Source of the DNA: Escherichia phage ECO07P1
Sequence record: OP172784
Strand: one strand, 5' to 3'
DNA length: 64,000 nucleotides
In this document: piece after piece, positions 1 through 64,000 of the stretch
How the letters are laid out: each line of letters begins with the position of its first letter
Numbering within the stretch: position 1 is the stretch's first letter
Notes under the pieces: generated by a model
What the model saw: the letters and a program-made list of their open reading frames with translations, nothing else
What the model was told of the DNA's origin: nothing
Database searches by the model: none
Program-made: the position numbers and the translations under genes

Positions 1-516
1 TATAGCAGCAGACATCAGTACAATTTTAATATCCCTTTTAAACGGAATATCATTTCCAAACTGCTCGTACATAGTTGTATTAAAATGAGGTTGAAAATAT
101 GGAAGAATCTGTTCAACTATTTGAAACATATCGTCTTCGTAGCGAGTAAAGATACTCAATTCATAAATCATTTTAATAGGAGATGGATTATACTGCGATA
201 CTACAGAAGTTGCGCCTTTTTGCAGTAAATTCTGATTTAAAATGTTTGTTTTAAATGGAGCATTATAGCTAAAATCAACTAAATGTAAATTTATACGAGG
301 TAGAATAGTTTCAACTTTAGCTACATCTTCTTGCGAATTTATCGATGTCCATTTATTTAATTTCATCATGAAGTGTTCCTTTGATGCATACGTAATAGGA
401 ACACGTATAAACTTATCACCAGATTCTAACTGACGTTTGATTTGGATATTTGAAAACAAATCGCCCATCAAGGTAGCATATCGTCTAAAAGACGAATTAT
501 AAAAATAACCAAACAT
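1..516 (-). CDS. 15: tail sheath stabilizer/terminator gp15, N-terminal 172 codons (gene runs off window start)
   Basis: Minus-strand ORF from ATG (complement of 514-516, SD aggag) to position 1; N-terminus MFGYFYNSSFRRYATLMG matches remembered T4 gp15; follows gp14. Confidence 0.85.
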   Translation of the reverse strand, partial: MFGYFYNSSFRRYATLMGDLFSNIQIKRQLESGDKFIRVPITYASKEHFMMKLNKWTSINSQEDVAKVETILPRINLHLVDFSYNAPFKTNILNQNLLQKGATSVVSQYNPSPIKMIYELSIFTRYEDDMFQIVEQILPYFQPHFNTTMYEQFGNDIPFKRDIKIVLMSAAI

Positions 517-557
517 GATTTCTCCTAATCTGGGCTTTAATTAGTTTATAATATTTA

Positions 558-2259
<1,702 letters not shown>

Positions 2260-2271
2260 TTAAAATCCTTT

Positions 2272-2286
2272 GGGGCCTTGCGGCCC
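2272..2286 (-). other. intergenic GC hairpin (5-bp stem, GCAA loop on the minus transcript) between wac and gene 13
   Basis: gggcc-ttgc-ggccc palindrome in the 30-nt gap; no U-tract follows on the minus transcript. Confidence 0.3.
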
Positions 2287-2289
2287 ATG

Positions 2290-3753
2290 TTATGCTGGTG
2301 ATAAAAAGGTAGAAAGCAATACCCATTCGCCGTCTTTACGAACGTAAGCTTGGCCATCTTTTGGAGCTTCAGGAATATAACCTGCTTCTTGTAGAGCTTG
2401 AACATCACCTTGCAGAGAAGATATACTGCCTTTGGCTGTATTCACTTCTTGTGTAACTGATGCAATGTTGGTTTCGTTAGCTTTTATTGAATTGGTTAAT
2501 CCACGTTCTTCGACAGTTGAACCGTTTGGATTAGTTCCATTTACTAAAGTATTTAACGCTACAACTTGCCCTTTAATTCCTGTGCTGTTATTACCAATCT
2601 CTACTTGTAGGTTTTGAACATCATTATTCAAGCCTGAAACAGAAGTTTCAATTGTAGAAACTCGGTTTAAAAGAGACCCAGGAGGAGAAGGTTGTCCACC
2701 GCTAGAATCAGTTCCAACAATTTGGTTTAACCATGAAACATTCGCTCTTAAACCGGATGAAGTGTTTTCACCTACAATTCCGTTTAGAGCTTCGATTGAA
2801 GTTGTATTATCTTTAATTTGTCCTTTAATACTCGAAGGAATATCATCTGAACCGATAGAAGTTTCTATAGCGGTTAAACGCTGTTTAATACCTCCACTTT
2901 GATTTAGCTCTAAATTAATAGATGCAATATTATCAGTGTTTGTATTAACACTCGTGATAATCGAATTATTTCCTGGATATCCTATTGAGGTCTTAATAGC
3001 ACTAATGTCAGATTCAAATGTTGTCTGTTTAGTGTCAATTTCATTTAAACGACTATAAACGTTTTGTGAAAATGATGGCGGTTTCGGTCCAAGCTCTTCA
3101 CGAAGATTACCAACTTCAATAGTCAAAGAACCTACATCAGATTCAATAAATTTTGTTTCTAATTCGCTTAAACGTATTCCCTGTGAAGTAATGGCATCAG
3201 TATTATTAATAATGCGATGCTTCATTCCACTACTAGGATTTCCTACAACAGGAAGACCATTAATATCTTGACCTGCGTATTGTCCAAGTTCACGCTTTAT
3301 CCACAGTAAATCATTTCTGATTGTTCTGTATACAGAGTTGGCCTCAGAGTTAAATGGACCAATATCAGCAAGAATACTGTCAACCGTACTATTAGTTCCA
3401 TTTAATATTTCTGTATGTTCACTGGTTAGCGTTTTGAGGTCAGAAATATCCTTTTTATTGATACCTATTTGGGCCAAAGCTTCAATATCACCAGATACAT
3501 CTAAGATGCCCTGAATTGTTTTAATATCACTATTTGCGGTTTCTAAAGATGTTTTAAGTATTCCAATATTTTTATCAAGAACTTCAACATTTCTTAGTAC
3601 AGAAACTGTAGGTCTATTCATTGAACCTTCGCTTCCATACTGCGTGTCAGCTCCTAATATTTCTTCGCCGTTTTTAATCCAGGAAATGCGGCTCTGGCCC
3701 TCTGCAGGAGAGCCGTCAACGAATGGTAAGTCATTCAGTACAATATCTGTCAT
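2290..3753 (-). CDS. wac: fibritin (whisker antigen control)
   Basis: 487 aa; coiled-coil heptads; C-terminal foldon [27 protein letters not shown]. Confidence 0.95.
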
Positions 3754-5333
3754 TCTTTTACCTTAATTATGTAGTTTAAAGAAATGTTCCATGGACGTGT
3801 TTCATTTCCAATTAATTCAGGACGATTTAGTGTATATTTGGAATTTCGTTGTGATGCTGGGTCAATTTCATATCCGTCATTGGTGAAGTATGAATGGTTA
3901 TCCCAGTCAAGTCCTTTACGTGTACCAACAAAATTTGATCTACGAGTATTACCGAATGCCCCAGAATCATCAGCCTCACCAAATCCGCCAGCGTGTTTAT
4001 GATAAGACATCTGCTGTTTTTGTACTTCACCGACATATCCACCGGTACAACCTACACCTAATCTAGGCTTACCAAATTGGTCATTACCATTAACATTTGG
4101 ATTCGTTAAGTGAGAGCCACGACCAGAGCCACGAACAAAAAGACCACGCATGTCAGGCAATCCAGGATTTGATGAGCTTCCGCCATATCTTGTTCCAATT
4201 CTAGAAGCATATAATGGGCAATCTGACGCAGAAACAGTTCCACCATGACAGAAGCGCCAAGCATCACTAGGAAGACTATCTGCCGCCCACATCATAATAG
4301 CTCCGACAGGAATAGTTCTATCTATTTCATTCTGCGTTACAACACGCTTACCTTGAATATAACCACCGGTCATGTTAACTGTTCCGGTAATATTTGCTCC
4401 GCCTGAAGCTATTGTAAGCGTATTATTAATACGAAGTGTTCCATTAATCGTTTGACCACCTCTTTGGTGGATAACGTCAGCATTCCAAGCTAGTGCTGAT
4501 GAAGCATCACCTCCGCTCTGTGAACCGGCGGTTGTAGTTAATTTAACCACGCCTCTCATTGACGTTGTAGAACCACGACCATTAAGAGTTGCGCCAGTAA
4601 CCGCAACAGAAGCATTATTTGAGTTAACTTCTGATTGTGTTCCTAATTTAATTACGCCTTTATATTCTTCAGTAGCAGTAGAATTCATTAGCGTATAAGG
4701 AGAAATTGCATAGCCTTCTCTTAAGGTTCCTTGACGAACTTGAGCTACTGTCGCTAATTGAACAACGCCTTGGTCCGATTCGGTAGCTGTGGTTTCAGAA
4801 GGAGCGATTTGCGCAATTAGTTTAATAGCTAACTGCTGCGTTTTTAATGGAGTCATTGCAGTAGTATCATCTGCGCCAGCTAATGCTTGCGGTAGAGATG
4901 AAATTTTAATAACACCATTCGAGGATTCAGTTGAAACACGAGTTTCAAACGCATTATTAAGAGCAACAGTAAATTTAGCTGGAGTTATAGAAGATTCGTT
5001 ATTAACTCCGGCAATGGCTTCATCATTGGTTGAATATCTTGTTAATCCGTAAACAGTTTCAGTTGCATTTGGATAAGATAATCTTGTTGCCAACGTTGCT
5101 GGTGTAACTGCTTTGGTATTATTAGTTCCATCTATAACTTCCTGTTCAGTGGCAAGAAATAAAATTCCCTTTGTTGTTGACGATGCATCAGGAACTCCAT
5201 TTACGCCAGCAGGAGAAATGGCTGCTATAGCAGCCTGAACATCAGTAATCTCTGGTGGAAAATTCGTATCGGTAGGATCAAATTTTACATAACGAGATTC
5301 ATTAGAAACGTGTTGATATGTATTATTACTCAT
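3750..5333 (-). CDS. 12: short tail fiber gp12
   Basis: 527 aa; length and synteny as T4 gp12. Confidence 0.9.
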
Positions 5334-5989
5334 GCTGTTCTCTCAAAATGATAAAATACTGTAGGAGTATGCTGATTATCTAAAGTTACCGTTTGTGCGC
5401 CTAATAAATTCCATGTACCGTAGCCAGGTTTAGACTCAGAAATAATTTCCTGCGAAATAGTTATTCCATATGTAGAATATGTGCTTAATACATGTTTTTG
5501 ATTATCTAAATAAGTAACTTCTAATTTACTACCATCTGTTGGATGGTCTTTATATGAGTTGATAGCAGTAAATGACGCAATAGCTTCTTGAAGGGCAACA
5601 CGAACTTTGGCGACAAACTCAATAGCTGTCATTCCAGTTGTTGCTGAAACTGGAAGACCGAATACTAATACAGTAACAGGAGAACCAGGAGGAAGCGAAT
5701 CATCTGTTACAGTTCCCGAAAATGCCCAATAATCAGTTTGAGAAACACCCTCAGGAGAAACACCAGTTTTATTAGTAATAATTGTACCAACGTCTTTTAT
5801 AGAAAAATTATGAACATCATTAATAGCTGATTCTACGTTTGGTTCATAAAATCCTTTCGCTAATTGAGAAATTGTCACTGACCCAACTGATTGACGATTC
5901 ATTACATCGATGTCACCAGTTTTAGGTCTAAAACCAAGAAAATCGGCTAAGCGGGAAATAACTCCCGCTTTATTATTAAGTAAACTCAT
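5330..5989 (-). CDS. 11: baseplate wedge/short-fiber attachment protein gp11
   Basis: Start set at [10 protein letters not shown] (219 aa) overlapping the gp10 stop as TAATG; track ORF begins 18 nt upstream. Confidence 0.85.
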
Positions 5990-7797
5990 TATGCAATCCT
6001 TATCCAACGATAAACTGTAATATATGGTTGAATGTTAGTTATTGATGTTGGCGGAGTGTGAGTAGAGTTAGTAGATGCTTTAGCTTCACGGTATTTCGTG
6101 TAAACTGGACCGGATTCATCTGGATCGTATTGACATCCACCAACAATGACTGATCCATTTTCATCAACTATTAGAACTTCTTCATCTGTTTCAGTTGCAG
6201 GAAGATTAGCATTTTCCAATGTAACAGAAGTAGAACCGCCTGTTCCACCTGCAGTATGTGAAGGATTTCCACCCGAATCTAAATCGTTGTTATTTAGAGC
6301 AAAGTTAGGGTCCGAAATATCTTCATTCCATCCAACTAAAACTTTTCCTTGCCCAAATAATTTCCATGAGCCGAATCCCATATATGTAACAGGGTTATTT
6401 GGATTAACAGCGTTTTCATATATAGTTCCAATAGGATAAATCGTATCAAAGATATTTGAAACAGCATTAAATTCGCGTTGATAGGATTGAACTGCTTCTA
6501 CATTTGGCCAACCAATTTTATCGAAGTCTGTTAAATTTACATCACCTGAAATATCTACTCCCGGTCCTTGCGATACATAGAGATTATCAGTTTCATCAAT
6601 AATCTCATCTTTTGTTAATAATGTACCTAAATCATTATTAAACCAGGTGATATTGATAATGTCACCATGCTCAAATACTCTATCGAAATGTAAAATTTCC
6701 GGTATGCCGTTTTCGTCAGTTTCAACTGAATAGTCGGTATGAGACTGTTCCCAAGTTCCACCTAAAACAGAGCATTCTACTTCATCGTCTGAATCGGCAC
6801 CAACACAATGAAATAATGGCATTCCAACTGTTCCAGCCAATTCTTGTAAAATTCCATTAAAACGAACCTCAAGAGAATTAGGATTAATAGGTTCACCTGG
6901 AATTAATCCAAAAGCTGAAAATGGAATTGATTTCATTGTTGATAAATCAGTAACGTAAATGCTTCCTTCTAAAGAAGTTTTTGACGTTAATTTTGAATCT
7001 AACAGTCTAATTTGGCGTCTTGTATATGAACTTCTCCATTGTGATACACCATCCATAAATGTTTCAATTTGAACAGTGTCGCCAATATTACAAGGCTGTC
7101 TTAATCGAATATTAAATCCATCAAGAGGAACTAATTCGCCTTCATTTTCGCCCGGAGAGCCAAAATCACTGTTTTCACTAAATACATCGCCGTAATACAA
7201 TTCGTTACCACGATGTTTTACTCTGATGTTATTTACATTATAACTAGTTCCACGGAAAACATCTAAAAAGTCTGTTTGTCCTTGGACTTCGACTAAAAAT
7301 TCTTTACGAGCTACATTACTAATGTCTGAACTGGTAATTTTGTCAATTTGTTTATTTTTGACATATTCCCAACGTCCTGGGGCGCAATACACTAATTCCA
7401 AATCGCTGAATTGAACATTAATTTCAACTGGTACTGCAGAACCTTTAATCGTATCGCCGGAAGCAGCTACTAGCGTAACTGGGTTAACGTTCCATGTAGC
7501 AAATACGTCTCTAGCTCTAATTACTTTGTTGTAATCATTGACAGTTCCTTTTGGAAGATTTATAGTTACTCTTCCAGAAGAGGTATTAATAGCGTATGAT
7601 TTTCCCCATTCGGCTTTTAGTGTTTGGCCAGATGAAGCATCATAAGTTTTCCAGGCACCGGCTGAATATGGAACATCTCCATCACCGAGCTCGTAATAAA
7701 GCTCATCAAAGTTTTCATTTATTTTTATACCACCTTTACGCAGGTAGTCACCGGTACCATCATCAACAACATTACCGATATTAATATTTTGTTTCAT
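5989..7797 (-). CDS. 10: baseplate wedge protein gp10
   Basis: 602 aa; length and synteny. Confidence 0.9.
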
Positions 7798-8663
7798 TAT
7801 TGAGCCACCCCGATTTTCTGCGTAGCGATAACTTTAACTGCTGCTCTCATACCGACAGTTGAAGAACTTATAGTCGCCGTTACATAATTTTCTTTAATAC
7901 TAAATGCAATATTAGCGATTTCGTCTTCTTCGGTTTCATTCCCAACTCGCATGACAGCATATTCAGAAGAAATGACCTCTGAATTAACAGTATCCACAAG
8001 AATATTTATTTCTGCCGTTTTAATTTTTCTTCCATCTACTGATTGGCATGTAACTAACAATTTAGCCATGTTATATTCAGTACGATGAAATAGTGGAATA
8101 TCAACTGATCCGGATGTAGAAATATTCCATGTACCTTCAGCAGGTGATTCCTTTTGACCAAACATACTTTCAATAGAATAATTCCACACCGATGTAGAAT
8201 TATCAGATGAAATACAACGTAAAGTTACTTTACTATATGGGCTAGTTACTACTAAATTACCTGAAACACCTTTAATTGAATCAATGGCTTGAATTGTTAA
8301 AGGATTAGTAACTGATATTGATCCATTTGAGTTAATAAATTCAACACAATCACCAAGTTCGCCTCTTTCAATGATAACTTTAACACCTACAGTAGAGGTA
8401 TCAATATCATGTCTAGTGCCAACTTTCACTGGAGTTGCGTACTCTGCAATAGAGTGTTTTTGATAATATCCAGTAGCATGGATAATTTGACCATCTGCTC
8501 CAGTGCCATTTGCTACTGCCATTTTGCGCTGATCGCCAAACGCATTATAAATTGCGTTAAAATCACTATTAATTTTATTACCACCGTCGAATAAGATATC
8601 ACCAGTAGAAGCGTTACCAATTTCGCCGGTATCAATCAATTTCTTTGGTTCTTGAATGAACAT
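7797..8663 (-). CDS. 9: baseplate wedge protein gp9 (long tail fiber socket)
   Basis: 288 aa; length and synteny. Confidence 0.9.
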   Translation of the reverse strand: MFIQEPKKLIDTGEIGNASTGDILFDGGNKINSDFNAIYNAFGDQRKMAVANGTGADGQIIHATGYYQKHSIAEYATPVKVGTRHDIDTSTVGVKVIIERGELGDCVEFINSNGSISVTNPLTIQAIDSIKGVSGNLVVTSPYSKVTLRCISSDNSTSVWNYSIESMFGQKESPAEGTWNISTSGSVDIPLFHRTEYNMAKLLVTCQSVDGRKIKTAEINILVDTVNSEVISSEYAVMRVGNETEEDEIANIAFSIKENYVTATISSSTVGMRAAVKVIATQKIGVAQ

Positions 8664-8687
8664 AGCGGTTTCCTTATGAGTTTATAG

Positions 8688-8695
8688 TATTTATA
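8688..8695 (-). promoter_or_regulatory. late promoter TATAAATA for gene 9
   Basis: Exact TATAAATA on minus strand about 25 nt upstream of the gene 9 ATG. Confidence 0.55.
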
Positions 8696-8696
8696 A

Positions 8697-8721
8697 AGAA
8701 AAAGGGAGCCCATGGGCTCCC
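8697..8721 (-). terminator. hairpin plus U-tract after gene 8 (minus strand)
   Basis: gggagcc-catg-ggctccc stem-loop followed by TTTTTC on the minus strand. Confidence 0.5.
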
Positions 8722-8726
8722 TCAAT

Positions 8727-9731
8727 TTAAAATGTAAACAGAATATTGATTTCTTCTGTTTGATCCATTGCCATGATAATAGGTGGCCTATTTTCCATAT
8801 AAATCATTTCGCCCGAATGCCTCATTAAATCTTCCGGATCATAATAATCCTTTTCAGCTTTAACGTTTGGGTCATTTGGATGAGCTTTAGCTTCAAGAGG
8901 ATTCGTGATTATTGATATTTGTCTAAATCCTTTATTTCCTGGCAATGCAGCTTCAGGAAAATAAACTGAATCTAAATATGCTTTAAAACGGATAGTATTT
9001 GCCTTAACCCGATAAATTAATCCAAAATCATCTTGTTGCCAAGTGAGATTATCTTCATACCCCCATCTAGTCGGGTCTTCTTTTAATTCCTCAGGCCAAG
9101 GAACCACAATATATTCATTCGTGCATCTATTTATAGATACATCGGGCGGAATCTCAAAAAGATATTCCCATACATATCCGTCTCCAGGTTCAATTGTTCC
9201 TTCCGCGTCTCCTCGACCTTCAGGAGGAGTCATTGACCTAGCAGAAGGAGTCCATTTTCCACCTAACTTAAGGCATTCATCTTTATCAGTTAAAGATGCT
9301 ATTGAACACATTCCGGTATCAGGAACATCTAAACAACGATATACTAACCAGCCTGCGCCTGATTCGGTAGCATTGTAAGGAGCTGAGTTACACACTACAA
9401 TATCGTTAATTCTAAATGTGTATGGATCCGGATATCTAGTATCTCCCCAATCTCGACGAGGAATAACTGCATCAAGCATAGATGGAAGAACCTTCACGGT
9501 TCCCATCATATGAGTCCACATGTCAGTTACACCTAATACAGAATCGGTGGGATAAGGTGGGGCAAATCCCACCTCATTTTCATTTGATGACCATGGTTCT
9601 GATCTTCCAAATGTGATAAAGATAGTGTTTTTATCCGGACCACTTCCAATTGAATTATAAAAATTCAACATTTTTTCTGTTCTAAATTTTGAAGTAACTA
9701 TCGCACGATAGATAACACTTGAATCATTCAT
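8727..9731 (-). CDS. 8: baseplate wedge protein gp8
   Basis: 334 aa; length and synteny. Confidence 0.9.
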   Translation of the reverse strand: MNDSSVIYRAIVTSKFRTEKMLNFYNSIGSGPDKNTIFITFGRSEPWSSNENEVGFAPPYPTDSVLGVTDMWTHMMGTVKVLPSMLDAVIPRRDWGDTRYPDPYTFRINDIVVCNSAPYNATESGAGWLVYRCLDVPDTGMCSIASLTDKDECLKLGGKWTPSARSMTPPEGRGDAEGTIEPGDGYVWEYLFEIPPDVSINRCTNEYIVVPWPEELKEDPTRWGYEDNLTWQQDDFGLIYRVKANTIRFKAYLDSVYFPEAALPGNKGFRQISIITNPLEAKAHPNDPNVKAEKDYYDPEDLMRHSGEMIYMENRPPIIMAMDQTEEINILFTF

Positions 9732-12700
9732 CTATTTTAACCTGTGTTGGATTTTCAGGGTCTCTTGGATTTCCTATATTATCTTTTAGACGTTTATTAA
9801 CTAAATCTCTAAATTGTGCAAATGTTGTTCCAGATGCGTCAAATAGAGGACTCATTAATTTACGTCGTTCAGATGGCAATTGACCTTGAAATATTGAATT
9901 ATTATTTTCAGCATTATAGTCATCAGGAAGAGGATATTTTACACCAGCCATTGGGCCAGGTTCATAAATTGCTTCGCCTGTTACCGAATCATGCTCAATT
10001 TCACCGGTTGGAGTCAATTTAGCTACTCTATCAGCATATTCAGTAGGCAATCCAGAATCCCATTTATAGTTTTTGTATTTATTAATTATAGTCTCTGTGT
10101 GTTTAAGAGTTAAACCAACATTAATAAACATTGTTAAAAGAGTAATTGCTATAAATCCAAATCCTACCGGATGAACAAAACGAATAACGTCAGATTTCCA
10201 GCGGGAAGAAGGTAAATTGGATTTAATTTTCATTACATAATATGATCGACTTCTATTAATATAGTCTATATTATTTTGAAGCAAATCCTTTCCTTTAACC
10301 CCGCGAATAATTTCGCCTTCAAAACTAGGGAGTCTTTCTGCTTTAACTTCTTGACCGGCAATTAATCTTCCTAAAAGATTATGAATAGTTACAGTCCATT
10401 GCAATTTACCATTAGAATAGCTTCTTTCTATATAAGTAACATTACATCTTCCTGTAGCTGTATAAATTGTTTGTCCTACTAAGTCTTCAGTCAAAGAATC
10501 AGATTGAACGATTATATCATATTCAGTACCAGCCCCAGATTCAATTTCAATTTCAACTTCTTCATTATAAAGAACTTTAAAAAGAAATTTGTATGATGCT
10601 TCAATTCCTTTAGTGGAATAAAAATCATAGCTGCGTGATTCGAAAAATCTTGCAACAGCATCGCGTTTGTCAGCATTCAAATAAATGTTTCTTTTATATA
10701 TCTCTGACCACAAATATTCCCATGCATGCTCTTCTCGTGGATATTTGTTACGAATTAAATTTCGTAAATTGTTATACTGAGTTCCATATCCATCAGAGAG
10801 ATACTGAATATATGCTTCACAAAATGCCTCAAAATTCGAATCCTGTAACAAATAAGAATCAGGCATCATTGTGCCAATCAATGGTCTTAAATCAGGGTCA
10901 GCTAATCCACGCTCTTCTTCGGGCGACCAAGGAGTTTCATGCTCTTGGTTTTGTAAAAATGCTTTTAAAAATACTTCAGTTGGCTTCCAAATAATTTCGA
11001 CAGTGTCTCTAACACGATAGTTAAAATCATAGTAAGAAATTATTTCACCGGAGGCTTTATAGAAAAGCATCCCAGATGCATATTTTTTAAATCCAGTGAA
11101 TTTAACATTTGGCATTACTATAGTGCAATCGCCATCATCCCAGTATTCATGAACTAATCTATCTGGTGATGTTTCAGGAATATTTTCTATAACTTTAGTG
11201 TATTTTAAATCAGCATAAACTACTACAACCCTGTCAGAGTTGTTTATCCAACAGCGTGTGTTAGATTTTTTAGACCAGTTAAAGAATGGTTCAGCGTAGT
11301 ATTTCATCGGCTGAGGAGTAAAAGTTTCCCAATCAGACTTTTCATCTGCTATAAATGCCATCATATGATAATGCTTATCAGCTAACCATTCACGAGGAAA
11401 TTCATATTTAACAGCACCGATTAACTGATATTTTGCTGCAGTTTCAGGGTCATTAACAACATTATCACTTAAAAATTTAAAATTACTCGATGATAGAGAA
11501 ACTAATTTACCATCAGTTGACATATTCGCATACCCTGGTTGAATACGTCTTCTTTCTTCTTCAGTGTTGCCAAAAACTCTTTTCCATGTTTTTGTGTCAT
11601 GATTTAAAACATATATTCCTTTATCAGCAGAATCAATTATTTTTGATGTTCTAGGATTAGCATTTAATGTTTCAACTTCACCAATAATAAGAGCAAAAAC
11701 TTTATCACCGACAGAATCCATTTTATAGCATACTGCTTTAGGATTTCCAGTTATAGTCATAGTATCAGGTTCAAAAAGCCTTTCCGAATATGTCGGAGAT
11801 AATGGATCAGAATCTATAGGTGCATTACTCGTTTTTATGTATCTAACTTTATCTCTGGCGACAACGTAAATGTAATCATCGGTGCAAGTAATAGCTTCTG
11901 CAATACGGTATACATTAGCTGGTAAAGTCGCGTAAGTGGCAAAAATTTCTACATCAAATCCTAGATGTAATTGGTCACCGAGTTTAGCGAATGTTATATC
12001 CTGAGAACTAAATCTGACATCATCAGCTGACCATCTAACATCAGTCGATTTGCGGCCATAGAAAATCTTGTCGTATCCTAGAACGTATGTTGTGTTCGCA
12101 GATTGGTAATATACTGTCTTAGATAAAGGATATCCTACGCGGTCATTGAAGAGCTTTACAGCTTTCCAGGTTTGTCCTTTATCATTGGATACTTTAACTA
12201 CAGGTTGATAACGCTCAAAAAGATATAGAATCCCTTCTGATTCCATCAAATAAACTCGGTTAATATCCTTACATACTTGCTGAATAGAACCTTGTATTTC
12301 ATGATACTCATTTTCACCAATAATAAAATTACTTATTGATGAAACGTCAACATATGATGGGCTGAACTGAAATGATTCATTCATTAATGCAGCCATTATA
12401 GTGTCATTATTAAAATTAACATAATCAGAATTATTAAGAGTAAATTTTTCCTGAATGAATTTATTAGCTAATTGCATTTCAATCATGTTTTGAAATGTAT
12501 AAGCATTTGTAGCAAAAGTTTCAAACTCTTCGGTATAAATCCAATCAGACTGCTCAAAATCTTGTGCAGCTGTAGCTACTCTAATAACGTATGATGTCAA
12601 TGGGTCAGCATCATCAAAAAAGAAGCTGTTATTTGCAGTATATCCTAAGTTAATCCATCTGTATTGATTACTCGGGAGATTTTTCCCCGAGTTTGTTTTT

Positions 12701-12822
12701 GTCTCAGCGATTTCTACAAAATAGTAGAAATTAGCACCAACGTCATCCCAGCGTACTTGCACCTGATTTGCGGATAACTTGGAAATTCTGAGACTAGTGA
12801 CTGAAGGTGCTTTTACTGTCAT
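9724..12822 (-). CDS. 7: baseplate wedge protein gp7
   Basis: 1032 aa; length and synteny. Confidence 0.9.
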   Translation of the reverse strand: MTVKAPSVTSLRISKLSANQVQVRWDDVGANFYYFVEIAETKTNSGKNLPSNQYRWINLGYTANNSFFFDDADPLTSYVIRVATAAQDFEQSDWIYTEEFETFATNAYTFQNMIEMQLANKFIQEKFTLNNSDYVNFNNDTIMAALMNESFQFSPSYVDVSSISNFIIGENEYHEIQGSIQQVCKDINRVYLMESEGILYLFERYQPVVKVSNDKGQTWKAVKLFNDRVGYPLSKTVYYQSANTTYVLGYDKIFYGRKSTDVRWSADDVRFSSQDITFAKLGDQLHLGFDVEIFATYATLPANVYRIAEAITCTDDYIYVVARDKVRYIKTSNAPIDSDPLSPTYSERLFEPDTMTITGNPKAVCYKMDSVGDKVFALIIGEVETLNANPRTSKIIDSADKGIYVLNHDTKTWKRVFGNTEEERRRIQPGYANMSTDGKLVSLSSSNFKFLSDNVVNDPETAAKYQLIGAVKYEFPREWLADKHYHMMAFIADEKSDWETFTPQPMKYYAEPFFNWSKKSNTRCWINNSDRVVVVYADLKYTKVIENIPETSPDRLVHEYWDDGDCTIVMPNVKFTGFKKYASGMLFYKASGEIISYYDFNYRVRDTVEIIWKPTEVFLKAFLQNQEHETPWSPEEERGLADPDLRPLIGTMMPDSYLLQDSNFEAFCEAYIQYLSDGYGTQYNNLRNLIRNKYPREEHAWEYLWSEIYKRNIYLNADKRDAVARFFESRSYDFYSTKGIEASYKFLFKVLYNEEVEIEIESGAGTEYDIIVQSDSLTEDLVGQTIYTATGRCNVTYIERSYSNGKLQWTVTIHNLLGRLIAGQEVKAERLPSFEGEIIRGVKGKDLLQNNIDYINRSRSYYVMKIKSNLPSSRWKSDVIRFVHPVGFGFIAITLLTMFINVGLTLKHTETIINKYKNYKWDSGLPTEYADRVAKLTPTGEIEHDSVTGEAIYEPGPMAGVKYPLPDDYNAENNNSIFQGQLPSERRKLMSPLFDASGTTFAQFRDLVNKRLKDNIGNPRDPENPTQVKIDE

Positions 12823-14801
12823 TGTGATATAGGCTCCAAATCGATAGTTAAGTATTGTGGACGTAAGTCATTTTCAAATACAATCAGTGAACCATCGCGA
12901 GTAAAGATAACATCATCTGTTGGGTCAGAATATAATTCAATAGTCTGAACTTCAAATTTTTCAGATGTTAAATTAATTTTAGCGATATTCCAATAAATCA
13001 CATCAGCTGGATAATTTATTTCACCGATAACATAGTATTTGTCGCGTCCATCAGAATTTGCTAATTTGTTAAAATCGTTGCCTGTATACGGCTGAATATT
13101 TTCATTTTCTGTAACATCACCAGAAGCAAATGGACCAATAATAACTTTACCAATTCCTTTAGAATCTCGGTCTGTTGATACTATGCGAACGTCATATAAT
13201 ACATCTTCTTCTAAACCAGTATCAGGATTTACAACCTTTCGTCCAGAATTAAATGAAAACGTATTAGATTCCATAGAACGGTCTTTTATTTGATTATTGT
13301 ATTTAATACCTGCTTCAGGTGTTTTATAGAAGTTTTGTACTTCACGTACTATTTGAATTGTCGCCGATGAGCCAATGATAGAATGATCTGCATCATCTAC
13401 ATATGTCAACATCTTAGATTTAGCGAAAGATGAGTTAAAAATTTCTACATCTTCGGTATAATAACGATCAATTTTATCAATTATTTGACCTTCGAGCCAC
13501 TGTTCGGATTCTTGCAGCTTATTTAAAGCATATGTGACTTTTAAATTAGTCTTAATAAAAAGATAATTAGGAGAAATAATTGATGGCGTAATAGGAGCTA
13601 AATTATAGTCTTTGAGATAATTTTTAATATCTTCGCGTTGTACAGTAGTTAAATACAACCCTGATTTAGGTTTAGCAGCAATAAATGCATAACCAGGTTT
13701 AGTAGAATCAGTGAAAGTCTGAACTGCTTGAATAATAGAACCAAATCTCTCTGAAACGAATGTATCATAGTCAGTCGCAGTTACGCAGCGTTGCTGGGTT
13801 TCACGTTTAATAGTACCCAATTCGCGAATACGTTCAATATCTTCTGGGTCACCGCCGCCATCTGCCCCAACAAAATCTGGGTCATCGTTTGGATTTTCAT
13901 TAATGTTGATGACAGTTATATTTGTTAATGTATCTGCGTATGAAAATCCGACTGCGCCATTCGCATCGGCACCGTTAGTACTGATGTACTCAATAACAAT
14001 CGTAGAGTTCTGGGTAGGTTTAAGACCTCCAATGTAATTAGCGGTCAATGCTCCTTCTGCCGCATTAACAGAAATCTCACCTTCACCAAAATAAAATTCA
14101 GTATTTCCATCAATAGTTTCACGCATGTAGTAAATTGTTGATGTAGAACCAGCATGAACCATTGACTTTCTTGTCCAGTTAATCCATTCTGCTCCATCAA
14201 CATACAGCTTAACTTGGTTTCTATCTATATTTTTGTCATAAATGATAATAGGTGTTAATTTATCATAAATGATTTCAGTTCTTACTATACGTCCCTGGGC
14301 TAATTTTAAACGCGGAAAATATTGGTTATTTTTATCGCGAATAGCAATAACATCTTCGGTAGAGACAAAGTTATATGGATTAACAGAAGTATCTTTTGCA
14401 TATGCTAAAAAGCGAGTACCACGAGGAATAGTAATGTAATTTCTATTCAATGCATCTGTACACGTTAGCATAATTTCAGTTTGAGCAGCTGATTTTGAAG
14501 TAGGTAAATATCCATTATCTTGTGCAGCTTGAACTACTGAACTACGCAAATTAGCAGTACGCATAAAGCTTTCATACACGGCAGCATTACCAAACTGCTG
14601 AATGTATAATGTGTTATAAGCCAAAAGGTCACACAGAACGTTTAATCTTGAGCCTTCAAAATCATAATCCAAAAATTCATTTTGACCATTAAGCCATTCA
14701 ATGAGGTTTTGTTTTATTTCAGCAAATGTACCCCCGACGAATATCTCGGGAATAGCATTTGCTGTTCTTGTTAATTGATAATTTACAGGGGTATTTGCCA
14801 T
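12819..14801 (-). CDS. 6: baseplate wedge protein gp6
   Basis: 660 aa; length and synteny. Confidence 0.9.
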   Translation of the reverse strand: MANTPVNYQLTRTANAIPEIFVGGTFAEIKQNLIEWLNGQNEFLDYDFEGSRLNVLCDLLAYNTLYIQQFGNAAVYESFMRTANLRSSVVQAAQDNGYLPTSKSAAQTEIMLTCTDALNRNYITIPRGTRFLAYAKDTSVNPYNFVSTEDVIAIRDKNNQYFPRLKLAQGRIVRTEIIYDKLTPIIIYDKNIDRNQVKLYVDGAEWINWTRKSMVHAGSTSTIYYMRETIDGNTEFYFGEGEISVNAAEGALTANYIGGLKPTQNSTIVIEYISTNGADANGAVGFSYADTLTNITVININENPNDDPDFVGADGGGDPEDIERIRELGTIKRETQQRCVTATDYDTFVSERFGSIIQAVQTFTDSTKPGYAFIAAKPKSGLYLTTVQREDIKNYLKDYNLAPITPSIISPNYLFIKTNLKVTYALNKLQESEQWLEGQIIDKIDRYYTEDVEIFNSSFAKSKMLTYVDDADHSIIGSSATIQIVREVQNFYKTPEAGIKYNNQIKDRSMESNTFSFNSGRKVVNPDTGLEEDVLYDVRIVSTDRDSKGIGKVIIGPFASGDVTENENIQPYTGNDFNKLANSDGRDKYYVIGEINYPADVIYWNIAKINLTSEKFEVQTIELYSDPTDDVIFTRDGSLIVFENDLRPQYLTIDLEPISQ

Positions 14802-14809
14802 TTTAAATC

Positions 14810-15103
14810 CTATTTAATGAATACTTTAGATGATGCCTGAGCCACAGTATCACCGCATGATATTGGATCAGCCATTTGAACAGCTTTCTTTCCAGTGACA
14901 TATACCTTAGAAGTTCTAGGTTGTGTCACTCCGCCATGTGTTTCATATGGCTTTTTAATTTCTGTATGTTCTGTAATTGGATCACCTGCTACGAGAACAG
15001 CAATTCCTCCAGTGAATACTTTACTTTGTGTAGCATTCACAACTGTTGGAGGCCACGCTTCATGGCCGGCAGTAACACACTTATCATAGCTTAATCCTGA
15101 CAT
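14810..15103 (-). CDS. 5.4: PAAR-repeat spike tip protein gp5.4
   Basis: 97 aa; position immediately downstream of gene 5/5.1. Confidence 0.85.
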
Positions 15104-15661
15104 TTATGGCCTCTCATACACGTAGCTTCTCAATTTATTAGCCCAGCGACTCCAATTTCCAACTATAGTTTTTGTATAATTTTTAACAAGAGTTTTTCTT
15201 ATTGGAGCAGGAGGATCAGTTGGTTCAGTAGTATCAGAAGATGACCTAGAATTACTGCCAGAACCTCCAGATTCACCTTGTTCTTGGTAGTCATATATTA
15301 ATGTTACTTCGTAAGTGAATGTCTTCTGGAGGTTCTGAGGAGCTTTCCATAGATATAACTGAGTATTAGAATCAGTTGGAAGGTCTTCCCATGAAGCAGC
15401 GGTTTTAAATTCATTATCTAAACGATATTTCAACGCATCATTTCCAAATCCAAATACAGATTCATACGTTCCATATAAACGATTTTCTTCTACTAAAACC
15501 CCAGGAGTTTTTTCGTAACTAGTTATATTTATAGATACTAACGTTTCACCCGTTTCTAATTGAGCGGTAAAGGTGACGTCGATAGAAGAACCTTCCATGG
15601 ATTCTCCTAAATCAGCGCTCATTGGAAGTATATTAGCCAATGTCAATCCTCGATCCATCAA
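15104..15661 (-). CDS. 5.1: gene 5.1 protein
   Basis: 185-aa ORF between gene 5 and 5.4. Confidence 0.7.
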
Positions 15662-17360
15662 TTGTGTATTGACCAGATGAAATAGAACTCATAGATGCCA
15701 TTTTTTCTGTCCAATCACCACCAACGTCCCAATCAACTGTCCCAGCAACTTTCCAAGAAAGATTTCCATTTACTGTATTAGTTTGATTTCCTTCAACTAA
15801 AGTAGTAGCATCCCCTTTAACTGTAATGTCAGCATTACCTTCAACTACAATAGTAACATTACCTTTAACTAGGATAGTTCCATTACCTTCAACTGTCTTA
15901 GTTTCATCGCCACGCACAAATATTGTGTTGCTTCCATCTATTTGGTGAAGACGATTATCCATGTTGTAATAAATTTCTGATCCACCGACGTTAGTCTTTT
16001 TATCACCGGCTACCAAAAAATTACCATCGGCATTTGTTATATCATACAAATTATCAATAGTTTTTCTTGTTCTTCTTCCTGATGGTGATACTTCCTCATA
16101 CGTTCCAGTCGGATGAACTAATCTGTATCGTTCTTGCCCAGGGGTATCGTCAAATTCCTGAATATGACCGCTTTCAGTTTCCATTGTGTGAACATACGGA
16201 TATTCACCTTTATATGAAGAAACAGGTTCTTTGAATAAAATTCTTGAATCATTCGGAATAGGAGGGTCAGCCGGGTCAGAAGACTTTGCTACAGTAGCAG
16301 CCATTGCTGACAAAGACCTGGCTGGCGTTTTCACTTCAATACCGTATGATTCCAAATTCCCTGTAAGAATAATCATGGTAACACGGGATGCACGGCCTTT
16401 TGTTTGTTGATACCACAATGAATCACGGCCGGCTTTATATGCTTTTTCCCAATCTCCGGCTAACATAGCAGTTAACATTGTGTTAAATTTAGCTACGCCG
16501 CCAACGCCCATCTGAAATGCCATATTTTCTAATGCCATTTGACGAGAACGATTAACTGCTTTCCAAACTGGGCCAACTTTAGAATGTGATTTAATGTCAC
16601 GTTGCATATCAGCTAAATCACGTTCAAATAAAGTTACCGCTTCTTCCATTGTAATAGAACCTGGATTTCCGGTAATTTCACGTCCAACTTGTTTTGATAA
16701 AACTTTATTAATTTGGGTCATATCACGAACTGGCTGCTTCATGATAAGATGACCAATACCAATTGTCGGATATCCTTCAGTATCCCAATAAACTTTTAGT
16801 CTTAATCCTTCATCACGGCGAAGCATTTCAGCCATTGACATATTTGGATTATCATCAGTTGGAATCTCTGATAGCGGTCTATCATCGGGATTTATTGCAG
16901 TATCTAAATTACTGTCTTGGATAATGTTAGAAGACGAATCATATCCTACTTCTCCGCCTTGGTTTAATACGTTAGTATCATTTCCTAGACGTCTAGGATA
17001 CTGTCCAGTCGGGTCAGAAAATCCTTCAAGTCTATTAGGCTTTTCGCGAACTATTCCACCATACGTGCCAAGGACAATTCCGTTAGTTTTCCATTTGTCT
17101 AAAAAATGACCATAAACTCTAGTTCCTTCTACCGGACCAGTAACGGAGCCTCCAATTCCAGACATTGCTGCAGAAGTTATAGGTTGAATAACTGACATCC
17201 ATGGCAATTTATCGGTTGGAATACCCATTACGTCGCCTTGCGCTCTTTGGGGTGGATGCAGACCAACTACACGAACACGAACACGACCTAATTTTAATGG
17301 GTCCATTCTATCTTCAACAACACCAACAAACCAATTAAGGTTATTACTTATCATTTCCAT
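15633..17360 (-). CDS. 5: baseplate hub/cell-puncturing protein gp5 with lysozyme domain
   Basis: 575 aa; internal lysozyme-like segment resembling the gene e product. Confidence 0.95.
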   Translation of the reverse strand: MEMISNNLNWFVGVVEDRMDPLKLGRVRVRVVGLHPPQRAQGDVMGIPTDKLPWMSVIQPITSAAMSGIGGSVTGPVEGTRVYGHFLDKWKTNGIVLGTYGGIVREKPNRLEGFSDPTGQYPRRLGNDTNVLNQGGEVGYDSSSNIIQDSNLDTAINPDDRPLSEIPTDDNPNMSMAEMLRRDEGLRLKVYWDTEGYPTIGIGHLIMKQPVRDMTQINKVLSKQVGREITGNPGSITMEEAVTLFERDLADMQRDIKSHSKVGPVWKAVNRSRQMALENMAFQMGVGGVAKFNTMLTAMLAGDWEKAYKAGRDSLWYQQTKGRASRVTMIILTGNLESYGIEVKTPARSLSAMAATVAKSSDPADPPIPNDSRILFKEPVSSYKGEYPYVHTMETESGHIQEFDDTPGQERYRLVHPTGTYEEVSPSGRRTRKTIDNLYDITNADGNFLVAGDKKTNVGGSEIYYNMDNRLHQIDGSNTIFVRGDETKTVEGNGTILVKGNVTIVVEGNADITVKGDATTLVEGNQTNTVNGNLSWKVAGTVDWDVGGDWTEKMASMSSISSGQYTIDGSRIDIG

Positions 17361-17934
17361 AAGATTTCTCCATTATACGTATAAGGTCGTTCATAAATGA
17401 ATTGATGTCTGATTTTGCTATTATTTTTATTTGACGAAGTTTTTCATTTTCAAGAACAGCAGCTTCATACGTATCGACCGCAGCAAGTGCTCCTTCATAT
17501 TGAGGATATTTTCTGGCTTTATCGCCTTTGTCATACCAAACATATGGGTTATCATCATATGATATTAAATTATAAAATTTTTCACCGTTCTCATTCACAT
17601 GATATACTATTTGGTCTCCACCTATGTTTTTGTATTTTTGTATAGATGCTTGATAAGCAGCTTCTTGCGAAGTAATCCATCCATAATACGGATCATAATT
17701 ATCATTACACATCAATAAAACCCAATACAACTGCGGATTTCCATATATAGCATTTGCTAATTCTTCCGGGCGTGGTGAACCTTTAATATAATAAGTACGT
17801 AAGCGATATCCCGCAAGAGCGCGTTTGAAATAGTCTTTATAGTTTCTAAAAATATCTGTCATAGGAATAGTCGGCGCGTTTTTATTCACCGTTTTGGCCG
17901 CATATTCAATCGGATCAAAAAATGTAAAGAGCAT
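17344..17934 (-). CDS. 53: baseplate wedge protein gp53
   Basis: 196 aa; divergent from gene 4 as in T4. Confidence 0.9.
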   Translation of the reverse strand: MLFTFFDPIEYAAKTVNKNAPTIPMTDIFRNYKDYFKRALAGYRLRTYYIKGSPRPEELANAIYGNPQLYWVLLMCNDNYDPYYGWITSQEAAYQASIQKYKNIGGDQIVYHVNENGEKFYNLISYDDNPYVWYDKGDKARKYPQYEGALAAVDTYEAAVLENEKLRQIKIIAKSDINSFMNDLIRIMEKSYGNDK

Positions 17935-17947
17935 GGGCCCTCCTGTT

Positions 17948-17955
17948 TATAAATA
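17948..17955 (+). promoter_or_regulatory. late promoter TATAAATA for gene 4
   Basis: Plus-strand TATAAATA 27 nt upstream of the gene 4 ATG. Confidence 0.5.
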
Positions 17956-17962
17956 TATTATC

Positions 17963-17970
17963 TATTTATA
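17963..17970 (-). promoter_or_regulatory. late promoter TATAAATA for gene 53
   Basis: Minus-strand TATAAATA in the 47-bp divergent gap. Confidence 0.5.
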
Positions 17971-17981
17971 AGGAGAATCCA

Positions 17982-18434
17982 ATGGCATATTCTGGAAAAT
18001 GGGTTCCTAAAAATATATCAAAATATAGAGGTGACCCTAAAAAAATTACGTATAGATCAAATTGGGAAAAATTCTTTTTTGAATGGTTAGATAAAAATCC
18101 AGAAATTATTGCATGGGGTAGTGAAACAGCAGTAATTCCTTATTTTTGTAATGCAGAAGGGAAAAAACGTAGATACTTCATGGATATTTGGATGAAAGAT
18201 TCTTCTGGGCAAGAATTTTTTATTGAAATAAAACCTAAAAAAGAAACACAACCACCAGTTAAACCAGCACATCTAACAACTGCGGCGAAGAAAAGATTTA
18301 TGAATGAAATTTATACATATTCCGTTAATACCGACAAATGGAAAGCAGCACAATCTTTAGCTGAAAAGCGTGGAATAAAATTTAGAATTCTAACAGAAGA
18401 TGGATTACGAGCTCTTGGCTTTAAGGGGGCATAA
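17982..18434 (+). CDS. 4: head completion protein gp4
   Basis: 150 aa; length and synteny. Confidence 0.9.
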
Positions 18435-19258
18435 TGGCTATTTTTCAAATAATTAATGAAAGCACTCCCCAAGTTCCAAAGGTTAAGCAATCATTAAACG
18501 AAAAGAAATGGATTCAGATAGGTCTTGAATACAAAAAGGCCAAAGCAAAAGGAATGACAGGAAAGCAATTTGCTGAAGAAAGAGGAATCAAATACTCTAC
18601 GTTTACTTCGGCAATGTCAAAATATGCTTCAGGAATTAAAACAGCTGAAAAGATTCAAAATCTTGAATCAAAACCAATGAATAAACTCAATAAGCAAGAA
18701 AGACAACTGCTTATGATAAATTCATTCAGGCAAACGTTGCGTGATAAAATTCGTAATGAAGGTGCAGCAATTAATAATAAAACCAGAAAGTGGTTTGCTG
18801 AAACTATTAAGCAGGTAAAAGGACATAAAGTTGTTCGCCCGCAGCCGGGACGAATATATGCTTTTGCTTACGATGCTAAACACAAAGAAACTCTTCCTTA
18901 TTGGGATAAATTTCCTTTGATAATTTACCTTGGTTTAGGTAAACATAATTTAATGTACGGATTGAACTTGCACTATATTCCACCTAAAGCTCGTCAGCAA
19001 TTTCTAGAAGAGCTTTTAAAGCAATATTCAAATACACCTACTATTACTAATAAAACGAAATTAAAAATTGATTGGAGTCAAGTGAAAGGATTTAGGGGTG
19101 CAGACCAAATGATTAAGGCATATATACCTGGTAATATCATGGGTAGTCTTGTTGAAATCGCCCCGAAAGACTGGGCGAACGTTGTGTTAATGCCACTTCA
19201 GCAGTTCGTTTCAAAAGGAAAACGTTTCTCTGCAAACAAAGTCTGGTCAAATATCTAA
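18434..19258 (+). CDS. 2: DNA end protector protein gp2
   Basis: 274 aa; ATGG overlap with the gene 4 stop. Confidence 0.9.
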
Positions 19259-19364
19259 TTCTATTATCTTCCATTCTTTTCTATTGTTTGTTCTAATTGG
19301 AATTGAATGGAAGGGACTTAGACCCATTATACCACCAACACTTATAAAGCATTATGAGGAATAT

Positions 19365-19895
19365 ATGTCGCAAGCATTGCAACAAATTTTTAACCAAGCA
19401 AATACAACTAACTTTGTAGTATCAATACCGCATAGTAATACTACATCTGCTTTTACTTTAAATGCTCAGTCAGTTCCTATTCCGGGAATTAGGATACCTG
19501 TTACTGATACCGTGACTGGGCCGTTTGGACTAGGCCGAGCACAGCGTCCAGGAGTTACATTTGAGTACGATCCACTCATCGTGAGATTTATAGTTGATGA
19601 AGAGCTTAAGTCATGGATAGGAATGTATGAATGGATGCTAGGAACTAGTAACTATCTTACAGGCGAAAATACTGCCCAAAAAACAGGTCCTGAATACATT
19701 ACGCTTTACATTTTAGATAATAGTAAAACTGAAATCGTGATGTCAATAAATTTTTATAAGCCTTGGGTTTCTGACCTGTCTGAAGTAGAATTTAGCTACA
19801 CGGAAGATTCAGACCCAGCTTTAGTATGTACAGCAACGATTCCTTATACGTATTTTCAAGTAGAAAAAGATGGCAAAATTATAGCAGAAGTTTAA
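19365..19895 (+). CDS. 3: tail completion/sheath stabilizer gp3
   Basis: Start at MSQALQQIF (176 aa) with SD gagga; track ORF extends 27 codons upstream. Confidence 0.85.
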   Translation: MSQALQQIFNQANTTNFVVSIPHSNTTSAFTLNAQSVPIPGIRIPVTDTVTGPFGLGRAQRPGVTFEYDPLIVRFIVDEELKSWIGMYEWMLGTSNYLTGENTAQKTGPEYITLYILDNSKTEIVMSINFYKPWVSDLSEVEFSYTEDSDPALVCTATIPYTYFQVEKDGKIIAEV

Positions 19896-19944
19896 TGCTT
19901 CAGTTTCATGTGTTATAATCTTAACTAAATTTGAGGAGAAACAT

Positions 19945-20669
19945 ATGAAACTAATCTTTTTAAGTGGTGTAAAGCGTAGTGGAAAAGATACTACTGCAGA
20001 TTTTATCATGGAAAATTATTCTGCAGTTAAATATCAACTTGCTGGTCCTATTAAGGATGCATTGGCTTATGCATGGGGTGTATTTGCAGCAAACACTGAC
20101 TATCCTTGCTTAACTCGTAAAGAGTTTGAAGGAATTGACTATGATCGTGAGACTAATTTAAATCTGACTAAATTAGAAGTAATTACGATTATGGAACAAG
20201 CATTTTGCTATCTTAATGGTAAAAGCCCAATTAAAGGTGTGTTTGTTTTTGATGACGAAGGACAAGAATCAGTTAATTCCGTAGCATTTAACAAGATTAT
20301 TGACGTTATAAATAATATTGAAGATCAATGGTCAGTCCGTCGTCTGATGCAAGCCCTAGGTACGGATTTGATTGTTAATAACTTCGACCGCATGTATTGG
20401 GTAAAATTATTTGCTTTAGATTATCTTGATAAATTTAACTCAGGTTATGATTATTATATCGTTCCTGATACTCGTCAAGATCATGAAATGGATGCGGCTA
20501 GGGCGATGGGTGCTACAGTAATTCATGTAGTTCGTCCTGGTCAAAAATCCAATGATACTCATATTACAGAAGCTGGATTGCCAATTCGTGATGGCGATTT
20601 AGTAATTACAAACGATGGTTCTCTTGAAGAACTTTTTTCTAAAATTAAAAATACACTAAAGGTACTATA

Positions 20670-20670
<1 letters not shown>
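19945..20670 (+). CDS. 1: deoxynucleoside monophosphate kinase gp1
   Basis: 241 aa; P-loop GVKRSGKDT. Confidence 0.95.
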
Positions 20671-21367
<697 letters not shown>

Positions 21368-21379
21368 TTTCACAAAGTT

Positions 21380-21410
21380 GTTTACACGGGGTTTTAGTTG
21401 TGATACTATT
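21380..21410 (+). promoter_or_regulatory. early promoter (GTTTAC -35, extended -10)
   Basis: tcacaaagttGTTTAC, 17-18 bp spacer, tgTGATACTAT. Confidence 0.6.
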
Positions 21411-21445
21411 ACCCTATCAAAACAAATGAGTGATTGGAGAATAAA

Positions 21446-21718
21446 ATGAAAACATTTAAAGAATTTATCAATGAAGCTGCTTTTAACGAAAAAGTAAAAA
21501 TTAGCAAAGCTGTCAAGACTATGATTGATAACATCAATTACCTATATGGTATTGATTTAACTGACTATGTAACAGTTGGTAACAAACGTAACTATTTCGT
21601 GTTTGACATCTCTGAACTTGACCAGAATCAAATTAACAACATTGAGCGTTTTGCTAATGATAAGGGTCTTCGTCATGAGTCAGCGGGTTATAAAAAATAC
21701 GCAATTTATTTAAAATGA
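21446..21718 (+). CDS. internal protein with N-terminal capsid-targeting sequence (ipI locus, copy 1)
   Basis: N-terminus MKTFKEFINEA resembles the T4 CTS MKTYQEFIAE with L/I-x-E cleavage site; SD ggaga. Confidence 0.7.
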   Translation: MKTFKEFINEAAFNEKVKISKAVKTMIDNINYLYGIDLTDYVTVGNKRNYFVFDISELDQNQINNIERFANDKGLRHESAGYKKYAIYLK

Positions 21719-21750
21719 GTTTACTTTTAAATAGGGTTGTGGTACTATTA
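21719..21750 (+). promoter_or_regulatory. early promoter
   Basis: GTTTAC ... tgTGGTACTAT; -35 overlaps the upstream stop codon. Confidence 0.6.
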
Positions 21751-21778
21751 TCTCATCAAAATTAATTAGGAAAATAAA

Positions 21779-22087
21779 ATGAAAACATTTAAAGAATTTA
21801 TCAATGAAGCGGCTGCACCAAAGACATTCATTATTTATACTCAAGCGGGTCTTGATGATGAGTATGCGGAAGCAATTCTGAGGTCACTTGCTAAGAACGG
21901 TGTTGAAGTAATTGCTTCGGACTTTAAGAAAGGGGCTTCCGAGATGTTTATTTCTATAACTAAAGGATCTAAAGCTAAAATCAAATCATCATTCGGTGTT
22001 GCTCGTACCGATCAAATCGACAATCATGACTTTAAACAAACTGGTGCTAAACGACAGAATACAATTGCATCACGCGGAATAAAATAG
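21779..22087 (+). CDS. internal protein with CTS (ipI locus, copy 2)
   Basis: N-terminus MKTFKEFINEAAAPK; 102 aa. Confidence 0.7.
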   Translation: MKTFKEFINEAAAPKTFIIYTQAGLDDEYAEAILRSLAKNGVEVIASDFKKGASEMFISITKGSKAKIKSSFGVARTDQIDNHDFKQTGAKRQNTIASRGIK

Positions 22088-22099
22088 TTTATAAAAACC

Positions 22100-22130
22100 G
22101 TTTACTTTTAGATAGGGTAGTGATACTATT
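22100..22130 (+). promoter_or_regulatory. early promoter with inverted repeat bracketing the -10
   Basis: GTTTAC ... atagggt-aGTGATACTATT-accctat. Confidence 0.6.
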
Positions 22131-22157
22131 ACCCTATCAACTACTGAGGAGAATAAA

Positions 22158-22382
22158 ATGAAAACATGTAAAAAATTTATTGTAGAAGCTAAAAGACACG
22201 AAGACGAACTGCCTTTTGTTTCAAAAACCTTTGATGGAACATTGGCTGATTTTAAAAAAATTCCTAATGATAAACTTGCTAAATTGGTTGGTTCTATTAG
22301 TGAAAAAGATGGCAAGGTCACATTTTCTGCTCAAGGCGTTGCCAATCTCAAGAAACTTTTGAAAGCCGCTGGTGTTGAATAA
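22158..22382 (+). CDS. small protein with CTS-like N-terminus (ipI locus, copy 3)
   Basis: N-terminus MKTCKKFIVEA; 74 aa; SD gaggag. Confidence 0.6.
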   Translation: MKTCKKFIVEAKRHEDELPFVSKTFDGTLADFKKIPNDKLAKLVGSISEKDGKVTFSAQGVANLKKLLKAAGVE

Positions 22383-22385
22383 ATT

Positions 22386-22416
22386 GTTTACATAGGGTTT
22401 TAGTTGTGATACTATT
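22386..22416 (+). promoter_or_regulatory. early promoter with inverted repeat bracketing the -10
   Basis: GTTTAC ... atagggt ... GTGATACTATT accctat. Confidence 0.6.
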
Positions 22417-22443
22417 ACCCTATCAACTACTGAGGAGAATAAA

Positions 22444-22626
22444 ATGAAACGTTGTGAATTAATTCGAAATGTTGCTATTGCAATTTCTGCTTCTGCTTTT
22501 AGTTTTTCAATGTTTGTTGGATTTATATGCGGATTATTGACTACAGCAGAAAATGTTTTTTCACTTGTAGTAGCATTTTTAATTGGTTTAATTGCTATCG
22601 TTATGGATAAAATTTCTAAAGGTTAA
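22444..22626 (+). CDS. small hydrophobic membrane protein
   Basis: 60 aa, mostly hydrophobic; SD gaggag. Confidence 0.55.
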   Translation: MKRCELIRNVAIAISASAFSFSMFVGFICGLLTTAENVFSLVVAFLIGLIAIVMDKISKG

Positions 22627-22628
22627 TA

Positions 22629-22916
22629 ATGATTCTTTATGCGAAAGTATCGTCCGTTGAAAATGGATATAAATATGATCAAGATGCGGCTAAAGCCTTG
22701 ATTGATGATTATGGCATTTTAACATGTTTTGAAGTTGAAAAGGTTTACATTGACCGTTCATCTTCTCAAGTTAAATTAGTAAAGGAAGACCGTAAATTTA
22801 ATACAGTAAATTTTGATTTCTTTATTGAAACAGAAAAAGGTCCTCTTGAATATGATATTTTCAAGAATCCTTTGGGTCTTGAATGCATCGTAAACATGTA
22901 TTATCATAAATGGTAA
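22629..22916 (+). CDS. hypothetical protein
   Basis: 95 aa; ATGA-type overlap with upstream stop. Confidence 0.55.
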   Translation: MILYAKVSSVENGYKYDQDAAKALIDDYGILTCFEVEKVYIDRSSSQVKLVKEDRKFNTVNFDFFIETEKGPLEYDIFKNPLGLECIVNMYYHKW

Positions 22917-23013
22917 ATATGCTTTAAGAATTATTTGTTATTATTAACTCATATCACACTGATTAATACCCTCTATCATCAAGGGTTCTTGCTTGAGAGC
23001 CTTTGTTAATAAT

Positions 23014-23086
23014 TGGGAATTAGCCAAGTTGGTAAGGCACTGGATTTTGATTCCAGGATGCAAAGGTTCGAGTCCTTTATTCCCAG
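23014..23086 (+). tRNA. tRNA-Gln (anticodon UUG)
   Basis: Manual cloverleaf: acceptor tgggaat/attccca, anticodon loop ttTTGat, T-loop GTTCGAG. Confidence 0.85.
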
Positions 23087-23087
23087 C

Positions 23088-23174
23088 GCGAGAATGGTCA
23101 AATTGGTAAAGGCACAGCACTTAAAATGCTGCGGAATGATTTCCTTGTGGGTTCGAGTCCCACTTCTCGCACCA
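23088..23174 (+). tRNA. tRNA-Leu (anticodon UAA)
   Basis: Acceptor gcgagaa/ttctcgc, anticodon loop ctTAAaa, long variable arm, encoded CCA. Confidence 0.85.
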
Positions 23175-23179
23175 AATTT

Positions 23180-23253
<74 letters not shown>

Positions 23254-23263
23254 ATTTAATTTA

Positions 23264-23337
23264 CTCCGTGTAGCTCAGTTTGGTAGAGCGTCTGCTTTGG
23301 GAGCAGAATGTCGCAGGTTCAAATCCTGCCGCGGAGA
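23264..23337 (+). tRNA. tRNA-Pro (anticodon UGG)
   Basis: Anticodon stem tctgc/gcaga, loop ttTGGga; T-loop GTTCAAA. Confidence 0.8.
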
Positions 23338-23339
23338 CT

Positions 23340-23429
23340 GGAGGCGTGGCAGAGTGGTTTAATGCACCGGTCTTGAAAACCGGCAGTCGCTCCGGCGACT
23401 CATAGGTTCAAATCCTATCGCCTCCGCCA
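23340..23429 (+). tRNA. tRNA-Ser (anticodon UGA)
   Basis: Acceptor ggaggcg/cgcctcc, loop ctTGAaa, long variable arm, CCA. Confidence 0.85.
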
Positions 23430-23434
23430 GTTTT

Positions 23435-23510
23435 GCTGATTTAGCTTAGTAGGTAGAGCAACTCACTTGTAATGAGAAGGTCGGCGGTTCGATTCCGTCA
23501 ATCAGCACCA
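23435..23510 (+). tRNA. tRNA-Thr (anticodon UGU)
   Basis: Acceptor gctgatt/aatcagc, loop ctTGTaa, T-loop GTTCGAT, CCA. Confidence 0.8.
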
Positions 23511-23511
23511 A

Positions 23512-23586
23512 GGCCCTGTAGCTGGAAGGTTCAAGCAAGCGACTCATAATCGCCAGATGGTGGTTCAATTCCACCCAGGGCCACCA
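23512..23586 (+). tRNA. tRNA with CAU anticodon (Ile2-type or Met; T4 tRNA-Ile has CAU)
   Basis: Acceptor ggccctg/cagggcc, loop ctCATaa, T-arm ggtgg-ttcaatt-ccacc, CCA. Confidence 0.75.
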
Positions 23587-23599
23587 AATTAAGAATTAA

Positions 23600-23686
23600 G
23601 GGGAGTTATCCCGTAGAGGTAGCGGTGTGGACTGTAAATCCATTGTCATTGCGACTCGGGTGGTTCGACTCCATCACTCCCCACCA
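23600..23686 (+). tRNA. tRNA-Tyr (anticodon GUA)
   Basis: Acceptor ggggagt/actcccc, anticodon stem gtgga/tccat, loop ctGTAaa, long variable arm, CCA. Confidence 0.8.
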
Positions 23687-23690
23687 ATTT

Positions 23691-23765
23691 GGATGTGTAG
23701 CTCAATGGCAGAGCGATCGCCTGTTAAGCGATTGGTTATAGGTTCGAATCCTATCACGTCCGCCA
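23691..23765 (+). tRNA. tRNA-Asn (anticodon GUU)
   Basis: Anticodon stem atcgc/gcgat, loop ctGTTaa, T-arm atagg-ttcgaat-cctat, CCA. Confidence 0.8.
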
Positions 23766-23769
23766 AATC

Positions 23770-23845
23770 CGAGGCATAGCTCAGAAGGAAGAGCAAGGAC
23801 CTTCTAAGTCCTAGGTCGTAGGTTCGATCCCTACTGCCTCGACCA
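23770..23845 (+). tRNA. tRNA-Arg (anticodon UCU)
   Basis: Acceptor cgaggca/tgcctcg, anticodon stem aggac/gtcct, loop ctTCTaa, CCA. Confidence 0.85.
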
Positions 23846-23861
23846 ATTAAGTGAGGAAAAT

Positions 23862-24212
23862 ATGAAAGGTAATGTTTATTTAGTAGTTCATGATTTAACA
23901 TTCTATTTTAATCATAATGACACTGTTATTTCTGAACGCGTAATTAATTTGCTTTATCAGCACGCAGATTATGTTTATGTCGAAAACGAATACGGTCATT
24001 GGCAATTTCTCAAAAATCGTTCATTTGGTTTAGATGGTTACGAATACTTTGAACGTAAAGACCTTTTAGATAAAATTCCATTATCTACACAATATCAAAA
24101 TCACAAGTCTTTACATAAATGCCGTCCAATTCGAAATGTTGAATCTGCGTATGAAGCAATTGATTTGTGGCGTAAACGCCGTGAACAGATTGATGCTTTA
24201 AAAGAATATTAA
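23862..24212 (+). CDS. hypothetical protein
   Basis: 116-aa ORF right after the tRNA array; SD gaggaaaa. Confidence 0.6.
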   Translation: MKGNVYLVVHDLTFYFNHNDTVISERVINLLYQHADYVYVENEYGHWQFLKNRSFGLDGYEYFERKDLLDKIPLSTQYQNHKSLHKCRPIRNVESAYEAIDLWRKRREQIDALKEY

Positions 24213-24214
24213 GA

Positions 24215-24553
24215 AACCGGGTCGCTACCGGTAAGTCGTCGGACTGATGTTCCCTGGGTAAGGACTGGCATTAACAAATCTTTACGATTTGTTAATGTCC
24301 CCTTACATCACAGCAGAAACGGCGCACCGAATTATCGATTCGAGGAAATATCTTTGCCGTAAGCCGAGTAGCGTTTTTGACGGAACGTTCGGATATGGTC
24401 GAGATATGGCCTTTTAAAAATATTAAGTAGCGTCAACTGCTTAATAACCGGGTTCGAATCCCGGCGTTTCGTACAAACACTTGCCTTAGCAGGTGGAACC
24501 CCGACAAGGTTGCCGCAAGGCTTAGCCCCGACCGAAAGGTTGGGGCTTTTTAG
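24215..24553 (+). ncRNA. structured noncoding RNA region (position of T4 stable RNA species 1/2, rnaC/rnaD)
   Basis: About 340 nt, GC-richer, no ORF; several hairpins and a tRNA-like T-arm ccggg-ttcgaat-cccgg; ends in a terminator. Confidence 0.45.
24525..24553 (+). terminator. rho-independent terminator
   Basis: gccccgacc-gaaa-ggttggggc followed by TTTTT. Confidence 0.55.
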
Positions 24554-24641
24554 TTTGAATCACTCGGATAACGCTGTTACGGATAATAACAAAGTAATAA
24601 ATAATTAATAACCAACCGATAGATTATTTCAAGGATTTTAA

Positions 24642-25205
24642 ATGAAAACTTATGCCGAATTTTTAACCGAAGCAGCAAAATTACCATCTGAAGCAGAACT
24701 TACTAAAGTATTCTTCCAATTGGACCCAAAAGACCGTGGCGATTTTCTTAAGTGGAAAGCTAAAGCTATTGAAATGTATAACATTGATAATAGTTCTTTT
24801 ACGATGAGTCAAGAAAATAAATTCAATAAAGCATTTTTCAAAATTTCTAAGAAACTGGCATCTGGCGCTCAGGTTCCTAAATCTGCCTTAGCTACTCCTG
24901 AACGTGCGCCTGTTAAAATTTCTAAGAATATGTTCGACACTAAAAAATACGTTAATGCTTTGAATAAAGCTCTTGATGCATTGGATGATGCAAAGAAGGC
25001 AGCCCGTGATCTTCAAGACGTGTACATCGATTTTGATCGTAAAACTAAAGGTTCTATTTCAAATAGCGAACGCAATAGTGTAAGCGTTTATTCTGATAGC
25101 CTTGACGTTCTTGGCGATGCGTATACTGAAATTAAAAATCGTATTAACACCGCATCTAAACTAAAAGCTGCCGCAGAAGCTATAATAGCTAAACTAGATA
25201 AATAA
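24642..25205 (+). CDS. 187-aa protein with capsid-targeting sequence (candidate internal protein)
   Basis: N-terminus MKTYAEFLTEAA (CTS-like); lysine-rich helical remainder. Confidence 0.7.
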   Translation: MKTYAEFLTEAAKLPSEAELTKVFFQLDPKDRGDFLKWKAKAIEMYNIDNSSFTMSQENKFNKAFFKISKKLASGAQVPKSALATPERAPVKISKNMFDTKKYVNALNKALDALDDAKKAARDLQDVYIDFDRKTKGSISNSERNSVSVYSDSLDVLGDAYTEIKNRINTASKLKAAAEAIIAKLDK

Positions 25206-25213
25206 TTTTAAAT

Positions 25214-25238
25214 CCCTATCTAAATGATAGGGCTTTTT
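25214..25238 (+). terminator. rho-independent terminator
   Basis: ccctatc-taaat-gataggg then CTTTTT. Confidence 0.6.
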
Positions 25239-25372
25239 GGTATCTAGGCCTTTCTGGACCTCTCTAAGAATCATTTAGTTTCTACCCTTTATAATATATT
25301 ATCCTATCCTTTAATTGCCCCTCCCTGTCCTAGAATTCCCTAAAACTTTTTAAAAAATTTTTTCACAAAACT

Positions 25373-25403
25373 GTTTACATCCCCGTTCTTCCATGGTACT
25401 ATA
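25373..25403 (+). promoter_or_regulatory. early promoter with A/T UP element
   Basis: aaaaaattttttcacaaaactGTTTACA, 18-bp spacer, tGGTACTAT; cassette recurs at 41757. Confidence 0.6.
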
Positions 25404-25446
25404 CAACTATCAACTACTGATACAGAAAAACAACTTGGAGAATGAA

Positions 25447-25710
25447 ATGGATAATTACGGCGAACTGTTCAACTTCTTTATGAAATGCGTTTCAGAAGAT
25501 TTCGGTCGTACAGTGAATGATATTAAAGTCATCGGTCCTGACCATCCGATGTTTGAAACTTACGCAGTAATGGGTAATGAAGACGGTCAGTGGTATACTG
25601 TAAAAGTTGTGATTAATATGTTCACTGCTGAAGGTTATGTTAAACTGTCTTCTAAAGTTTACCACGATAACGATGAAATCGCAGAAGAATATTTCAATAA
25701 TATGAAATAA
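25447..25710 (+). CDS. hypothetical protein
   Basis: 87 aa from ATG with SD ggag; track ORF extends upstream into the promoter. Confidence 0.6.
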   Translation: MDNYGELFNFFMKCVSEDFGRTVNDIKVIGPDHPMFETYAVMGNEDGQWYTVKVVINMFTAEGYVKLSSKVYHDNDEIAEEYFNNMK

Positions 25711-25778
25711 GTGTGTACAAACACCAAGGATGGTGTTATTATAGACTTATCAAAACAATCACAGAAGCGGAGAAATAA

Positions 25779-25955
25779 ATGACTACTTTAACTATTTGGT
25801 TTGACGAAAATGAAGAAACATACTGTGTGAACATTGATGAAAGTCCAATGCCAGAATTTGAATCTTCAGATAAAAACTCGGTTGTATCTTGGGCTGAAGG
25901 TTATAAAGCAGCAAAAGGCGATGTTGAAATAGTTTACAAACTATCCGGAGTATAA
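25779..25955 (+). CDS. hypothetical small protein (58 aa)
   Basis: ORF below track threshold; SD ggag 7 nt upstream. Confidence 0.4.
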   Translation: MTTLTIWFDENEETYCVNIDESPMPEFESSDKNSVVSWAEGYKAAKGDVEIVYKLSGV

Positions 25956-25998
25956 TACTCTCATGGATTTTAAATCTTAATTAACCTAAGGAAATACT

Positions 25999-26592
25999 AT
26001 GAACACACTGAAGAAAATTGTTGATTTTATTCGCACTAAACTTGGTTCTGCAATGGCTAAAAATCTATCTGTTGAAGAACAGTATACTGCTGCAGCAGCA
26101 AAACTGCTTGATAAAATTAAAGACCTAAAAACTGCTTCTGTTAAATCTATTAATGAAGAAAAACGTATTCGTGAACTTATTGTTGAAAAGAATAAACAGG
26201 CTGAATCAAAAGAGCGTGAAATTCGCAAGCTTCTTTCCGAAGGTCAAGATGTAACAATGCATGCTAAACTTGGCTTGCTATATCGTCGAACAGCTGAACA
26301 GCTGACTACTAAAGCTGATGGGTATGCTGAAATGCGAATTGAAATCGCCAAGAAAGTAGTTGAGTTAGATGATGCTCGTCAAGAACTTGCAGTTAAATTG
26401 GAATATATCCGTGAAACTCGTGCGGCAAATGCCCTTGGAATTAGTACTGCTGATGATGTAGTTGAAATCGCAGCGCTAACTAAGGTTGATATTGAAGATA
26501 CTCTTGCTCGAGTTGAAACCTTTAACGGTAATATTTCCGGGGTTGAAACCACCTCTGCCGATGTCCAGGAATATATTAATTCTCTGAAATAA
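25999..26592 (+). CDS. alpha-helical coiled-coil protein, function unknown
   Basis: 197 aa, heptad-rich and charged. Confidence 0.65.
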
Positions 26593-26597
26593 TGATA

Positions 26598-26620
26598 AGG
26601 GGCTTCGGCCCCTATTACTT
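26598..26620 (+). terminator. terminator hairpin with GCTTCGGC loop
   Basis: aggggcttcggcccct then T-rich tail. Confidence 0.5.
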
Positions 26621-26633
26621 GGAGTAAATAGGA

Positions 26634-27242
26634 ATGAAAATGCAAAGTGATTTCAATTCAATGTTTGAAGAGTTCCAAAGACAGGTTGATGTTCCAGACC
26701 AATTACTAAATGCTCTTAAACGTATGGCAGAAGGACGTAATTATTATTGGGGGTCTTCATATGAAACTGATGAAAGTCTTTCTGGAAGATTTTCTAGAGG
26801 TAAAAAGTCTTTAATACGTCCTGGAATACTCATTAAAAGTATTGAATCAATTCATTCATTGACGTGTGATTTTGATGTTGAATTTACTGATTTCATTTCT
26901 CCTGAATGGACAGTTTGTTATTTAAATGACGATTATGATTATCTTGGCGTTTATAGTTTAAGTGACGCATGGTTTAAACGTAATTTACAAAAGTCAAATT
27001 TGTTCTATATTGATACTACGGTAAAATTTCAGGGAAAGAAATATTTCTTTACTCTTATAGTTGACTCTGAAACAAAATATGAAAATAAGCGTATTCTTAG
27101 TAAAAAGAATATCTTAACTATCGTTGATGATCTTTTTGATAAATTCGTGGAAAATCCTAATTTTGAAAGCGATTTATTATTAGAAAAATTTGTTAAGGAA
27201 TGTAGAGAATATGTCAAAGCCATCACTATACCTTCCAAGTAA
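26634..27242 (+). CDS. hypothetical protein sharing the C-terminal FVKECR motif with the downstream membrane-protein family
   Basis: 202 aa; ends EKFVKECREYVK overlapping the next gene start. Confidence 0.65.
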   Translation: MKMQSDFNSMFEEFQRQVDVPDQLLNALKRMAEGRNYYWGSSYETDESLSGRFSRGKKSLIRPGILIKSIESIHSLTCDFDVEFTDFISPEWTVCYLNDDYDYLGVYSLSDAWFKRNLQKSNLFYIDTTVKFQGKKYFFTLIVDSETKYENKRILSKKNILTIVDDLFDKFVENPNFESDLLLEKFVKECREYVKAITIPSK

Positions 27243-27603
27243 ACCTGTGAAGTATGAACTAAAGCGTCAGCTAATTCCTACTGATGTATTAATAGGTCCT
27301 GTGACAGCTATATCATTTGTAATTCTATTGATTGTTGGAATGGTTATAGACTTTATGACTGATATTGAATCTGGCGTAATATTTTTGTTAATATTAATTC
27401 TTCCATTAGTAGTTCCATTTTTATTGGTACCTGTAAATTGGGTAGGATATTGGTATCAAGGAAGGCATTATCGTAAACGTGTACGTGAATGGAAAGCTCA
27501 GTGTAAAAAGATTAAAAAGGAACACCAGCTTAAACTAAATATGTATGAATTTAATGAAATTATGAAATTTGTTAAGGAATCACGATGCAAAAGCCAAAAC
27601 TAA
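27211..27603 (+). CDS. two-TM membrane protein, family member 1
   Basis: 130 aa; two hydrophobic helices, basic tail; C-terminus EIMKFVKESRC. Confidence 0.65.
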   Translation: MSKPSLYLPSKPVKYELKRQLIPTDVLIGPVTAISFVILLIVGMVIDFMTDIESGVIFLLILILPLVVPFLLVPVNWVGYWYQGRHYRKRVREWKAQCKKIKKEHQLKLNMYEFNEIMKFVKESRCKSQN

Positions 27604-27959
27604 ATAAAGTCAAATATTCTTTTTCTGAGTCATTTTTAATTTTTGCTGTGGCGTTGGCTGCAGCTCTTGCTGGTAGTCTTATTGGATTAATGATTGACTG
27701 TATTATTTTAAACATCCGCAGTAACGTCAGCGGTATAGTAGATATAATAGAAGTTTGGAGTGAACTTCATTATACTATAGCAATTTCATTATTTTCATTC
27801 TTTAGTATCATTTTATATTTTCATTATGATAATTTTAAAATAAATTGGCAAAGAAAAAAGGATTACAAAATACAATTAAAAGAATATAATAACTACATGT
27901 CTTATATTGAAAATGAATCAATGGAAGAGTTTGTGAGTGATTGCAGGAAAATCAAATGA
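27585..27959 (+). CDS. two-TM membrane protein, family member 2
   Basis: 124 aa; C-terminus EEFVSDCRKIK; stop overlaps next start (ATGA). Confidence 0.65.
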   Translation: MQKPKLNKVKYSFSESFLIFAVALAAALAGSLIGLMIDCIILNIRSNVSGIVDIIEVWSELHYTIAISLFSFFSIILYFHYDNFKINWQRKKDYKIQLKEYNNYMSYIENESMEEFVSDCRKIK

Positions 27960-28444
27960 TTTTAAAAACTCGCTGGTATGATTTAGATGACGGGGATGAT
28001 GGCATTTCAGTTGATAGAGTTGACTGGAATGGCTGTTCCGAAGATATGAAAAATTTGCTGATTAGGGAGTTTAGAATGGGATATCAACCAGTTAAGCCAT
28101 CTACTGCAACAGATGATAAGTTTGTATGTATTCAAAATGGCCGCGCTAAGTTAACGAACGCTGATTGGTTCACAGATAAGAAGGTTATTCTGTGGTATAT
28201 CATTAGTTTTCCTGTGACATCATTTGTATTTTGCTTCTTTGGAGAAAGTCCAGTAGGCAGAACGGGAGATTGGATTCTTTTAACCATACTTGTTAATATT
28301 TTTACAGCAGCAATATTATCTGGGATATGGTACATGTTCATTGAAATGCCATGGCGGTTACGTAGGCAGCAAAAGATTTTTGATGAAAAGAAATATACTC
28401 AAAATTTAAATAACTTTATCACTGAATGCAGGAAATTAAAATGA
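27956..28444 (+). CDS. two-TM membrane protein, family member 3
   Basis: 162 aa from MILKTRWY; C-terminus NNFITECRKLK; ATGA overlap with nudE. Confidence 0.65.
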   Translation: MILKTRWYDLDDGDDGISVDRVDWNGCSEDMKNLLIREFRMGYQPVKPSTATDDKFVCIQNGRAKLTNADWFTDKKVILWYIISFPVTSFVFCFFGESPVGRTGDWILLTILVNIFTAAILSGIWYMFIEMPWRLRRQQKIFDEKKYTQNLNNFITECRKLK

Positions 28445-28881
28445 AAACATTATCAGCTGGTATTATCTTTATGACAGAAGATAAAGATTTATTTATGGGA
28501 CGAGTTACTGGTTCTCGTAAGCCCGGAATGATGGCACATCGCTGGGATATTCCAAAGGGCCGCGTAGAAAGTTTTGATTTGAATGCACTGGAAGCTGCAA
28601 AAAGAGAATGCTCAGAAGAGACTGGTTTTAGCAATTATAATCCAGACCTTCTAGAAGACCTAGGTGTATTTAAATATTCTAGTAATAAAGACTTACAGTT
28701 ATTTTATTATACGATTCCAGTAGAGCATGAGATGTTTAGAAATTGCCATTGCGAGTCTTATTTTGAAAATAAAGATGGCGTTATGATTCCAGAGATGGAT
28801 GCTTTTGCTCTTATTCCTCGTACTCAGTGGCAATATGTGATGGGTCCTTCACTTTACCGAATAATGAACAACCTCTTTTAA
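28441..28881 (+). CDS. nudE: Nudix hydrolase NudE
   Basis: Nudix box (RECSEETGF); immediately upstream of e as in T4. Confidence 0.85.
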   Translation: MKTLSAGIIFMTEDKDLFMGRVTGSRKPGMMAHRWDIPKGRVESFDLNALEAAKRECSEETGFSNYNPDLLEDLGVFKYSSNKDLQLFYYTIPVEHEMFRNCHCESYFENKDGVMIPEMDAFALIPRTQWQYVMGPSLYRIMNNLF

Positions 28882-29684
<803 letters not shown>

Positions 29685-29685
29685 T

Positions 29686-29716
29686 GTTTACTTCCTCCAA
29701 GGACTTTGATACTATA
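29686..29716 (+). promoter_or_regulatory. early promoter for denV
   Basis: GTTTAC, 18 bp, tGATACTAT; SD ggagg then ATG. Confidence 0.6.
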
Positions 29717-29742
29717 CATTCATCAACTACTTGGAGGAAATT

Positions 29743-30156
29743 ATGACTCGTATCAATTTAACACTTGTTTCTGAACTGACCGACCAACATCTTATGGCTG
29801 AGTATCGTGAATTACCACGCGTATTTGGTGCAGTCCGTAAACATGTTCAAAACGGTAAACGTGTAAAGGATTTTAAAATCTCTCCAACATTTATCTTAGG
29901 CACAGGTCACGTAACATTCTTTTACGACAAACTCGAATTTTTACGTTTACGTCAAATCGAGCTAATCGCTGAATGCTTGAAACGTGGTTTCAAAATCAAG
30001 GACACGACTGTCCAGGATATTTCCGACATCCCTGTCGAATTTCGTAATAATTATGTCCCGTCCGAAGCGTCCATTGCGATAAGTCAAGCTCGCTTAGATG
30101 AAAAAATTGCTCAACGCCCTACTTGGTACAAATACTATGGTAAATCAATTTACTAA
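29743..30156 (+). CDS. denV: endonuclease V (pyrimidine dimer DNA glycosylase)
   Basis: 137 aa; [31 protein letters not shown] matches remembered T4 endo V. Confidence 0.95.
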
Positions 30157-30162
30157 GGAAAA

Positions 30163-30421
30163 ATGAAAATGTATCAAGAATTTATCGCTGAAGCAGATGC
30201 CAAAGGCCCCAAATTTAAAGTTAAAGCTTTCGTTGGTGATGCGGAAGACTTTGGCTCATTAAAACGTAATGGGTATTTTTCCTAGGCGGCGATGGTAGAG
30301 AAATAAACACCTATGCAAAACGTAGTGAATTGCTTATGTTGCTGCAAGTCCTAAAGTAGATGTTGACGATATTGGATACGATTTTAACAACTTCGGAATT
30401 ATTTCTGGCGGTGAAGCTTAA
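30163..30421 (+). pseudogene. decayed CTS-type internal-protein gene (frame broken at least twice)
   Basis: ATG with SD aaggaaaa encodes MKMYQEFIAEADAKGPK..., stop after 40 codons; coding-like sequence continues in two other frames. Confidence 0.4.
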
Positions 30422-30424
30422 ACG

Positions 30425-30455
30425 GTTTACGCTTAAGTATTAATATGGTATAATT
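30425..30455 (+). promoter_or_regulatory. early promoter for ipIII
   Basis: GTTTAC, 18 bp, tGGTATAAT. Confidence 0.6.
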
Positions 30456-30484
30456 ACTCTATCAAAACAAACAAGGAAACAAAA

Positions 30485-31063
30485 ATGAAAACGTATAAAG
30501 AATTTATTGCTGAAGCTTCTGTGGAAAAGGCCAAAGGCATTAATAAGGACGAGTGGAACTATCGTGGTGGAAACGGCTTTGACCCTAAAACTGCTCCACT
30601 TGAACGATATCTAGCCACAAAAGCTTCTGACTTTAAAGCTTTCGCTTGGGAAGGACTTCGCTGGCGTACCGATCTAAATATTGAAGTTGATGGGCTTAAA
30701 TTTGGCCATATTCAAGATGTTGTTGCTAGTAACTTGGATGCAGCTTTTGTTAAAGCTGACGGTGACCTTCGTCGCTGGAATTTAAAACTATTCTCTAAAC
30801 AGAAAGGCCCGGTGTTTGTGCCTAAAGCTGGTAAATGGGTTATTGATAATAAATTAGCTAAGGCTGTCAACTACGCTGGTCTTGAATTCGCCAAGCACAA
30901 ATCATCATGGAAAGGTCTGGATGCAATGGCTTTCCGTAAAGAATTTGCTGATGTTATGGCTAAAGGCGGCTTTAAGGCAGAAATAGATACCTCTAAAGGT
31001 ACGTTTAAGGACGCTAATGTTCAGTACGCTTATGCCGTTGCTAACGCAGCCCGTGGTAATTAA
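30485..31063 (+). CDS. ipIII: internal protein III
   Basis: 192 aa; CTS MKTYKEFIAEA; size as T4 IPIII. Confidence 0.8.
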   Translation: MKTYKEFIAEASVEKAKGINKDEWNYRGGNGFDPKTAPLERYLATKASDFKAFAWEGLRWRTDLNIEVDGLKFGHIQDVVASNLDAAFVKADGDLRRWNLKLFSKQKGPVFVPKAGKWVIDNKLAKAVNYAGLEFAKHKSSWKGLDAMAFRKEFADVMAKGGFKAEIDTSKGTFKDANVQYAYAVANAARGN

Positions 31064-31104
31064 TAAGGCCGATACTTAGGCTTATTTACATTTAAAGGAA
31101 ACAT

Positions 31105-31407
31105 ATGAAAACATATCAAGAATTTATTACTGAAGCTCGAGTGAGTGCAGGTAAATTAGAATCCGCTATAAATAAAAAGGCCCATTCATTTCATGATTTG
31201 TCCGATAAAGACCGTAAGAAACTTATAAGCCTTTATATTGACAAAGAGCGTATTCTCGCTCTTCCTGGCGCTAATGAAGGTAAACAGGCCAAGCCTTTGA
31301 ATGCTGTCGAAAAGAAAATTGATAACTTTGCTTCTAAATTCGGTATGTCTATGGATGACCTTCAGCAAGCGGCTATCGAAGCAGCTAAAGTAATTAAAGG
31401 TAAATAA
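31105..31407 (+). CDS. ipII: internal protein II
   Basis: 100 aa; CTS MKTYQEFITEA; size as T4 IPII. Confidence 0.8.
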   Translation: MKTYQEFITEARVSAGKLESAINKKAHSFHDLSDKDRKKLISLYIDKERILALPGANEGKQAKPLNAVEKKIDNFASKFGMSMDDLQQAAIEAAKVIKGK

Positions 31408-31550
31408 CATGGGAACAACCTGGACCTCATGATTCTATGAGGGATTCCCGCCAACCTGTAATAAGGGTCGAGCCCAAGTGCGGTAATGGGTAAACACAGA
31501 AATGGACAATTCATGCGCCACGGAATGGCCCAACCTAAAAGAGAAACTAA

Positions 31551-32090
31551 ATGAGAACATTTTTAACTGGTCCTTATCTATCCCTGATGAATGCTTTTAC
31601 ACACCATTCTGATGCTAGAGTAGAAGAAATTTGTAAGAATGATTATGTCCCACCATTTGAAGACTTACTCAAACAGTATTGCACACTTCGACTAGATGGT
31701 GGACGTCAATCCGGTAAATCAACTGCAGTAACTAATTTTGCCGCTAATTGGTTGTATGATGGCGGAACAGTTATTGTTCTTTCTAATACTTCAGCTTACG
31801 CTAAAATTTCTGCAAATAACATTAAAAAGGAATTTTCGCGTTATTCTAATGATGATATACGTTTTCGTTTATTTACTGATTCTGTCCGTAGTTTTATCGG
31901 TAATAAAGGAAGCAAGTTCAGAGGTTTATCGCTTTCGCGGATTTTGTATATAATCGATGAGCCTGTTAAATCTCCTGATATGGATAAAATTTACGATATT
32001 CATATTGAAACTGTGCACCACTGTTGCAATAGTAAATGCTGCATTGGTGGTATTATTCGTCCACAGTTTTTCATAATCGGAATGCAATGA
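31551..32090 (+). CDS. P-loop NTPase-like protein
   Basis: 179 aa; Walker A-like GGRQSGKST and Walker B-like ILYIIDEP. Confidence 0.6.
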   Translation: MRTFLTGPYLSLMNAFTHHSDARVEEICKNDYVPPFEDLLKQYCTLRLDGGRQSGKSTAVTNFAANWLYDGGTVIVLSNTSAYAKISANNIKKEFSRYSNDDIRFRLFTDSVRSFIGNKGSKFRGLSLSRILYIIDEPVKSPDMDKIYDIHIETVHHCCNSKCCIGGIIRPQFFIIGMQ

Positions 32091-32269
32091 TGACAGACAC
32101 GCAACTTTTCGAATATCTTTATTTTTCGCCAAAAACTGTTAAAAATAAATTGGTGAATCATTTTGAAATTTTGGCAAATAACAACGTCTTGAGCGAATTT
32201 TATCCTAAGCAATACAAATTACAAAAAAGGCGTATTCAAAGGATGCAGAGTTTTGTGCACTGCTCCTAA
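32087..32269 (+). CDS. hypothetical small protein
   Basis: 60 aa from ATG overlapping upstream stop (ATGATGA); weak SD. Confidence 0.4.
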   Translation: MMTDTQLFEYLYFSPKTVKNKLVNHFEILANNNVLSEFYPKQYKLQKRRIQRMQSFVHCS

Positions 32270-32425
32270 TGCAAGATTAATGAATAAAATTCCATATTTT
32301 ACCATGGAATTTATTGATGGGCCTTTTAAAGGACTAATCACGCAGAGTTTAATGGCATATGATTCTGAGCCATTTTTAATTAAAGAACAATCTTGGATAA
32401 ATTTATTTTCTAATTGAGAGGTTAT

Positions 32426-32788
32426 ATGAAAGCATATCAAATTCTTGAAGGCACGCATAAAGGTACTATTTATTTTGAAGATGGTATTCAAGCACGAATT
32501 ATTGTCTCTAAAACTTTTAAAGAGGACTCTTTTGTAGACCCAGAAATTTTCTATGGTTTGCATGCCCGTGAAATTGAAATTGAAACACAACCTACAGTTA
32601 AAATTGAAGGTGGTCAACACCTGAACGTTAACGTTCTGCGTCGCGAAACTCTGGAAGATGCAGTTAAGCATCCGGAAAAATATCCGCAGCTAACCATCCG
32701 TGTATCCGGTTATGCAGTTCGCTTTAACTCTCTGACTCCGGAACAGCAGCGCGACGTTATCGCTCGTACCTTTACTGAGAGTCTGTAA
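32426..32788 (+). CDS. autonomous glycyl-radical cofactor (GrcA/YfiD-like; T4 Y06I-type)
   Basis: 120 aa; C-terminal about 59 aa ([60 protein letters not shown]) match remembered E. coli GrcA including the RVSGY glycyl-radical motif. Confidence 0.85.
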
Positions 32789-33009
32789 TGGCAAAGATAA
32801 TTATTGAAGGTTCTAAAGATGTGCTAAATGCTTTCGCCGAATGGTTTAGTAATTCAGGCGAACAGCAATTTAATGAAGCGTGGAATATGGGTGATATTGA
32901 TGGAATTTATCCTACGACAGAAATTTCTGTTCAAGGATATGGAATTCATGAGCCTATTCGTTTAGTTGAATATGATTTAGGTACTGGTGAGGAAGTAAAA
33001 TATGATTGA
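32788..33009 (+). CDS. hypothetical protein
   Basis: 73 aa; overlapping start/stop with neighbours. Confidence 0.55.
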   Translation: MAKIIIEGSKDVLNAFAEWFSNSGEQQFNEAWNMGDIDGIYPTTEISVQGYGIHEPIRLVEYDLGTGEEVKYD

Positions 33010-33268
33010 AGATATTAAGGGTTATAAGCCACATACTGAAGAGAAAATCGGTAAAGTGAATGCTATTAAAGACGCTGAAGTTCGTTTAGGACTTATCTTT
33101 GGTGCTTTATACGATGAATTCTGGGAAGCACTAGATAATTGTGAAGACTGTGAATTCGCGAAGAATTATGCTGAAAGCCTTGATCAGTTAACTATTGCTA
33201 AAACTAAACTCAAAGAAGCCAGTATGTGGGCTTGTCGTGCTGTGTTCCAACCAGAGGAAAAATACTAA
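33002..33268 (+). CDS. hypothetical small helical protein
   Basis: 88 aa; stop overlaps next start (TAATG). Confidence 0.55.
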
Positions 33269-33546
33269 TGGCTCAATTAAGCGCAGGGTTTGGTTATGAG
33301 TATTATACTGCCCCTCGTCGTGTATCTGTTGCTCCTAAGAAAATTCAAAGTCTTGATGACTTCCAGGAAGTAGTTCGTAACGCTTTCCAGGACTATGCAC
33401 GTTATCTTAAAGAAGATTCACAGGACTGTCTCGAAGAAGATGAAATTGCTTACTATGAGCAGCGTCTTGAACAGCTTAAAAACCTACATGAGGTTCGTGC
33501 AGAAGTTACAAAGTCTATGAATAAATTGATTAGATTTAAAGAATAA
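33268..33546 (+). CDS. hypothetical small helical protein
   Basis: 92 aa from MAQLSAGF; track ORF begins upstream. Confidence 0.55.
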
Positions 33547-33548
33547 CT

Positions 33549-33579
33549 GTTTACTTTTCCTCTTGACTGTGGTATAATT
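33549..33579 (+). promoter_or_regulatory. early promoter for regB
   Basis: GTTTAC, 18 bp, tGGTATAAT; SD gaggag. Confidence 0.6.
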
Positions 33580-33605
33580 TTTCTATCAGTTAAGAGGAGA
33601 ATAAC

Positions 33606-34067
33606 ATGACTATCAACACAGAAGTTTTTATCCGTCGAAATAAGCTCCGTCGTCACTTTGAGTCGGAGTTTCGTCAAATTAACAATGAGATTCGTGAGGC
33701 ATCAAAAGCAACAGGAGTCTCATCGTTTCATCTAAAATATTCTCAGCATCTTCTTGATCGTGCAATTCAGCGGGAGATTGATGAGACATATGTTTTTGAA
33801 TTATTCCACAAAATAAAAGACCATGTTTTAGAAGTTAATGAATTCCTGAGTATGCCTCCACGCCCTGATATTGACGAAGATTTTATTGATGGTGTTGAAT
33901 ATCGTCCTGGACGTTTAGAAATCACAGATGGAAATCTTTGGCTTGGATTTACAGTTTGTAAACCTAATGCGAAGTTCAAAGACCCGTCGCTTCAATGTAG
34001 GATGGCAATTATCAACAGTCGTCGTTTACCAGGAAAGGCTTCTAAAGCAGTAATTAAAACTCAATGA
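33606..34067 (+). CDS. regB: site-specific RNA endonuclease RegB
   Basis: 153 aa; size and synteny as T4 RegB. Confidence 0.8.
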   Translation: MTINTEVFIRRNKLRRHFESEFRQINNEIREASKATGVSSFHLKYSQHLLDRAIQREIDETYVFELFHKIKDHVLEVNEFLSMPPRPDIDEDFIDGVEYRPGRLEITDGNLWLGFTVCKPNAKFKDPSLQCRMAIINSRRLPGKASKAVIKTQ

Positions 34068-34074
34068 GGTAAGC

Positions 34075-34620
34075 ATGAGAAAAGCACTACTCGCTGGTCT
34101 ATTGGCCATTTCTATGATGGCACATAGCTCCGAGCATACTTTCAGTAATGTCCAACTCGATAACATGCGTTACGCGTATCAATTCGGGGAACAATTTTCT
34201 AAGGATGGAAAATATAAAACACATAAAAATATCCACAAGAGCGGATTAGGTCATATAATGGCTGCTATTTTATGGCAAGAAAGCTCTGCCGGAGTTAATT
34301 TAAAATCTAAACCAAAGCATCATGCCTATGGAATGTTCCAAAATTATTTGCCGACCATGCGAGCAAGAGTTAAGGAACTTGGTTATAATATGACCGATGC
34401 CGAAATAAAAAGAATGTTGAATAAACGGTCCAATTCAGCTTCCTGGGCGTACATTGAACTTTCTTATTGGTTAAATATACATAAGGGTGATATAAGAAAG
34501 GCAATATCCTCTTATAATTCGGGATGGAATGTTAAAGCAGGTTCTAAATATGCTTCTGAAGTCCTAGAAAAGGCTAACTACCTTAAAAATAATAAACTGT
34601 TGGAAATAGTAAATGACTAA
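34075..34620 (+). CDS. secreted lytic transglycosylase (SLT)-like protein
   Basis: 181 aa; signal peptide MRKALLAGLLAISMMAHS; SLT-like motifs WQESSAG and SYNSG. Confidence 0.65.
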   Translation: MRKALLAGLLAISMMAHSSEHTFSNVQLDNMRYAYQFGEQFSKDGKYKTHKNIHKSGLGHIMAAILWQESSAGVNLKSKPKHHAYGMFQNYLPTMRARVKELGYNMTDAEIKRMLNKRSNSASWAYIELSYWLNIHKGDIRKAISSYNSGWNVKAGSKYASEVLEKANYLKNNKLLEIVND

Positions 34621-34954
34621 AATTTTGGTTTTATGTGTAGGATTAATTTCATTTTCTGCGTTAGCAAATACATCATACACTGAAATTAGAGAGTATGCAA
34701 ACCGTACTGCCGCGGATTATTGTGGGAAAAATAAAGCATGCCAAGCTGAATTTGCACAGAAATTAATATATGCATATAAAGACGGAGAAAGAGATAAATC
34801 AAGCAGATATAAAAATGATACTTTATTAAAACGATATGCTAAAAAGTGGAATACTTTAGAATGTTCAGTTGCGGAGGAGAAAGATAAAGCCGCTTGTCAT
34901 TCAATGGTTGACCGTTTGGTAGATTCTTATAATCGAGGATTGAGTACTAGATGA
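34613..34954 (+). CDS. small secreted protein (at the position of T4 vs)
   Basis: 113 aa with signal-peptide-like N-terminus; several Cys. Confidence 0.55.
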   Translation: MTKILVLCVGLISFSALANTSYTEIREYANRTAADYCGKNKACQAEFAQKLIYAYKDGERDKSSRYKNDTLLKRYAKKWNTLECSVAEEKDKAACHSMVDRLVDSYNRGLSTR

Positions 34955-35430
34955 TTGTAAAATATATCAAGGGCGATATTGTCGCCCTATTTCTTCAAGG
35001 AAATATTATTGCGCACGGGTGCAATTGTTTTCATACTATGGGTTCAGGTGTAGCGGGTCAATTAGCAAGGGCCTATCCTAAAATTTTAGAAATAGATAAA
35101 ACCACTACCGAGTACGGTTCTCGTGATAAATTAGGCGATATGTCTATTGTTTTTAAGCATAGTCCTACGGGATTTGGTATATGCTATAACCTGTATACGC
35201 AATACGAACCGGGTCCTAATCTTGATTATGGTGCTTTAGTAAATTGCATGATAGAATTAAATCTACAGGCAGAAACCCTTTTGTTTAAACCAGTAATTTA
35301 CATTCCACGCATAGGTTGCGGTATTGCTGGAGGCGATTGGGATAAGGTTTCTAAATTAATCGACATGTTTACTCCTGATATTGATTTAATAGTGGTGGAT
35401 TATGAAAGCACATTACCCGCATCCGTTTGA
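34951..35430 (+). CDS. macro-domain (ADP-ribose binding/processing) protein
   Basis: 159 aa; KGDIV...AHGCNCFHTMGSGVAGQL and IPRIGCGIAGG resemble macro-domain motifs. Confidence 0.65.
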   Translation: MIVKYIKGDIVALFLQGNIIAHGCNCFHTMGSGVAGQLARAYPKILEIDKTTTEYGSRDKLGDMSIVFKHSPTGFGICYNLYTQYEPGPNLDYGALVNCMIELNLQAETLLFKPVIYIPRIGCGIAGGDWDKVSKLIDMFTPDIDLIVVDYESTLPASV

Positions 35431-35614
35431 CCCTAAAAATAAAGCGGAAATTATTCGTCAATGGGAACGCATTTGCCGTACTAAATGCCCAATTAATAGT
35501 CCACATGATGTAGATAAAGACTATATTGGAACATTCGTTGAATATACCTTTATTGATAAGAAAGGTCGTAAACAACATGTAGAAGAATATTGCTTAAAGG
35601 TTACATGGTTATGA
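35402..35614 (+). CDS. hypothetical protein
   Basis: 70-aa ORF, Cys-containing. Confidence 0.5.
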   Translation: MKAHYPHPFDPKNKAEIIRQWERICRTKCPINSPHDVDKDYIGTFVEYTFIDKKGRKQHVEEYCLKVTWL

Positions 35615-35796
35615 GTCTGAGTAAAGAACAAAAAGACAGACTGTTTTCTCTTATTCACGAAGTTATGGATAAAAATAGTGAATTGGAAAAAGTTTGCGAT
35701 GAATGCGGTCCTTTTAATACCGACGAATACGAAGAACTGTGTAAAGATTTCGACGATAAAGAACAAGAACTTATTGATTATATAAATTCCTTATGA
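35611..35796 (+). CDS. small helical protein, EQ-family paralog
   Basis: 61 aa from MSLSKEQKDRLFSLIHEV; ATGA overlap. Confidence 0.5.
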   Translation: MSLSKEQKDRLFSLIHEVMDKNSELEKVCDECGPFNTDEYEELCKDFDDKEQELIDYINSL

Positions 35797-35981
35797 TTAC
35801 TCGCGAACAAAAGAATGAAATACGATTTTTAATCAGCGAAATTACTAGTTTAGAACGAGATTTATCTTTTGAATTGGCTTCGGATTATGGAGATGCTGAA
35901 ACATACTACGAATTAGTAAAATCTATCGATAAAGCTGAAAATGATTTAGAAACATATTTAGAAAATTTAACTAAGGACTAA
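35793..35981 (+). CDS. small helical protein, EQ-family paralog
   Basis: 62 aa, MITREQKNEIRFLISEI; ATGA overlap. Confidence 0.5.
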   Translation: MITREQKNEIRFLISEITSLERDLSFELASDYGDAETYYELVKSIDKAENDLETYLENLTKD

Positions 35982-35982
35982 G

Positions 35983-36564
35983 ATGGCGAGTTTAATTTTT
36001 ACTTATGCAGCAATGAATGCTGGAAAATCTGCTTCTCTTTTGACTGCTGCGCATAATTATAAAGAACGTGGAATGAGTGTATTAGTTCTTAAGCCTGCTA
36101 TTGATACTCGCGATTCTGTCTGTGAAGTCGTTTCTCGCATTGGAATTAAGCAGGAAGCGAATATTATTACGGATGATATGGATATTTTTGAGTTCTATAA
36201 ATGGGCTGAAGCACAAAAAGATATTCATTGCGTATTTGTAGATGAAGCCCAATTTTTAAAAACTGAACAGGTGCATCAATTAAGTCGAATTGTTGATACA
36301 TATAATGTTCCTGTTATGGCTTATGGTCTAAGGACTGATTTCGCTGGAAAATTATTTGAAGGTTCTAAGGAACTTTTGGCGATTGCAGATAAACTTATTG
36401 AACTGAAGGCAGTTTGTCATTGCGGTAAAAAAGCGATTATGACAGCTCGATTAATGGAAGATGGAACACCAGTTAAAGAAGGTAATCAAATCTGTATTGG
36501 TGATGAAATTTATGTTTCTTTGTGTAGAAAACATTGGAACGAATTAACTAAAAAGCTCGGTTAG
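35983..36564 (+). CDS. tk: thymidine kinase
   Basis: 193 aa; P-loop AMNAGKSASLL; C-terminal Zn-binding Cys pairs. Confidence 0.95.
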   Translation: MASLIFTYAAMNAGKSASLLTAAHNYKERGMSVLVLKPAIDTRDSVCEVVSRIGIKQEANIITDDMDIFEFYKWAEAQKDIHCVFVDEAQFLKTEQVHQLSRIVDTYNVPVMAYGLRTDFAGKLFEGSKELLAIADKLIELKAVCHCGKKAIMTARLMEDGTPVKEGNQICIGDEIYVSLCRKHWNELTKKLG

Positions 36565-36573
36565 TGCAAAAGT

Positions 36574-36581
36574 TATAAATA
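36574..36581 (+). promoter_or_regulatory. candidate late promoter TATAAATA upstream of rI.-1/rI
   Basis: Exact TATAAATA about 25 nt upstream of the 36607 ATG. Confidence 0.4.
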
Positions 36582-36606
36582 GGTTTATCTAACTAAAGGG
36601 GTATAT

Positions 36607-36819
36607 ATGCTACAATTAACTGAAAAGCAACTTCGCAATCTTACTGTTCTTCAATTAGATGAAATTCGTAGGGAAGTTGGAAATATCATTTCAGCTTTGC
36701 GTCGAGAAGTATCGCTCAACCAATCTCCGGCAGACTATACTAGATTGCGAAATTTTGAAAAATACCTTGATAAAGTTAAGGCCGTACATCGGCATAAAGT
36801 AAATACAGGACAAAAATGA
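36607..36819 (+). CDS. rI.-1: hypothetical protein at the rI.-1 position
   Basis: 70-aa ORF directly upstream of rI. Confidence 0.6.
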
Positions 36820-36831
36820 TAGGAGGCCTTT

Positions 36832-37125
36832 ATGGCCTTAAAAGCAGCGGCACTATTCGCCATGCTAGGATTAGCGTTTGTTTTATCTCCGCCGATTGAA
36901 GCGAATGTCGATCCTCATTTTGATAAATTTATGGAATCTGGTATTAGACATGTTTATACGCTTTTTGAAAATAAAAGCGTAGAATCATCTAAACAGTTCT
37001 ATAGTTTCATGCGAACGACCTATAAAAATGACCCGTGTTCTTCTGATTTTGAATGTATAGAACGAGGCGCGGAGATGGCACAATCATACGCTAGAATTAT
37101 GAACATTAAATTGGAGACTGAATGA
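36832..37125 (+). CDS. rI: lysis inhibition regulator rI (periplasmic antiholin)
   Basis: 97 aa; MALKAAALFAMLGLAFVLSPPIEANVDPHFDKF matches remembered T4 RI. Confidence 0.9.
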   Translation: MALKAAALFAMLGLAFVLSPPIEANVDPHFDKFMESGIRHVYTLFENKSVESSKQFYSFMRTTYKNDPCSSDFECIERGAEMAQSYARIMNIKLETE

Positions 37126-37508
37126 AATTCAGCGACTTTTCACAAAGTGGAAAACCTTCAAAGGCAGATGAATACTTAGGTTTATTAATGGCTGCGCAAG
37201 CTTATTTTCATTCTGCGCATTTTGAAACTAAAAGTTATGCTAGACACAAAGCATACGATTTTATTTTTTCCGAGTTGCCAGATTTGATTGATAAATTTGG
37301 TGAGCAATATTTGGGGTATTCTGGTAGAAAATACACACCTTCAATTCCAGATGCTAGTAAACTTCCTACCGACACAATTAAAATGATTGATCGTATACTA
37401 GACCAATCTAACAGCATTTACAAAGAAATGCCTCCAGCCATTCAAAGCACGATAGATGATATTACTGGAATGTTTTATCAAAGTAAGTATCTTCTTTCCC
37501 TCGAATAA
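37122..37508 (+). CDS. rI.1: hypothetical protein at the rI.1 position
   Basis: 128 aa; ATGA overlap with rI. Confidence 0.65.
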
Positions 37509-37512
37509 CATT

Positions 37513-37536
37513 AGTCTCCTTCGGGAGACTTTTTTC
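37513..37536 (+). terminator. rho-independent terminator
   Basis: agtctcc-ttcg-ggagact then TTTTTT. Confidence 0.65.
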
Positions 37537-37545
37537 ATTTTACCG

Positions 37546-37576
37546 GTTTACTTTCCATTTGAGCTGTGATACTATA
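37546..37576 (+). promoter_or_regulatory. early promoter
   Basis: GTTTAC, 18 bp, tGTGATACTAT; SD gaggag. Confidence 0.6.
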
Positions 37577-37603
37577 CAACCATCGGATAAAGAGGAGAAC
37601 ATC

Positions 37604-37792
37604 ATGAAAATTGAAGCACTTAATCAAGAAGGAAATATCTACGTCATCATTAATGGTGATTTTTTCGTCGACATGGATGAAGTTACCAGTGAAGAGCTTG
37701 TAGAACTTCTTAAGAAACGTTATGATATGTGTGATGAAGCTGCAACTCATATGGCGTGTGCAATGTTCTCTCTTTCATATGTGGTGGAATAA
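37604..37792 (+). CDS. hypothetical small protein
   Basis: 62 aa from [10 protein letters not shown]. Confidence 0.55.
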
Positions 37793-37995
37793 TGATTAGT
37801 ATAGAACAAGCAGATAAAATTAAAGAATTGATAGCTTTAATTCGCAAAGCAGACGAGGAACTTAGTGACTTTGCTTGGTTTTCGGCAGGCATTGCAAATA
37901 AAGGCGCTGAAGAACTTGAAGCTAAAGTTGATAATGCTGTAGAAGCTTTAGATATGTTTCTTGATGAAATTATCGATCACAATACGAGAGTTTAA
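37792..37995 (+). CDS. small helical protein, EQ-family paralog
   Basis: 67 aa, [17 protein letters not shown]; TAATG overlap. Confidence 0.5.
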   Translation: MISIEQADKIKELIALIRKADEELSDFAWFSAGIANKGAEELEAKVDNAVEALDMFLDEIIDHNTRV

Positions 37996-37997
37996 GT

Positions 37998-38192
37998 ATG
38001 CTAACACGTGAACAGTTTGAAAAAATCATTAAATTAGCACGTGATATTGAAATAGATTCATACCAATTGGCAGTTGAGCATTGTGAAGGATATTCATACG
38101 ATGGTATAGAAGCGGCTAAAAAGGATTTGGATAAATCCAAAGCTAAGTTAGTTCAATATCTTGAAATGATTAGGTGGAATAATGAAAACTGA
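37998..38192 (+). CDS. small helical protein, EQ-family paralog
   Basis: 64 aa, MLTREQFEKIIKLARDI. Confidence 0.5.
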   Translation: MLTREQFEKIIKLARDIEIDSYQLAVEHCEGYSYDGIEAAKKDLDKSKAKLVQYLEMIRWNNEN

Positions 38193-38355
38193 AAAGCAGA
38201 TGTTTTTAATGAAGCTAATTGAAGAATATGCTAATGCAGTTTCTGACTACGATTATTCTTCTCGTGAAAGAGGTACAGCTTTCGCAAAGGAAGAAATGAA
38301 AATCATGGTTGATGCTCACACAAAACTCCAGAATTTTATTGAAAACGTCATTTAA
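38182..38355 (+). CDS. small helical protein (57 aa), EQ-family-like
   Basis: MKTEKQMFLMKLIEEY; junction ggtggaataATGa identical to that of the 37792 gene. Confidence 0.4.
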   Translation: MKTEKQMFLMKLIEEYANAVSDYDYSSRERGTAFAKEEMKIMVDAHTKLQNFIENVI

Positions 38356-38357
38356 CG

Positions 38358-38400
38358 GTTTATAAGTTGGCAAGGTTATGGTATAGTAATCTTGCCAACT
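38358..38400 (+). promoter_or_regulatory. early promoter with perfect 10-bp inverted repeat bracketing the -10
   Basis: GTTTAT, 18 bp, TATAGT; arms agttggcaag (38365-38374) and cttgccaact (38391-38400). Confidence 0.5.
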
Positions 38401-38415
38401 GCCAGGGAGAAGAGA

Positions 38416-38520
38416 ATGAAAGTTTTGTTTGTTGTGTATGTGATGATTCAATATTATCATCCGATGTTTACTTATAATCTGGTGAACAACATTATTGATA
38501 TTATTCAAAGGAGTATGTAA
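38416..38520 (+). CDS. possible 34-aa hydrophobic peptide
   Basis: ATG with SD gggagaagaga; MKVLFVVYVMIQYYHPMF... Confidence 0.3.
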   Translation: MKVLFVVYVMIQYYHPMFTYNLVNNIIDIIQRSM

Positions 38521-38522
38521 TT

Positions 38523-39080
38523 GTGAGTGAGTCGAAGAGAATCAATATGAAACGATTAGTATTAGAAGTTAGTCCGCTTTTTGGTGAATTGGCTATAGAA
38601 AAAGTAAATAACATGTATCGTTTGACGCAAGAAGACGATATGCTATATTTTACGCCTAGTGAAATCATTCATTTAACCCAAATTGAAAATCCTTATACTG
38701 ATAAAATTGTAAGCATTAATGATGAGCATAAAATTCATTTTTATTCTTTATGCCCAGGATTTAATATTGAAAGCGAGTCAATATGCTTATCAATTAATAA
38801 TTGGGATAATTTTATAACTTACATTAAATATTTTTATTATTCTAATGAAAGAAAACATAGTTTAAAATGGCTTAAAAATTGCAATGCTATTATTACTAAC
38901 GCTTGCGATCAGAATGATGAAACTGTTTTAAGTGTATCAAAATGTTATGAAGAAGGAGATGTCTTAACTATTCGTCAAATTGATGATTTTCGAGCGCATA
39001 TTGTCACATTTACCAAAGATGAAGCTATTGCGTTAAAGACTTATCTTGATTCTGTCATTCCAACTATGATTTCAAAGTGA
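38523..39080 (+). CDS. hypothetical protein, paralog A
   Basis: 185 aa, GTG start 10 nt after SD aaggag; C-terminus EAIALKTYLDSVIPTMISK. Confidence 0.6.
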   Translation: MSESKRINMKRLVLEVSPLFGELAIEKVNNMYRLTQEDDMLYFTPSEIIHLTQIENPYTDKIVSINDEHKIHFYSLCPGFNIESESICLSINNWDNFITYIKYFYYSNERKHSLKWLKNCNAIITNACDQNDETVLSVSKCYEEGDVLTIRQIDDFRAHIVTFTKDEAIALKTYLDSVIPTMISK

Positions 39081-39610
39081 GGAAATATGTGTTTATTTCA
39101 AGTGAAAGCGGTTTAATTCGTGTTGAATTTAAAAATGACATCTTCCTTATTCAAGGAGATGATATTATTAAAATGAGTTATGACGAAATCAAGAAAATTT
39201 GCCGTGCTCTTGAAAGTCATGGAAAAGTAAATGCTACTATCGATATAGGTGATTTATGGGTGACACTTTATGAAGTATCCGAAGGATTTAACATTGAAGA
39301 TGAAAACAACATCTTAGCTATTGATAAAAGAAGTGATTTGTTTGATGTGTTAAAAGTTTATGAACAGTCAAACGGTGGAAGAAAAGCTGCATTGATTTAT
39401 CAAAAACCACATTCATGTGGAACTGCTTCAATCATTTCAAATATTGAAGATGAAACTGATACTTATATGTGTGTTTTAAAGGCTGGCGGTGATCGTCATC
39501 CGGATTTTATTTCTATTCGTCAAAACAATGGAGAAATTTCATTATCAAAATCAGAAGCTGAAGCTATGATTAAGTATTTAACAACTGTTACACCTTCAAT
39601 GAAAGGATAG
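39077..39610 (+). CDS. hypothetical protein, paralog B
   Basis: 177 aa; C-terminus EAEAMIKYLTTVTPSMKG and GFNIEDEN resemble the upstream gene. Confidence 0.6.
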   Translation: MRKYVFISSESGLIRVEFKNDIFLIQGDDIIKMSYDEIKKICRALESHGKVNATIDIGDLWVTLYEVSEGFNIEDENNILAIDKRSDLFDVLKVYEQSNGGRKAALIYQKPHSCGTASIISNIEDETDTYMCVLKAGGDRHPDFISIRQNNGEISLSKSEAEAMIKYLTTVTPSMKG

Positions 39611-39612
39611 TT

Positions 39613-40074
39613 ATGATTATTAATGAAAGCTCTTGGCACTATAAATTATTCAAAATGTTTAATGATGAATGGAAACGACCTAAGACACTGTGCGCGTATT
39701 TTTGGTCTATTGTTATTCCTACATTTTTCGTTTCTTTTTTCGGATGTACTATACTCGCAGGTCTAACTATCATCTGCGCAGAAATTATGCAGAAATGGCT
39801 TATTTTTGGTAGTTTATGGACTCTTATTCCATCAGCATTTATACTTGCCATTTTGCTTGTTTTACTTATTATTGGTTCATTTGTTATTCCTGCACAACTG
39901 CGTGAAAAATATAAAGATTATAAATGGAAAAAGGATTATGCTTTACATGTAGAAAATATTGATAGGGCGTATAAAGGTTTACCTCCTATTCAACCCAAGA
40001 AATCTATTATCGTCGAATTTTTAAAAACGCGTAAAGCTAAAGTATGTCCTGTTATTGAATATAAGGCTGAATGA
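39613..40074 (+). CDS. membrane protein
   Basis: 153 aa; two long hydrophobic segments. Confidence 0.6.
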   Translation: MIINESSWHYKLFKMFNDEWKRPKTLCAYFWSIVIPTFFVSFFGCTILAGLTIICAEIMQKWLIFGSLWTLIPSAFILAILLVLLIIGSFVIPAQLREKYKDYKWKKDYALHVENIDRAYKGLPPIQPKKSIIVEFLKTRKAKVCPVIEYKAE

Positions 40075-41084
40075 TGAAAACTGTAGTTAAGTCTTATTTT
40101 GGTAGTCATCTTTATGGAACTTCTACTCCAGAATCTGATGTAGATTTTAAAGAAATCTTTGTTCCTCCTGCTCGCGATATTCTTATCGGAAATGTTAAAG
40201 AGCATATGAGTAAAAATACTAACAACACATCATCTAAAAACACTAAAGATGATATTGACCATGAACTATACAGTCTTAAGTATTTCTTTAAATTAGCAAC
40301 AGATGGTGAAACCGTAGCATTGGATATGCTCCACACTCCACCTGAACTGGTAGTTAAATCTGATTTGCCTGATGTATGGAAGTTTATTCAAGACAATCGT
40401 TCTCGTTTTTATACGACTAACATGAAATCCTATTTAGGATATGTCCGCAAGCAAGCTTCTAAATATGGTGTTAAGGGTTCTCGTTTGGCCGCATTACGTG
40501 ATGTATTGAAAGTAGTTAATCAAATCCCCGATCAGTGGGTTGATTACCGAGAAGATGGAACACAAGGACAACGTCGTACTAAAATTGCAGATATTAAGCA
40601 TCGTCTTCCAGAAAACGAGTTCTGCGAATGGGTATTCCATAATCATGAGAAAACGGGCCCGCAAACGTTCTATACTGTGTTGGGTCGTAAATATCAAACA
40701 ACGCTTTCTCTTATTGAGCTTAAGCAGTCTTTGAATAAACTTGATGCTGAATATGGTGAACGTGCTCGTAAAGCTGAAGCTAATGAGGGCATTGACTGGA
40801 AAGCACTGAGTCATGCTTGCCGAGGTGGACTCCAACTATTGGAAATTTACAAAACTGGTGACTTAGTCTATCCACTCCAAGACGCTCCATTTATTCTCGA
40901 CGTGAAGTTGGGTAAACATCCATTTAAAACTGTTCAAGAGTTTTTGGAAGATGTGGTCGATCAAGTAGAAGCAGCATCCATTGAAGCTTCTAAGAACGGT
41001 ATGCAGCAAAAAGTAGACATGGGTTTCTGGGATGACTTCCTTGAGAGGGTTTATCTTGAAAACCACCGAAGTTATTATAAATGA
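40071..41084 (+). CDS. Pol-beta-superfamily nucleotidyltransferase-like protein
   Basis: 337 aa; N-terminal G-S-x9-D-x-D motif (FGSHLYGTSTPESDVDF) and downstream acidic residue (ALDMLH). Confidence 0.65.
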   Translation: MMKTVVKSYFGSHLYGTSTPESDVDFKEIFVPPARDILIGNVKEHMSKNTNNTSSKNTKDDIDHELYSLKYFFKLATDGETVALDMLHTPPELVVKSDLPDVWKFIQDNRSRFYTTNMKSYLGYVRKQASKYGVKGSRLAALRDVLKVVNQIPDQWVDYREDGTQGQRRTKIADIKHRLPENEFCEWVFHNHEKTGPQTFYTVLGRKYQTTLSLIELKQSLNKLDAEYGERARKAEANEGIDWKALSHACRGGLQLLEIYKTGDLVYPLQDAPFILDVKLGKHPFKTVQEFLEDVVDQVEAASIEASKNGMQQKVDMGFWDDFLERVYLENHRSYYK

Positions 41085-41086
41085 TA

Positions 41087-41112
41087 GGGAGCCTTCGGGC
41101 TCCCTTTTTTGT
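41087..41112 (+). terminator. rho-independent terminator
   Basis: gggagcc-ttcg-ggctccc then TTTTTT. Confidence 0.65.
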
Positions 41113-41133
41113 TTAAAATGACGTCACAAAGTT

Positions 41134-41164
41134 GTTTACTTCTATCGCAAAGCATATTATAATA
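41134..41164 (+). promoter_or_regulatory. early promoter
   Basis: tcacaaagttGTTTAC, 18 bp, TATAAT. Confidence 0.55.
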
Positions 41165-41209
41165 TATGTGTAGTTAATTAATTGCTCTTTAAAAATTGAG
41201 GAGAATACA

Positions 41210-41695
41210 ATGCATATTTTAATGCAATGCCTTGGCAACAAAATTAATGATTTTAATCATAAGCGTGTTAATGATTACATTAAAGACAAACTTGAGATTA
41301 AAGACATACTTTTTAGAGGACTTACAATAGAGGAAGTGCTATCTTATAAGTTTGAAGTTAATAGGAGAATCAAATTTAAAAGAATAACTTCCTTTAGCAG
41401 TGAGTCTCATATAGCTGAAACGTTTGCTGCAGAACGCTATATGACTAATATTTTAGTAGTGTTAAAAAATGCAAACGTTTTTGACTATTCGACTGCTATG
41501 ATTGACATTTTAGAAAATTTAATCGCAATTGAAGAATCTGGCCAAACTGACGATGATAAGCTTAACAAGCTTTATGATAATCTTTGCATGGTAGATTATG
41601 AAAGAGAGTTTTTACTGCCAATTAATTCTGAGTTAATAGTTAAAAACATATATTTTGATAGCAAAAAGAACATGCATATAGTAGAAATGGAATAA
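41210..41695 (+). CDS. hypothetical protein
   Basis: 161 aa; SD gaggag. Confidence 0.6.
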   Translation: MHILMQCLGNKINDFNHKRVNDYIKDKLEIKDILFRGLTIEEVLSYKFEVNRRIKFKRITSFSSESHIAETFAAERYMTNILVVLKNANVFDYSTAMIDILENLIAIEESGQTDDDKLNKLYDNLCMVDYEREFLLPINSELIVKNIYFDSKKNMHIVEME

Positions 41696-41706
41696 ATCAA
41701 CACAAA

Positions 41707-41733
41707 GGGGACCCTAGAGGTCCCCTTTTTATT
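41707..41733 (+). terminator. rho-independent terminator
   Basis: ggggacc-ctaga-ggtcccc then TTTTTATTT. Confidence 0.65.
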
Positions 41734-41756
41734 TCAAAAAATTTTTTCACAAAACG

Positions 41757-41787
41757 GTTTACAAGCATAAAGCTTTATGGTACTATA
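41757..41787 (+). promoter_or_regulatory. early promoter (duplicate of the 25373 cassette)
   Basis: aaaaaattttttcacaaaacgGTTTACA, 18 bp, tGGTACTAT; 34-nt -10/leader identical to 25393-25426. Confidence 0.6.
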
Positions 41788-41823
41788 CAACTATCAACTA
41801 CTGATACAGATTTGGAGAATAAA

Positions 41824-42792
41824 ATGAAAACTGTAACTATCAATAAGGGTATCTACTTCGGTAAAGAAATCTCTGGAACTTTTGAGCTCTTAGGCGAATG
41901 GTTCCCAGATAATGCTCCGGTAGATGCACAAGGAGATGGTAAAGTTTTTGTTGAAATTGACGGTAAACGTCGCGGTGTTTGGGTTTACAAATCAGATATT
42001 TCATATGATGGTGTAAAAGTTGAAGAAGTTAAAGAATCATATGAAGATATGAAAACCCGCATTAATAAAAGATTTAATGTTATGGGAATGATGACGAATG
42101 GTATTATTAATGGAAATATTCGTTCATTAATTATCTCTGGCGCAGCAGGTATTGGTAAAACGTATTCTTTAGATAAAGCTTTAAATAAAGCAAATGATAA
42201 TGGATACATTGAATATAAAAGCATTAATGGTAAAATCTCTGGTATTGGTCTTTATGAGCAGCTTTGGAATAATCGTGAAGAGAACTCTGTCCTTTTGATT
42301 GATGATGTGGATGTTTTCTCTGATATGGACATTCTTAATCTTCTAAAAGCTGCTCTGGACACTGGAGAGACCCGTAAAGTCTGCTGGAGCACTGCATCTT
42401 CTTACTTAGAAGAAAAAGGCATTGACCGTGAGTTTGAATTTAAAGGAACGATTGTTTTTATCACAAACGTTGACATTGACCGCGAATTAGACCGTGGTAC
42501 TAAACTTGCTCCACACTTACAAGCATTGGTGTCCCGCTCAGTTTATTTGGATTTGGGTGTTCACACTAATGAAGAAATTATGGTCAGGGTTGAAGATGTT
42601 ATTCTTTCAACTGACATGATGCAAAAGCGCGGTCTTTCTGATGAAGAAACTTATAAAGCATTATCATGGATGAAAGTCAATGTTAATCGTTTACGCAATG
42701 TTTCACTGCGTACTGCTCTTTATCTTGCTGACTTTATTATGACCGACAAAAACGGTTGGGAAGAAATTGCTGAGGTTACTCTTCTGAAATAA
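41824..42792 (+). CDS. AAA+/P-loop ATPase
   Basis: 322 aa; Walker A GAAGIGKT, Walker B VLLIDDVD. Confidence 0.7.
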   Translation: MKTVTINKGIYFGKEISGTFELLGEWFPDNAPVDAQGDGKVFVEIDGKRRGVWVYKSDISYDGVKVEEVKESYEDMKTRINKRFNVMGMMTNGIINGNIRSLIISGAAGIGKTYSLDKALNKANDNGYIEYKSINGKISGIGLYEQLWNNREENSVLLIDDVDVFSDMDILNLLKAALDTGETRKVCWSTASSYLEEKGIDREFEFKGTIVFITNVDIDRELDRGTKLAPHLQALVSRSVYLDLGVHTNEEIMVRVEDVILSTDMMQKRGLSDEETYKALSWMKVNVNRLRNVSLRTALYLADFIMTDKNGWEEIAEVTLLK

Positions 42793-42893
42793 TTCATAAG
42801 AGGACTTCTATGACAAAAAGGCAGTTCAGAAATAGATTATATGGACTGCCATCAAAAAGATGACTAGAATTAAACTGGTGAATGGAGGTAGTG

Positions 42894-43196
42894 ATGTTAT
42901 ACTCAAAGGCTCGTGAAATTTACGAAACTAAGATTAAAGAAGCTGTATTTCAATTCGCAACGACAATGCGATGGACAAATGACTGGGAGTATTCAAAAAA
43001 TCATAAGAAGCCCATGGTGACAAGAAAGGCTCATATGTTAGTGTTAATAGACCGTGAGCAGATTAAAGCCCGAGAAGCCCTCCAGAATCATAAAAAGGCT
43101 GCCTTTGAATGGTTTATGGATAACACTGCTCCTGAGACTAAGAAAGCAGTGAGCGCATGGTTCAGTGGAAAAAATTGTGAAAGAAGTTTCTTTTAG
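42894..43196 (+). CDS. hypothetical protein
   Basis: 100 aa from second ATG (SD ggagg 8 nt upstream). Confidence 0.5.
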   Translation: MLYSKAREIYETKIKEAVFQFATTMRWTNDWEYSKNHKKPMVTRKAHMLVLIDREQIKAREALQNHKKAAFEWFMDNTAPETKKAVSAWFSGKNCERSFF

Positions 43197-43198
43197 TG

Positions 43199-43229
43199 GT
43201 TTACAAGACTGTTCCTCTGTGGTACTATA
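43199..43229 (+). promoter_or_regulatory. early promoter
   Basis: GTTTAC, 18 bp, tGTGGTACTATACAACTATCAACTAC leader; SD ggagg. Confidence 0.6.
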
Positions 43230-43256
43230 CAACTATCAACTACGGAGGAACAGAAA

Positions 43257-43784
43257 ATGAACGCTAAAGATATTTTCAACTTGGTAAATTACAATGATGG
43301 TAAATTTAAATCTGAAGCACAAAGCAAGTTCTTTAACGACATCTCAATCGGAGGTGAAATCACTGTTGATGGAGGACAAATTTACAAATCCCGTTGGAAT
43401 TGGATCGTTATTATTGATGAGATTGGTATTGTAGAAATTTACAAGAATACGAATAAAAATCGTACATTACATTGGTCTCGTGATACTAACGAACAGTACA
43501 AAAAGGATAAAGCATCTAAATTATCTCGTGTAACTCAAGAAGATATTGAGTTTATCAAGAAAGATATTTTAATGTATGATAACTTAATTGCTGAAGAACA
43601 AGCTGTTATTGATAAATTTGATGAGATTAAAGCTTCTCGTGAAATTCCTGATTTTATGAAAGAATCAGTAAATGAACGATACTCTCTCATTTCAGAGCGT
43701 ATTGAAACTTACAAAAAGCAAAGAGCTGAACGCCAAAATACTCTTCGGAAGTTTGAAGAACGGTTAAAGACGGTACTCGCATAA
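43257..43784 (+). CDS. hypothetical protein
   Basis: 175 aa; charged helical C-terminus. Confidence 0.6.
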   Translation: MNAKDIFNLVNYNDGKFKSEAQSKFFNDISIGGEITVDGGQIYKSRWNWIVIIDEIGIVEIYKNTNKNRTLHWSRDTNEQYKKDKASKLSRVTQEDIEFIKKDILMYDNLIAEEQAVIDKFDEIKASREIPDFMKESVNERYSLISERIETYKKQRAERQNTLRKFEERLKTVLA

Positions 43785-43839
43785 CCGCTTTATACCAAGG
43801 ATGGTATAATGGTTCTAAGCCCTTTTAATTGAGATTATT

Positions 43840-44247
43840 ATGAAACAGTTGATAATTAAAAGATTGAATTTATTGATATGTTGTTTATGTGTAGTAGTTG
43901 CATACGGTTATTACGCAATTAATGATTATATGCATTATAAAGATTATGATGTTACTGTAGTTAATACCATTACAGGAACACAAGGAAAAGGGTCTAGTTT
44001 ATCGTTTATTGCCGTATATGAACTTAAAGACGGTTATAGATTTAGTGAATATATTTCCCCAGAGATGTATTCTTCAATAGAAAAAGGTGATAATATTACT
44101 GTAAGTTTACGTCCTTTCGACGTAAAACAGACAATGTTTGATAATATTGTTTGGTTCTTTGGGATGGTATTAGTTCAATCCGTGTGTGGCGCTTATGTAG
44201 TCTGTTCAATCATATTCTGTGTATTTAGTAAAATTGAAATTGAGTGA
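43840..44247 (+). CDS. membrane protein
   Basis: 135 aa; N- and C-terminal hydrophobic helices. Confidence 0.55.
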   Translation: MKQLIIKRLNLLICCLCVVVAYGYYAINDYMHYKDYDVTVVNTITGTQGKGSSLSFIAVYELKDGYRFSEYISPEMYSSIEKGDNITVSLRPFDVKQTMFDNIVWFFGMVLVQSVCGAYVVCSIIFCVFSKIEIE

Positions 44248-44254
44248 GGAAAAT

Positions 44255-45145
44255 ATGTCAGTGGTAATTAATAATGTCAATGCAGTAATTAAATCTTTAG
44301 TTAATAAAAAAATGATGAATGAATGGACTGTATTTCGTCGTGGAGAGCCAGATAAATTTTTTCATAGATTTAACCCAACTTTGGATTTGAATGTTATCGA
44401 CAAAGATGTTCATGCAGAAATTTTAGATAAGTTTAAAGTTGATATTGGATTTGGATTAGAAAAACATTTACAGCGAACAAGCGGATCTGGAATGAGTTTA
44501 TCTAATCGCATTATGAAAGCCCTTAATAAAATTGGAGCATTGTCTCGTATTAATGCGAGTGAAATTCTTCGTAATTATAATAAAGGATATGACCTTTATG
44601 GTCGACTAATGCCGAAATTATCATTCGATCAAATGATTGCGGATTTGTGGGAAAATCAACGACGATTATTAGCATTAGGCGCTCGATTAGCTAAAGGTCT
44701 AGATAAACAAATGATTTTTAAGACCAATAATACAGAAGACCTTAAATGCTTTAAATTTAGTATTCGTGGAGATGATTATTACATCAGAGCTCACTCTACA
44801 GATTATGTCAATATGGGGCATCATCTCTGTTTAGCTTTTGAAGTTTTAAAAGAAGCTGGAACATTAGAATATTCATCTGGTGCTAAATGCCCTATTGGTT
44901 CAAGTTGTATTTTAATTTATCGCCCGGATGAATTCAGTTCAACTAAATTGCCTACAAAACCTGTACCGGTTCGTAGTAACGAAAAACATTCTGAACAAAT
45001 TGATTATTTTAATAAGCAGATTGAAGAGCTGAATATTTCTATTCAACAATATGACGATGAAATTTTCAGACTATCTGGATTGAGTAGTAAAGCTAAATCT
45101 GAGCGTGAAAAGTTAATTAAAATTGTTGATTTACTTAAATCTTAA
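44255..45145 (+). CDS. hypothetical protein with C-terminal coiled coil
   Basis: 296 aa from ATG with SD gaggaaa; last 45 aa heptad-rich. Confidence 0.6.
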   Translation: MSVVINNVNAVIKSLVNKKMMNEWTVFRRGEPDKFFHRFNPTLDLNVIDKDVHAEILDKFKVDIGFGLEKHLQRTSGSGMSLSNRIMKALNKIGALSRINASEILRNYNKGYDLYGRLMPKLSFDQMIADLWENQRRLLALGARLAKGLDKQMIFKTNNTEDLKCFKFSIRGDDYYIRAHSTDYVNMGHHLCLAFEVLKEAGTLEYSSGAKCPIGSSCILIYRPDEFSSTKLPTKPVPVRSNEKHSEQIDYFNKQIEELNISIQQYDDEIFRLSGLSSKAKSEREKLIKIVDLLKS

Positions 45146-45153
45146 GGAACACT

Positions 45154-46182
45154 ATGAAAACTCGTTCTCAAATTGAAGATATGGTTCGTAATGCCAGCTA
45201 TACTCGTGATGTTATGACATTTTTGTGTGAAAATAATTTAGACCCTGATAAAGTTAATCGTGTTATTCATCACTTTAAGTATACGAATAGCAGTGAATGG
45301 GTGCGTAATTTTAGTAAAGCAGGGTATATTACACAAATGACGGCTCGTGAGCAGCTCACCGATTTCTGTAAAACTATTGATTATAAAAATCCTCTATTTG
45401 TTCAAGGCGTTGGTCAAAGTAAGGTCGATTTATCATCTGGATTTTTTAATCCAAATCATTATCGTATTGAATGGAGATTTATTGCTCTGTTCCGTAAACA
45501 ATTAAAGCAAATTTTGTCTACTGCTAGTCGATTAAAAGGCTCTGATATTAACTTAAAGAACCTGAAATTTGATGGTTATACTCTTCAGATGGAAGTAAGA
45601 CCATTAAAAGAAAATAATAGAACTGCACGAATTAGCTTTAAACCTAATACAAAAAATTCTCTTTCAATTTGCGAATGCCTTAAATCACAGTTAACAGAAG
45701 CATTTAAGTATATGGATGTTGTTGCCGCTGTTCAGTCTAAGATTTTACCTCGTTTTGAGCGAAATTGGGAACATACAACAACGTATGAACTTGATATGAT
45801 CGTTTCATTTAAATACGATTTTTTGAGAAAGGACGAAGTCACGCAAGAGAAAAAGCAGGAAGTGCAAGATAACTTAAATTTAAATTTATCCAATTACTCA
45901 TCAAACGATCCTAAATTTTGGATGTATAGTTCAGGTAATAAGGATGCATGGAAATTCAATAAAGTGAATTTTCTTCCTGATGAAAATCCGAGTCTTAAAC
46001 CTGTTGAAAAATGGCATGCTGATGCGATTGAGAAGTCTCTTAAGGCAGTAGATGATGAACTCGTTAAAGCAACTAATGAAGTGTTAGAAGCTGAAAAGAT
46101 GCTAGAAAAAGCTCAAGAAAAAGTCAAAAATCTTACGAAGCAACGTTCTAAACTGAACAATGCACTAAATGCACTAAACTAG
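45154..46182 (+). CDS. hypothetical protein with C-terminal coiled coil
   Basis: 342 aa; C-terminus LEAEKMLEKAQEKVKNLTKQRSKLNNALN. Confidence 0.6.
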   Translation: MKTRSQIEDMVRNASYTRDVMTFLCENNLDPDKVNRVIHHFKYTNSSEWVRNFSKAGYITQMTAREQLTDFCKTIDYKNPLFVQGVGQSKVDLSSGFFNPNHYRIEWRFIALFRKQLKQILSTASRLKGSDINLKNLKFDGYTLQMEVRPLKENNRTARISFKPNTKNSLSICECLKSQLTEAFKYMDVVAAVQSKILPRFERNWEHTTTYELDMIVSFKYDFLRKDEVTQEKKQEVQDNLNLNLSNYSSNDPKFWMYSSGNKDAWKFNKVNFLPDENPSLKPVEKWHADAIEKSLKAVDDELVKATNEVLEAEKMLEKAQEKVKNLTKQRSKLNNALNALN

Positions 46183-46212
46183 TTTACTTTGCCACAAGGA
46201 TGTGGTATAATG
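46182..46212 (+). promoter_or_regulatory. early promoter
   Basis: GTTTAC overlapping upstream stop, 18 bp, tGGTATAAT; SD gaggag. Confidence 0.6.
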
Positions 46213-46239
46213 TTCTTACTTTCTACTGAGGAGATTAAT

Positions 46240-47166
46240 ATGACTCGTAAACATTATATTGATTATTTTGATAGTCTTATTACTAAACATCGTAATTATC
46301 AGATAGGACACAGAGCAGTAATCAATAATATTCTTCGTGATTTTTTAGACTATATTGGGTGGGAAAACCATATTTGTAAAGATACACAAAATGCATATTC
46401 ACATTCTCTTGGTTCTTTGCTAGAGTGGTTCAAACGTTCCCGATTACTATCTTCTGTGATAGCTCGTGATAACATTAAAAACTTTATGAAGCCGAGCTTT
46501 ATTAAATCTGAGACATCTATAACTGATTTGGTTGAATTTACTATTGTTAACGATGTTAAAAAGACCCGTTTGGCTGATTGGTTATCTACCATTCCTGAAA
46601 CTAAATTTGCTGATAAATTTGCTTGTCAATTCAATGACCAAGTGAATATGCTTTTTAAGCATGCTCGCAAACTATTTACCGCAGGCGATGATCGTACAAA
46701 TAAAGTTCATGTTAAAGATTGGGTTACTGCAGTATTCAAACCAACCGGTAATGGTAACGCATCATTATCAATTGATATCCAGGTTCCTTATTATTACTCA
46801 CGTAATCTCGGCACCATGACAGCTAGAGAAATTAATAAGCATAACAAAACTATTCGTTCGTTGTCTTATAAACTCTGCACGATGGTGGAGATGATGGACG
46901 TAGTGGAAATGTATGATGAAACCGAAGATAATAGTTCAATGTTATACAGTTCACGCATTTTAATTAAACTGAAGAATCCTAATACATATAAGCCAGTTGT
47001 AAAAGAACCTAAAGTAGAAAAGGTTGATAACTTGAGCGAAGAACGTGAATACCTCAAATCTCGACTAGTTGAAGTTGAAGCCCAGATTGCCGAACACACC
47101 AAATTGTTAAAAGCTCTTAATGCAAAAGCAAATGGTTTACGCAATGCTATTGAGGTATTGAAATGA
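46240..47166 (+). CDS. hypothetical protein with C-terminal coiled coil
   Basis: 308 aa from MTRKHYIDYF; C-terminus EEREYLKSRLVEVEAQIAEHTKLLKALN. Confidence 0.6.
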   Translation: MTRKHYIDYFDSLITKHRNYQIGHRAVINNILRDFLDYIGWENHICKDTQNAYSHSLGSLLEWFKRSRLLSSVIARDNIKNFMKPSFIKSETSITDLVEFTIVNDVKKTRLADWLSTIPETKFADKFACQFNDQVNMLFKHARKLFTAGDDRTNKVHVKDWVTAVFKPTGNGNASLSIDIQVPYYYSRNLGTMTAREINKHNKTIRSLSYKLCTMVEMMDVVEMYDETEDNSSMLYSSRILIKLKNPNTYKPVVKEPKVEKVDNLSEEREYLKSRLVEVEAQIAEHTKLLKALNAKANGLRNAIEVLK

Positions 47167-47480
47167 AAAAGCGTCTATTAGAAGATATTGCAGCTTCAAG
47201 TAATTCCAGTCTAATTAAAATTATTATGGCTGGTGAAGAAGACGATATGGAAATGCGTGGAAAGATTCATGGTTGCGATGATTTAGACTTTAAACCTCCA
47301 GCCTGGGATGCCATTATGGTTATGGTTGAACGCCGCGAAAGGGCTTCTAAGAATGTTCCGAACTGCCCAAAATGTGGTACTGAACAGGTTCAATTAATTC
47401 ATTGGCAGACTAGTAATCTTCGTTATAAATGTCGTCATTGCAAACACCGATTTAACCGAGAAGAAAATGACCAAGCGTAA
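47163..47480 (+). CDS. zinc-ribbon protein
   Basis: 105 aa; CPKCG...CRHCKH four-Cys ribbon. Confidence 0.6.
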
Positions 47481-47709
47481 AGAATATATGGAGATTGCTG
47501 AAAAGGCAGTCCGTGAATTAGCAATAGCGTATTATAATGAACATGGTAAATTTCCTGATAGATACAGCGTGCTTAAATCTGCTTTAACTCGTTCATATAA
47601 AAATATGCTATCAGAAGTAAGTGATATTATATACAAACATAAAGAACAAACGGGCCAAAGTCTTGATTACGACGAGACTTTTAAACAAGTACTAGGAATT
47701 AAGGAATAA
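47467..47709 (+). CDS. hypothetical protein
   Basis: 80-aa ORF. Confidence 0.5.
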
Positions 47710-47710
47710 T

Positions 47711-47974
47711 ATGTTTAAAGTATATGGTTATGATAGCAACATCCACAAATGTGTGTATTGCGATAATGCAAAACGTCTCTTGACTGTGAAGAAACAGCCG
47801 TTTGAATTTATCAACATTATGCCTGAAAAAGGTGTTTTTGATGATGAGAAAATTGCTGAGCTTCTGACGAAACTAGGTCGTGATACTCAAATCGGATTGA
47901 CGATGCCTCAGGTATTTGCTCCTGATGGAAGTCATATTGGTGGATTTGACCAATTGCGGGAATACTTTAAATGA
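47711..47974 (+). CDS. nrdC: glutaredoxin/thioredoxin NrdC
   Basis: 87 aa; CVYC active site; matches remembered T4 NrdC. Confidence 0.9.
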   Translation: MFKVYGYDSNIHKCVYCDNAKRLLTVKKQPFEFINIMPEKGVFDDEKIAELLTKLGRDTQIGLTMPQVFAPDGSHIGGFDQLREYFK

Positions 47975-48186
47975 TGCTTGAAGGAACTGATTATATCCAT
48001 GACTACCGCGGAAGCGCGGTATATGTGGGTGATGAGGTTGCAGTTTATTATGGATATGGAACTTTGATGACAGCAAAGGTTATTCAAATTAAAAATGGCC
48101 GCGCTAAACTCGAAGTTTATTATTCTAATGGTGAAAAGTCTATTTCTAAATGGAAATATGGCGATTGCATGGTCAAACTGGGGTAA
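47971..48186 (+). CDS. hypothetical protein
   Basis: 71-aa ORF; ATGA overlap with nrdC. Confidence 0.5.
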   Translation: MMLEGTDYIHDYRGSAVYVGDEVAVYYGYGTLMTAKVIQIKNGRAKLEVYYSNGEKSISKWKYGDCMVKLG

Positions 48187-48188
48187 AT

Positions 48189-48497
48189 ATGATTTACGAT
48201 GTTGATGCAGTTCTGAGTGAAATCATCGAAGACCATGATGCATTTTCAGAAAACTATGATTTCGATTTTTCGGATTATCTTAAACCTATCGAAATAGAAG
48301 ACTGGGTACAAGATGGCAAATGCCAATATCGGCAGTGTGTTTATTTTAGTCCAAAACATAACGTTCATGTGTCTGTAAATGAATCTCGCTCAGGTTCTTA
48401 CCATTCTGACTGGTATTATGCAGTTCCGACTGTTGAACTAGTTGAGCCCCGTGAACGTGTAGTAACTCAGACAATACGAGAATGGATTACGCTATAA
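48189..48497 (+). CDS. hypothetical protein
   Basis: 102 aa from MIYDVDAV. Confidence 0.5.
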   Translation: MIYDVDAVLSEIIEDHDAFSENYDFDFSDYLKPIEIEDWVQDGKCQYRQCVYFSPKHNVHVSVNESRSGSYHSDWYYAVPTVELVEPRERVVTQTIREWITL

Positions 48498-48620
48498 AAC
48501 CTTGGTGGGCGGCTAGATGGGAAACAGTAGAGCCAGAGCCGGAAGAACCGGTTTACACTGATGAAGAAACAGTATATAATGAACCAACGATAAATGACTT
48601 AATTGATATGGAGATGGGAC

Positions 48621-49067
48621 ATGATTACAGTAGATAAGTGGTTTAGAATTAATCGTGCTGATATAGGGCTGTGTAATTACTGGCCGGAACTTAGTGCAGG
48701 TACTGTCTTTAAAGTTCGTGAACTTGCAAAAGAATGTGAAGATGATATAGAACCTGATACTGGAATTATTGAAATTGAACTTTCTGGCGGAAAGGTTATT
48801 AACATTTACGATAAGCCAATTACGTATTGGTGCTTGTGGAATACTGAATCAGTAGAAAATGGCGAAATTGAAGAAATCGTAGAACGAGTTGATCAAGCTA
48901 TTCATAAACCTAAAGCCGCTTTTCAAGGTGAACGTATTTCATATGCATTAGCTAAATTAGCTGCACAAGAAAATAACGATGGTTATGAAGGAAATTTGAT
49001 GCAAGCTGCGGCAGAATATATTGAATGGCTTGAAACTCAAATTTCTTTTTCTGACCGAGCGTTTTAA
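48621..49067 (+). CDS. hypothetical protein (position of T4 pin/49.x genes)
   Basis: 148 aa from MITVDKWF; track ORF begins at a TTG upstream. Confidence 0.5.
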   Translation: MITVDKWFRINRADIGLCNYWPELSAGTVFKVRELAKECEDDIEPDTGIIEIELSGGKVINIYDKPITYWCLWNTESVENGEIEEIVERVDQAIHKPKAAFQGERISYALAKLAAQENNDGYEGNLMQAAAEYIEWLETQISFSDRAF

Positions 49068-49116
49068 TACTTGAAAATAATAAATACCCTTATCTATTCA
49101 AGGTAAGGGTTTTATT

Positions 49117-49590
49117 ATGTTATTGACTGGCAAATTGTACAAAGAAGAAAAACAAAAATTTTATGATGCACAAAACGGTAAATGCTTAATTTGCCAACGA
49201 GAACTAAATCCTGATGTTCAAGCTAATCACCTTGACCATGACCATGAATTAAATGGACCGAAAGCTGGAAAGGTGCGTGGATTGCTCTGTAATCTTTGCA
49301 ATGCTGCGGAAGGTCAAATGAAGCATAAATTTAATCGTTCTGGCTTAAAGGGACAAGGTGTTGATTATCTTGAATGGTTAGAAAATTTACTTACTTATTT
49401 AAAATCCGATTACACCCAAAATAATATTCACCCTAACTTTGTTGGAGATAAATCAAAGGAATTTTCTCGTTTAGGAAAAGAGGAAATGATGGCTGAGATG
49501 CTTCAAAGAGGATTTGAATATAATGAATCTGACACTAAAACACAATTAATAGCTTCATTTAAGAAGCAGCTTAGAAAGAGTTTAAAATGA
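49117..49590 (+). CDS. 49: Holliday-junction resolvase endonuclease VII
   Basis: 157 aa; MLLTGKLYKEEKQKFYDAQNGKCLICQ...HLDHDH matches remembered T4 gp49. Confidence 0.95.
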   Translation: MLLTGKLYKEEKQKFYDAQNGKCLICQRELNPDVQANHLDHDHELNGPKAGKVRGLLCNLCNAAEGQMKHKFNRSGLKGQGVDYLEWLENLLTYLKSDYTQNNIHPNFVGDKSKEFSRLGKEEMMAEMLQRGFEYNESDTKTQLIASFKKQLRKSLK

Positions 49591-51404
49591 CAATTGAAAA
49601 AGAAATTGAAGGATTGATTCATAAAACTAATAAAGACCTTTTAAACGAGAATGCTAATAAAGATTCTCGTGTTTTTCCAACTCAACGGGACCTTATGGCT
49701 GGTATTGTGTCTAAACACATTGCCAAAAATATGGTCCCGTCTTTTATTATGAAAGCGCATGAAAGCGGAATTATTCATTTCCATGATATTGATTATTCCC
49801 CTGCTCTTCCATTTACTAATTGCTGTTTAGTAGATTTAAAAGGAATGCTTGAGAACGGATTTAAGCTCGGTAATGCACAGATTGAAACTCCTAAATCAAT
49901 CGGTGTTGCTACTGCAATTATGGCACAAATTACTGCACAGGTTGCTTCCCATCAATACGGTGGAACGACTTTTGCGAATGTAGACAAAGTACTTTCTCCT
50001 TATGTTAAACGCACATATGCGAAACATATTGAGGACGCAGAAAAATGGCAAGTCGCTGATGCGTTGAATTATGCCCAATCTAAAACAGAAAAAGACGTAT
50101 ACGATGCATTCCAAGCTTATGAATATGAAGTAAATACTCTCTTTAGTTCAAACGGACAAACGCCTTTTGTAACAATTACATTTGGTACGGGAACTGACTG
50201 GACTGAACGAATGATTCAGAAAGCAATTCTGAAAAATCGTATTAAAGGTCTTGGTCGTGACGGGATAACTCCTATTTTCCCTAAACTTGTTATGTTCGTT
50301 GAAGAAGGTGTTAATCTTTATAAAGACGATCCGAACTATGATATTAAGCAGCTTGCTCTAGAGTGTGCAAGCAAAAGAATGTATCCTGACATCATTTCGG
50401 CTAAGAACAATAAAGCTATCACTGGTTCATCTATTCCTGTTTCTCCAATGGGTTGTCGTAGTTTCTTGGGCGTATGGAAAGATTCGACTGGTAATGAAAT
50501 TCTTGATGGACGTAATAATCTTGGTGTTGTAACACTGAATCTTCCTCGCATTGCGCTAGATTCTTATATTGGAACACAGTTCAATGAACAGAAATTTGTT
50601 GAGCTATTTAATGAACGAATGGATCTGTGTTTTGAAGCCTTGATGTGTAGAATTAGTTCCTTAAAAGGAGTTAAAGCAACTGTAGCTCCTATTCTTTACC
50701 AAGAAGGTGCATTCGGGGTTCGTCTTAAACCTGATGACGATATAATTGAGTTATTTAAAAACGGTAGAAGTTCAGTGTCCCTAGGATACATTGGTATTCA
50801 CGAATTGAATATTCTTGTCGGTCGTGATATTGGACAAGAAATTTTAACTAAAATGAATACTCGTCTTAAGCAGTGGACTGAAAGAACCGGATTTGCTTTT
50901 AGTTTGTATTCTACTCCTGCTGAAAACCTGTGCTATCGCTTCTGTAAACTTGATACCGAAAAATATGGAAGTGTAAAAGATGTTACTGATAAAGGCTGGT
51001 ACACTAACAGTTTCCACGTTTCAGTAGAAGAAAATATTACTCCATTTGAAAAGATTTCTCGCGAAGCCCCATATCATTTCATTGCAACAGGCGGTCACAT
51101 TTCTTATGTTGAACTTCCTGATATGAAAAATAACTTAAAAGGCCTTGAGGCTGTATGGGATTATGCTGCACAACATTTAGATTATTTTGGTGTTAATATG
51201 CCAGTAGATAAATGTTTTACGTGTGGAAGTACCCATGAAATGACTCCTACTGAAAACGGATTTGTTTGTTCTATTTGTGGAGAAACTGATCCTAAAAAGA
51301 TGAACACCATAAGAAGAACATGTGGCTATTTAGGAAATCCGAACGAGCGCGGATTTAATCTTGGCAAAAATAAAGAAATCATGCATAGGGTTAAACACCA
51401 ATGA
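49587..51404 (+). CDS. nrdD: anaerobic ribonucleoside-triphosphate reductase NrdD (no intron)
   Basis: 605 aa continuous ORF; C-terminal Cys cluster and glycyl-radical region. Confidence 0.9.
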   Translation: MTIEKEIEGLIHKTNKDLLNENANKDSRVFPTQRDLMAGIVSKHIAKNMVPSFIMKAHESGIIHFHDIDYSPALPFTNCCLVDLKGMLENGFKLGNAQIETPKSIGVATAIMAQITAQVASHQYGGTTFANVDKVLSPYVKRTYAKHIEDAEKWQVADALNYAQSKTEKDVYDAFQAYEYEVNTLFSSNGQTPFVTITFGTGTDWTERMIQKAILKNRIKGLGRDGITPIFPKLVMFVEEGVNLYKDDPNYDIKQLALECASKRMYPDIISAKNNKAITGSSIPVSPMGCRSFLGVWKDSTGNEILDGRNNLGVVTLNLPRIALDSYIGTQFNEQKFVELFNERMDLCFEALMCRISSLKGVKATVAPILYQEGAFGVRLKPDDDIIELFKNGRSSVSLGYIGIHELNILVGRDIGQEILTKMNTRLKQWTERTGFAFSLYSTPAENLCYRFCKLDTEKYGSVKDVTDKGWYTNSFHVSVEENITPFEKISREAPYHFIATGGHISYVELPDMKNNLKGLEAVWDYAAQHLDYFGVNMPVDKCFTCGSTHEMTPTENGFVCSICGETDPKKMNTIRRTCGYLGNPNERGFNLGKNKEIMHRVKHQ

Positions 51405-51871
51405 ATTATGATAGATTTTATCCTTGCGATTTTGTGAATGGCCCTGGATGCAGGGTCGTTCTTTTCGTTACAGGTTGTTTGCATAAATGCGAAGGGTGTT
51501 ATAATAAATCAACATGGAATGCTAGAAATGGCGTTCCATTCACTGGTAAAACACTAGAACAATTAATTGAATGTTTGAATAATGATTATATAGAAGGATT
51601 AACTATAACTGGAGGAGACCCTCTTTATCCTGATAACCGAGATGATGTTCATTGCATTGTTCAAACGGTAAAAAATCTTTATCCGAATAAAAGCATTTGG
51701 TTGTGGACAGGGTACAAGTTTGAAGATATTAAACAACTAGAAATGCTTAAATATGTTGATGTTATTATTGATGGGAAGTATGAGAAAAATCTTCCGACCA
51801 AAAAGCTGTGGCGAGGTTCAGATAATCAGCGACTTTGGTCAAATACCGATGGGGTGTGGAAACATGATTAA
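51401..51871 (+). CDS. nrdG: anaerobic RNR activating protein NrdG
   Basis: 156 aa; radical-SAM cluster CLHKCEGC. Confidence 0.9.
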   Translation: MNYDRFYPCDFVNGPGCRVVLFVTGCLHKCEGCYNKSTWNARNGVPFTGKTLEQLIECLNNDYIEGLTITGGDPLYPDNRDDVHCIVQTVKNLYPNKSIWLWTGYKFEDIKQLEMLKYVDVIIDGKYEKNLPTKKLWRGSDNQRLWSNTDGVWKHD

Positions 51872-51985
51872 ACTGAATTATATTATTGATACTATAAATG
51901 ATATGATTTTTCATTTTGGTCCAGAATTTTATTCGCAGTATAGTTTAGTACTTATCAATGCTTGGTTAATCAATTAAGGGTAAAT

Positions 51986-52201
51986 ATGTATAAATTTCGT
52001 AAAGGTTTAGCTGATTTTCTTACAACTGTAACGTTCTTTTTGTTTATGGCAGTTGGTGCTATTTTTCTTATTCCTTTTATTGCTATATTTTTCGTGATTA
52101 GCTTAATTTCTCCAGAAAAAGGCTTATCTTCTAGCGAGTTCAATGAGCGTCTGGATAAAATTACTAACAAACTGAATTCTGTTCTTGACAAAAAGGCTTA
52201 A
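51986..52201 (+). CDS. small membrane protein
   Basis: 71 aa from ATG with SD aaggg; central hydrophobic helix. Confidence 0.5.
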   Translation: MYKFRKGLADFLTTVTFFLFMAVGAIFLIPFIAIFFVISLISPEKGLSSSEFNERLDKITNKLNSVLDKKA

Positions 52202-52203
52202 TT

Positions 52204-52515
52204 ATGATTAGTTTTGAGCGGTATGTGGTAGAGAGTTGGAAGGGTTTTGATATGTTCGGTAATGACTATTATTTCTATGAATGTAGTCTAAATCCTAGTT
52301 TTTGGGCTGGACGAGAACGAGAACTCGAAGAAATTAATAACCGTGCTGAATTGTTAGGTGAATTACCTACGGTGTATTTTACCTTTGACGCATCTGGATT
52401 TGTTATCCAGGTTTATTTTCCTGAAGAAAATTCTGGCGATGATTCTGTTAACCCGCCATACTGGGCTTATCAAGGAATTATTTCTCGTGGAACAAAACTC
52501 GAACTTAAAGAATAA
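52204..52515 (+). CDS. hypothetical protein
   Basis: 103-aa ORF. Confidence 0.55.
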   Translation: MISFERYVVESWKGFDMFGNDYYFYECSLNPSFWAGRERELEEINNRAELLGELPTVYFTFDASGFVIQVYFPEENSGDDSVNPPYWAYQGIISRGTKLELKE

Positions 52516-52516
52516 G

Positions 52517-52810
52517 ATTGAAGTCTATGGAATTCCAGATGAAGTAGGTCGTTGTCCTGGATGTCAATCAGTTACAAAACTTCTAAAGGAGCTCAATGCT
52601 CCTTTTACTTTCTATAAAGTTCTTACAAATAATGGTAAGATTGAGTATGATCGCCCACTGATTGTATCTCTTGCTAAACGCGCTGGATTCACATCTCTTA
52701 ACATTCGTTATCCAGTCATTTTCATCAATGATTCTAGACAAAAGAACATTAAACACTTCAAAGAAACTCTCATTTCACTTGGATATGATAGAGATATCAT
52801 AGAAGACTAA
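52517..52810 (+). CDS. glutaredoxin/NrdH-like thioredoxin-fold protein (start codon uncertain)
   Basis: Domain begins KIEVYGIPDEVGRCPGCQ (CxxC); no in-frame ATG/GTG/TTG from the domain N-terminus to the stop; 52517 is an ATT codon. Confidence 0.5.
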   Translation: MEVYGIPDEVGRCPGCQSVTKLLKELNAPFTFYKVLTNNGKIEYDRPLIVSLAKRAGFTSLNIRYPVIFINDSRQKNIKHFKETLISLGYDRDIIED

Positions 52811-52812
52811 GA

Positions 52813-52836
52813 CGGGCCCTCTGGGCCTTTCTTTCT
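52813..52836 (+). terminator. rho-independent terminator
   Basis: gggccc-tct-gggcc then TTTCTTTCT. Confidence 0.55.
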
Positions 52837-52907
52837 CACATTCTGTATATTACCATTCTAACTATCATTCACTTCTTATCATTCCCTAAAATAATTTTCA
52901 CAAAGTT

Positions 52908-52939
52908 GTTTACAAGAAGTTCAAACTGTGGTATTATTA
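52908..52939 (+). promoter_or_regulatory. early promoter
   Basis: tcacaaagttGTTTAC, 19 bp, tGGTATTAT. Confidence 0.55.
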
Positions 52940-52967
52940 ACATATGAATTGCCTTTGAGGATTTGAT

Positions 52968-53144
52968 ATGGTTGATAAAGAGATTAAAAGGAAACAGTAT
53001 TATCGTGTTAACGGACATATTGTTATTGTTACAGCAGTAGATGATCTAGATGTTCATTATACTGTACTTAAATGGAACAAACACATGATTTGTGACCGTG
53101 CTGTATTTAGTTCAGTTGCTAAGGAAATTAAACTCCATGGGTAA
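52968..53144 (+). CDS. hypothetical small protein (58 aa)
   Basis: Below track threshold; SD gagga; stop overlaps next start. Confidence 0.4.
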   Translation: MVDKEIKRKQYYRVNGHIVIVTAVDDLDVHYTVLKWNKHMICDRAVFSSVAKEIKLHG

Positions 53145-53430
53145 AACGTATCGTCGTAAAGATTTAAAAGTGCGTGATTATGACTATTTCGGAAAGCGTA
53201 AAGCTCCTGATGGTGTAAGTCATAAAGATATGGTTGAAAACATTTTTCGCTCTGATAAATGGCGTAGAATGAAAGGCATTGATTCAGAAGTTAAAGATGA
53301 GCTAAACCGTCAATTGCGTAGTGAAGTAAGAAAGTTGAAAAAATCAGTTTACATTGACGATGATTTTGATTATAATACTTCTCAACGAGTTGCTAAACGT
53401 AAATCAAACGAGTGCTATCGTTACAGCTGA
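53137..53430 (+). CDS. small basic protein
   Basis: 97 aa from MGKTYRRKDLK; Lys/Arg-rich. Confidence 0.5.
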   Translation: MGKTYRRKDLKVRDYDYFGKRKAPDGVSHKDMVENIFRSDKWRRMKGIDSEVKDELNRQLRSEVRKLKKSVYIDDDFDYNTSQRVAKRKSNECYRYS

Positions 53431-53437
53431 GGAAAAT

Positions 53438-53638
53438 ATGAATCCTGAATCTAAATTATCGCAACGAATTGCCGAAGCTCGTCGTCAGTTCTTTGAAAAT
53501 ATGATAGCCCAGGGTATTGATGACGAAGTTTTTCTAAACTGGTTTTGGAATCACAAATATTCAAGTTGCTCAGGAGCAATATTAATATCAGCTGCAATGA
53601 TGTATGAAGGCTGGAAAGGTGCCAAACAGTTTAGCTAA
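53438..53638 (+). CDS. hypothetical small protein
   Basis: 66 aa from ATG with SD gaggaaa. Confidence 0.5.
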   Translation: MNPESKLSQRIAEARRQFFENMIAQGIDDEVFLNWFWNHKYSSCSGAILISAAMMYEGWKGAKQFS

Positions 53639-53647
53639 GGGCTTCGG

Positions 53648-53666
53648 CCCTTTTTGGATAATAAAA
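53648..53666 (+). terminator. rho-independent terminator (GCTTCGGC loop)
   Basis: agggcttcggccct then TTTTT. Confidence 0.65.
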
Positions 53667-53690
53667 TTTTAACGCAATTGAGGATAATGT

Positions 53691-54017
53691 ATGACTATTC
53701 AAATTAAAAACGCCATCAATTCTTATGCATATGATAAAGTAGTTTCTCTGCTAGAAAAAGGCGATATTGTAACTCCTCAAATTTTGGATAAATGGGAAAA
53801 AGAGCTTCATCAGACGATGAAACAGAATGATCAGAAGATTGGACGAAATACTGTCCGTGAATTGTTGGTTCAATATATCCTGTCAGAATTTGATGTTAAA
53901 GCTTTTGGTGTAGAATCTAAAGCTTATCAAAAACATGAAATTTCCGATAAAACTATTCGTCGTATGAAAAATCAACGCAAGAAAAAATTTGCTGACCTGA
54001 AAATTACTAAGGCATAA
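53691..54017 (+). CDS. hypothetical protein
   Basis: 108-aa ORF. Confidence 0.55.
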   Translation: MTIQIKNAINSYAYDKVVSLLEKGDIVTPQILDKWEKELHQTMKQNDQKIGRNTVRELLVQYILSEFDVKAFGVESKAYQKHEISDKTIRRMKNQRKKKFADLKITKA

Positions 54018-54019
54018 TT

Positions 54020-54235
54020 ATGAACGAAGCTCTTATTAACGATTTACGTCTTGCCGGATATGAAGTAAATATAAACGGCGTTGGTTTAACTCAAATTGAA
54101 GGAAATGGATTCATCCTTGAGTATGAATTTAGCCAATGGTGGTTATATGCTAATTATGGCGAATTAATTGAATATGTCGATCAATTTGATTCACTAGATG
54201 CAGCTCTCGAAGCGGCTAACTTAATGAATGCGTGA
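54020..54235 (+). CDS. hypothetical protein
   Basis: 71-aa ORF, acidic. Confidence 0.5.
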   Translation: MNEALINDLRLAGYEVNINGVGLTQIEGNGFILEYEFSQWWLYANYGELIEYVDQFDSLDAALEAANLMNA

Positions 54236-54251
54236 AATTGATTCATCCTCT

Positions 54252-54281
54252 ATGCTTTAAGATAGATCTTCAAATATTATG
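54252..54281 (+). promoter_or_regulatory. candidate MotA-dependent middle promoter for gene 55
   Basis: MotA-box-like aTGCTTtA near -30 and TATTAT -10. Confidence 0.4.
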
Positions 54282-54317
54282 ATATAATAGATCTATGAAT
54301 TGAGCTAAGAGGTGAAA

Positions 54318-54875
54318 ATGTCAGAAACTAAGCCTAAATATAATTACGTAAACAATAAAGAGCTTTTACAAGCTATTATTGATTGGAAAACAGAATTAGC
54401 AAATAATAAAGACCCAAATAAAGTAGTTCGTCAGAATGATACTATCGGATTGGCCATTATGCTTATTGCAGAAGGCTTATCTAAACGTTTCAACTTTTCA
54501 GGATACACCCAATCTTGGAAACAAGAAATGATTGCAGATGGTATAGAAGCTTCTATTAAGGGGCTTCATAATTTTGATGAAACGAAATATAAAAACCCAC
54601 ATGCGTATATAACTCAAGCTTGTTTTAATGCATTCGTCCAACGTATTAAAAAAGAACGTAAGGAAGTTGCAAAGAAATATAGTTACTTCGTTCACAATGT
54701 CTATGACAGTCGTGACGACGATATGGTTGCGTTAGTAGATGAAACTTTTATTCAAGACATCTACGATAAAATGACGCATTACGAAGAATCAACCTATAGA
54801 ACACCGGGGGCTGAAAAGAAAAGTGTTGTAGACGATTCTCCTAGTTTGGATTTTTTATATGAGGCTAACGATTAA
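54318..54875 (+). CDS. 55: late-transcription sigma factor gp55
   Basis: 185 aa from [17 protein letters not shown]; matches remembered T4 gp55. Confidence 0.95.
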
Positions 54876-55077
54876 CCTCTCCGGATTCTTGGAAGAAATA
54901 CCTGAAGTTGAAGCTATTCCCTATTTACTTAAAATGTATCTCAGGGAAGTTTTAGCTCTTGACATTGATATTGATCCAGAAAATCCGTATGATACCGCTT
55001 TTAAATCTAATGGTGTAGAATTAAACTATCGGTATCATTTAACAGATGATGATTTTTATTTTATATTAGAGAAATAA
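54859..55077 (+). CDS. hypothetical protein
   Basis: 72-aa ORF overlapping gene 55 end; no clear SD. Confidence 0.45.
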
Positions 55078-55078
55078 T

Positions 55079-55396
55079 ATGACTGATAAACCCGAAATTA
55101 ATGATGAAGTGGAAAAGCTTATTTCTTCTATTGAAGAAAAGAACCGTCTTGAAGCAGAAAGAAAAGCAAATAAGTTATTGTCTAAAAATAAACGCGAACT
55201 GAACCGTCTTTATAAACACGCTCAGATTGCAGCTGAAAACAATAATTTTGCTCAATACGAATATGCTATCAAGAAAAGTCGGGATATTCTAAAACAGCCA
55301 TATAACGATGAACTCATTAGTATTCTTTGGAAGACTACTAGATCGCAGATTGAGGATATGATTGATGCTTACACACGTAAAATTCAAGCGTCTTAA
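55079..55396 (+). CDS. hypothetical protein
   Basis: 105 aa; ATGA-type overlap. Confidence 0.55.
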   Translation: MTDKPEINDEVEKLISSIEEKNRLEAERKANKLLSKNKRELNRLYKHAQIAAENNNFAQYEYAIKKSRDILKQPYNDELISILWKTTRSQIEDMIDAYTRKIQAS

Positions 55397-55568
55397 AATT
55401 AATGCAGGATTTACTGAATCTTTGAACGGTCATCTTTGTGTGAAAATTTCTGAAAAAGAATACCATGATAGTTCAATTAAAGAAGTTAATCCTCCTATTG
55501 TAAGAGCAGACCCTAATATGAAAGTGTGGGTTGATTCTTATCAAGTCAAAAAATGGTGGCAACTGTGA
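55365..55568 (+). CDS. hypothetical protein
   Basis: 67 aa from ATG with SD gagga. Confidence 0.5.
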   Translation: MLTHVKFKRLKINAGFTESLNGHLCVKISEKEYHDSSIKEVNPPIVRADPNMKVWVDSYQVKKWWQL

Positions 55569-55571
55569 AAG

Positions 55572-55745
55572 ATGAACACCCAGACTTCTGAAATAGATTA
55601 TAATAAAATTCGTTCCTCTAAAGTAGAAATGATGAGACGCTTTAAAGAGTCTCATGATAAAGCTAAAGCAGAAGGAACTATAACGTATAAGCGCATAAAA
55701 TTTAGAAGCTCTAATGAGCCTCTGTATGGTGTATTATGCGGATAG
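55572..55745 (+). CDS. hypothetical small protein (57 aa)
   Basis: Below track threshold; weak SD; followed by hairpin. Confidence 0.3.
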   Translation: MNTQTSEIDYNKIRSSKVEMMRRFKESHDKAKAEGTITYKRIKFRSSNEPLYGVLCG

Positions 55746-55766
55746 GAGCTTCGGCTCCTATATTGC
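55743..55766 (+). terminator. terminator-like hairpin (GCTTCGGC loop)
   Basis: taggagcttcggctccta; weak T-tract. Confidence 0.45.
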
Positions 55767-55789
55767 TTTATAAATTTTTTTGTAAAATA
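55763..55789 (+). promoter_or_regulatory. MotA-dependent middle promoter for a-gt
   Basis: tTGCTTtA MotA box, 12 bp, TAAAAT. Confidence 0.5.
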
Positions 55790-55812
55790 AACCAAAACAA
55801 TGAGGATATTAA

Positions 55813-57015
55813 ATGAAAGTATGCATTTTTCTGGCTCGGGGTCTTGAAGGTTGCGGTGTAACTAAATTTTCTCTTGAGCAGCGTGATTGGTTTATTAAAA
55901 ATGGTCATGAAGTAACTTTGGTTTATGCTAAAGATAAATCATTTACTCGTACAAGTTCTCATGACCACAAATCATTTTCAATTCCAGTTATTTTAGCTAA
56001 AGAATACGATAAAACGCTTAAGCTGGTAAATGATTGTGATATTCTAGTTATCAATTCAGTTCCTGCTACTTCAGTCGAAGAAGACACAATTAATAACTAT
56101 AAAAAAATTATTGATAACATTAAACCTTCGGTTCGTGTTGTAGTTTATCAGCATGACCATTCTTCTCTTTCTTTGCGTCGAAATTTGGGATTAGAAGAAA
56201 CTGTTCGTCGAGCTGATGTTATTTTTAGCCATTCTGATAATGGCGATTTTAATAAAGTTCTGATGAAAGAGTGGTATCCAGAAACTGTTTCTCTGTTTGA
56301 TGATATTGAAGAAGCACCGACCGTATACAACTTTCAGCCTCCTATGGATATTGCGAAGGTTCGGTCAACTTATTGGAAAGATGTTTCTGAAATTAACATG
56401 AATATCAACCGTTGGATTGGTCGTACGACTACATGGAAAGGTTTTTATCAGATGTTTGATTTTCATGAAAAATTCTTAAAACCTGCTGGTAAATCCACTG
56501 TATTGGAAGGTCTTGAACGTTCCCCTGCTTTTATTGCAATTAAGGAAAAAGGTATTCCGTATGAATATTATGGTAATCGTGAGATTGATAAAATGAATCT
56601 CACGCCGAATCAACCGGCACAAATCCTAGATTGTTATATTAATAGCGAAATGCTTGAACGAATGAGTAAATCTGGCTTTGGATATCAGTTGAGTAAACTT
56701 AACCAGAAATACTTACAACGTTCACTCGAATATACTCATCTTGAATTAGGTGCTTGTGGTACAATTCCTGTTTTCTGGAAATCAACAGGTGATAATTTGA
56801 AATTCCGTGTTGATAATACTCCTTTGACCTCGCATGATAGCGGTATCATTTGGTTTGATGAAAATGACATGGAATCAACATTTGAGCGTATTAAAGAACT
56901 GTCATCTGACCGAGCTCTTTATGACCGTGAACGCGAAAAAGCTTATGAATTTTTGTATCAGCATCAAGATTCAAGCTTCTGCTTTAAAGAACAGTTTGAC
57001 ATTATTACAAAATAA
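55813..57015 (+). CDS. a-gt: DNA alpha-glucosyltransferase
   Basis: 400 aa; matches remembered T4 AGT. Confidence 0.95.
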   Translation: MKVCIFLARGLEGCGVTKFSLEQRDWFIKNGHEVTLVYAKDKSFTRTSSHDHKSFSIPVILAKEYDKTLKLVNDCDILVINSVPATSVEEDTINNYKKIIDNIKPSVRVVVYQHDHSSLSLRRNLGLEETVRRADVIFSHSDNGDFNKVLMKEWYPETVSLFDDIEEAPTVYNFQPPMDIAKVRSTYWKDVSEINMNINRWIGRTTTWKGFYQMFDFHEKFLKPAGKSTVLEGLERSPAFIAIKEKGIPYEYYGNREIDKMNLTPNQPAQILDCYINSEMLERMSKSGFGYQLSKLNQKYLQRSLEYTHLELGACGTIPVFWKSTGDNLKFRVDNTPLTSHDSGIIWFDENDMESTFERIKELSSDRALYDREREKAYEFLYQHQDSSFCFKEQFDIITK

Positions 57016-57037
57016 AGGGCTTCGGCCCTTTAGCTTT
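57015..57037 (+). terminator. rho-independent terminator (GCTTCGGC loop)
   Basis: aagggcttcggccctt then tagcttt. Confidence 0.55.
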
Positions 57038-57054
57038 ATACGGAGTTTGATATA

Positions 57055-57195
57055 ATGATATTTCTTGGATATGTGATACTTTTTCTTGCATTTTATCTAT
57101 TCACCAAAGCATGCTGGATTGGGTTCTTTAGCACTCCAGATGGGTTTATTTCAATAATTTTATTTTGCATTTCAATGACGGTTCTTGATATATGA
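57055..57195 (+). CDS. possible 46-aa hydrophobic peptide
   Basis: ATG with SD ggag; MIFLGYVILFLAFYLF...; stop overlaps gene 47 start (ATGA). Confidence 0.35.
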   Translation: MIFLGYVILFLAFYLFTKACWIGFFSTPDGFISIILFCISMTVLDI

Positions 57196-58211
57196 AAATT
57201 TTAAATTTAGGTGATTGGCATTTAGGTGTTAAAGCCGATGATGAGTGGGTTCAATCAATCCAGTTGGATGGAATTAAGCAGGCGATAGAATATTCTAAGA
57301 AAAATGGAATTACTACATGGATTCAATACGGTGATATTTTTGATGTGCGAAAAGCAATCACGCATAAAACTATGGAGTTCGCACGTGAAATAGTTCAAAT
57401 GCTTGATGATGCTGGTATTACCCTACATACTGTTGTAGGAAACCATGATATGCACTTTAAAAATACTTTAACTCCAAATGCTTCTACTGAGCTTTTAGCT
57501 AAATATCCTAATGTTAAAGTATATGATAAGCCTACTACAGTAGATTTTGACGGATGTTTGATTGATTTAATTCCTTGGATGTGTGAAGAAAATACTGGTG
57601 AAATTCTTGAACACATCAAAACTTCATCTGCTTCTTTTTGTGTTGGTCACTGGGAACTGAATGGATTTTATTTTTATAAAGGAATGAAATCTCACGGTCT
57701 TGAACCTGATTTCCTTAAGACTTATAAAGAAGTGTGGTCTGGTCACTTCCATACTATCTCTGAGGCTGCTAACGTCAGATATATTGGGACACCATGGACA
57801 CTAACTGCAGGTGACGAGAATGACCCTCGTGGGTTCTGGATGTTTGATACAGAAACAGAACGAATGGAATTTATTCCAAACAACACTACCTGGCATCGTC
57901 GAATTCAATATCCATTTAAAGGAAAAATTGACTATAAAGATTTTACAAATCTGTCAGTACGTGTTATAGTAACTGAGGTAGACAAAAATCTGACAAAGTT
58001 CGAATCTGAACTAGAAAAAGTTGTGCATTCATTACGAGTTGTGTCAAAGATTGATAACTCTGTCGAGTCAGATGATAGTGAAGAAGTTGAAGTTCAATCT
58101 CTTCAGACGTTGATGGAAGAATACATTAATGCAATTCCAGACATCACTGATTCTGACCGTGAAGCACTTATTCAATATGCAAATCAGTTATATGTAGAGG
58201 CAACACAATGA
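57192..58211 (+). CDS. 47: recombination endonuclease subunit gp47 (Mre11-like)
   Basis: 339 aa; phosphoesterase motifs (GDWH, GNHD). Confidence 0.95.
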   Translation: MKILNLGDWHLGVKADDEWVQSIQLDGIKQAIEYSKKNGITTWIQYGDIFDVRKAITHKTMEFAREIVQMLDDAGITLHTVVGNHDMHFKNTLTPNASTELLAKYPNVKVYDKPTTVDFDGCLIDLIPWMCEENTGEILEHIKTSSASFCVGHWELNGFYFYKGMKSHGLEPDFLKTYKEVWSGHFHTISEAANVRYIGTPWTLTAGDENDPRGFWMFDTETERMEFIPNNTTWHRRIQYPFKGKIDYKDFTNLSVRVIVTEVDKNLTKFESELEKVVHSLRVVSKIDNSVESDDSEEVEVQSLQTLMEEYINAIPDITDSDREALIQYANQLYVEATQ

Positions 58212-58471
58212 CTTTTGATGAATTTAAAAATGTTATGATGAGTCAGCATTTTGAATGTGAAGTAAAAGATGATATTGGGCATAAAGAAATTATTGAATAT
58301 TGGTTTGAACCGCTAGAGGTTGAAGATAATTGTATTAAAAAGGTCACGGTCTGCACTGACTGGGCTGTATCTTTTAACTTCAACATTTTAGATAATGACA
58401 CACCTAAATCATTACAAGATATGGCTGTATCTTGTATTAAGGATGCATACTGTGAAGTTTTCGACATTTGA
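58208..58471 (+). CDS. hypothetical protein
   Basis: 87 aa; ATGA overlap with gene 47. Confidence 0.5.
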   Translation: MTFDEFKNVMMSQHFECEVKDDIGHKEIIEYWFEPLEVEDNCIKKVTVCTDWAVSFNFNILDNDTPKSLQDMAVSCIKDAYCEVFDI

Positions 58472-58658
58472 CATTAACGATGAATTCATAGCAAATATTG
58501 ATTACACCGAAGAAGATTCTAGATATGTTGGAATAATTTATATCACATCAAAAGCAGCACAAGGTGTTGTTTGCATGGCTGAATTTGATGAATACTTTTT
58601 AGATTATGATGATATGATAGAATGGTCTAAAAGATACATTAAAAGGAATCTTTTGTGA
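58443..58658 (+). CDS. hypothetical protein (start uncertain; GTG at 58452 also possible)
   Basis: ORF between 47 and 46. Confidence 0.45.
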   Translation: MHTVKFSTFDINDEFIANIDYTEEDSRYVGIIYITSKAAQGVVCMAEFDEYFLDYDDMIEWSKRYIKRNLL

Positions 58659-60337
58659 AGAATTTTAAACTAAATCGAGTTAGGTATCAAAATATAATGT
58701 CAGTAGGTGGAAATCCTATTGACATTCAACTAGATAAGGTTCAAAAAACTCTTATTACTGGACGAAATGGCGGTGGTAAGTCTACTATGCTAGAAGCCAT
58801 CACATTTGGGCTTTTTGGCAAGCCATTTCGTGATGTAAAGAAAGGTCAATTAATAAACAGCACAAATAAAAAAGAACTTTTAGTTGAACTGTGGATGGAA
58901 TATGATGAGAAAAAGTACTATATCAAAAGAGGACAAAAACCAAACGTTTTCGAAATCACCGTTAACGGTACACGTCTTAATGAATCTGCCAGCAGTAAAG
59001 ATTTCCAAGCAGAATTTGAACAGCTTATCGGAATGTCATATGCCAGTTTCAAGCAGATTGTTGTCCTTGGTACAGCAGGGTATACCCCTTTCATGGGTTT
59101 GTCGACCCCTGCGCGAAGAAAGCTTGTGGAAGACCTGCTTGAGGTAGGAACATTAGCTGAAATGGATAAGCTTAATAAAGCACTAATACGTGAATTAAAT
59201 TCACAAAACCAAGTGCTTGATGTTAAAAAAGATAGTATTATCCAGCAAATTAAAATATATAATGATAACGTTGAACGCCAGAAAAAATTAACTGGTGATA
59301 ACCTTACTCGTCTACAGAATATGTATGATGATTTGGCGAAGGAAGCTAGAACGTTAAAATCGGAAATAGAAGAAGCTAATGAAAGATTAGTTAATATTGT
59401 TTTAGATGAAGACCCGACTGATGCATTTAATAAAATCGGTCAAGAAGCATTTTTAATTAAATCAAAAATTGACTCATATAATAAAGTCATTAATATGTAT
59501 CACGAAGGTGGATTATGTCCAACCTGTTTGTCACAATTAAGTTCCGGTGATAAAGTTGTTTCTAAAATTAAAGATAAAGTTTCTGAATGTACGCATTCAT
59601 TTGAACAGCTTTCAACACATCGTGATAATTTAAAAGTTCTTGTTGACGAATACCGAGATAATATTAAAACCCAGCAGACGTTGGCGAATGATATTCGCAA
59701 TAAAAAGCAATCTCTAATCACGACGGTAGATAAAGCTAAAAAAGTTAAAGCGGCTATAGAAAAAGCATCATCTGAGTTTATTGACCATGCTGATGAAATA
59801 GCACTGCTTCAAGAAGAACTTGATAAAATTGTTAAGACAAAAACTAATTTAGTAATGGAAAAATACCATAGAGGAATTTTGACTGATATGCTCAAAGATT
59901 CTGGTATTAAAGGTGCTATTATTAAAAAGTACATTCCATTATTTAATAAGCAAATTAACCATTATCTTAAAATAATGGAAGCGGATTATGTGTTTACATT
60001 AGATGAAGAATTTAATGAGACAATTAAATCCCGTGGTCGTGAAGATTTTAGTTATGCTTCATTTAGTCAAGGTGAAAAAGCACGAATTGATATTGCTCTT
60101 TTATTTACTTGGCGTGATATTGCTGAAAAAGTTTCAGGTGTTAAAATAAACACACTAATTCTCGATGAAGTTTTTGATTCAGCAACTGATGTTGAAGGTG
60201 TAAAAGCTATTTCAACTATTTTAGATAGTTTAAAAAATACTAATGTTTTTGTTATTTCACACAGAGACCATGACCCGCAAGCATATGGTCAGCATCTTCA
60301 AATGAAGAAAGTTGGTCGATTTACTGTAATGGTTTAA
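58655..60337 (+). CDS. 46: recombination endonuclease subunit gp46 (Rad50/SbcC-like)
   Basis: 560 aa, GTG start; Walker A GRNGGGKST, zinc hook CPTC. Confidence 0.95.
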   Translation: MKNFKLNRVRYQNIMSVGGNPIDIQLDKVQKTLITGRNGGGKSTMLEAITFGLFGKPFRDVKKGQLINSTNKKELLVELWMEYDEKKYYIKRGQKPNVFEITVNGTRLNESASSKDFQAEFEQLIGMSYASFKQIVVLGTAGYTPFMGLSTPARRKLVEDLLEVGTLAEMDKLNKALIRELNSQNQVLDVKKDSIIQQIKIYNDNVERQKKLTGDNLTRLQNMYDDLAKEARTLKSEIEEANERLVNIVLDEDPTDAFNKIGQEAFLIKSKIDSYNKVINMYHEGGLCPTCLSQLSSGDKVVSKIKDKVSECTHSFEQLSTHRDNLKVLVDEYRDNIKTQQTLANDIRNKKQSLITTVDKAKKVKAAIEKASSEFIDHADEIALLQEELDKIVKTKTNLVMEKYHRGILTDMLKDSGIKGAIIKKYIPLFNKQINHYLKIMEADYVFTLDEEFNETIKSRGREDFSYASFSQGEKARIDIALLFTWRDIAEKVSGVKINTLILDEVFDSATDVEGVKAISTILDSLKNTNVFVISHRDHDPQAYGQHLQMKKVGRFTVMV

Positions 60338-60350
60338 TTTATAAGAGATT

Positions 60351-60376
60351 ATGCTTTAATTTATTAGAGTATAATC
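60351..60376 (+). promoter_or_regulatory. MotA-dependent middle promoter
   Basis: aTGCTTtA, 12 bp, TATAAT. Confidence 0.5.
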
Positions 60377-60392
60377 TCTATGGAGGAAAAAC

Positions 60393-60581
60393 ATGGAATA
60401 TTCAACTGGACAGCATCTATTAACTATTCCTGAAATAAAACGATATATTCTGAGAAATAATTTTTCTAATGAAGAGCATATAGTTACTGAATCTATGCTT
60501 AAGAATGCATTTAAATCAGAATATACGAAAATAATGTCCAACAGAAATGAAGCTTGGACTGTTACTGATTATTATGACTAA
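60393..60581 (+). CDS. hypothetical protein
   Basis: 62 aa; SD ggagg. Confidence 0.55.
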   Translation: MEYSTGQHLLTIPEIKRYILRNNFSNEEHIVTESMLKNAFKSEYTKIMSNRNEAWTVTDYYD

Positions 60582-60590
60582 AGGTGTATT

Positions 60591-60980
60591 ATGACTAAAA
60601 TTACTGTGAATTATACTGTTGATGTAAAAGATATTCAGCCAAAACACGTGCGTTCTGAATCAAATCCACAAAACCAAAATAAAATTCGTCGAGCATGGGT
60701 TTTGTCTCTTTCTGATAACGCAATGGAAGTTATTCAGAGCAAAATTAAATCTGCACCTGCTCGTCATGCGTATTATGAAGCTATCGATCGTGAAGTGAGT
60801 GATAAATGGATTGAACTGATGCGCAAACATACGGCAGAATCTCTAAATGCTGGTGCTAAATTTATTATGACTTCATGTGGTGAACGCCTTGAAGATGGTT
60901 ATTGCGGTAATGCAGATGAACGTCTAATTGTTGCTGCTCAAATTGTTGCGGAAACAATTGCTGCTGATTTTAATCGTTAA
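60591..60980 (+). CDS. rpbA: RNA polymerase binding protein RpbA
   Basis: 129 aa; size and synteny. Confidence 0.85.
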
Positions 60981-61007
60981 TTGCTTTATTAAATTAGTTA
61001 TAAAATT
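60981..61007 (+). promoter_or_regulatory. MotA-dependent middle promoter for gene 45
   Basis: tTGCTTtA MotA box and TATAAAAT -10. Confidence 0.55.
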
Positions 61008-61035
61008 AAATCTCATTTGAATTGAAGGAAATTAC

Positions 61036-61722
61036 ATGAAACTGTCTAAAGATACTACTGCTCTGCTCAAAAATTTCGCTACTATTAACTCTGGTATTAT
61101 GCTTAAATCTGGTCAATTTATTATGACTCGCGCGGTTAATGGTACAACTTATGCGGAAGCAAATATTTCTGACACTATTGATTTTGATGTAGCGATTTAC
61201 GATTTGAACGGTTTTCTTGGTATTCTGTCTCTCGTTAATGATGATGCAGAAATTTCCCAGTCAGAAGATGGTAATATTAAAATTGCTGATGCCCGTTCAA
61301 CAATTTTTTGGCCAGCAGCCGATCCGAGTACAGTAGTTGCTCCTAATAAACCAATTCCATTCCCGGTAGCATCTGTTGTTACTGAAATTAAAGCTGAAGA
61401 CCTTCAACAGCTGTTGCGTGTATCTCGTGGTCTGCAGATTGATACAATTGCTATCACAGTAAAAGAAGGTAAAATCGTAATTAATGGTTTTAATAAAGTG
61501 GAAGATTCTGCTTTGACCCGTGTTAAATATTCTTTGACTCTTGGTGATTATGATGGTGAAAATACATTTAATTTCATTATCAATATGGCAAATATGAAAA
61601 TGCAACCAGGAAATTATAAACTTCTGCTCTGGGCAAAAGGTAAACAAGGTGCTGCTAAATTTGAAGGTGAACATGCGAATTATGTAGTAGCTCTTGAAGC
61701 TGATTCTACCCACGATTTTTAA
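61036..61722 (+). CDS. 45: sliding clamp gp45
   Basis: 228 aa; size and synteny. Confidence 0.95.
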   Translation: MKLSKDTTALLKNFATINSGIMLKSGQFIMTRAVNGTTYAEANISDTIDFDVAIYDLNGFLGILSLVNDDAEISQSEDGNIKIADARSTIFWPAADPSTVVAPNKPIPFPVASVVTEIKAEDLQQLLRVSRGLQIDTIAITVKEGKIVINGFNKVEDSALTRVKYSLTLGDYDGENTFNFIINMANMKMQPGNYKLLLWAKGKQGAAKFEGEHANYVVALEADSTHDF

Positions 61723-61724
61723 TA

Positions 61725-61745
61725 AAGGGCTTCGGCCCTTTATAA
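61725..61745 (+). terminator. terminator hairpin (GCTTCGGC loop)
   Basis: aagggcttcggccctt, identical to the hairpin at 57015. Confidence 0.55.
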
Positions 61746-61773
61746 TTTACACTAAAACTTGAATGAGGAAATT

Positions 61774-62733
61774 ATGATTACTGTAAATGAAAAAGAACAC
61801 ATTCTTGAACAGAAATATCGTCCATCTACTATCGATGAATGTATTCTTCCCGCCTTTGATAAAGAAACCTTTAAATCTATTACAAGTAAAGGTAAGATTC
61901 CACATATTATTCTTCATTCTCCTTCTCCAGGAACAGGTAAAACAACTGTAGCAAAAGCATTGTGTCATGATGTAAATGCTGATATGATGTTTGTGAATGG
62001 GTCAGATTGTAAAATTGATTTCGTTCGTGGTCCTTTGACTAATTTTGCTAGTGCAGCTTCATTTGATGGTCGTCAAAAAGTAATCGTTATTGATGAATTT
62101 GACCGTTCAGGGTTAGCAGAGTCTCAGCGACATCTTCGTTCCTTTATGGAAGCTTATAGTTCAAACTGTAGTATTATTATTACTGCTAACAATATTGATG
62201 GTATTATTAAACCGCTTCAGTCACGCTGCCGAGTTATTACGTTCGGTCAACCGACCGATGAAGATAAAATTGAAATGATGAAGCAGATGATTCGTCGATT
62301 GACTGAAATCTGTAAGCATGAAGGAATTGCTATAGCTGATATGAAAGTTGTAGCAGCTTTGGTTAAAAAGAATTTTCCTGATTTTCGTAAAACTATTGGT
62401 GAGCTCGATAGTTATTCATCTAAAGGTGTTTTGGATGCTGGTATTTTATCACTGGTTACTAACGATCGTGGTGCTATTGATGATGTTCTTGAGTCTCTCA
62501 AAAATAAAGATGTTAAACAACTCAGAGCTTTAGCACCAAAATATGCGGCTGATTATTCGTGGTTCGTTGGTAAACTTGCCGAAGAAATTTATACACGCGT
62601 AACTCCGCAAAGTATTATTCGTATGTATGAAATTGTTGGTGAAAATAACCAGTATCATGGAATTGCGGCTAATACGGAATTACATTTAGCATATCTTTTC
62701 ATTCAATTGGCATGCGAAATGCAGTGGAAGTGA
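61774..62733 (+). CDS. 44: clamp loader large subunit gp44
   Basis: 319 aa from [13 protein letters not shown]; Walker [10 protein letters not shown]. Confidence 0.95.
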
Positions 62734-62734
62734 T

Positions 62735-63298
62735 ATGAGCTTATTTGAAGATGATATTCAATTAAACGAACACCAAGTTGCTTGGTATTCAAAAGATTGG
62801 ACAGCTGTCCAATCTGCTGCTGATTCTTTTAAAGAAAAAGCTGAAAATGAATTTTTTGAAATAATTGGAGCTATTAATAATAAAACTAATTGCTCTATTG
62901 CTCAAAAAGATTATTCAAAATACATGGTTGAGAATGCATTATCACAATTTCCTGAGTGCATGCCAGCTGTATATGCTATGAATTTAATTGGATCAGGCTT
63001 AAGTGATGAAGCTCATTTTAATTATCTAATGGCTGCAGTTCCTCGTGGTAAAAGATATGGTAAATGGGCAAAACTAGTTGAAGATTCCACCGAAGTATTG
63101 ATTATTAAGTTACTTGCTAAGCGGTATCAAGTTAATACAAATGATGCAATTAACTATAAATCAATTCTTACTAAAAATGGAAAACTACCTTTAGTATTAA
63201 AAGAACTTAAAGGATTAGTCACGGATGATTTTTTGAAAGAAGTGACTAAGAACGTAAAAGAACAGAAACAACTCAAAAAACTAGCATTGGAATGGTAA
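62735..63298 (+). CDS. 62: clamp loader small subunit gp62
   Basis: 187 aa; size and synteny. Confidence 0.9.
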
Positions 63299-63299
63299 A

Positions 63300-63668
63300 A
63301 TGATTGAAATTACTCTTAAAAAACCTGAAGATTTTCTGAAAGTAAAAGAAACTTTGACTCGCATGGGAATTGCTAATAATAAAGATAAAGTTCTGTATCA
63401 GTCCTGTCATATTCTTCAGAAAAAAGGACTATACTATATCGTTCATTTTAAAGAAATGCTTCGTATGGATGGCCGTCAGGTTGAAATGACAGAAGAAGAT
63501 GAAGTTCGTCGTGATTCGATTGCATGGCTGTTAGAAGATTGGGGACTGATTGAAATCGCTCCCAGTCAAAGAACTTTTATGAAAGATTTAACTAATAACT
63601 TCCGAGTTATTTCTTTTAAACAAAAACATGAATGGAAACTCGTTCCTAAATATACGATTGGTAATTAA
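63300..63668 (+). CDS. regA: translational repressor RegA
   Basis: 122 aa; size and synteny. Confidence 0.9.
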   Translation: MIEITLKKPEDFLKVKETLTRMGIANNKDKVLYQSCHILQKKGLYYIVHFKEMLRMDGRQVEMTEEDEVRRDSIAWLLEDWGLIEIAPSQRTFMKDLTNNFRVISFKQKHEWKLVPKYTIGN

Positions 63669-63670
63669 GC

Positions 63671-63693
63671 AAGGGGCTTCGGCCCCTTATTTG
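63671..63693 (+). terminator. terminator hairpin (GCTTCGGC loop)
   Basis: aaggggcttcggcccctt then atttgg. Confidence 0.5.
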
Positions 63694-63746
63694 GAGTATA
63701 ATATATCAAGAGCCTAATAACTCGGGCTATAAACTAAGGAATATCT

Positions 63747-64000
63747 ATGAAAGAATTTTATATCTCTATCGAAACAGTCGGAAATAACATTGTTGAACGT
63801 TATATTGATGAAAACGGAAAGGAACGTACTCGTGAAGTAGAATATCTTCCAACTATGTTTAGGCATTGTAAGGAAGAGTCAAAATACAAAGACATCTATG
63901 GTAAAAACTGCGCTCCTCAAAAATTTCCATCAATGAAAGATGCTCGAGATTGGATGAAGCGAATGGAAGACATCGGTCTCGAAGCTCTCGGTATGAACGA
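63747..64000 (+). CDS. 43: DNA polymerase gp43, N-terminal 84 codons (continues past window end)
   Basis: ATG with SD aagga; MKEFYISIETVGNNIVERYIDENGKERTREVEY resembles T4-family gp43 N-terminus. Confidence 0.9.
   Translation, partial: MKEFYISIETVGNNIVERYIDENGKERTREVEYLPTMFRHCKEESKYKDIYGKNCAPQKFPSMKDARDWMKRMEDIGLEALGMN

Follow-up and report, generated by a model that had tools for sequence, protein, structure and literature searches.

An internal-protein locus carrying Ip9, Ip7 and Ip8 behind repeated early-promoter cassettes in a T4-like phage

Gene content of the interval between 57B and trna.4

The stretch of DNA analyzed (the window) is 64 kb of Escherichia phage ECO07P1 (OP172784), a T4-like (Tequatrovirus) genome. 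On the + strand, it carries in order: gene 1 (dNMP kinase), 57A, 57B/Acb1, three short genes, trna.4, trna.2 and a tRNA cluster (Table 1). The segment 20900-23000 shares 98.5% identity with Salmonella phage F13076, and 893 phage records match it, nearly all of T-even relatives. Gene 57B forms the conserved left border of the internal-protein (IP) locus. In T4, ipI stands alone between 57B and trna.4, a position that is one of two polymorphic IP loci and that is occupied in the window by the genes of Ip9, Ip7 and Ip8; the trna.3 gene of T4 is absent from the window. The region is, thus, a polymorphic IP locus, bordered by 57B and the tRNA genes, in which T4 ipI is replaced by Ip9, Ip7 and Ip8, and the original prediction of a hyperplastic ipI locus is borne out.

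Table 1. Features of the locus and other leader-bearing genes of the window (a slash within a leader marks the predicted cleavage site).
Feature	Position	Strand	Description
57B (Acb1, anti-CBASS phosphodiesterase)	20912..21367	+	151 aa, 100% identity to T4 57B; Pfam PF23474 Acb1, E = 2.6e-60
Early-promoter cassette 1 (GTTTAC ... TGATACTAT)	21380..21409	+	stem-loop 21388-21415 overlapping the -10 box; -14.8 kcal/mol, z = -2.4
Ip9 gene	21446..21718	+	90 aa; leader MKTFKEFINE/A, codons 1-10; predicted mature form 80 aa, pI 8.9
Early-promoter cassette 2 (Ip7)	21719..21748	+	stem-loop lost; -4.1 kcal/mol, z = +0.7
Ip7 gene	21779..22087	+	102 aa; leader MKTFKEFINE/A; predicted mature form 92 aa, pI 9.7
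Early-promoter cassette 3	22100..22129	+	perfect 12-bp stem-loop 22111-22138 enclosing the -10 box; -16.4 kcal/mol, z = -3.9
Ip8 gene	22158..22382	+	74 aa; leader MKTCKKFIVE/A; predicted mature form 64 aa, pI 9.4
Early-promoter cassette 4	22386..22415	+	stem-loop 22393-22422; -15.0 kcal/mol, z = -2.9; near-identical to T4 trna.4 promoter
trna.4	22444..22626	+	60 aa, hydrophobic (GRAVY +1.30); 100% identity to T4 Trna.4 over 60 aa; phrog_1692
trna.2	22629..22916	+	97% identity to T4 Trna.2; tRNA cluster next
187-aa ORF	24642-25205		starts MKTYAEFLTE/A; past the tRNA/segB region; phrog_2280 ("unknown function")
Ip5-like gene	29403-29684		leader-bearing
ipIII (Ip3 homologue)	30485-31063		leader-bearing
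ipII (Ip2 homologue)	31105-31407		leader-bearing

The three short genes belong, as judged by sequence identity, to the named and already known families Ip9, Ip7 and Ip8. Ip9 is 90% identical to RB32 Ip9 and 88% identical to an RB15 protein named Ip9 in UniRef (Q38376), and it matches phrog_7673 (E = 3.6e-54). Ip7 is 96% identical to RB32 Ip7 (phrog_2667, E = 3.2e-40), and Ip8 is 90.5% identical to the ip8 product of vB_EcoM-VR5, which is annotated 'similar to Ip8 of Enterobacteria phage RB15' (phrog_8765, E = 2.3e-23). The matching PHROG families are annotated as internal head or virion proteins (E = 1e-23 to 1e-54). GenBank naming is inconsistent among these genes (e.g., the Ip8-like gene of IME08 is labelled 'Ip9'). 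The start of the Ip9 gene is placed at the ATG at 21446, which lies 7 nt past a GGAG and is used in all annotated relatives; a TTG at 21434 was set aside.

The predicted mature proteins are basic and of 6.9-9.9 kDa (pI 8.9-9.7). As anticipated in the original prediction, the mature regions share no similarity with one another, nor with T4 IPI* (all E > 0.08). The companion claim, that they resemble nothing recognizable, does not hold, as they fall into families with members 88-96% identical, and tblastn searches with the mature parts retrieve 183 (Ip9), 283 (Ip7) and 107 (Ip8) phage records. Searches of Pfam, NCBIfam and PDB sequences with all three proteins returned sub-threshold noise only, and weak KH/PNO1-like matches to Ip8 (E = 0.08-0.8) were likewise rejected as noise.

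The IPs of RB15, K3 and RB32 are the closest known counterparts, being of the same families (88-96% identical), in the same position between 57B and trna.4 and with a leader of roughly 11 residues. The window differs from these phages only in the combination and order of the genes and in a few substitutions, including a cysteine at position 4 of the Ip8 leader. The product of the neighboring trna.4 gene carries no capsid-targeting leader and is a small membrane protein.

Early-promoter cassettes and their proposed exchange among phages

The T4 early-promoter pattern GTTTAC-N15-TGnTAnnAT has 13 matches in the 64-kb window, all on the + strand, compared to 0.01 expected from shuffled sequence; four of these open the cassettes of the locus (Table 1). 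By contrast, a generic sigma-70 scan found 10 sites versus 10.5 expected, with no enrichment; thus, only the T4 early-promoter consensus picks out the signal. The four cassettes are about 90% similar and form direct repeats, 46-78 nt long and 62-96% identical, at a spacing of 286-381 nt; each extends from the -35 box, past the Shine-Dalgarno sequence, to the first codons, with the ATG downstream. Alignment matches them to the ipI and trna.4 promoters of T4. The proposal that three leader-bearing genes each follow an early promoter of their own was confirmed, coordinates included, and that of one short gene for each of four cassettes stands for Ip9, Ip7 and Ip8 but not for the fourth. From the gene arrangement, cassette 4 drives trna.4 together with trna.2, as trna.2 starts 3 nt past the trna.4 stop and has no promoter of its own. 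The early-promoter pattern has no match between 22416 and 25372, and cassette 4 probably drives the tRNA genes as well.

A stem-loop lies over the -10 box in three of the four cassettes (z = -2.4 to -3.9), with the Ip7 cassette the exception. The stability of the cassette 3 hairpin was reached by 0 of 200 shuffles. The same hairpin occurs in the T4 ipI cassette, where the stem (GATGAGGTA/TACCTCATC) is related to that of the window (GATAGGGTA/TACCCTATC) by two compensating base-pair changes, which argues that the cassette hairpin is under selection. The stem-loops were also considered as canonical intrinsic terminators and rejected, since none is followed by a U-run; a terminator scan found 0 terminator-like sites versus 1.3 expected. 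The left half of cassette 2 resembles the Ip8/trna.4 type and the right half the T4 ipI type (TA[T/C]CTCATCAAAATTAATTAGGAAAAT). The Ip7 promoter cassette, thus, appears to have arisen through a crossover in its interior. No late promoter (TATAAATA) is detected on the + strand in 21300-22450; the supply of IPs during head assembly would, therefore, come from early synthesis or read-through.

The number, order and identity of the genes differ among T4, RB32, VR5, G4498 and the window, while the 57B and trna.4 borders are conserved. Between these borders, T4 carries ipI, RB32 carries Ip5-Ip9-Ip7, VR5 carries Ip8-Ip9 and the window carries Ip9-Ip7-Ip8, an order also found in F13076, vB_EcoM_G4498 and 310Ecol104PP. 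The leader of the window Ip9 (MKTFKEFINEAA) is found on Ip7 in RB32, whereas the RB32 Ip9 leader is MKTYQEFISEAA. The leader evidently moves with the cassette and not with the cargo, as the window Ip9 bears the leader of RB32 Ip7. This pattern of cassettes, leaders and gene content fits cassette-mediated shuffling, as earlier proposed.

The 1994 account of these genes by Repoila and colleagues is said to describe an 11-residue leader and ~70 bp of homology that includes an early promoter and a 3' stem-loop, which matches the window cassettes. Ip9, Ip7 and Ip8 were named in that year (Repoila, Tetart, Bouet and Krisch, EMBO J 1994). In later papers that relay this work, the T-even phages are described as having two highly variable IP loci (Repoila et al. 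1994 via PMC2839356, PMC4122927, PMC12373910 and PMC3012670), and it is credited with recognizing at least ten ip genes by the conserved signal sequence at their N-termini. By 2007, the count of IP variants had passed 30 (PMC2839356), and the IPs are regarded as diverse defense proteins with only the leader in common (PMC3012670).

The cassettes also resemble the PeSL (promoter-early stem-loop) elements of RB49/phi1-type phages (Arbiol et al. 2010, Comeau et al. 2014), in which a repeated promoter and stem-loop flanks small accessory genes, the modules are sites of modular shuffling and a stem-loop overlapping the -10 box is among the described classes. In the T-even phages, PeSL-like elements composed of T4 early promoters and AT-rich stem-loops flank the IP genes at the two loci and may mediate their shuffling (PMC2839356). 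According to Arbiol et al., however, the elements of the T-even IP locus are analogues and not homologues of the PeSLs (PMC2839356); their promoters are of the T4 early type, and their stems, as in the window, are weaker, richer in AT and free of polyG/polyC. The arrangement was thus described in 1994 (Repoila et al.) and its promoter/stem-loop repeats again by Arbiol in 2010, and its recovery here is a rediscovery and adds no new kind of element.

Capsid-targeting leaders and predicted packaging

The Ip9, Ip7 and Ip8 proteins start with MKTFKEFINEA, MKTFKEFINEA and MKTCKKFIVEA, respectively, and so have the leader of about 10 residues (MKT-aromatic-x-x-F) that marks T4-type IPs, although in Ip8 the aromatic residue is a cysteine. 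Each leader ends in a predicted site for the gp21 prohead protease, (L/I)-x-E and then a small residue, at residues 8-11 (INE/A, INE/A and IVE/A), so that the I-x-E/A motif is present in all three. M-K-T, F7, I8 and E10 are conserved in all members of the Ip9, Ip7 and Ip8 families. Position 4 is F in Ip9 and Ip7 and an unusual Cys in Ip8, the homologues of which have Tyr or Phe. In the mutagenesis of the IPIII leader by Mullaney and Black, residues 4 and 7 are assigned to capsid targeting and residues 8 and 10 to processing, and a ten-residue leader is by itself enough for the packaging of foreign proteins in T4 (PMC9026906).

On the basis of the leader, Ip9, Ip7 and Ip8 are predicted to be packaged into virions. 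Against packaging of Ip8 stands Cys4, at a position important for targeting. A search of the literature found no virion proteomics study in which Ip7, Ip8 or Ip9 was detected. Two internal virion proteins of a Klebsiella Jiaodavirus study were considered as evidence for Ip8 and rejected; they are assigned to the other IP locus because their gene numbers adjoin the presumed gene e lysozyme entry.

Seven leader-bearing ORFs are present in the window: Ip9, Ip7, Ip8, an Ip5-like gene, ipIII, ipII and an ORF of 187 aa (Table 1). T4 Ip2 and Ip3 share with the IPs of the 57B-trna.4 interval a leader of the 10-residue type and a presumed packaging route; they differ in mapping to the second locus beside gene e, in having unrelated mature sequences and in having identified GmrSD targets. 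The 187-aa ORF sits outside the classical IP loci and is carried by 164 records, in which it is hypothetical or unannotated in 25 of the 25 listed.

Candidate roles in counter-defense

It is quite probable that the region is a polymorphic IP locus in which Ip9, Ip7 and Ip8 form promoter-leader modules whose products are packaged, injected and likely active in counter-defense. Each module combines a T4 early promoter, the -10 box of which is usually covered by a stem-loop, with a Shine-Dalgarno sequence and 10 codons of leader, and the modules recur about every 300-380 bp. From what is established for T4, the 10-residue leader would bind the scaffold core of the assembling prohead, and gp21 would cut behind Glu10 (I-x-E/A). 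The basic mature proteins of 80, 92 and 64 residues may then remain beside the DNA inside the head and be injected along with it. Being injected with the DNA, the IPs would, therefore, act ahead of any phage gene expression. By analogy to Ip1, Ip2 and Ip3, each protein would most likely neutralize one narrow variant of host defense against incoming modified DNA, for which type IV restriction of the GmrSD type is the leading candidate target. The repeated promoter-leader modules may supply the homology for gene swaps within and between phages.

T4 IPI* is an inhibitor of GmrSD, a type IV restriction enzyme found in E. coli CT596. IPI is encoded at the same locus and behind the same promoter cassette as the window proteins; like them, it starts with an MKTFKEF leader and has a mature form that is small and basic. 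However, the similarity ends after the first 7-9 residues, and the IPI propeptide is of 19 residues (cut at ITE/A) compared to 10 in the window proteins. AlphaFold2 models of Ip7 and Ip9 were built from shallow alignments. The Ip7 model (mean pLDDT 66) has a ferredoxin-like core at 14-72 (pLDDT about 72-86) and a disordered, basic, Lys/Arg-rich C-terminal tail at 74-102 (pLDDT below 50), and the Ip9 model is an alpha/beta sandwich with a mean pLDDT of 75. Fold searches with the two models retrieved generic small alpha/beta folds only and not IPI*. Thus, Ip9, Ip7 and Ip8 in sequence, and Ip7 and Ip9 as modeled, are not close homologs of T4 IPI, a relationship that the original prediction had named as the outcome that would count against it. 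The models are moderately confident and lend no functional support.

The suggestion that these proteins act in anti-restriction stands insofar as T4 Ip1, Ip2 and Ip3 each block a distinct GmrSD type IV restriction enzyme with no cross-protection (PMC12373910); for Ip7, Ip8 and Ip9, a GmrSD target is a candidate by analogy. An expression test of the kind proposed with the original prediction has largely been done: Silas et al. 2025 challenged representative GmrSD systems with expressed ip4-10, none of which inhibited them reproducibly (PMC12373910, Supplementary Fig. 9), and the apparent effects of ip7 on CLS_011 and of ip8 on CLS_018-019 failed to repeat (PMC12373910).

These results bear on an alternative in which Ip9, Ip7 and Ip8 are injected but aimed at defenses other than GmrSD (e.g., other nucleases or sensors of incoming DNA), with the Ip9 cargo a mobile effector domain, or general phage counter-defense module, that has been fitted with a packaging leader and for which the leader is optional. 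Besides the absence of reproducible inhibition of any tested GmrSD group by ip4-10, this alternative is favored by the distribution of the Ip9 cargo, which slightly extends what is described in the literature. A Kagunavirus siphophage encodes the cargo as a stand-alone 72-aa protein without a leader (50% identical; phrog_7673, E = 7e-27), and in the Ackermannviridae phage YX22 it forms the C-terminal ~75 residues of a 972-aa protein. An Ip9-family profile search of 1.84 billion representative proteins recovered 14 members, all unannotated, of which some have T4-type leaders, some lack them and one lies inside an 861-aa protein. A Foldseek search against viral models gave one significant match, an unnamed viral protein of 535 aa that carries the Ip9 domain. 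A proteomics paper on Vi01-like phages held nothing usable on the 972-aa Ackermannviridae protein. The Ip9 cargo domain, then, extends beyond the T4-like phages and beyond leader-bearing proteins, standing alone in Kagunavirus siphophages and fused in proteins of roughly 500-970 aa in other viruses (one of the Ackermannviridae); its occurrence with and without the leader illustrates a leader-plus-cargo modularity. However, all three T4 IPs with known targets inhibit GmrSD enzymes, and the active GmrSD systems tested number eight from a very diverse family (PMC12373910); GmrSD subtypes beyond those eight, therefore, remain likely targets. The alternative of non-GmrSD targets and a mobile Ip9 cargo is, thus, possible though doubtful. 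If it is true, T4-like phages recruit ready counter-defense modules by recombination behind a promoter-leader cassette for pre-emptive delivery, and the set of leader-bearing cargos exceeds the two classical loci, the 187-aa ORF being an example.

A further alternative is that the IPs chiefly serve the virion, as small basic proteins that neutralize DNA charge and aid packaging or ejection without a specific host target. The basic character of the predicted mature forms and the disordered, Lys/Arg-rich tail of Ip7 agree with such a role, as does NMR of T4 heads in which lysines of the internal proteins contact DNA phosphates (PMC3012670). Yet a likewise basic protein, IPI* (pI 9.0), inhibits an enzyme specifically, the ip genes are described as non-essential (PMC12373910), and the extreme variation of gene number and identity in near-identical phages points to an arms race and not to a conserved structural need, making a primarily structural function improbable. 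Least likely is that the leader is retained only as part of a recombining promoter-to-start cassette, with the proteins inefficiently packaged and acting as ordinary early cytoplasmic proteins. In favor of this, the leader codons lie inside a 46-nt repeat in which the Ip9 and Ip7 copies agree at 96%, leaders are swapped from one family to another, the promoters at the locus are early only, the Ip9 cargo occurs leader-less in other phages and Ip8 has Cys4. Against it, dozens of diverged homologues retain F/Y4, F7, I8 and E10 although the neighboring positions vary, which indicates protein-level selection on the leader, and a leader of this length suffices for packaging in the T4 experiments cited above.

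The interpretation of packaged, injected and probably counter-defensive Ip9, Ip7 and Ip8 re-derives a system that is long described; what is slightly new is the leader-less Ip9 cargo in other phage families, the recombinant-looking Ip7 cassette and the unannotated leader-bearing ORF of 187 aa. The locus is a textbook case of phage genome plasticity. Ip7, Ip8 and Ip9 are widespread in T4-like phages of the therapeutic type (107-283 genome records) and are presumably delivered before gene expression. One route to the targets of these proteins leads through the relatives of the Ip9 cargo that lack a leader, and knowing what Ip7, Ip8 and Ip9 act on would help in explaining and predicting which hosts T-even phages can infect.

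Promoter cassettes and expression of the internal-protein genes

The promoter cassette of Ip7 (21719-21778) looks, from its sequence, like the product of a crossover. Its left half resembles the cassettes of Ip8 and trna.4, while the right half, up to and including the Shine-Dalgarno sequence (GGAA, not GGAG), resembles the T4 ipI cassette. With this combination of halves, the cassette has lost the stem-loop that covers the -10 box in the other cassettes.

A search of the + strand (21300-22450) for the T4 late-promoter motif (TATAAATA) found none before Ip9, Ip7 or Ip8, and the closest upstream match lies at 20307, within gene 1. Enough ip protein for head assembly would come either from early synthesis or from read-through.

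Ip8 leader and relatives of the Ip9 domain

The capsid-targeting leader of Ip8 has a cysteine at position 4 (codon 4, window 22167-22169), a position held by Tyr or Phe in every other Ip8 family member retrieved. F13076 encodes an Ip8 that is 100% identical to that of the window and, thus, has Cys4 as well. Leader position 4 is reported to be important for capsid targeting (PMC9026906), and Cys4 might alter packaging efficiency. The Ip names in GenBank are inconsistent: phage IME08 (HM071924 / NC_014260) labels its Ip8 homolog (79.7% identical to the window Ip8) as 'Ip9', in contrast to VR5 (NC_028881), and these Ip genes are labeled hypothetical in many phage records.

Relatives of the mature Ip9 domain (residues 17-90, window 21494-21718) occur without the leader outside the T4-like phages, as a stand-alone ORF in a siphophage (L004) and at the C-terminus of a large Ackermannviridae protein (L006). 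An 861-aa protein and a 535-aa protein also contain the Ip9 domain.

Internal-protein genes and candidates elsewhere in the window, and Ip9-domain relatives in other phages

Features of the second IP locus, the leader-bearing ORF and Ip9-domain relatives
Feature	Location	Strand	Length (aa)	Remarks
Leader-bearing ORF	24642-25205	+	187	phrog_2280; T4-type capsid-targeting leader and cleavage motif, MKTYAEFLTE/A (slash, predicted prohead-protease cut)
Ip5-like gene	second IP locus (29403-31407)	+	93	phrog_3499
ipIII	second IP locus (29403-31407)	+	192	
ipII	second IP locus (29403-31407)	+	100	
Ip9-domain relative	L004:2507-2725		72	Kagunavirus siphophage; stand-alone, 50% identical, no leader
Ackermannviridae protein	L006:628-3543	-	972	phrog_3867 and phrog_7673; C-terminal Ip9 domain

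The window also contains the second IP locus, in which the early-promoter pattern is matched at 29686 and 30425. T4 trna.3 (136 aa) is missing between trna.4 and trna.2 (22626-22629), where trna.2 begins 3 nt beyond the stop of trna.4; the close relative G4498 retains an ORF of trna.3 size (~132 aa) at this position.

The 187-aa ORF lies past the tRNA/segB region and in neither classical IP locus. Its family is labeled 'unknown function', and the ORF is found in 164 phage records, with all 25 of those listed giving it as hypothetical or uncharacterized or leaving it unannotated. This ORF may be an unrecognized internal protein.

Follow-up and report, generated by a model that had tools for sequence, protein, structure and literature searches.

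Positions 24215-24553 of the window (the whole 64,000-nt stretch of Escherichia phage ECO07P1 analysed here, record OP172784) very probably form the 3' end of a phage tRNA transcription unit, consisting of orthologs of the T4 RNAs rnaD and rnaC and, behind them, a conserved trailer with an intrinsic terminator. The analysis supports reading this feature as a rediscovery of the known T4 genes, and with it the preliminary description, made from the sequence alone, which had placed the T4 stable RNA species 1 and 2 here: the annotated rnaD and rnaC of both RB27 and T4 align to this position. Species 2 is rnaD and species 1 is rnaC, small stable RNAs known since the 1970s. What is added here is their coordinates (Table 1), a covariation-backed tRNA-mimic fold and a candidate 6-bp loop-loop contact for rnaC, and the core of rnaD, and hence two RNA families embedded in tRNA arrays that lack database models and are often misannotated as hypothetical proteins or odd tRNAs. 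The function of rnaC and rnaD has been open for approximately 50 years (PMC3014915, PMC9697503), and no new category is needed to accommodate them.

Table 1. Features of the tRNA/rnaD/rnaC locus in window coordinates.
Feature	Position	Strand	Basis or detail
Array of 10 tRNA genes	23014-23845	+	ARAGORN and Rfam
116-aa ORF, phrog_3355	23862-24212	+	between tRNA-Arg and rnaD
rnaD (T4 'species 2' RNA) ortholog	~24209-24329	+	RB27/T4 alignment; ~119-121 nt
rnaD hairpin P1, ACCGG/GUCGCUA loop/CCGGU	24216-24232	+	RNAalifold columns 8-12/20-24
rnaD long stem P2	24235-24327	+	closing helix 24235-24241/24320-27; helix 24248-51/24312-15
rnaD P2 invariant internal loop GACUGA/GAAA		+
rnaD P2 variable apical hairpin	~24255-24309	+
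AAUUA spacer between rnaD and rnaC	24330-24334	+	outside both annotated RNAs in RB27 and T4
rnaC (T4 'species 1' RNA) ortholog	24335-24473	+	RB27/T4 alignment; 139 nt
rnaC acceptor-like stem, 7 bp	24336-24342/24465-24471	+	two conserved central U.U mismatches
rnaC arm I, long irregular hairpin	24343-24412	+	apical hairpin 24371-24388, loop UUGACG 24377-24382
rnaC hairpin II, 10 bp	24421-24446	+	6-nt loop CGUCAA 24431-24436
rnaC T-arm CCGGG/UUCGAAU/CCCGG	24448-24464	+	no spacer before acceptor-like 3' strand 24465-24471
Conserved 33-nt trailer element CACUUGCCUUAGCAGGUGGAACCCCGACAAGGU	24478-24510	+	first part is a 7-bp hairpin
GCC-GCAA-GGC hairpin, GNRA loop	24512-24521	+	fold of trailer
Intrinsic terminator of tRNA/rnaD/rnaC unit	24524-24552	+	10-bp stem (7 G-C), GAAA, TTTTT

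Locus and homology to T4 rnaD and rnaC

The stretch is richer in G+C (48.4%) than the window as a whole (35.3%) or the upstream ORF (31.1%), as the preliminary description had remarked, and the stable hairpins it saw were confirmed by shuffling, with z-scores of -4.10, -4.28, and -4.57 for rnaC, rnaD, and the trailer, respectively, and none of 200 shuffles folding as well in any of the three segments. The tRNA-like T-arm and the terminal terminator that it pointed out are likewise in place.

A 501-nt query around the stretch was searched with blastn against 50,697 phage records and matched 806 of them, almost all T4-like; in these the depositors have mostly annotated either nothing or a 'hypothetical protein' over it. 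Under the match, RB27 (KM607000) carries the annotations 'rnaD, species II RNA' and 'rnaC', at 1799-1919 and 1925-2063 of the RB27 locus (L001), respectively, and T4 (NC_000866) lists rnaC as 'small, stable RNA; species 1 RNA' at 70908-71046 and rnaD as species 2 RNA at 71053-71171. All RNA ends in the window were transferred by alignment from these annotations. By this homology the region is predicted to hold two RNAs, of 119-121 nt and 139 nt, split by AAUUA, with the trailer (24474-24552) lying outside both annotated RNAs and belonging to neither.

The rnaC ortholog is identical to that of T4 at 136 of 139 positions (97.8%) and to that of RB27 at 138 of 139 (99.3%), and the 80-nt trailer shares 95% identity with T4. 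For rnaD identity is 87.6% to T4 and 90.9% to RB27, the differences being confined to the apical hairpin and the core invariant. Covariance models built for rnaC (R1) and rnaD (R2) score 164 bits at 24335-24477, the sole copy in the window, and 151 bits at 24209-24334, respectively. Strand and gene order also match T4: rnaC lies on the strand of the tRNA cluster, 3' of rnaD and 5' of the operon terminator, which closes the cluster. The distribution takes in approximately 750 phage records; neither family was found in E. coli genomes or the genome collection, and both thus appear to be phage-only.

The preliminary description had proposed an Rfam search, and no family reaches threshold in the region. 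Among all families of Rfam 15, hammerhead and other ribozymes, Y RNA, 6S, and SRP included, only the 10 tRNAs pass at gathering threshold in the window, and when E values up to 10 were admitted over 23840-24700 the best sub-threshold matches had E of at least 0.7. The search finds nothing because rnaC and rnaD have no Rfam family.

The tRNA genes upstream are ordered Gln, Leu, Gly, Pro, Ser, Thr, Met/CAU, Tyr, Asn, and Arg, the last of which occupies 23770-23845. The tRNA-Tyr gene (23600-23686) scores 30.2 bits against RF00005, for which the gathering score is 29, and the other nine score 59-74 bits. T4 differs in carrying eight tRNAs and the homing endonuclease gene segB, whereas the phage of the window has ten tRNAs and no segB.

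The region does lie downstream of this array, as first described, though not directly after it, since a 351-nt ORF encoding 116 aa stands between tRNA-Arg and rnaD. This ORF, which has no Pfam match, occurs in T2 and UGKSEcP1 but not in T4, RB27, or G9062, where rnaD begins 1-2 nt 3' of tRNA-Arg (1 nt in T4). An ORF is likewise inserted at the junction in T2, PTK, and SP18, so that its presence is a common variant of the locus and no argument against rnaD orthology. The same slot holds a different ORF, of 79 aa, in SP18 and pEC-M719, and in T4 segB sits just 5' of tRNA-Arg. The tRNA-Arg/rnaD junction looks like an insertion hotspot. The RNA homologous to rnaD begins at approximately 24209, about 6 nt before the noted start of the region at 24215, and there overlaps the stop codon of the ORF (TAA, 24210-24212); this overlap leaves the rnaD 5' end less certain than any other coordinate. 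With its 5' end in a stop codon and not beside tRNA-Arg, rnaD of this phage may be made differently.

Structure of rnaC, rnaD, and the trailer

Both rnaC and rnaD are structured RNAs whose plus-strand base pairing is under selection. The rnaC set comprised 27 distinct homologs from Tequatro-, Karam-, Gelderland-, Kanagawa-, Winkler-, Gapriver-, Moon-, and Marfavirus phages and uncultivated contigs, and all share five helices, namely a closing stem, arm I, hairpin II, the T-arm, and a loop-loop helix. In this alignment 97.9% of 918 cells are paired and 17 of the 34 pairs change on both sides; none of 500 shuffles matches this, and sliding the partners by 1-3 columns leaves only 33-46% paired. 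The plus strand is the functional one, because dozens of G.U cells would be A.C mismatches on the minus strand.

Covariation was found at all five pairs of the arm I apical stem and at nine of the ten pairs of hairpin II, and the middle pair of the T-arm changes from G-C to U-A and A-U among homologs. Arm I falls into two sequence classes, both of which form the long hairpin with further compensatory changes. The five standard pairs of the acceptor-like stem are paired in every one of the 27 sequences, one of them as A-U in 11 and G-C in 16, a covariation that amounts to a single evolutionary event.

rnaC is a tRNA mimic in which a long arm and a 10-bp hairpin replace the D and anticodon arms. 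Like tRNA (RF00005), it has a 7-bp closing stem joined without a spacer to a 5-bp T-stem with a UUCGAAU loop, and this stacking of an acceptor stem on a T-arm with a UUCRANY loop is both conserved and covarying; unlike tRNA, it has no D-arm, anticodon arm, or CCA, carries two U.U mismatches, and is 139 nt long. No cloverleaf with an anticodon arm was called by ARAGORN or RF00005 in 24209-24553. Real tRNAs give weak end-to-end matches to model R1, which fit a shared acceptor/T-arm 'top half'.

Two lineages vary these parts. The rnaC homolog of Serratia phage LC53 (L021 1126-1269) keeps a T-stem (CCUGG/CCAGG) and has UGCAUCC in place of the UUCGAAU loop, so the canonical T-loop is not strictly required in every lineage. 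In Marfavirus-type copies (L020 1201-1343, L028, L029, and L054) the acceptor-like stem is followed by CGUUCCG-U-CCA, so that a CCA-like end is encoded in place of the U-ACA of T4-type copies, and the homologs with this end are the sole ones with a changed loop pair.

Between the apical loop of arm I, UUGACG, and the loop of hairpin II, CGUCAA, complementarity is complete in 27 of 27 sequences. The arm I loop is invariant apart from an A to G change in the Marfavirus clade, and in that clade (three sequences), the only one with altered loops, both have changed, to UUGGCG and CGCCAA; the computed duplex energy is -5.5 kcal/mol for the common pair and -7.6 kcal/mol for the Marfavirus pair. This loop-loop covariation is one evolutionary event in one clade, and the weight of the pairing therefore lies in the 6/6 complementarity of otherwise invariant loops, together with the matching double change and the strongly covarying stems that flank them. 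A crude all-against-all column scan for further tertiary covariation was uninformative because clade structure alone gives many single-column coincidences. Pattern scans of IMG/VR, metagenome contigs, and GTDB genomes for more divergent rnaC returned known types, chance matches, or nothing, so that the covariation still stands on that one clade. For the contact to form within one molecule, arm I would have to fold back on itself.

For rnaD, 21 variants were folded with RNAalifold and distant homologs were added later via model R2. The RNA opens with a 5' hairpin, and the long stem behind it combines an invariant core at its internal loop with a tip that can be exchanged. The core of the whole RNA, almost invariant in the 21 variants, is made up of P1, which an AAG linker joins to the closing helix, together with the GACUGA/GAAA internal loop and GUUCCCUG/AUCACAGC. 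In P1 an A-U pair becomes G-C in five sequences, and with the distant homologs included all five pairs change on both sides; columns 40 and 113 exchange U-A for A-U, and in the distant homologs the closing helix exchanges G-C for C-G. At the apex three mutually unrelated sequences occur (T4, JS98, and T2 types), each of which forms a hairpin. With the distant homologs, and in an alignment fitted by the model itself, 94.9% of cells are paired and 14 of the 22 pairs have changed on both sides.

These distant relatives come from Karam-, Moon-, and Marfavirus loci and score 25-37 bits (E 3e-7 to 4e-4) with R2. Such rnaD-like RNAs were located at L009 461-569, L014 785-890 (minus strand), L025 6805-6911, L037 334-438, and L020 690-789, directly 3' of tRNA-Asn or tRNA-His and unannotated in their genomes, and they have in common the motifs AAGUCGUC, UCCCUG, and GGCGC. 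The resemblance of the rnaD core to a hammerhead (CUGAUG...GAAAC) was considered and rejected: the helix topology is wrong, with one continuous stem and no three-way junction, column 113 pairs with column 40 and not within a CUG/CAG helix, and no Rfam ribozyme matches.

The 33-nt trailer element is nearly invariant in Tequatro-, Dhaka-, Gapriver-, and Mosigvirus loci, and it stands directly 3' of rnaD in JS98 and AnYang, both of which are without rnaC. The GCC-GCAA-GGC hairpin after it is dispensable, since SP18 and pEC-M719 have lost it and JS98 carries a replacement. The terminator consists of a hairpin (24524-24547) followed by TTTTT on the transcribed strand, and its stem covaries in JS98 (GGCCCUUCC/GGUUGGGCC). 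The AACCCCGAC part of the 33-nt element resembles the terminator 5' strand; an antiterminator pairing on this basis was rejected, since in JS98 the terminator stem has changed and the upstream element has not. The element could belong to a third, terminator-ended RNA.

Maturation and possible functions

The rnaC and rnaD families sit in the tRNA arrays of at least eight phage genera. In other Tevenvirinae genera both lie directly between tRNA genes with spacers of 1-5 nt, rnaC-like genes being flanked by tRNA-Trp or tRNA-Met on one side and tRNA-Gly on the other, across A/U spacers of roughly 5 nt, and rnaD-like genes lying right after tRNA-Asn, tRNA-His, or tRNA-Arg. A 5-nt A/U spacer like AAUUA also separates rnaC homologs from the CCA end of the upstream tRNA in other genera. 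The two are independent modules, since rnaD occurs without rnaC in JS98, AnYang, PSTCR6, and pEC-M719.

Their location between tRNA genes suggests that tRNA-processing enzymes probably release rnaC and rnaD. The host enzymes that mature the neighbouring tRNAs would free both RNAs from the polycistronic transcript, the rnaC 5' end presumably being made by an RNase P cut at the foot of the acceptor-like stem. RNase E prefers A/U-rich single strands and may cut within the AAUUA spacer, after which 3' exonucleases would trim both RNAs back to their closing stems. Closed, compact folds would then make them stable.

In T4, rnaC and rnaD are late RNAs of unknown function, detected by northern blot and RNA-seq, whose mature forms accumulate as abundant stable species (PMC9697503), and their roles are also stated to be unknown in a review (PMC3014915). 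A SNP in the rnaD region was the sole change common to three T4-like phage lines evolved on ECOR34, in which virulence rose from 0.17 to 0.98 (PMC12685909). This SNP hints at a host-specific role, and rnaD may be a second host-interaction RNA.

With no anticodon and no CCA end, rnaC cannot decode. Ahead of a purely cis role and of regulation by base pairing we rank, tentatively and as no more than a possibility, a trans-acting role in which rnaC would be the decoy or sponge of some host or phage factor whose normal target is the acceptor/T-arm 'top half' of tRNAs. T4 deletions of the whole tRNA region are reportedly viable on laboratory hosts, which counts against a decoy function.

That dispensability favours the second reading, in which neither RNA has a trans function and both serve only in cis, as structured spacers or as decayed tRNA genes, to aid processing, stability, or termination of the operon transcript. 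Such a cis role would also explain why rnaC and rnaD are always found within or at the end of tRNA arrays and why rnaC retains just the tRNA parts that processing enzymes need. However, the sequences of unpaired loops and internal loops do not vary from genus to genus, a constraint for which a mere spacer has no use, the mature RNAs are stable and abundant (PMC9697503), the two RNAs occur independently and at different array positions, and a SNP with a host-specific effect falls in the rnaD region (PMC12685909). A cis role is considered unlikely.

The rnaC family fills tRNA-like slots in tRNA arrays, and tmRNA and bacterial Y RNA (YrlA) share its principle of a non-decoding RNA that carries an acceptor/T-arm mimic on a long helix. 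Some tRNA-like RNAs of the tmRNA or YrlA type are encoded in phage tRNA arrays. At the region itself ARAGORN called no tmRNA, Rfam returned none at E up to 10, and there is no tag reading frame; for YrlA no sequence or model match was obtained (Rfam, E up to 10). GOLLD and ROOL, like rnaC and rnaD, are phage-encoded structured RNAs of unknown function that often lie beside tRNA islands, and they are highly expressed late in infection (PMC12286853). They are 500 to over 800 nt long and assemble into 8- to 14-mer nanocages, whereas rnaC is 139 nt and shares no homology with them.

Kissing loops of ROOL and GOLLD that had been predicted from covariation, and were first read as tertiary contacts, proved to be intermolecular (PMC12286853). 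By a more speculative scheme, which we regard as rather improbable, rnaC would found a family absent from Rfam of tRNA-array-embedded tRNA mimics in Tevenvirinae and Marfavirus, and its loops would pair between molecules to give head-to-tail, RNA-only dimers or rings displaying several tRNA 'top halves' that trap a host tRNA-binding defence or processing factor. Such dimers or rings, if real, would be a miniature of the ROOL and GOLLD assemblies, which likewise occur beside phage tRNA islands.

Less probable than a cis role is that the RNAs are small regulatory RNAs acting by base pairing on host or phage mRNAs, with the trailer (24474-24552) as a possible third, 3'-end-derived small RNA. The conserved single-stranded motifs would suit such a role, as would the trailer, in which a terminator hairpin and its U-tail come after the conserved 33-nt element, and 'small regulatory RNAs' is a label that the literature applies loosely to rnaC and rnaD (PMC9697503). 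The 6-nt loops of rnaC, however, complement each other and need no outside target, and no Rfam small-RNA family matches.

Protein and tRNA annotations over the locus

Two readings of the locus itself were also weighed. It is very improbable that rnaC is a real, unusually long, aminoacylatable tRNA with a tRNA-Sec-like fold at 24380-24472 and ACGGAACG as its 5' acceptor strand. Rfam gives a weak tRNA-Sec match there (17.3 bits, E = 1.8), and 'tRNAs' of 95-96 nt have been called inside rnaC homologs by ARAGORN and by depositors; but the match is far under the 47-bit gathering score, ARAGORN is silent at rnaC in the window, and the anticodons called in the homologs disagree between phages (Met, Phe, and '???'). 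The annotated mature T4 rnaC, moreover, starts 45 nt upstream of this fold and has no CCA end. The fold was dropped because its 5' acceptor strand is not conserved: ACGGAACG is missing in Gelderland-, Kanagawa-, and Marfa-type homologs, and a G-to-A change elsewhere fits the local hairpin instead. The 95-96-nt calls are likely false and inflate phage tRNA counts; examples are the 'tRNA-Met', 'tRNA-Phe', and 'tRNA-???' at L005 1546-1640, L025 7816-7911, and L002 1670-1765.

The region was first described as having no ORF, which holds biologically and not mechanically, since ORFs of up to 42 aa are present and one of them (24289-24417) matches phrog_24262. A conserved protein ORF had been named as the finding that would overturn the RNA reading, and this ORF was judged to be an over-annotation. 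That the region encodes a small protein is hardly credible, even with an E value of 3e-34 against phrog_24262 and a 'hypothetical protein' annotated here in many deposited genomes, as the 42-aa frame has a TTG start and no ATG, straddles the rnaD/rnaC junction, ends early in T4, does not survive in phages without rnaC (18-40 aa remain when rnaC is missing or the rnaD tip is of another type), and carries substitutions that track RNA pairing and not codon position. The phrog_24262 family exists because gene callers kept calling the same conserved DNA. Covariance models for rnaC and rnaD would clean up hundreds of phage annotations. The phrog_24262 profile itself, of 47 aa, was apparently assembled out of spurious ORFs that had been called over the rnaD/rnaC junction.

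Follow-up and report, generated by a model that had tools for sequence, protein, structure and literature searches.

The window analysed here, a 64,000-nt stretch of Escherichia phage ECO07P1 (sequence record OP172784), is from a Tequatrovirus. Downstream of rnaD/rnaC (24212-24473) and directly upstream of the e.8 orthologue (25447-25710) it contains an ATG-initiated open reading frame on the + strand, referred to here as ORF187, that encodes 187 amino acids plus a stop codon and begins with MKTYAEFLTEAAKLPSEAE. A 187-aa protein had been reported at this place in an earlier sequence-only reading of the same DNA, and the frame was recovered exactly. The assignment to an "e.x accessory block" made in that reading is roughly right, the gene being directly upstream of e.8, and its placement outside the ipI locus holds, the gene lying between rnaC and e.8. 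ORF187 is outside both of the described internal protein (Ip) loci (57B-ipI-trna.4 and e/denV-ipIII-ipII); the phrase used by Silas et al. is "two Ip loci". The features of the locus are collected in Table 1.

Table 1. Features of the ORF187 locus, in window coordinates.
Feature	Position	Strand	Basis
Spacer after rnaC, homologous to T4, with a strong intrinsic terminator at its end	24474..24551	+	BLAST, terminator scan
Left copy of the 9-bp direct repeat GGGCTTTTT, terminator tail	24543..24551	+	exact-match search
687-bp cassette not present in T4, with late-promoter motif, Shine-Dalgarno, CTS-ORF and own terminator	24552..25238	+	T4 alignment, BLAST
AATAAATA, inferred late promoter, 46 nt upstream of the ATG	24596..24603	+	motif match
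Shine-Dalgarno AAGGA, 6 nt before the start codon	24631..24635	+	read directly
ORF187 coding sequence, PHROG 2280 member	24642..25205	+	frame and profile match
CTS/propeptide MKTYAEFLTE, predicted gp21 cut after E10 (L8-T9-E10/A11)	24642..24671	+	IPIII-mapped positions
Conserved N-terminal helical domain, residues 13-75	24678..24866	+	AF2 pLDDT 77-87
Flexible basic linker, residues 76-99	24867..24938	+	AF2 pLDDT <50 for 77-90
C-terminal long helical hairpin domain, residues 100-187	24939..25202	+	family's variable, recombining module
ORF187 own intrinsic terminator, hairpin 25214-25232 plus T-tract	25214..25238	+	terminator scan
Sigma-70-type early promoter TTTACA-17-TACTAT, TG extended, serving e.8	25374..25402	+	scan

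The profile of PHROG 2280, a family to which no function has been assigned, matches ORF187 over residues 1-181 of 187 (E = 3.4e-53), and 12 of 12 diverse homologues match it too. The family is narrow, yet it extends across several Tevenvirinae lineages (Tequatrovirus, RB69 and an Enterobacter phage). The gene is single-copy, and the protein is present in 164 phage records, in every one of which it is annotated "hypothetical protein". That it is a real gene is indicated by pN/pS values of 0.06-0.12 between orthologues; two deposited genomes, those of phages G29 (MK327940) and OE5505 (NC_054926), carry 1-nt deletions that split the orthologue. Searches against Pfam and NCBIfam, and a profile-versus-PDB sequence search, gave no match above threshold, the only hint being a sub-threshold, cytochrome b562-like helical match.

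The first 78 nt of the T4 rnaC-e.8 intergenic region correspond to window positions 24474-24551 (96% identity by BLAST), and this stretch ends in a hairpin (24524-24547) followed by a T-tract; judged from its sequence, this spacer marks the left edge of the cassette and is predicted to shield ORF187 from upstream tRNA/rnaC transcription. In the T4 annotation the gap between rnaC and e.8 is only 284 bp and the cassette site is empty, the junction reading GGGGCTTTTT followed directly by GGTATCTAAGCC. The right copy of the GGGCTTTTT repeat (25230-25238) is the tail of the ORF187 terminator, which is annotated as such in phages G29 and OE5505. The putative late promoter AATAAATA differs from the T4 late promoter TATAAATA at a single position. 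A (N)ATAAATA motif occurs 35-46 nt before the ATG in all PHROG 2280 lineages, where it is kept at 20-30% protein identity; it is found in four sequence-unrelated upstream contexts, with a terminator before each copy, and takes the canonical form TATAAATA in Enterobacter phage KMB17. The Shine-Dalgarno sequence is conserved in six orthologous loci. A promoter scan found no sigma-70-type promoter between the left terminator and the ORF187 ATG, and scanning together with inspection of the sequence revealed no convincing MotA-box or sigma-70 promoter upstream of the gene; the early promoter of e.8 lies downstream of the cassette, in sequence homologous to the T4 intergenic region.

The order of tRNAs, PHROG 2280 gene and e.8 homologue holds in KMB17 too, and because the family is syntenic across genera, comparison of the sequences indicates that the gene is most likely ancestral at the rnaC-e.8 position in the Tevenvirinae and was lost from T4; this loss probably came about through recombination of the terminator tails, which form short repeats. 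In many relatives the rnaC-e.8 site also contains a second gene with a capsid-targeting leader (CTS), the bas37_0244/RB32ORF132c family (157 aa, MKSYTQFLNE followed by A), which is found in 512 records, adjoins the ORF187 orthologue in Bas37-type genomes and is absent from the window. Its layout is terminator, TATAAATA, Shine-Dalgarno, CTS-ORF and terminator, with no early promoter. The idea that ORF187 is an antitoxin to this neighbour was rejected, as at least 348 records carry the neighbour alone and the window carries ORF187 alone. The best reading of these sequences is that ORF187 and its frequent neighbour constitute a third, widespread and unannotated Ip locus.

The N-terminus of ORF187 had been matched to the CTS in the sequence-only reading, and the functional map of the IPIII leader bears this out. 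In IPIII, residues 4 and 7 serve targeting and residues 8 and 10 processing, and the first 10 residues suffice for packaging of foreign proteins; a CTS of 10 residues alone packages GFP, beta-galactosidase and nucleases in T4 (PMC9026906). All four mapped positions are kept in ORF187 (Y4, F7, L8 and E10, with the leader followed by AA). Of the 585 window frames that run from ATG to stop over 40 aa or more, only 7 show the strict CTS pattern, all on the + strand; the other six all lie in the two canonical Ip loci, which argues that the match in ORF187 is not due to chance. The sole [LI]xE site in the protein is at residue 10, with the small residue A11 next. E10 is invariant, and an aromatic residue at position 4 is retained, in 12 diverse PHROG 2280 members, and the leader persists in homologues of only 20-32% identity. 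Residues 1-11 have AF2 pLDDT values below 50. The description of ORF187 as a CTS-tagged candidate injected protein is supported by its agreement with every sequence-level prediction that was checked.

The remainder of the protein had been described as a lysine-rich helical body unlike ipI/II/III, and each part of this description agrees with our results: lysine makes up 14.7% of the residues, the predicted fold is all-helical, and a BLASTP alignment with the window's own IPIII covers residues 1-12 only (8 of 12 identical), so that the body is considered unrelated to those of IPI/II/III. Similarity to bas37_0244 is likewise limited to the leader. The predicted mature form is basic and IPIII-sized (177 aa, pI 9.46, net charge +8). 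Structure prediction, which had been proposed as a check, was carried out with AF2; a run with a shallow alignment was poor (pLDDT 61), and a run with a deeper alignment was used instead. The resulting model has two domains, and its structural comparison gave no informative match; nor has the body detectable similarity to any known anti-restriction protein. Residues T21, K22, R32, D34, K37, Y46, I48, A64 and F65 of the N-terminal domain are invariant among members that are 20-97% identical. The linker is variable in length, Pro/Ala/Lys-rich in remote homologues and expanded in homologues P0015-P0018, and in phage CT01 a 75-nt in-frame deletion takes out about residues 67-91 of the orthologue. 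In a natural chimera (P0010) an ORF187-type C-terminal domain stands behind a non-CTS N-terminus.

Published transposon data exist for the orthologue in Bas37 (MZ501089). In the supplementary table of the HIDEN-SEQ preprint, bas37_0243 is hit at 1 of 48 TA sites and is called "Essential"; TA counts from the bas37 sequences agree exactly with that table. The HIDEN-SEQ authors do not comment on this gene. The same source reports that bas37_0244 tolerates insertions at 29 of 34 sites, that the anti-McrBC Ip bas37_0260 is hit at 15 of 15 sites in the same reference library as bas37_0243, and that T4 ipI, ipII and ipIII are hit at 24/24, 22/23 and 42/46 sites, respectively; the Cas13a host for Bas37 is described as K-12 dRM. 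Since bas37_0260 was hit at all its sites in this library and the host is dRM, McrA, McrBC and Mrr are unlikely to be targets of ORF187. These data suggest that a close relative of the window phage is unable to grow without its ORF187 orthologue. An "Essential" call on E. coli K-12 is hard to reconcile with a simple anti-restriction role limited to certain strains; it is unlike what is expected of a dispensable accessory effector and departs from the usual dispensability of Ips on laboratory hosts. The proposal that the call arises from silencing of the transposon acr within a late-only unit was rejected, as the transposon has its own strong promoter and soc, alt and bas37_0244 tolerate insertions.

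Taken from sequence, ORF187 is probably a late-made, gp21-processed internal head protein that is injected with the DNA, and it would represent a new T4-type Ip family at a third locus. Transcription would occur only late, from the (N)ATAAATA promoter, in a unit with a terminator at either end. The leader would then bind the gp22 scaffolding core and bring the protein into the assembling prohead, as has been shown for the IPIII CTS, and the prohead protease gp21 is predicted to cleave after E10, releasing a basic protein of 177 aa and 19.7 kDa (pI 9.5) that would stay in the head with the DNA and be ejected with it into the next host cell, ahead of any phage gene expression. By analogy, the conserved N-terminal domain and the variable C-terminal hairpin may act on a host or DNA-associated target, and the most likely role would be to protect incoming DNA from a nuclease-type defence, as Ip1, Ip2, Ip3 and Bas37_0260 do. 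The label "effector" is borrowed by analogy from Ip1-3 and Bas37_0260.

It is very improbable that the CTS-like N-terminus is vestigial or coincidental and that ORF187 is a cytoplasmic late protein that remains unpackaged. Literature searches, the fPS-65/fPS-90 paper included, turned up neither virion proteomics nor N-terminal sequencing nor an injection assay covering a PHROG 2280 member, and peptide and locus-tag string searches yielded no virion proteomics for the carrier phages; this, and the chimera in which the C-terminal domain has a non-CTS N-terminus, would be compatible with such a protein. However, E10 and the aromatic residue at position 4 persist at 20-32% identity despite diverged bodies, and predicted late-only expression suits a virion component; because a 10-residue CTS suffices to package foreign proteins in T4, a late-made protein with an intact CTS should be packaged by default. 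A packaged ORF187 might instead have its main role inside the particle, morphogenetic or DNA-organising rather than directed at the host, akin to the part that IPIII plays in head assembly or to DNA-end or DNA-coat protection, such that phages with a small Ip complement (Bas37, for example, has no ipII/ipIII) could not spare it. We regard this as unlikely, even though several observations point in its direction: the near-absence of insertions in bas37_0243 in a phage that has no ipII/ipIII between denV and e, the 40% burst and the polyheads of T4 IPIII- mutants (PMC9026906), the IPIII-like size and charge of the mature protein, the conservation of N-domain and genomic position across genera (unlike typical arms-race ORFans), and the resemblance of the Pro/Ala/Lys-rich linkers of remote homologues to histone tails; moreover, both phages with a frameshifted allele have an extra 157-aa CTS protein at e/denV, which Bas37 lacks. 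Against it, the gene is missing from T4 and from most of the ~676 related records that match the region, and since T4 ipIII tolerates insertions in the same assay and a triple IP0 mutant is viable (PMC9026906), one would not expect an "Essential" score from a gene whose part in assembly is like that of IPIII. In the window phage, ORF187 coexists with ipII and ipIII, and the variable, recombining C-domain resembles an arms-race module. A strict complementarity between ORF187 and ipIII was discarded, as the window carries both.

It is possible, though we incline against it, that ORF187 is an ordinary dispensable accessory Ip and that the HIDEN-SEQ call reflects an artefact of the assay or an effect of the transposon at this locus, caused for instance by the strong outward sigma-70 promoter of the transposon or by toxic truncated products. 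The transposon does carry BBa_J23119 with no terminator, the Bas37 hoc-inh-segE-uvsW block (0015-0018) is scored essential as well, the gene is missing from T4 and most relatives and is split by 1-nt deletions in two deposited genomes, and the HIDEN-SEQ authors left bas37_0243 uncommented. Yet the adjacent bas37_0244, on the same strand with the same layout and no early promoter, tolerates insertions, as do the late-only soc and the packaged alt. Neighbours 0241, 0242, 0244 and 0245, and T4 rnaC and rnaD, are all non-essential, so that polarity is unlikely, and multi-mapping is rejected by the single copy of the gene. About six TA sites fall in the first 23 codons, before any foldable domain, and at most one site is hit gene-wide, which speaks for loss of function rather than toxic fragments. 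The two genomes with a split frame were sequenced, according to their study, with "either Illumina or PacBio RS II", and given this ambiguity of platform the two alleles may be assembly errors. If the growth requirement is taken at face value, PHROG 2280 would be the first case in T-even phages of a capsid-targeted, injected protein that its native genome cannot do without, even on laboratory K-12: an ancient Ip, conserved in position across the Tevenvirinae and lost by T4, that shields entering DNA from a core rather than strain-specific host activity or serves a productive head or ejection step. We put this reading forward tentatively, as somewhat unlikely.

Host immunity encounters injected internal proteins before any other phage factor, and in 2025 specific inhibition of type IV restriction was demonstrated for all three T4 Ips and for one Ip of Bas37 (PMC12373910; 10.1101/2025.11.20.689424). 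That work assumes two Ip loci, to which ORF187 and its neighbour would add a third; the ORF187 family is absent from ip4-10 and from the accessory genes screened by Silas et al., and both it and the bas37_0244 family offer new candidates to anti-defence screens and to host-range engineering in phage therapy. Among Ips, PHROG 2280 appears unusual in being syntenic across genera, carried in a late-only insulated cassette and apparently required for growth. Such a requirement, if true, would contradict the textbook view of Ips as dispensable and would suggest that T4 deals in another way with some host activity or assembly step; absence from T4 would then explain why six decades of T4 genetics missed the family. 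The requirement is directly testable, as the carrier phage Bas37 has a published genetic system.

A known protein close to ORF187 in its leader is IPIII (MKTYAEFLTE compared with MKTYKEFIAE in the window's IPIII, near-identical and with the same targeting and processing residues). Each has one predicted gp21 site, and the mature proteins are similar in length (177 aa for ORF187, 182 aa for IPIII), pI (9.5 and 9.6) and net charge (+8 and +9). They differ in that ORF187 has no similarity to IPIII past residue 12 and an all-helical two-domain predicted fold, in locus (rnaC-e.8 as opposed to e/denV), in expression (a predicted late-only promoter versus a PeSL-type early promoter nearby) and in that IPIII tolerates transposon insertions whereas the ORF187 orthologue does not. 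Each of the proteins Ip1, Ip2 and Ip3 blocks a different GmrSD (PMC12373910), and Bas37_0260 blocks McrBC (10.1101/2025.11.20.689424). With Ip1 (IPI*), Ip2, Ip3 and Bas37_0260, ORF187 has in common the CTS and, as predicted from its sequence, the logic of packaging and co-injection; all are small and basic, with unrelated bodies behind a common leader, and are carried in variable cassettes. ORF187 has no sequence or fold similarity to these proteins, which have none in common among themselves either; unlike the ORFan-like Ips, however, its family is conserved and syntenic across genera. bas37_0244 has the same rnaC-e.8 site and cassette layout and is unannotated in all records, but it has an unrelated body, is far commoner (512 versus 164 records) and is dispensable in HIDEN-SEQ.

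The gain and loss of single-gene cassettes via short repeated stem-loops recalls PeSL shuffling (Arbiol et al. 2010, PMC2839356), in which the repeated regulatory stem-loop sequences also insulate transcription. At the ORF187 locus, in contrast, the repeats are terminator hairpins or tails with no early promoter (in the window the 9-bp GGGCTTTTT, in Bas37 duplicates of the entire rnaC-type terminator), and the cassettes carry putative late rather than early promoters. A more distant parallel is offered by the Dar system of phage P1 (DarA/DarB/Hdf), whose proteins are reported to be head-packaged, injected and DNA-protecting, some of them also affecting head morphogenesis (PMC12810830); phage, proteins and packaging signals are unrelated, and the likeness to ORF187 would be one of concept only.

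The sequence-only reading had proposed a 187-aa frame at 24642-25205 headed by a capsid-targeting leader, and a frame (ORF187) with exactly these coordinates and this length is found, starting with ATG and the N-terminus MKTYAEFLTEAAKLPSEAE. The genome is that of a Tequatrovirus (T4-like); over the 1-kb region at ORF187 it shares 99.9% identity with Escherichia phage EP01, and matches to this region come from 676 phage records. When all 585 ATG-to-stop frames of 40 aa or more, from either strand, were scanned with a strict pattern for the capsid-targeting sequence (CTS), seven matched, every one on the + strand; since the matches are so few and the other six lie in the ipI and e/denV loci, from both of which ORF187 stands apart, its match is specific and not due to chance. 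The leader match is further borne out by retention of all four positions mapped in the CTS of IPIII (Y4, F7, L8 and E10), where residues 4 and 7 mainly govern targeting and residues 8 and 10 govern processing (PMC9026906). ORF187 has one [LI]xE site only, at residue 10. The first 10 residues of IPIII suffice for packaging, and GFP, beta-galactosidase and nucleases enter heads as CTS fusions (PMC9026906, a review of Black's work).

The lysine-rich helical body unlike ipI/II/III that had been noted agrees with the 14.7% Lys of the predicted mature protein (177 aa, 19.7 kDa, pI 9.46, net charge +8) and with a BLASTP alignment to the window's own IPIII that is confined to residues 1-12 (8/12 identical). 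Structure prediction, proposed earlier as a check, likewise gives a helical N-domain plus a C-terminal helical hairpin: in the AlphaFold2 model built on a deeper alignment of the family (mean pLDDT 78.7) the leader (1-11) and a linker (77-90) lack order, pLDDT is 77-87 over the helical N-domain, and the long helical hairpin of the C-domain reaches about 90. An in-frame deletion in phage CT01 takes out essentially this disordered linker.

Coordinates of the features discussed (window unless another record is named)
Feature	Position	Strand	Remark
ipI-locus CTS gene	21446-21718	+	CTS match
ipI-locus CTS gene	21779-22087	+	CTS match; matches 'IP7' (Silas 2023 gene table)
ipI-locus CTS gene	22158-22382	+	CTS match; matches a CTS-labelled protein (Silas 2023 gene table)
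tRNA genes	23014-23845		
116-aa ORF	23862-24212		after tRNA-Arg; no assigned function
rnaD	24212-24328		
rnaC	24335-24473		
Strong terminator	24524-24547		hairpin, just 5' of cassette start
9-bp direct repeat GGGCTTTTT	24543-24551 and 25230-25238		overlap of the two T4-gap pieces
AATAAATA	24596-24603		one mismatch to T4 late promoter TATAAATA
Ribosome-binding site AAGGA	6 nt 5' of ATG	+	
ORF187	24642-25205	+	CTS match
Cassette terminator	25214-25232		at cassette end
Early promoter of e.8	25374-25402		sigma-70 type, downstream of cassette
e.6 orthologue	25999-26592		
e.5 orthologue	26634-27242		
93-aa CTS-type ORF	29403-29684	+	CTS match, e/denV locus
denV	29731-30156		
ipIII	30485 (start)	+	CTS match, e/denV locus
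ipII	31105 (start)	+	CTS match, e/denV locus
bas37_0243	141028-141591		Bas37
bas37_0244	6218-6691	minus	L004 (Bas37, MZ501089)
P0010	1800-2150		L008
57B orthologue	1173-1523		L010
P0014 locus (with the following 144-aa protein)	2092-2526		L012
Extra 157-aa CTS gene	2973-3446	minus	L015 (G29)
Extra 157-aa CTS gene	3729-4202	minus	L016 (OE5505)

ORF187 is encoded in 164 phage records, every one labelled 'hypothetical protein'; it matches PHROG 2280 (E = 3e-53), which has no annotated function and is matched by all 12 aligned family members, and gave no match in Pfam and NCBIfam searches. Membership of the family is very restricted: among 5.8 billion proteins, a word-indexed search gave 11 clusters, all at least 90% identical save two chimeras, and an HMMER profile run exhaustively against 1.84 billion representatives gave 5 proteins, among them P0014, a genuine full-length relative with 32% identity. 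A search seeded with P0014 gave eight further proteins, from Enterobacter phage vB-EclM_KMB17 and metagenomic T4-like contigs, and Foldseek against BFVD added RB69ORF149c and a protein of Yersinia phage fHe-Yen9-01. The 12-member alignment has a leader consensus M-x-x-[YF]-x-[EQD]-[FI]-[LIT]-x-E with E10 invariant, invariant N-domain residues T21, K22, R32, D34, K37, Y46, I48, A64 and F65, a Pro/Ala/Lys-rich linker of variable length and at least two types of C-terminal domain; the leader pattern persists in relatives with 20-32% identity in the body. Comparisons of Tequatrovirus orthologues give a pN/pS of 0.06-0.12 at a pS of about 0.14, and ORF187 is therefore a real gene under purifying selection.

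Several chimeric or truncated forms were seen. P0010 is a natural chimera of a non-CTS N-terminus with ORF187 residues 113-175, and among metagenomic proteins P0011 joins the ORF187 mid-section to the NudE C-terminus (so that e.8 to e.2 would have been deleted), P0012 is frameshifted past residue 63 and P0013 joins the e.8 N-terminus to the last ~28 aa of ORF187. The P0014 locus differs, lying downstream of a 30.3-like gene; directly 3' of it is a 144-aa protein with precomputed Pfam matches to ART-PolyVal / DUF3990, an ADP-ribosyltransferase domain that injected polyvalent proteins typically carry.

T4 has the order tRNA-Arg, rnaD, rnaC, a 284-bp gap and e.8. Nucleotides 1-78 of this gap correspond to window 24474-24551 and the remainder picks up at 25230, the gap thus being split by the ORF187 region with a 9-bp repeat overlap, which places ORF187 in a 687-bp cassette absent from T4. 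In KMB17 the order is tRNA cluster, PHROG 2280 gene and e.8 homologue (38% identical, E = 1e-15), so that the position of ORF187 is conserved across genera, and for this reason the empty T4 site would most simply be a deletion between repeated terminator tails; the same kind of event between repeats has been described for the promoter-bearing stem-loop (PeSL) cassettes of T4-type phages (PMC2839356). The window has ten tRNA genes and T4 eight (Met, Tyr and Asn are extra, an Ile call is absent), and no match to the T4 homing endonuclease gene segB was found in the window.

No sigma-70-type promoter was found between the upstream terminator and the ORF187 ATG, where AATAAATA is the single promoter-like element. 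Comparison of the 260 nt before the start codon across lineages places AATAAATA at -46 in the window type and at -45 in 89%-identical Mosigvirus-like contigs (upstream sequence otherwise unrelated), GATAAATA at -42 in CT01 and at -43 in P0014, and canonical TATAAATA at -36 / -35 in the KMB17 type, with a hairpin terminator preceding each copy in all compared lineages. Because its spacing is maintained in four contexts that otherwise have little in common, the 7-base motif is the phylogenetic footprint of a predicted late promoter. ORF187 thus appears to be a late-only, insulated transcription unit, as a virion component requires.

The HIDEN-SEQ transposon-insertion study mutagenised Bas37 (MZ501089, KarlGJung), where the orthologue of ORF187 is bas37_0243 (187 aa, set apart from the window's copy by 6 non-synonymous differences). 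In Extended Data Tables 6 and 7 of the preprint this gene is called Essential, with 1 of 48 TA sites hit and mean read counts near 0.2 in each host; it goes unmentioned in the main text. The same tables give as Non-essential bas37_0241 (13/13), bas37_0242 (e.8; 23/23), the neighbouring CTS gene bas37_0244 (29/34), bas37_0245 (33/38), the anti-McrBC Ip bas37_0260 (15/15) and T4 ipI, ipII and ipIII (24/24, 22/23 and 42/46). Our own TA counts equal the table totals (48, 34, 23, 13, 15 and 18), so the bas37_0243 row does refer to the orthologue, and a mapping artefact is ruled out, as the gene is single-copy. In the transposon, acrVIA1 is driven by a strong promoter of its own, BBa_J23119, and there is no terminator. 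An artefact of this selection marker is rejected by the tolerance of insertions in late-only soc (17/17), in packaged alt (174/179) and, as the best control, in bas37_0244, which shares strand, locus and the predicted late-only, insulated layout; a polar effect is unlikely because every adjacent gene and RNA is non-essential. The first 23 codons contain about six TA sites, ahead of any foldable domain, and with at most one hit in the whole gene these near-empty early sites favour loss of function over toxic fragments.

[quoted passage not shown] The deposited genomes G29 and OE5505 have single-A deletions splitting ORF187, which may be sequencing errors, since both were sequenced by 'either Illumina or PacBio RS II'. 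Both also encode an extra 157-aa CTS protein (MKTYQEFITE/AAINSQ...) at e/denV, which Bas37 lacks, as it lacks ipII and ipIII; this may hint at background-dependent redundancy among internal proteins (Ips), or be coincidence. The requirement is unlikely to be due to McrA, McrBC or Mrr, because bas37_0260 took insertions at all of its sites in the same reference library and the Cas13a strain used for Bas37 is described as K-12 dRM. That bas37_0243 is truly required in its native background is, on this evidence, an evenly balanced proposition.

Adjoining the ORF187 region, the e.6 and e.5 orthologues are candidate anti-defence genes: bas37_0240 (e.6) and bas37_0239 (e.5) are strongly depleted in one clinical-isolate comparison of the HIDEN-SEQ tables (log2FC -6.5 and -3.6, q = 0), and the authors built knockouts on which the main text is silent.

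In Bas37-type genomes a 157-aa gene starting MKSYTQFLNE/A, bas37_0244 (RB32ORF132c family; absent from the window), lies between rnaC and the ORF187 orthologue. Its layout is the same as that of ORF187: a copy of the rnaC-type terminator, canonical TATAAATA at -46, SD, ORF and a second, identical terminator copy. Its family is present in 512 phage records, in each labelled 'hypothetical protein', and shares the rnaC-e.8 site in many relatives. Silas et al. described two Ip loci and tested ip1-10 (PMC12373910); none of their supplementary tables contains ORF187, and their 2023 gene list holds a truncated form of the bas37_0244-type neighbour with no CTS label. No paper mentioning either gene by sequence or locus tag was found. 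The rnaC-e.8 site stands out as a probable third Ip locus, unrecognised and widespread. At the e/denV locus, where the order e, 93-aa ORF, denV, ipIII, ipII differs from T4, the 93-aa ORF overlaps the stop codon of lysozyme gene e with its start and has a predicted leader cut before S; unlike other Ips, the protein is near-neutral (mature pI 6.3) and has four [LI]xE sites. In a Mosigvirus-like metagenomic contig with an 89%-identical ORF187 homologue (L010), the 57B orthologue bears a Pfam Acb1 annotation (anti-CBASS nuclease family) and trna.4 comes directly after it, which leaves the ipI locus of this phage empty.

Every test open to sequence analysis supports a candidate injected protein outside the ipI locus, and ORF187 is quite probably late-made, processed by the prohead protease gp21, packaged and injected. 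What sets it apart is synteny and conservation across several Tevenvirinae lineages, the apparently late-only cassette, and a public Tn-seq 'Essential' call that its authors do not discuss; that the family represents an indispensable, ancient injected protein lost by T4 is a more doubtful, though possible, reading. It is best filed as a new family within the T4-type internal proteins. Of these, Ip1, Ip2 and Ip3 each block a single type IV restriction enzyme of the GmrSD type and do not cross-protect (PMC12373910), and Bas37_0260 of the ipI locus inhibits McrBC (10.1101/2025.11.20.689424); by analogy, ORF187 would most likely protect entering glucosyl-HMC DNA. The conserved N-domain, the variable, recombining C-domain and chimera P0010 may fit an adaptor-plus-specificity design. 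Each of the three tandem ipI-locus CTS genes of the window is preceded by a stem-loop and a PeSL-like early promoter (GTTTAC-N17-TACTAT), unlike ORF187 with its late-type motif only. In bulk properties IPIII (182 aa, pI 9.60, +9) comes very close to the predicted mature ORF187.

Follow-up and report, generated by a model that had tools for sequence, protein, structure and literature searches.

The repeated promoter/leader blocks upstream of e.8 and nrdC.10 in Escherichia phage ECO07P1 are, judged by their sequence, the σ70-dependent early promoters, leaders and ribosome-binding sites of these two genes. We consider it probable (about 0.85) that they are cassettes related by descent which act as crossover points for gene modules, as put forward in the promoter-early-stem-loop (PeSL) model. 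The cassettes are not autonomous mobile elements. The window, i.e. the whole stretch of 64,000 nucleotides that was analysed (record OP172784), is a Tequatrovirus (T4-like) genome. Hundreds of records of T4-like coliphages and Shigella phages match it with 93–99% identity, it is collinear with T4 from gene 1 to nrdC.x at 92–96% identity and its + strand corresponds to the early-gene strand of T4.

The early promoters of e.8 and nrdC.10

A 34-mer that comprises the extended −10 region and part of the leader (ATGGTACTATACAACTATCAACTACTGATACAGA) is present without mismatch at 25393-25426 and 41777-41810, and a 28-mer that comprises the UP element and the −35 region (AAAAAATTTTTTCACAAAACNGTTTACA) is found at 25352-25379 and 41736-41763, with one mismatch between the copies. 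For each of them 0 matches were expected from 100 dinucleotide-preserving shuffles. The copies are 16.4 kb apart in direct orientation, and their flanks are mutually unrelated. Both copies reported in the preliminary description are indeed there, but copy 2 starts at 41736 and not at 41738. Likewise, the divergence does sit in the spacer, but of its 17/18 nt just 13 are unlike (25380-25392 versus 41764-41776) and the final ATGG is common to both. The features are:

25352-25372, + strand: copy 1, A/T-rich UP element AAAAAATTTTTTCACAAAACT (from sequence and block match)
25373-25379, + strand: copy 1, −35 GTTTACA with the σ70 hexamer TTTACA at 25374-25379; the T4 orthologue is a minus_35_signal in L13089.1
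25380-25392, + strand: copy 1, 13-nt part of the spacer unlike copy 2 (copy alignment)
25393-25426, + strand: copy 1, 34-nt block identical to copy 2 (exact match)
25394-25396 and 25397-25402, + strand: copy 1, TGn and −10 TACTAT, inside the 34-nt block
near 25409, + strand: copy 1, inferred start, followed by the first ~18 nt of the leader, inside the 34-nt block
25437-25449, + strand: copy 1, Shine-Dalgarno GGAG (25437-25440) and ATG of e.8 (25447)
25447-25710, + strand: e.8, 87 aa, driven by copy 1 (T4 orthology)
41736-41763, + strand: copy 2, UP tract and −35 GTTTACA (41757-41763; block match)
41764-41776, + strand: copy 2, divergent spacer, which together with the next bases holds the 12-nt palindrome ATAAAGCTTTAT
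41777-41810, + strand: copy 2, identical 34-nt block with TGn, −10 TACTAT (41781-41786) and leader (exact match)
near 41793, + strand: copy 2, inferred start, inside the 34-nt block
41814-41826, + strand: copy 2, Shine-Dalgarno GGAG and ATG of nrdC.10 (41824)
41824-42792, + strand: nrdC.10, 322 aa, driven by copy 2 (T4 orthology; weak matches to AAA/STAND NTPases)

The order of elements is the same in each copy: UP tract, −35 GTTTACA, a 17-bp spacer, TGgTACTAT, about 7 nt to the putative start at the A of ATCAA, a leader of 31–38 nt, the Shine-Dalgarno GGAG and the ATG. TTTACA and TACTAT are separated by the 17 bp typical of σ70 promoters (25374-25402 and 41758-41786), a TG precedes the −10 hexamer in both copies and an A/T-rich tract, AAAAAATTTTTTCACAAAAC, is located upstream of the −35 region. 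T4 early promoters have this UP/−35/TGn/−10 architecture, with consensus regions beyond the host elements (PMC2988021). In T4, both promoters precede e.8 and nrdC.10 at orthologous positions, with the same −35 GTTTACA, −10 TACTAT, UP tract and leader. For the T4 orthologue of copy 1, the promoter of msp1 (= e.8), −35 GTTTACA and −10 TACTAT are annotated in GenBank entry L13089.1, and another member of the cassette family is annotated as a promoter in X75802.1. Based on what is known of T4, both promoters should be fired by the host RNA polymerase immediately after infection. The T4 promoter of nrdC.10 differs by small allelic changes, among them the leader CTGATACGGA where the window has CTACTGATACAGA, and in its neighborhood: in the window the promoter adjoins an inserted ORF and a gene-32-type hairpin, whereas that of T4 follows the nrdC.11 terminator.

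Three leaders were folded and were no better folded than their shuffles (z = +1.4, +0.05 and −0.6). Thus, they are plain open leaders and not RNA structures, and a riboswitch or attenuator in the leader is ruled out by folding at shuffle level. GGAG in the Shine-Dalgarno sequence of early genes is, according to the annotation of T4, the cleavage motif of RegB, and RegB may act on these leaders.

A family of mosaic promoter cassettes

The window contains 16 promoters of the type GTTTAC-N18-TAnnAT on the + strand and 0 on the − strand; they are thus co-oriented with early transcription. Their general consensus consists of an A/T-rich upstream tract, GTTTAC, ...TgTGg, TActAT and ...cTATCAa. In an ungapped alignment of all 120 pairs, the promoters of e.8 and nrdC.10 are the most similar pair, with 67 of 92 positions identical compared to a mean of 41.5 (sd 6.9). 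Their spacers, in contrast, are no more alike than the average (7/18 versus a mean of 6.9 among the 120 pairs) and, therefore, the likeness exceeds the general early-promoter consensus, yet is mosaic. The caveat raised at the outset, that the repeats merely reflect the early-promoter consensus, does not hold in view of this similarity and of chimeric cassettes found between genomes.

The preliminary description also listed shorter versions of the leader at 43219, 29706, 22121 and 37568. These were recovered at 43223, 29710, 22124 and 37570: the 21-mer TACTATACAACTATCAACTAC is exact at 43223 and has 3 mismatches at 29710, and related −10/leader blocks are present at 22124 and 37570. The corresponding features are:

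43199-43259, + strand: early promoter and leader of nrdC.8, the third family member; TGGTACTATACAACTATCAACTAC, then directly GGAGG and the ATG (43257)
22100-22160, + strand: early promoter at the IP locus, a more distant member, with leader ATCAACTACTGAGGAG
22386-22446, + strand: early promoter at the IP locus, mosaic of the spacer type of 21380 and the leader of 22100
29686-29745, + strand: early promoter of denV, a shorter member, with leader ATCAACTAC
37546-37607, + strand: early promoter orthologous to the mobD.5 promoter of T4; TACTATACAACCATC

The promoter at 22386 shares its spacer with 21380 (16/18) and the 30-nt region after the −10 with 22100 (30/30). The same kind of sharing is seen in T4. 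There, the 17-mer TACTATACAACTATCAA is present in exact copies upstream of imm.1, e.8, nrdC.10, nrdC.8, ndd.6 and motA, and variants of it precede frd.3, denV, mobD.5 and a site upstream of cef. The T4 promoters of nrdC.10 and frd.3 agree in every base for about 66 nt, also in the spacer, and those of e.8 and imm.1 have most of the spacer in common. Inspection of a handful of T4-like genomes from IMG/VR revealed 5–6 exact copies per genome of the 19-mer GGTACTATACAACTATCAA, upstream of at least 9 different genes. The 91-nt cassette of copy 2 was found at 3727 places in 549 phage records, with 6–9 places per listed Tequatrovirus record. From these sequence matches, the two copies are members of a known multi-copy promoter family and not a two-copy duplication.

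Some spacers carry the motif CCA(C)AAGGA, with a small hairpin possible between −35 and −10 (e.g. CCACAAGGATGTGG); this is seen at 25713-25742, 29686-29715 and 46182-46211 as well as in the ndd.6 promoter of T4. These common spacers, together with the palindrome of copy 2, indicate that the spacers too fall into families.

The promoters of motA, imm.1, ndd.6, e.8, nrdC.10 and frd.3 have in common the UP tract TTTTTTCACAAAAC and the leader AUCAACUACUGAUAC(A/G)GA. It is conceivable, although we regard it as unlikely, that this combination has a function as a signature, beyond being a remnant of common descent. If so, it might define a co-regulated immediate-early subset, for example promoters that are stimulated by Alt-modified RNA polymerase; alternatively, it might mark leaders that RegB/S1 treat in the same way. 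In that case, ectopic gene conversion would actively keep the signature uniform between loci, and between genera as well.

The leader of nrdC.10 exists in two forms. The window and the genome G2133 have CTACTGATACAGA, the type found at e.8 and motA, whereas T4, T2 and two genomes from IMG/VR have CTGATACGGA. The forms differ by a 3-nt indel and one substitution, which are linked. A coupling of the e.8-type leader to the inserted module upstream of nrdC.10 (module X, see below) is ruled out, since T2 combines module X with the T4-type leader. Because the two linked changes reproduce the exact state of a paralogue, the difference is most simply explained by copying of the leader form from another cassette, i.e. 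by gene conversion; with few sequences this is a hint.

Gene modules next to the cassettes

That the flanking genes might be invariant across related genomes had been named as an argument against gene shuffling. Variation was found at both sites: the gap between nrdC.11 and nrdC.10 has at least five states, and both sides of e.8 vary as well. The features of the gap in the window are:

41086-41105, + strand: terminator hairpin of nrdC.11, left edge of the polymorphic site
41134-41163, + strand: early promoter of module X, GTTTAC-N18-TATAAT
41210-41695, + strand: ORF of module X, 161 aa, a short ModA/ModB-like ADP-ribosyltransferase paralogue, absent from T4
41704-41733, + strand: strong terminator hairpin GGGGACCCTAGAGGTCCCC with T-run, directly upstream of copy 2; also follows gene 32 of T4

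T4 and most relatives have nothing in the gap. In the window, in T2, in EP01 and in others it is occupied by module X, consisting of promoter, 161-aa ORF and hairpin. F1, HY03 and others have module Y, which is made up of a 49-aa ORF and a DUF4031 ORF, and Shigella phage A2 has module Z with its 66-aa ORF. AV121 and ACG-C40 contain X and Y in tandem. At least 80% of a query spanning the gap was held by 35 of the 630 matching records, and the sequence of module X itself was found in 43 records. In all five carriers inspected module X is located between nrdC.11 and nrdC.10, and it was not seen at another locus in these.

The joints map to the cassettes. In genomes with module Y, the nrdC.10-type promoter of T4 (spacer AAGCATAAAGCTTTATGG) drives module Y, and the sequences switch just past CTATCAA; in phage F1, the nrdC.10-type promoter is thus in front of a different gene. 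Three different promoters are found ahead of nrdC.10 in different phages, and all of them join at GGAGAATAAAATG, at the Shine-Dalgarno sequence. There are also degraded cassettes in which the hairpin is fused straight to the −10 region. The hairpin at 41704-41728 in the window is stable (−17.1 kcal/mol, z = −3.9) and ends 8 nt ahead of the UP tract of copy 2. The segment after module X (41704-41792), made up of the GGGGACCCTAGAGGTCCCC hairpin and the promoter, is found in T4 as a composite of gene 32 terminator and frd.3 promoter (T4 146,851-146,900), about 90 kb off on the T4 map.

Module X is also present in other genera. It is 93–94% identical in Citrobacter phage Moon (Moonvirus) and Salmonella phage STML-198 (Gelderlandvirus), whereas the flanking genes of these phages are only 67–68% (nrdC.11) and about 76% (nrdC.10) identical to those of the window. 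This difference points to a recent inter-genus transfer of module X. The tract of high identity extends from 41125, in the UP/−35 region of its own promoter, to 41713, in the terminator hairpin. In STML-198, a leader of the family (TACTATACAACTATCAACTGATACGGA...) lies ahead of yet another ORF. The product of the module X ORF is 27% identical to ModA and 30% to ModB of T4 in pairwise BLASTP, and the FRG, SFSS and EREF motifs are in register with those of ModA/ModB. A search of Pfam with module X, the IP-like ORF next to e.8, a 58-aa ORF, e.8 and nrdC.10 gave nothing above the curated cut-offs.

At e.8, an ORF similar to internal proteins (24642-25205) with its own hairpin is inserted between an rnaC-type terminator (24524-24547) and the conserved region upstream of e.8; the e.7 slot downstream of e.8 is replaced compared to T4. 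The hairpin that closes the insertion is:

25214-25242, + strand: terminator-like hairpin and T-run closing the inserted IP-like ORF; T4 homology resumes here

The rnaC-type terminator of T4 is kept at 24524 and T4 sequence resumes at CTTTTTGGTATCTA past the second hairpin, which places the insertion junctions at the T-runs of terminators. The stem at 25214-25232, about 120 nt upstream, is the hairpin nearest to copy 1; none is adjacent. The non-coding stretch of ~120 nt from this hairpin to the UP tract of e.8 (25233-25351) is conserved with T4, and its ends (TCTGGACC ... AGAATTCCCTAAAA) recur without the middle ahead of the imm.1-type promoter, both in T4 and in genomes from IMG/VR.

Further observations concern other parts of the window. 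A leader of the type MKT(F/Y)xEF(I/L)xEA, as known for capsid targeting of internal proteins, opens eight ORFs (starts at 21446, 21779, 22158, 24642, 29403, 30163, 30485 and 31105). Three of these are in the ipI locus; another, with 187 aa, separates e.8 from the tRNA/rnaC region. A further one overlaps the end of gene e, and a 40-aa remnant is located at 30163-30285. denV (29743-30156, 79% identical to T4) is located between e and ipIII, whereas in T4 it comes after ipII and before vs.8; the gene order is changed, and every unit comes with an early promoter of its own. At 23014-23845 the window has ten tRNA genes (Gln, Leu, Gly, Pro, Ser, Thr, Met, Tyr, Asn, Arg), T4 only eight. It lacks segB, a homing endonuclease gene, and is unlike T4 at 39107-40070, the place of mobD in T4. 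Five hairpins of the type GGGCTTCGGCCC with a UUCG loop (26594, 53633, 57011, 61721 and 63668; two 22-mers are identical) are probably intrinsic terminators reused across the genome.

Origin of the likeness and relation to known systems

The best explanation of these data is that the early-promoter cassettes constitute a subfamily related by descent, with 6–9 members per sampled Tequatrovirus genome. Purifying selection on the functional blocks, together with occasional ectopic recombination or gene conversion, would keep the copies nearly identical but mosaic. As co-oriented homologies of about 70–100 bp that adjoin terminator hairpins, the cassettes would serve as crossover points, at which modules of promoter, ORF and terminator would be inserted, deleted or replaced. 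Both promoters keep their loci in the genomes inspected (8 at e.8, 6 at nrdC.10). Hence, it would be the ORF modules lying between cassettes that move, while the cassettes stay in place. Compared to T4, about 8–9 of 20 breakpoint ends in the window fall in cassette-bearing junctions, compared to about a quarter of the junctions that have a cassette. This excess is modest; the tally is small and, since indels of whole genes are viable only with breaks in intergenic DNA, by whichever mechanism they arise, it is confounded and not a proof.

What counts against this explanation is that the blocks identical between the copies are functional elements, while the spacer is at background similarity, so that selection alone could maintain much of the identity. 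Indeed, the identical blocks coincide with the UP element, −35, TGn/−10 and start region, the same blocks are conserved in the e.8 orthologues and an extended consensus is known among the early promoters of T4 (PMC2988021). Convergent or purifying selection for one optimal promoter and leader, with no role for recombination and with the gene variation a coincidence, is nevertheless improbable in our view. The general consensus fades past CTATCAA, yet 17 more bases of the leader are identical. Spacer families are reused at unrelated loci, as in the T4 promoters of nrdC.10 and frd.3, and the chimeric promoter/leader joins as well as the module boundaries map inside the cassettes.

Two blocks of 28 nt (one mismatch) and 34 nt in direct orientation could also have arisen by a recent segmental duplication within the genome of ECO07P1 itself. 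Here, T4 is decisive. It has the same pair at the same loci, and so do the further Tequatrovirus genomes inspected. This makes the pair old and rules out a recent duplication, which is negligible also because spacers and flanks are unrelated between the copies. Very unlikely, if slightly less so, is a mobile element that transposes as a unit, be it autonomous, non-autonomous and MITE-like, or linked to a homing endonuclease as its target or passenger. In favor of it, the cassettes are dispersed in many copies, and the homing endonuclease genes nearby differ from T4, with segB and mobD absent. However, a scan for inverted repeats gave only terminator hairpins and A/T-rich pairs and no terminal inverted repeats that bound the copies, target-site duplications were not seen by eye at the two copies, the + strand holds each of the 16 strong copies of the window and every inspected genome that carries the two copies has them at the same, orthologous sites. 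A transposon or MITE was rejected on these grounds. We therefore prefer descent-related cassettes as crossover points.

The PeSL concept was first formulated for RB49/phi1 (Arbiol et al. 2010, PMC2839356) and later carried over to the pair T4/PST, where the consensus is TTTACW-N17-TAYWAT (Comeau et al. 2014, PMC4122927); its authors trace it back to the IP loci studied by Repoila et al. 1994 (PMC2839356, PMC4122927). The cassettes of the window resemble PeSLs in being composites of hairpin, A/T tract, −35/−10 of this consensus, Shine-Dalgarno sequence and ATG, conserved over about 100 bp. They are multi-copy, intergenic and located in plastic regions, beside indels and replacements between close relatives, with crossovers between hairpin, A/T tract, −10 and Shine-Dalgarno sequence. 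The adjacent stem-loop is seen only at copy 2 (8 nt upstream), whereas the nearest hairpin of copy 1 is ~120 nt away. Furthermore, the T-even versions are built on the T4-specific GTTTAC consensus, those of RB49/phi1 on a near-perfect TTGACA/TATAAT. Excised mini-circles during infection, the only experimental hallmark of PeSLs, belong to the published system (PMC2839356). The PeSL reading offered in the preliminary description is thus borne out as far as variable flanking genes and chimeric cassettes are concerned, but has to be modified in two respects: the duplication is one within a family of 6–9, and the cassette itself is positionally stable.

The promoter/leader elements at the IP loci of T-even phages described by Repoila et al. 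1994 are matched by the IP loci of the window (21380-22450 and 29400-31400), where like cassettes with mosaic spacers and leaders are each followed by the repeated capsid-targeting leader MKT(F/Y)xEF. Copies 1 and 2 differ in that they drive the non-IP genes e.8 and nrdC.10. Module X also resembles the morons of lambdoid phages in being a self-contained unit of promoter, ORF and terminator between two genes. Conserved flanking regulatory repeats are not thought to be used in moron insertion (PMC2839356), whereas module X ends in shared cassette sequence.

The promoters as well as the principle of exchange are already in the literature, and the phenomenon is a known one. T4-like phages keep a conserved backbone and swap small accessory genes, and this one window shows how: nearly identical promoter/terminator cassettes would provide the short homologies for the exchange of self-expressing gene modules. 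A ModA/ModB-like ADP-ribosyltransferase module shared between genera is a well-resolved example, a confirmation and not a discovery.
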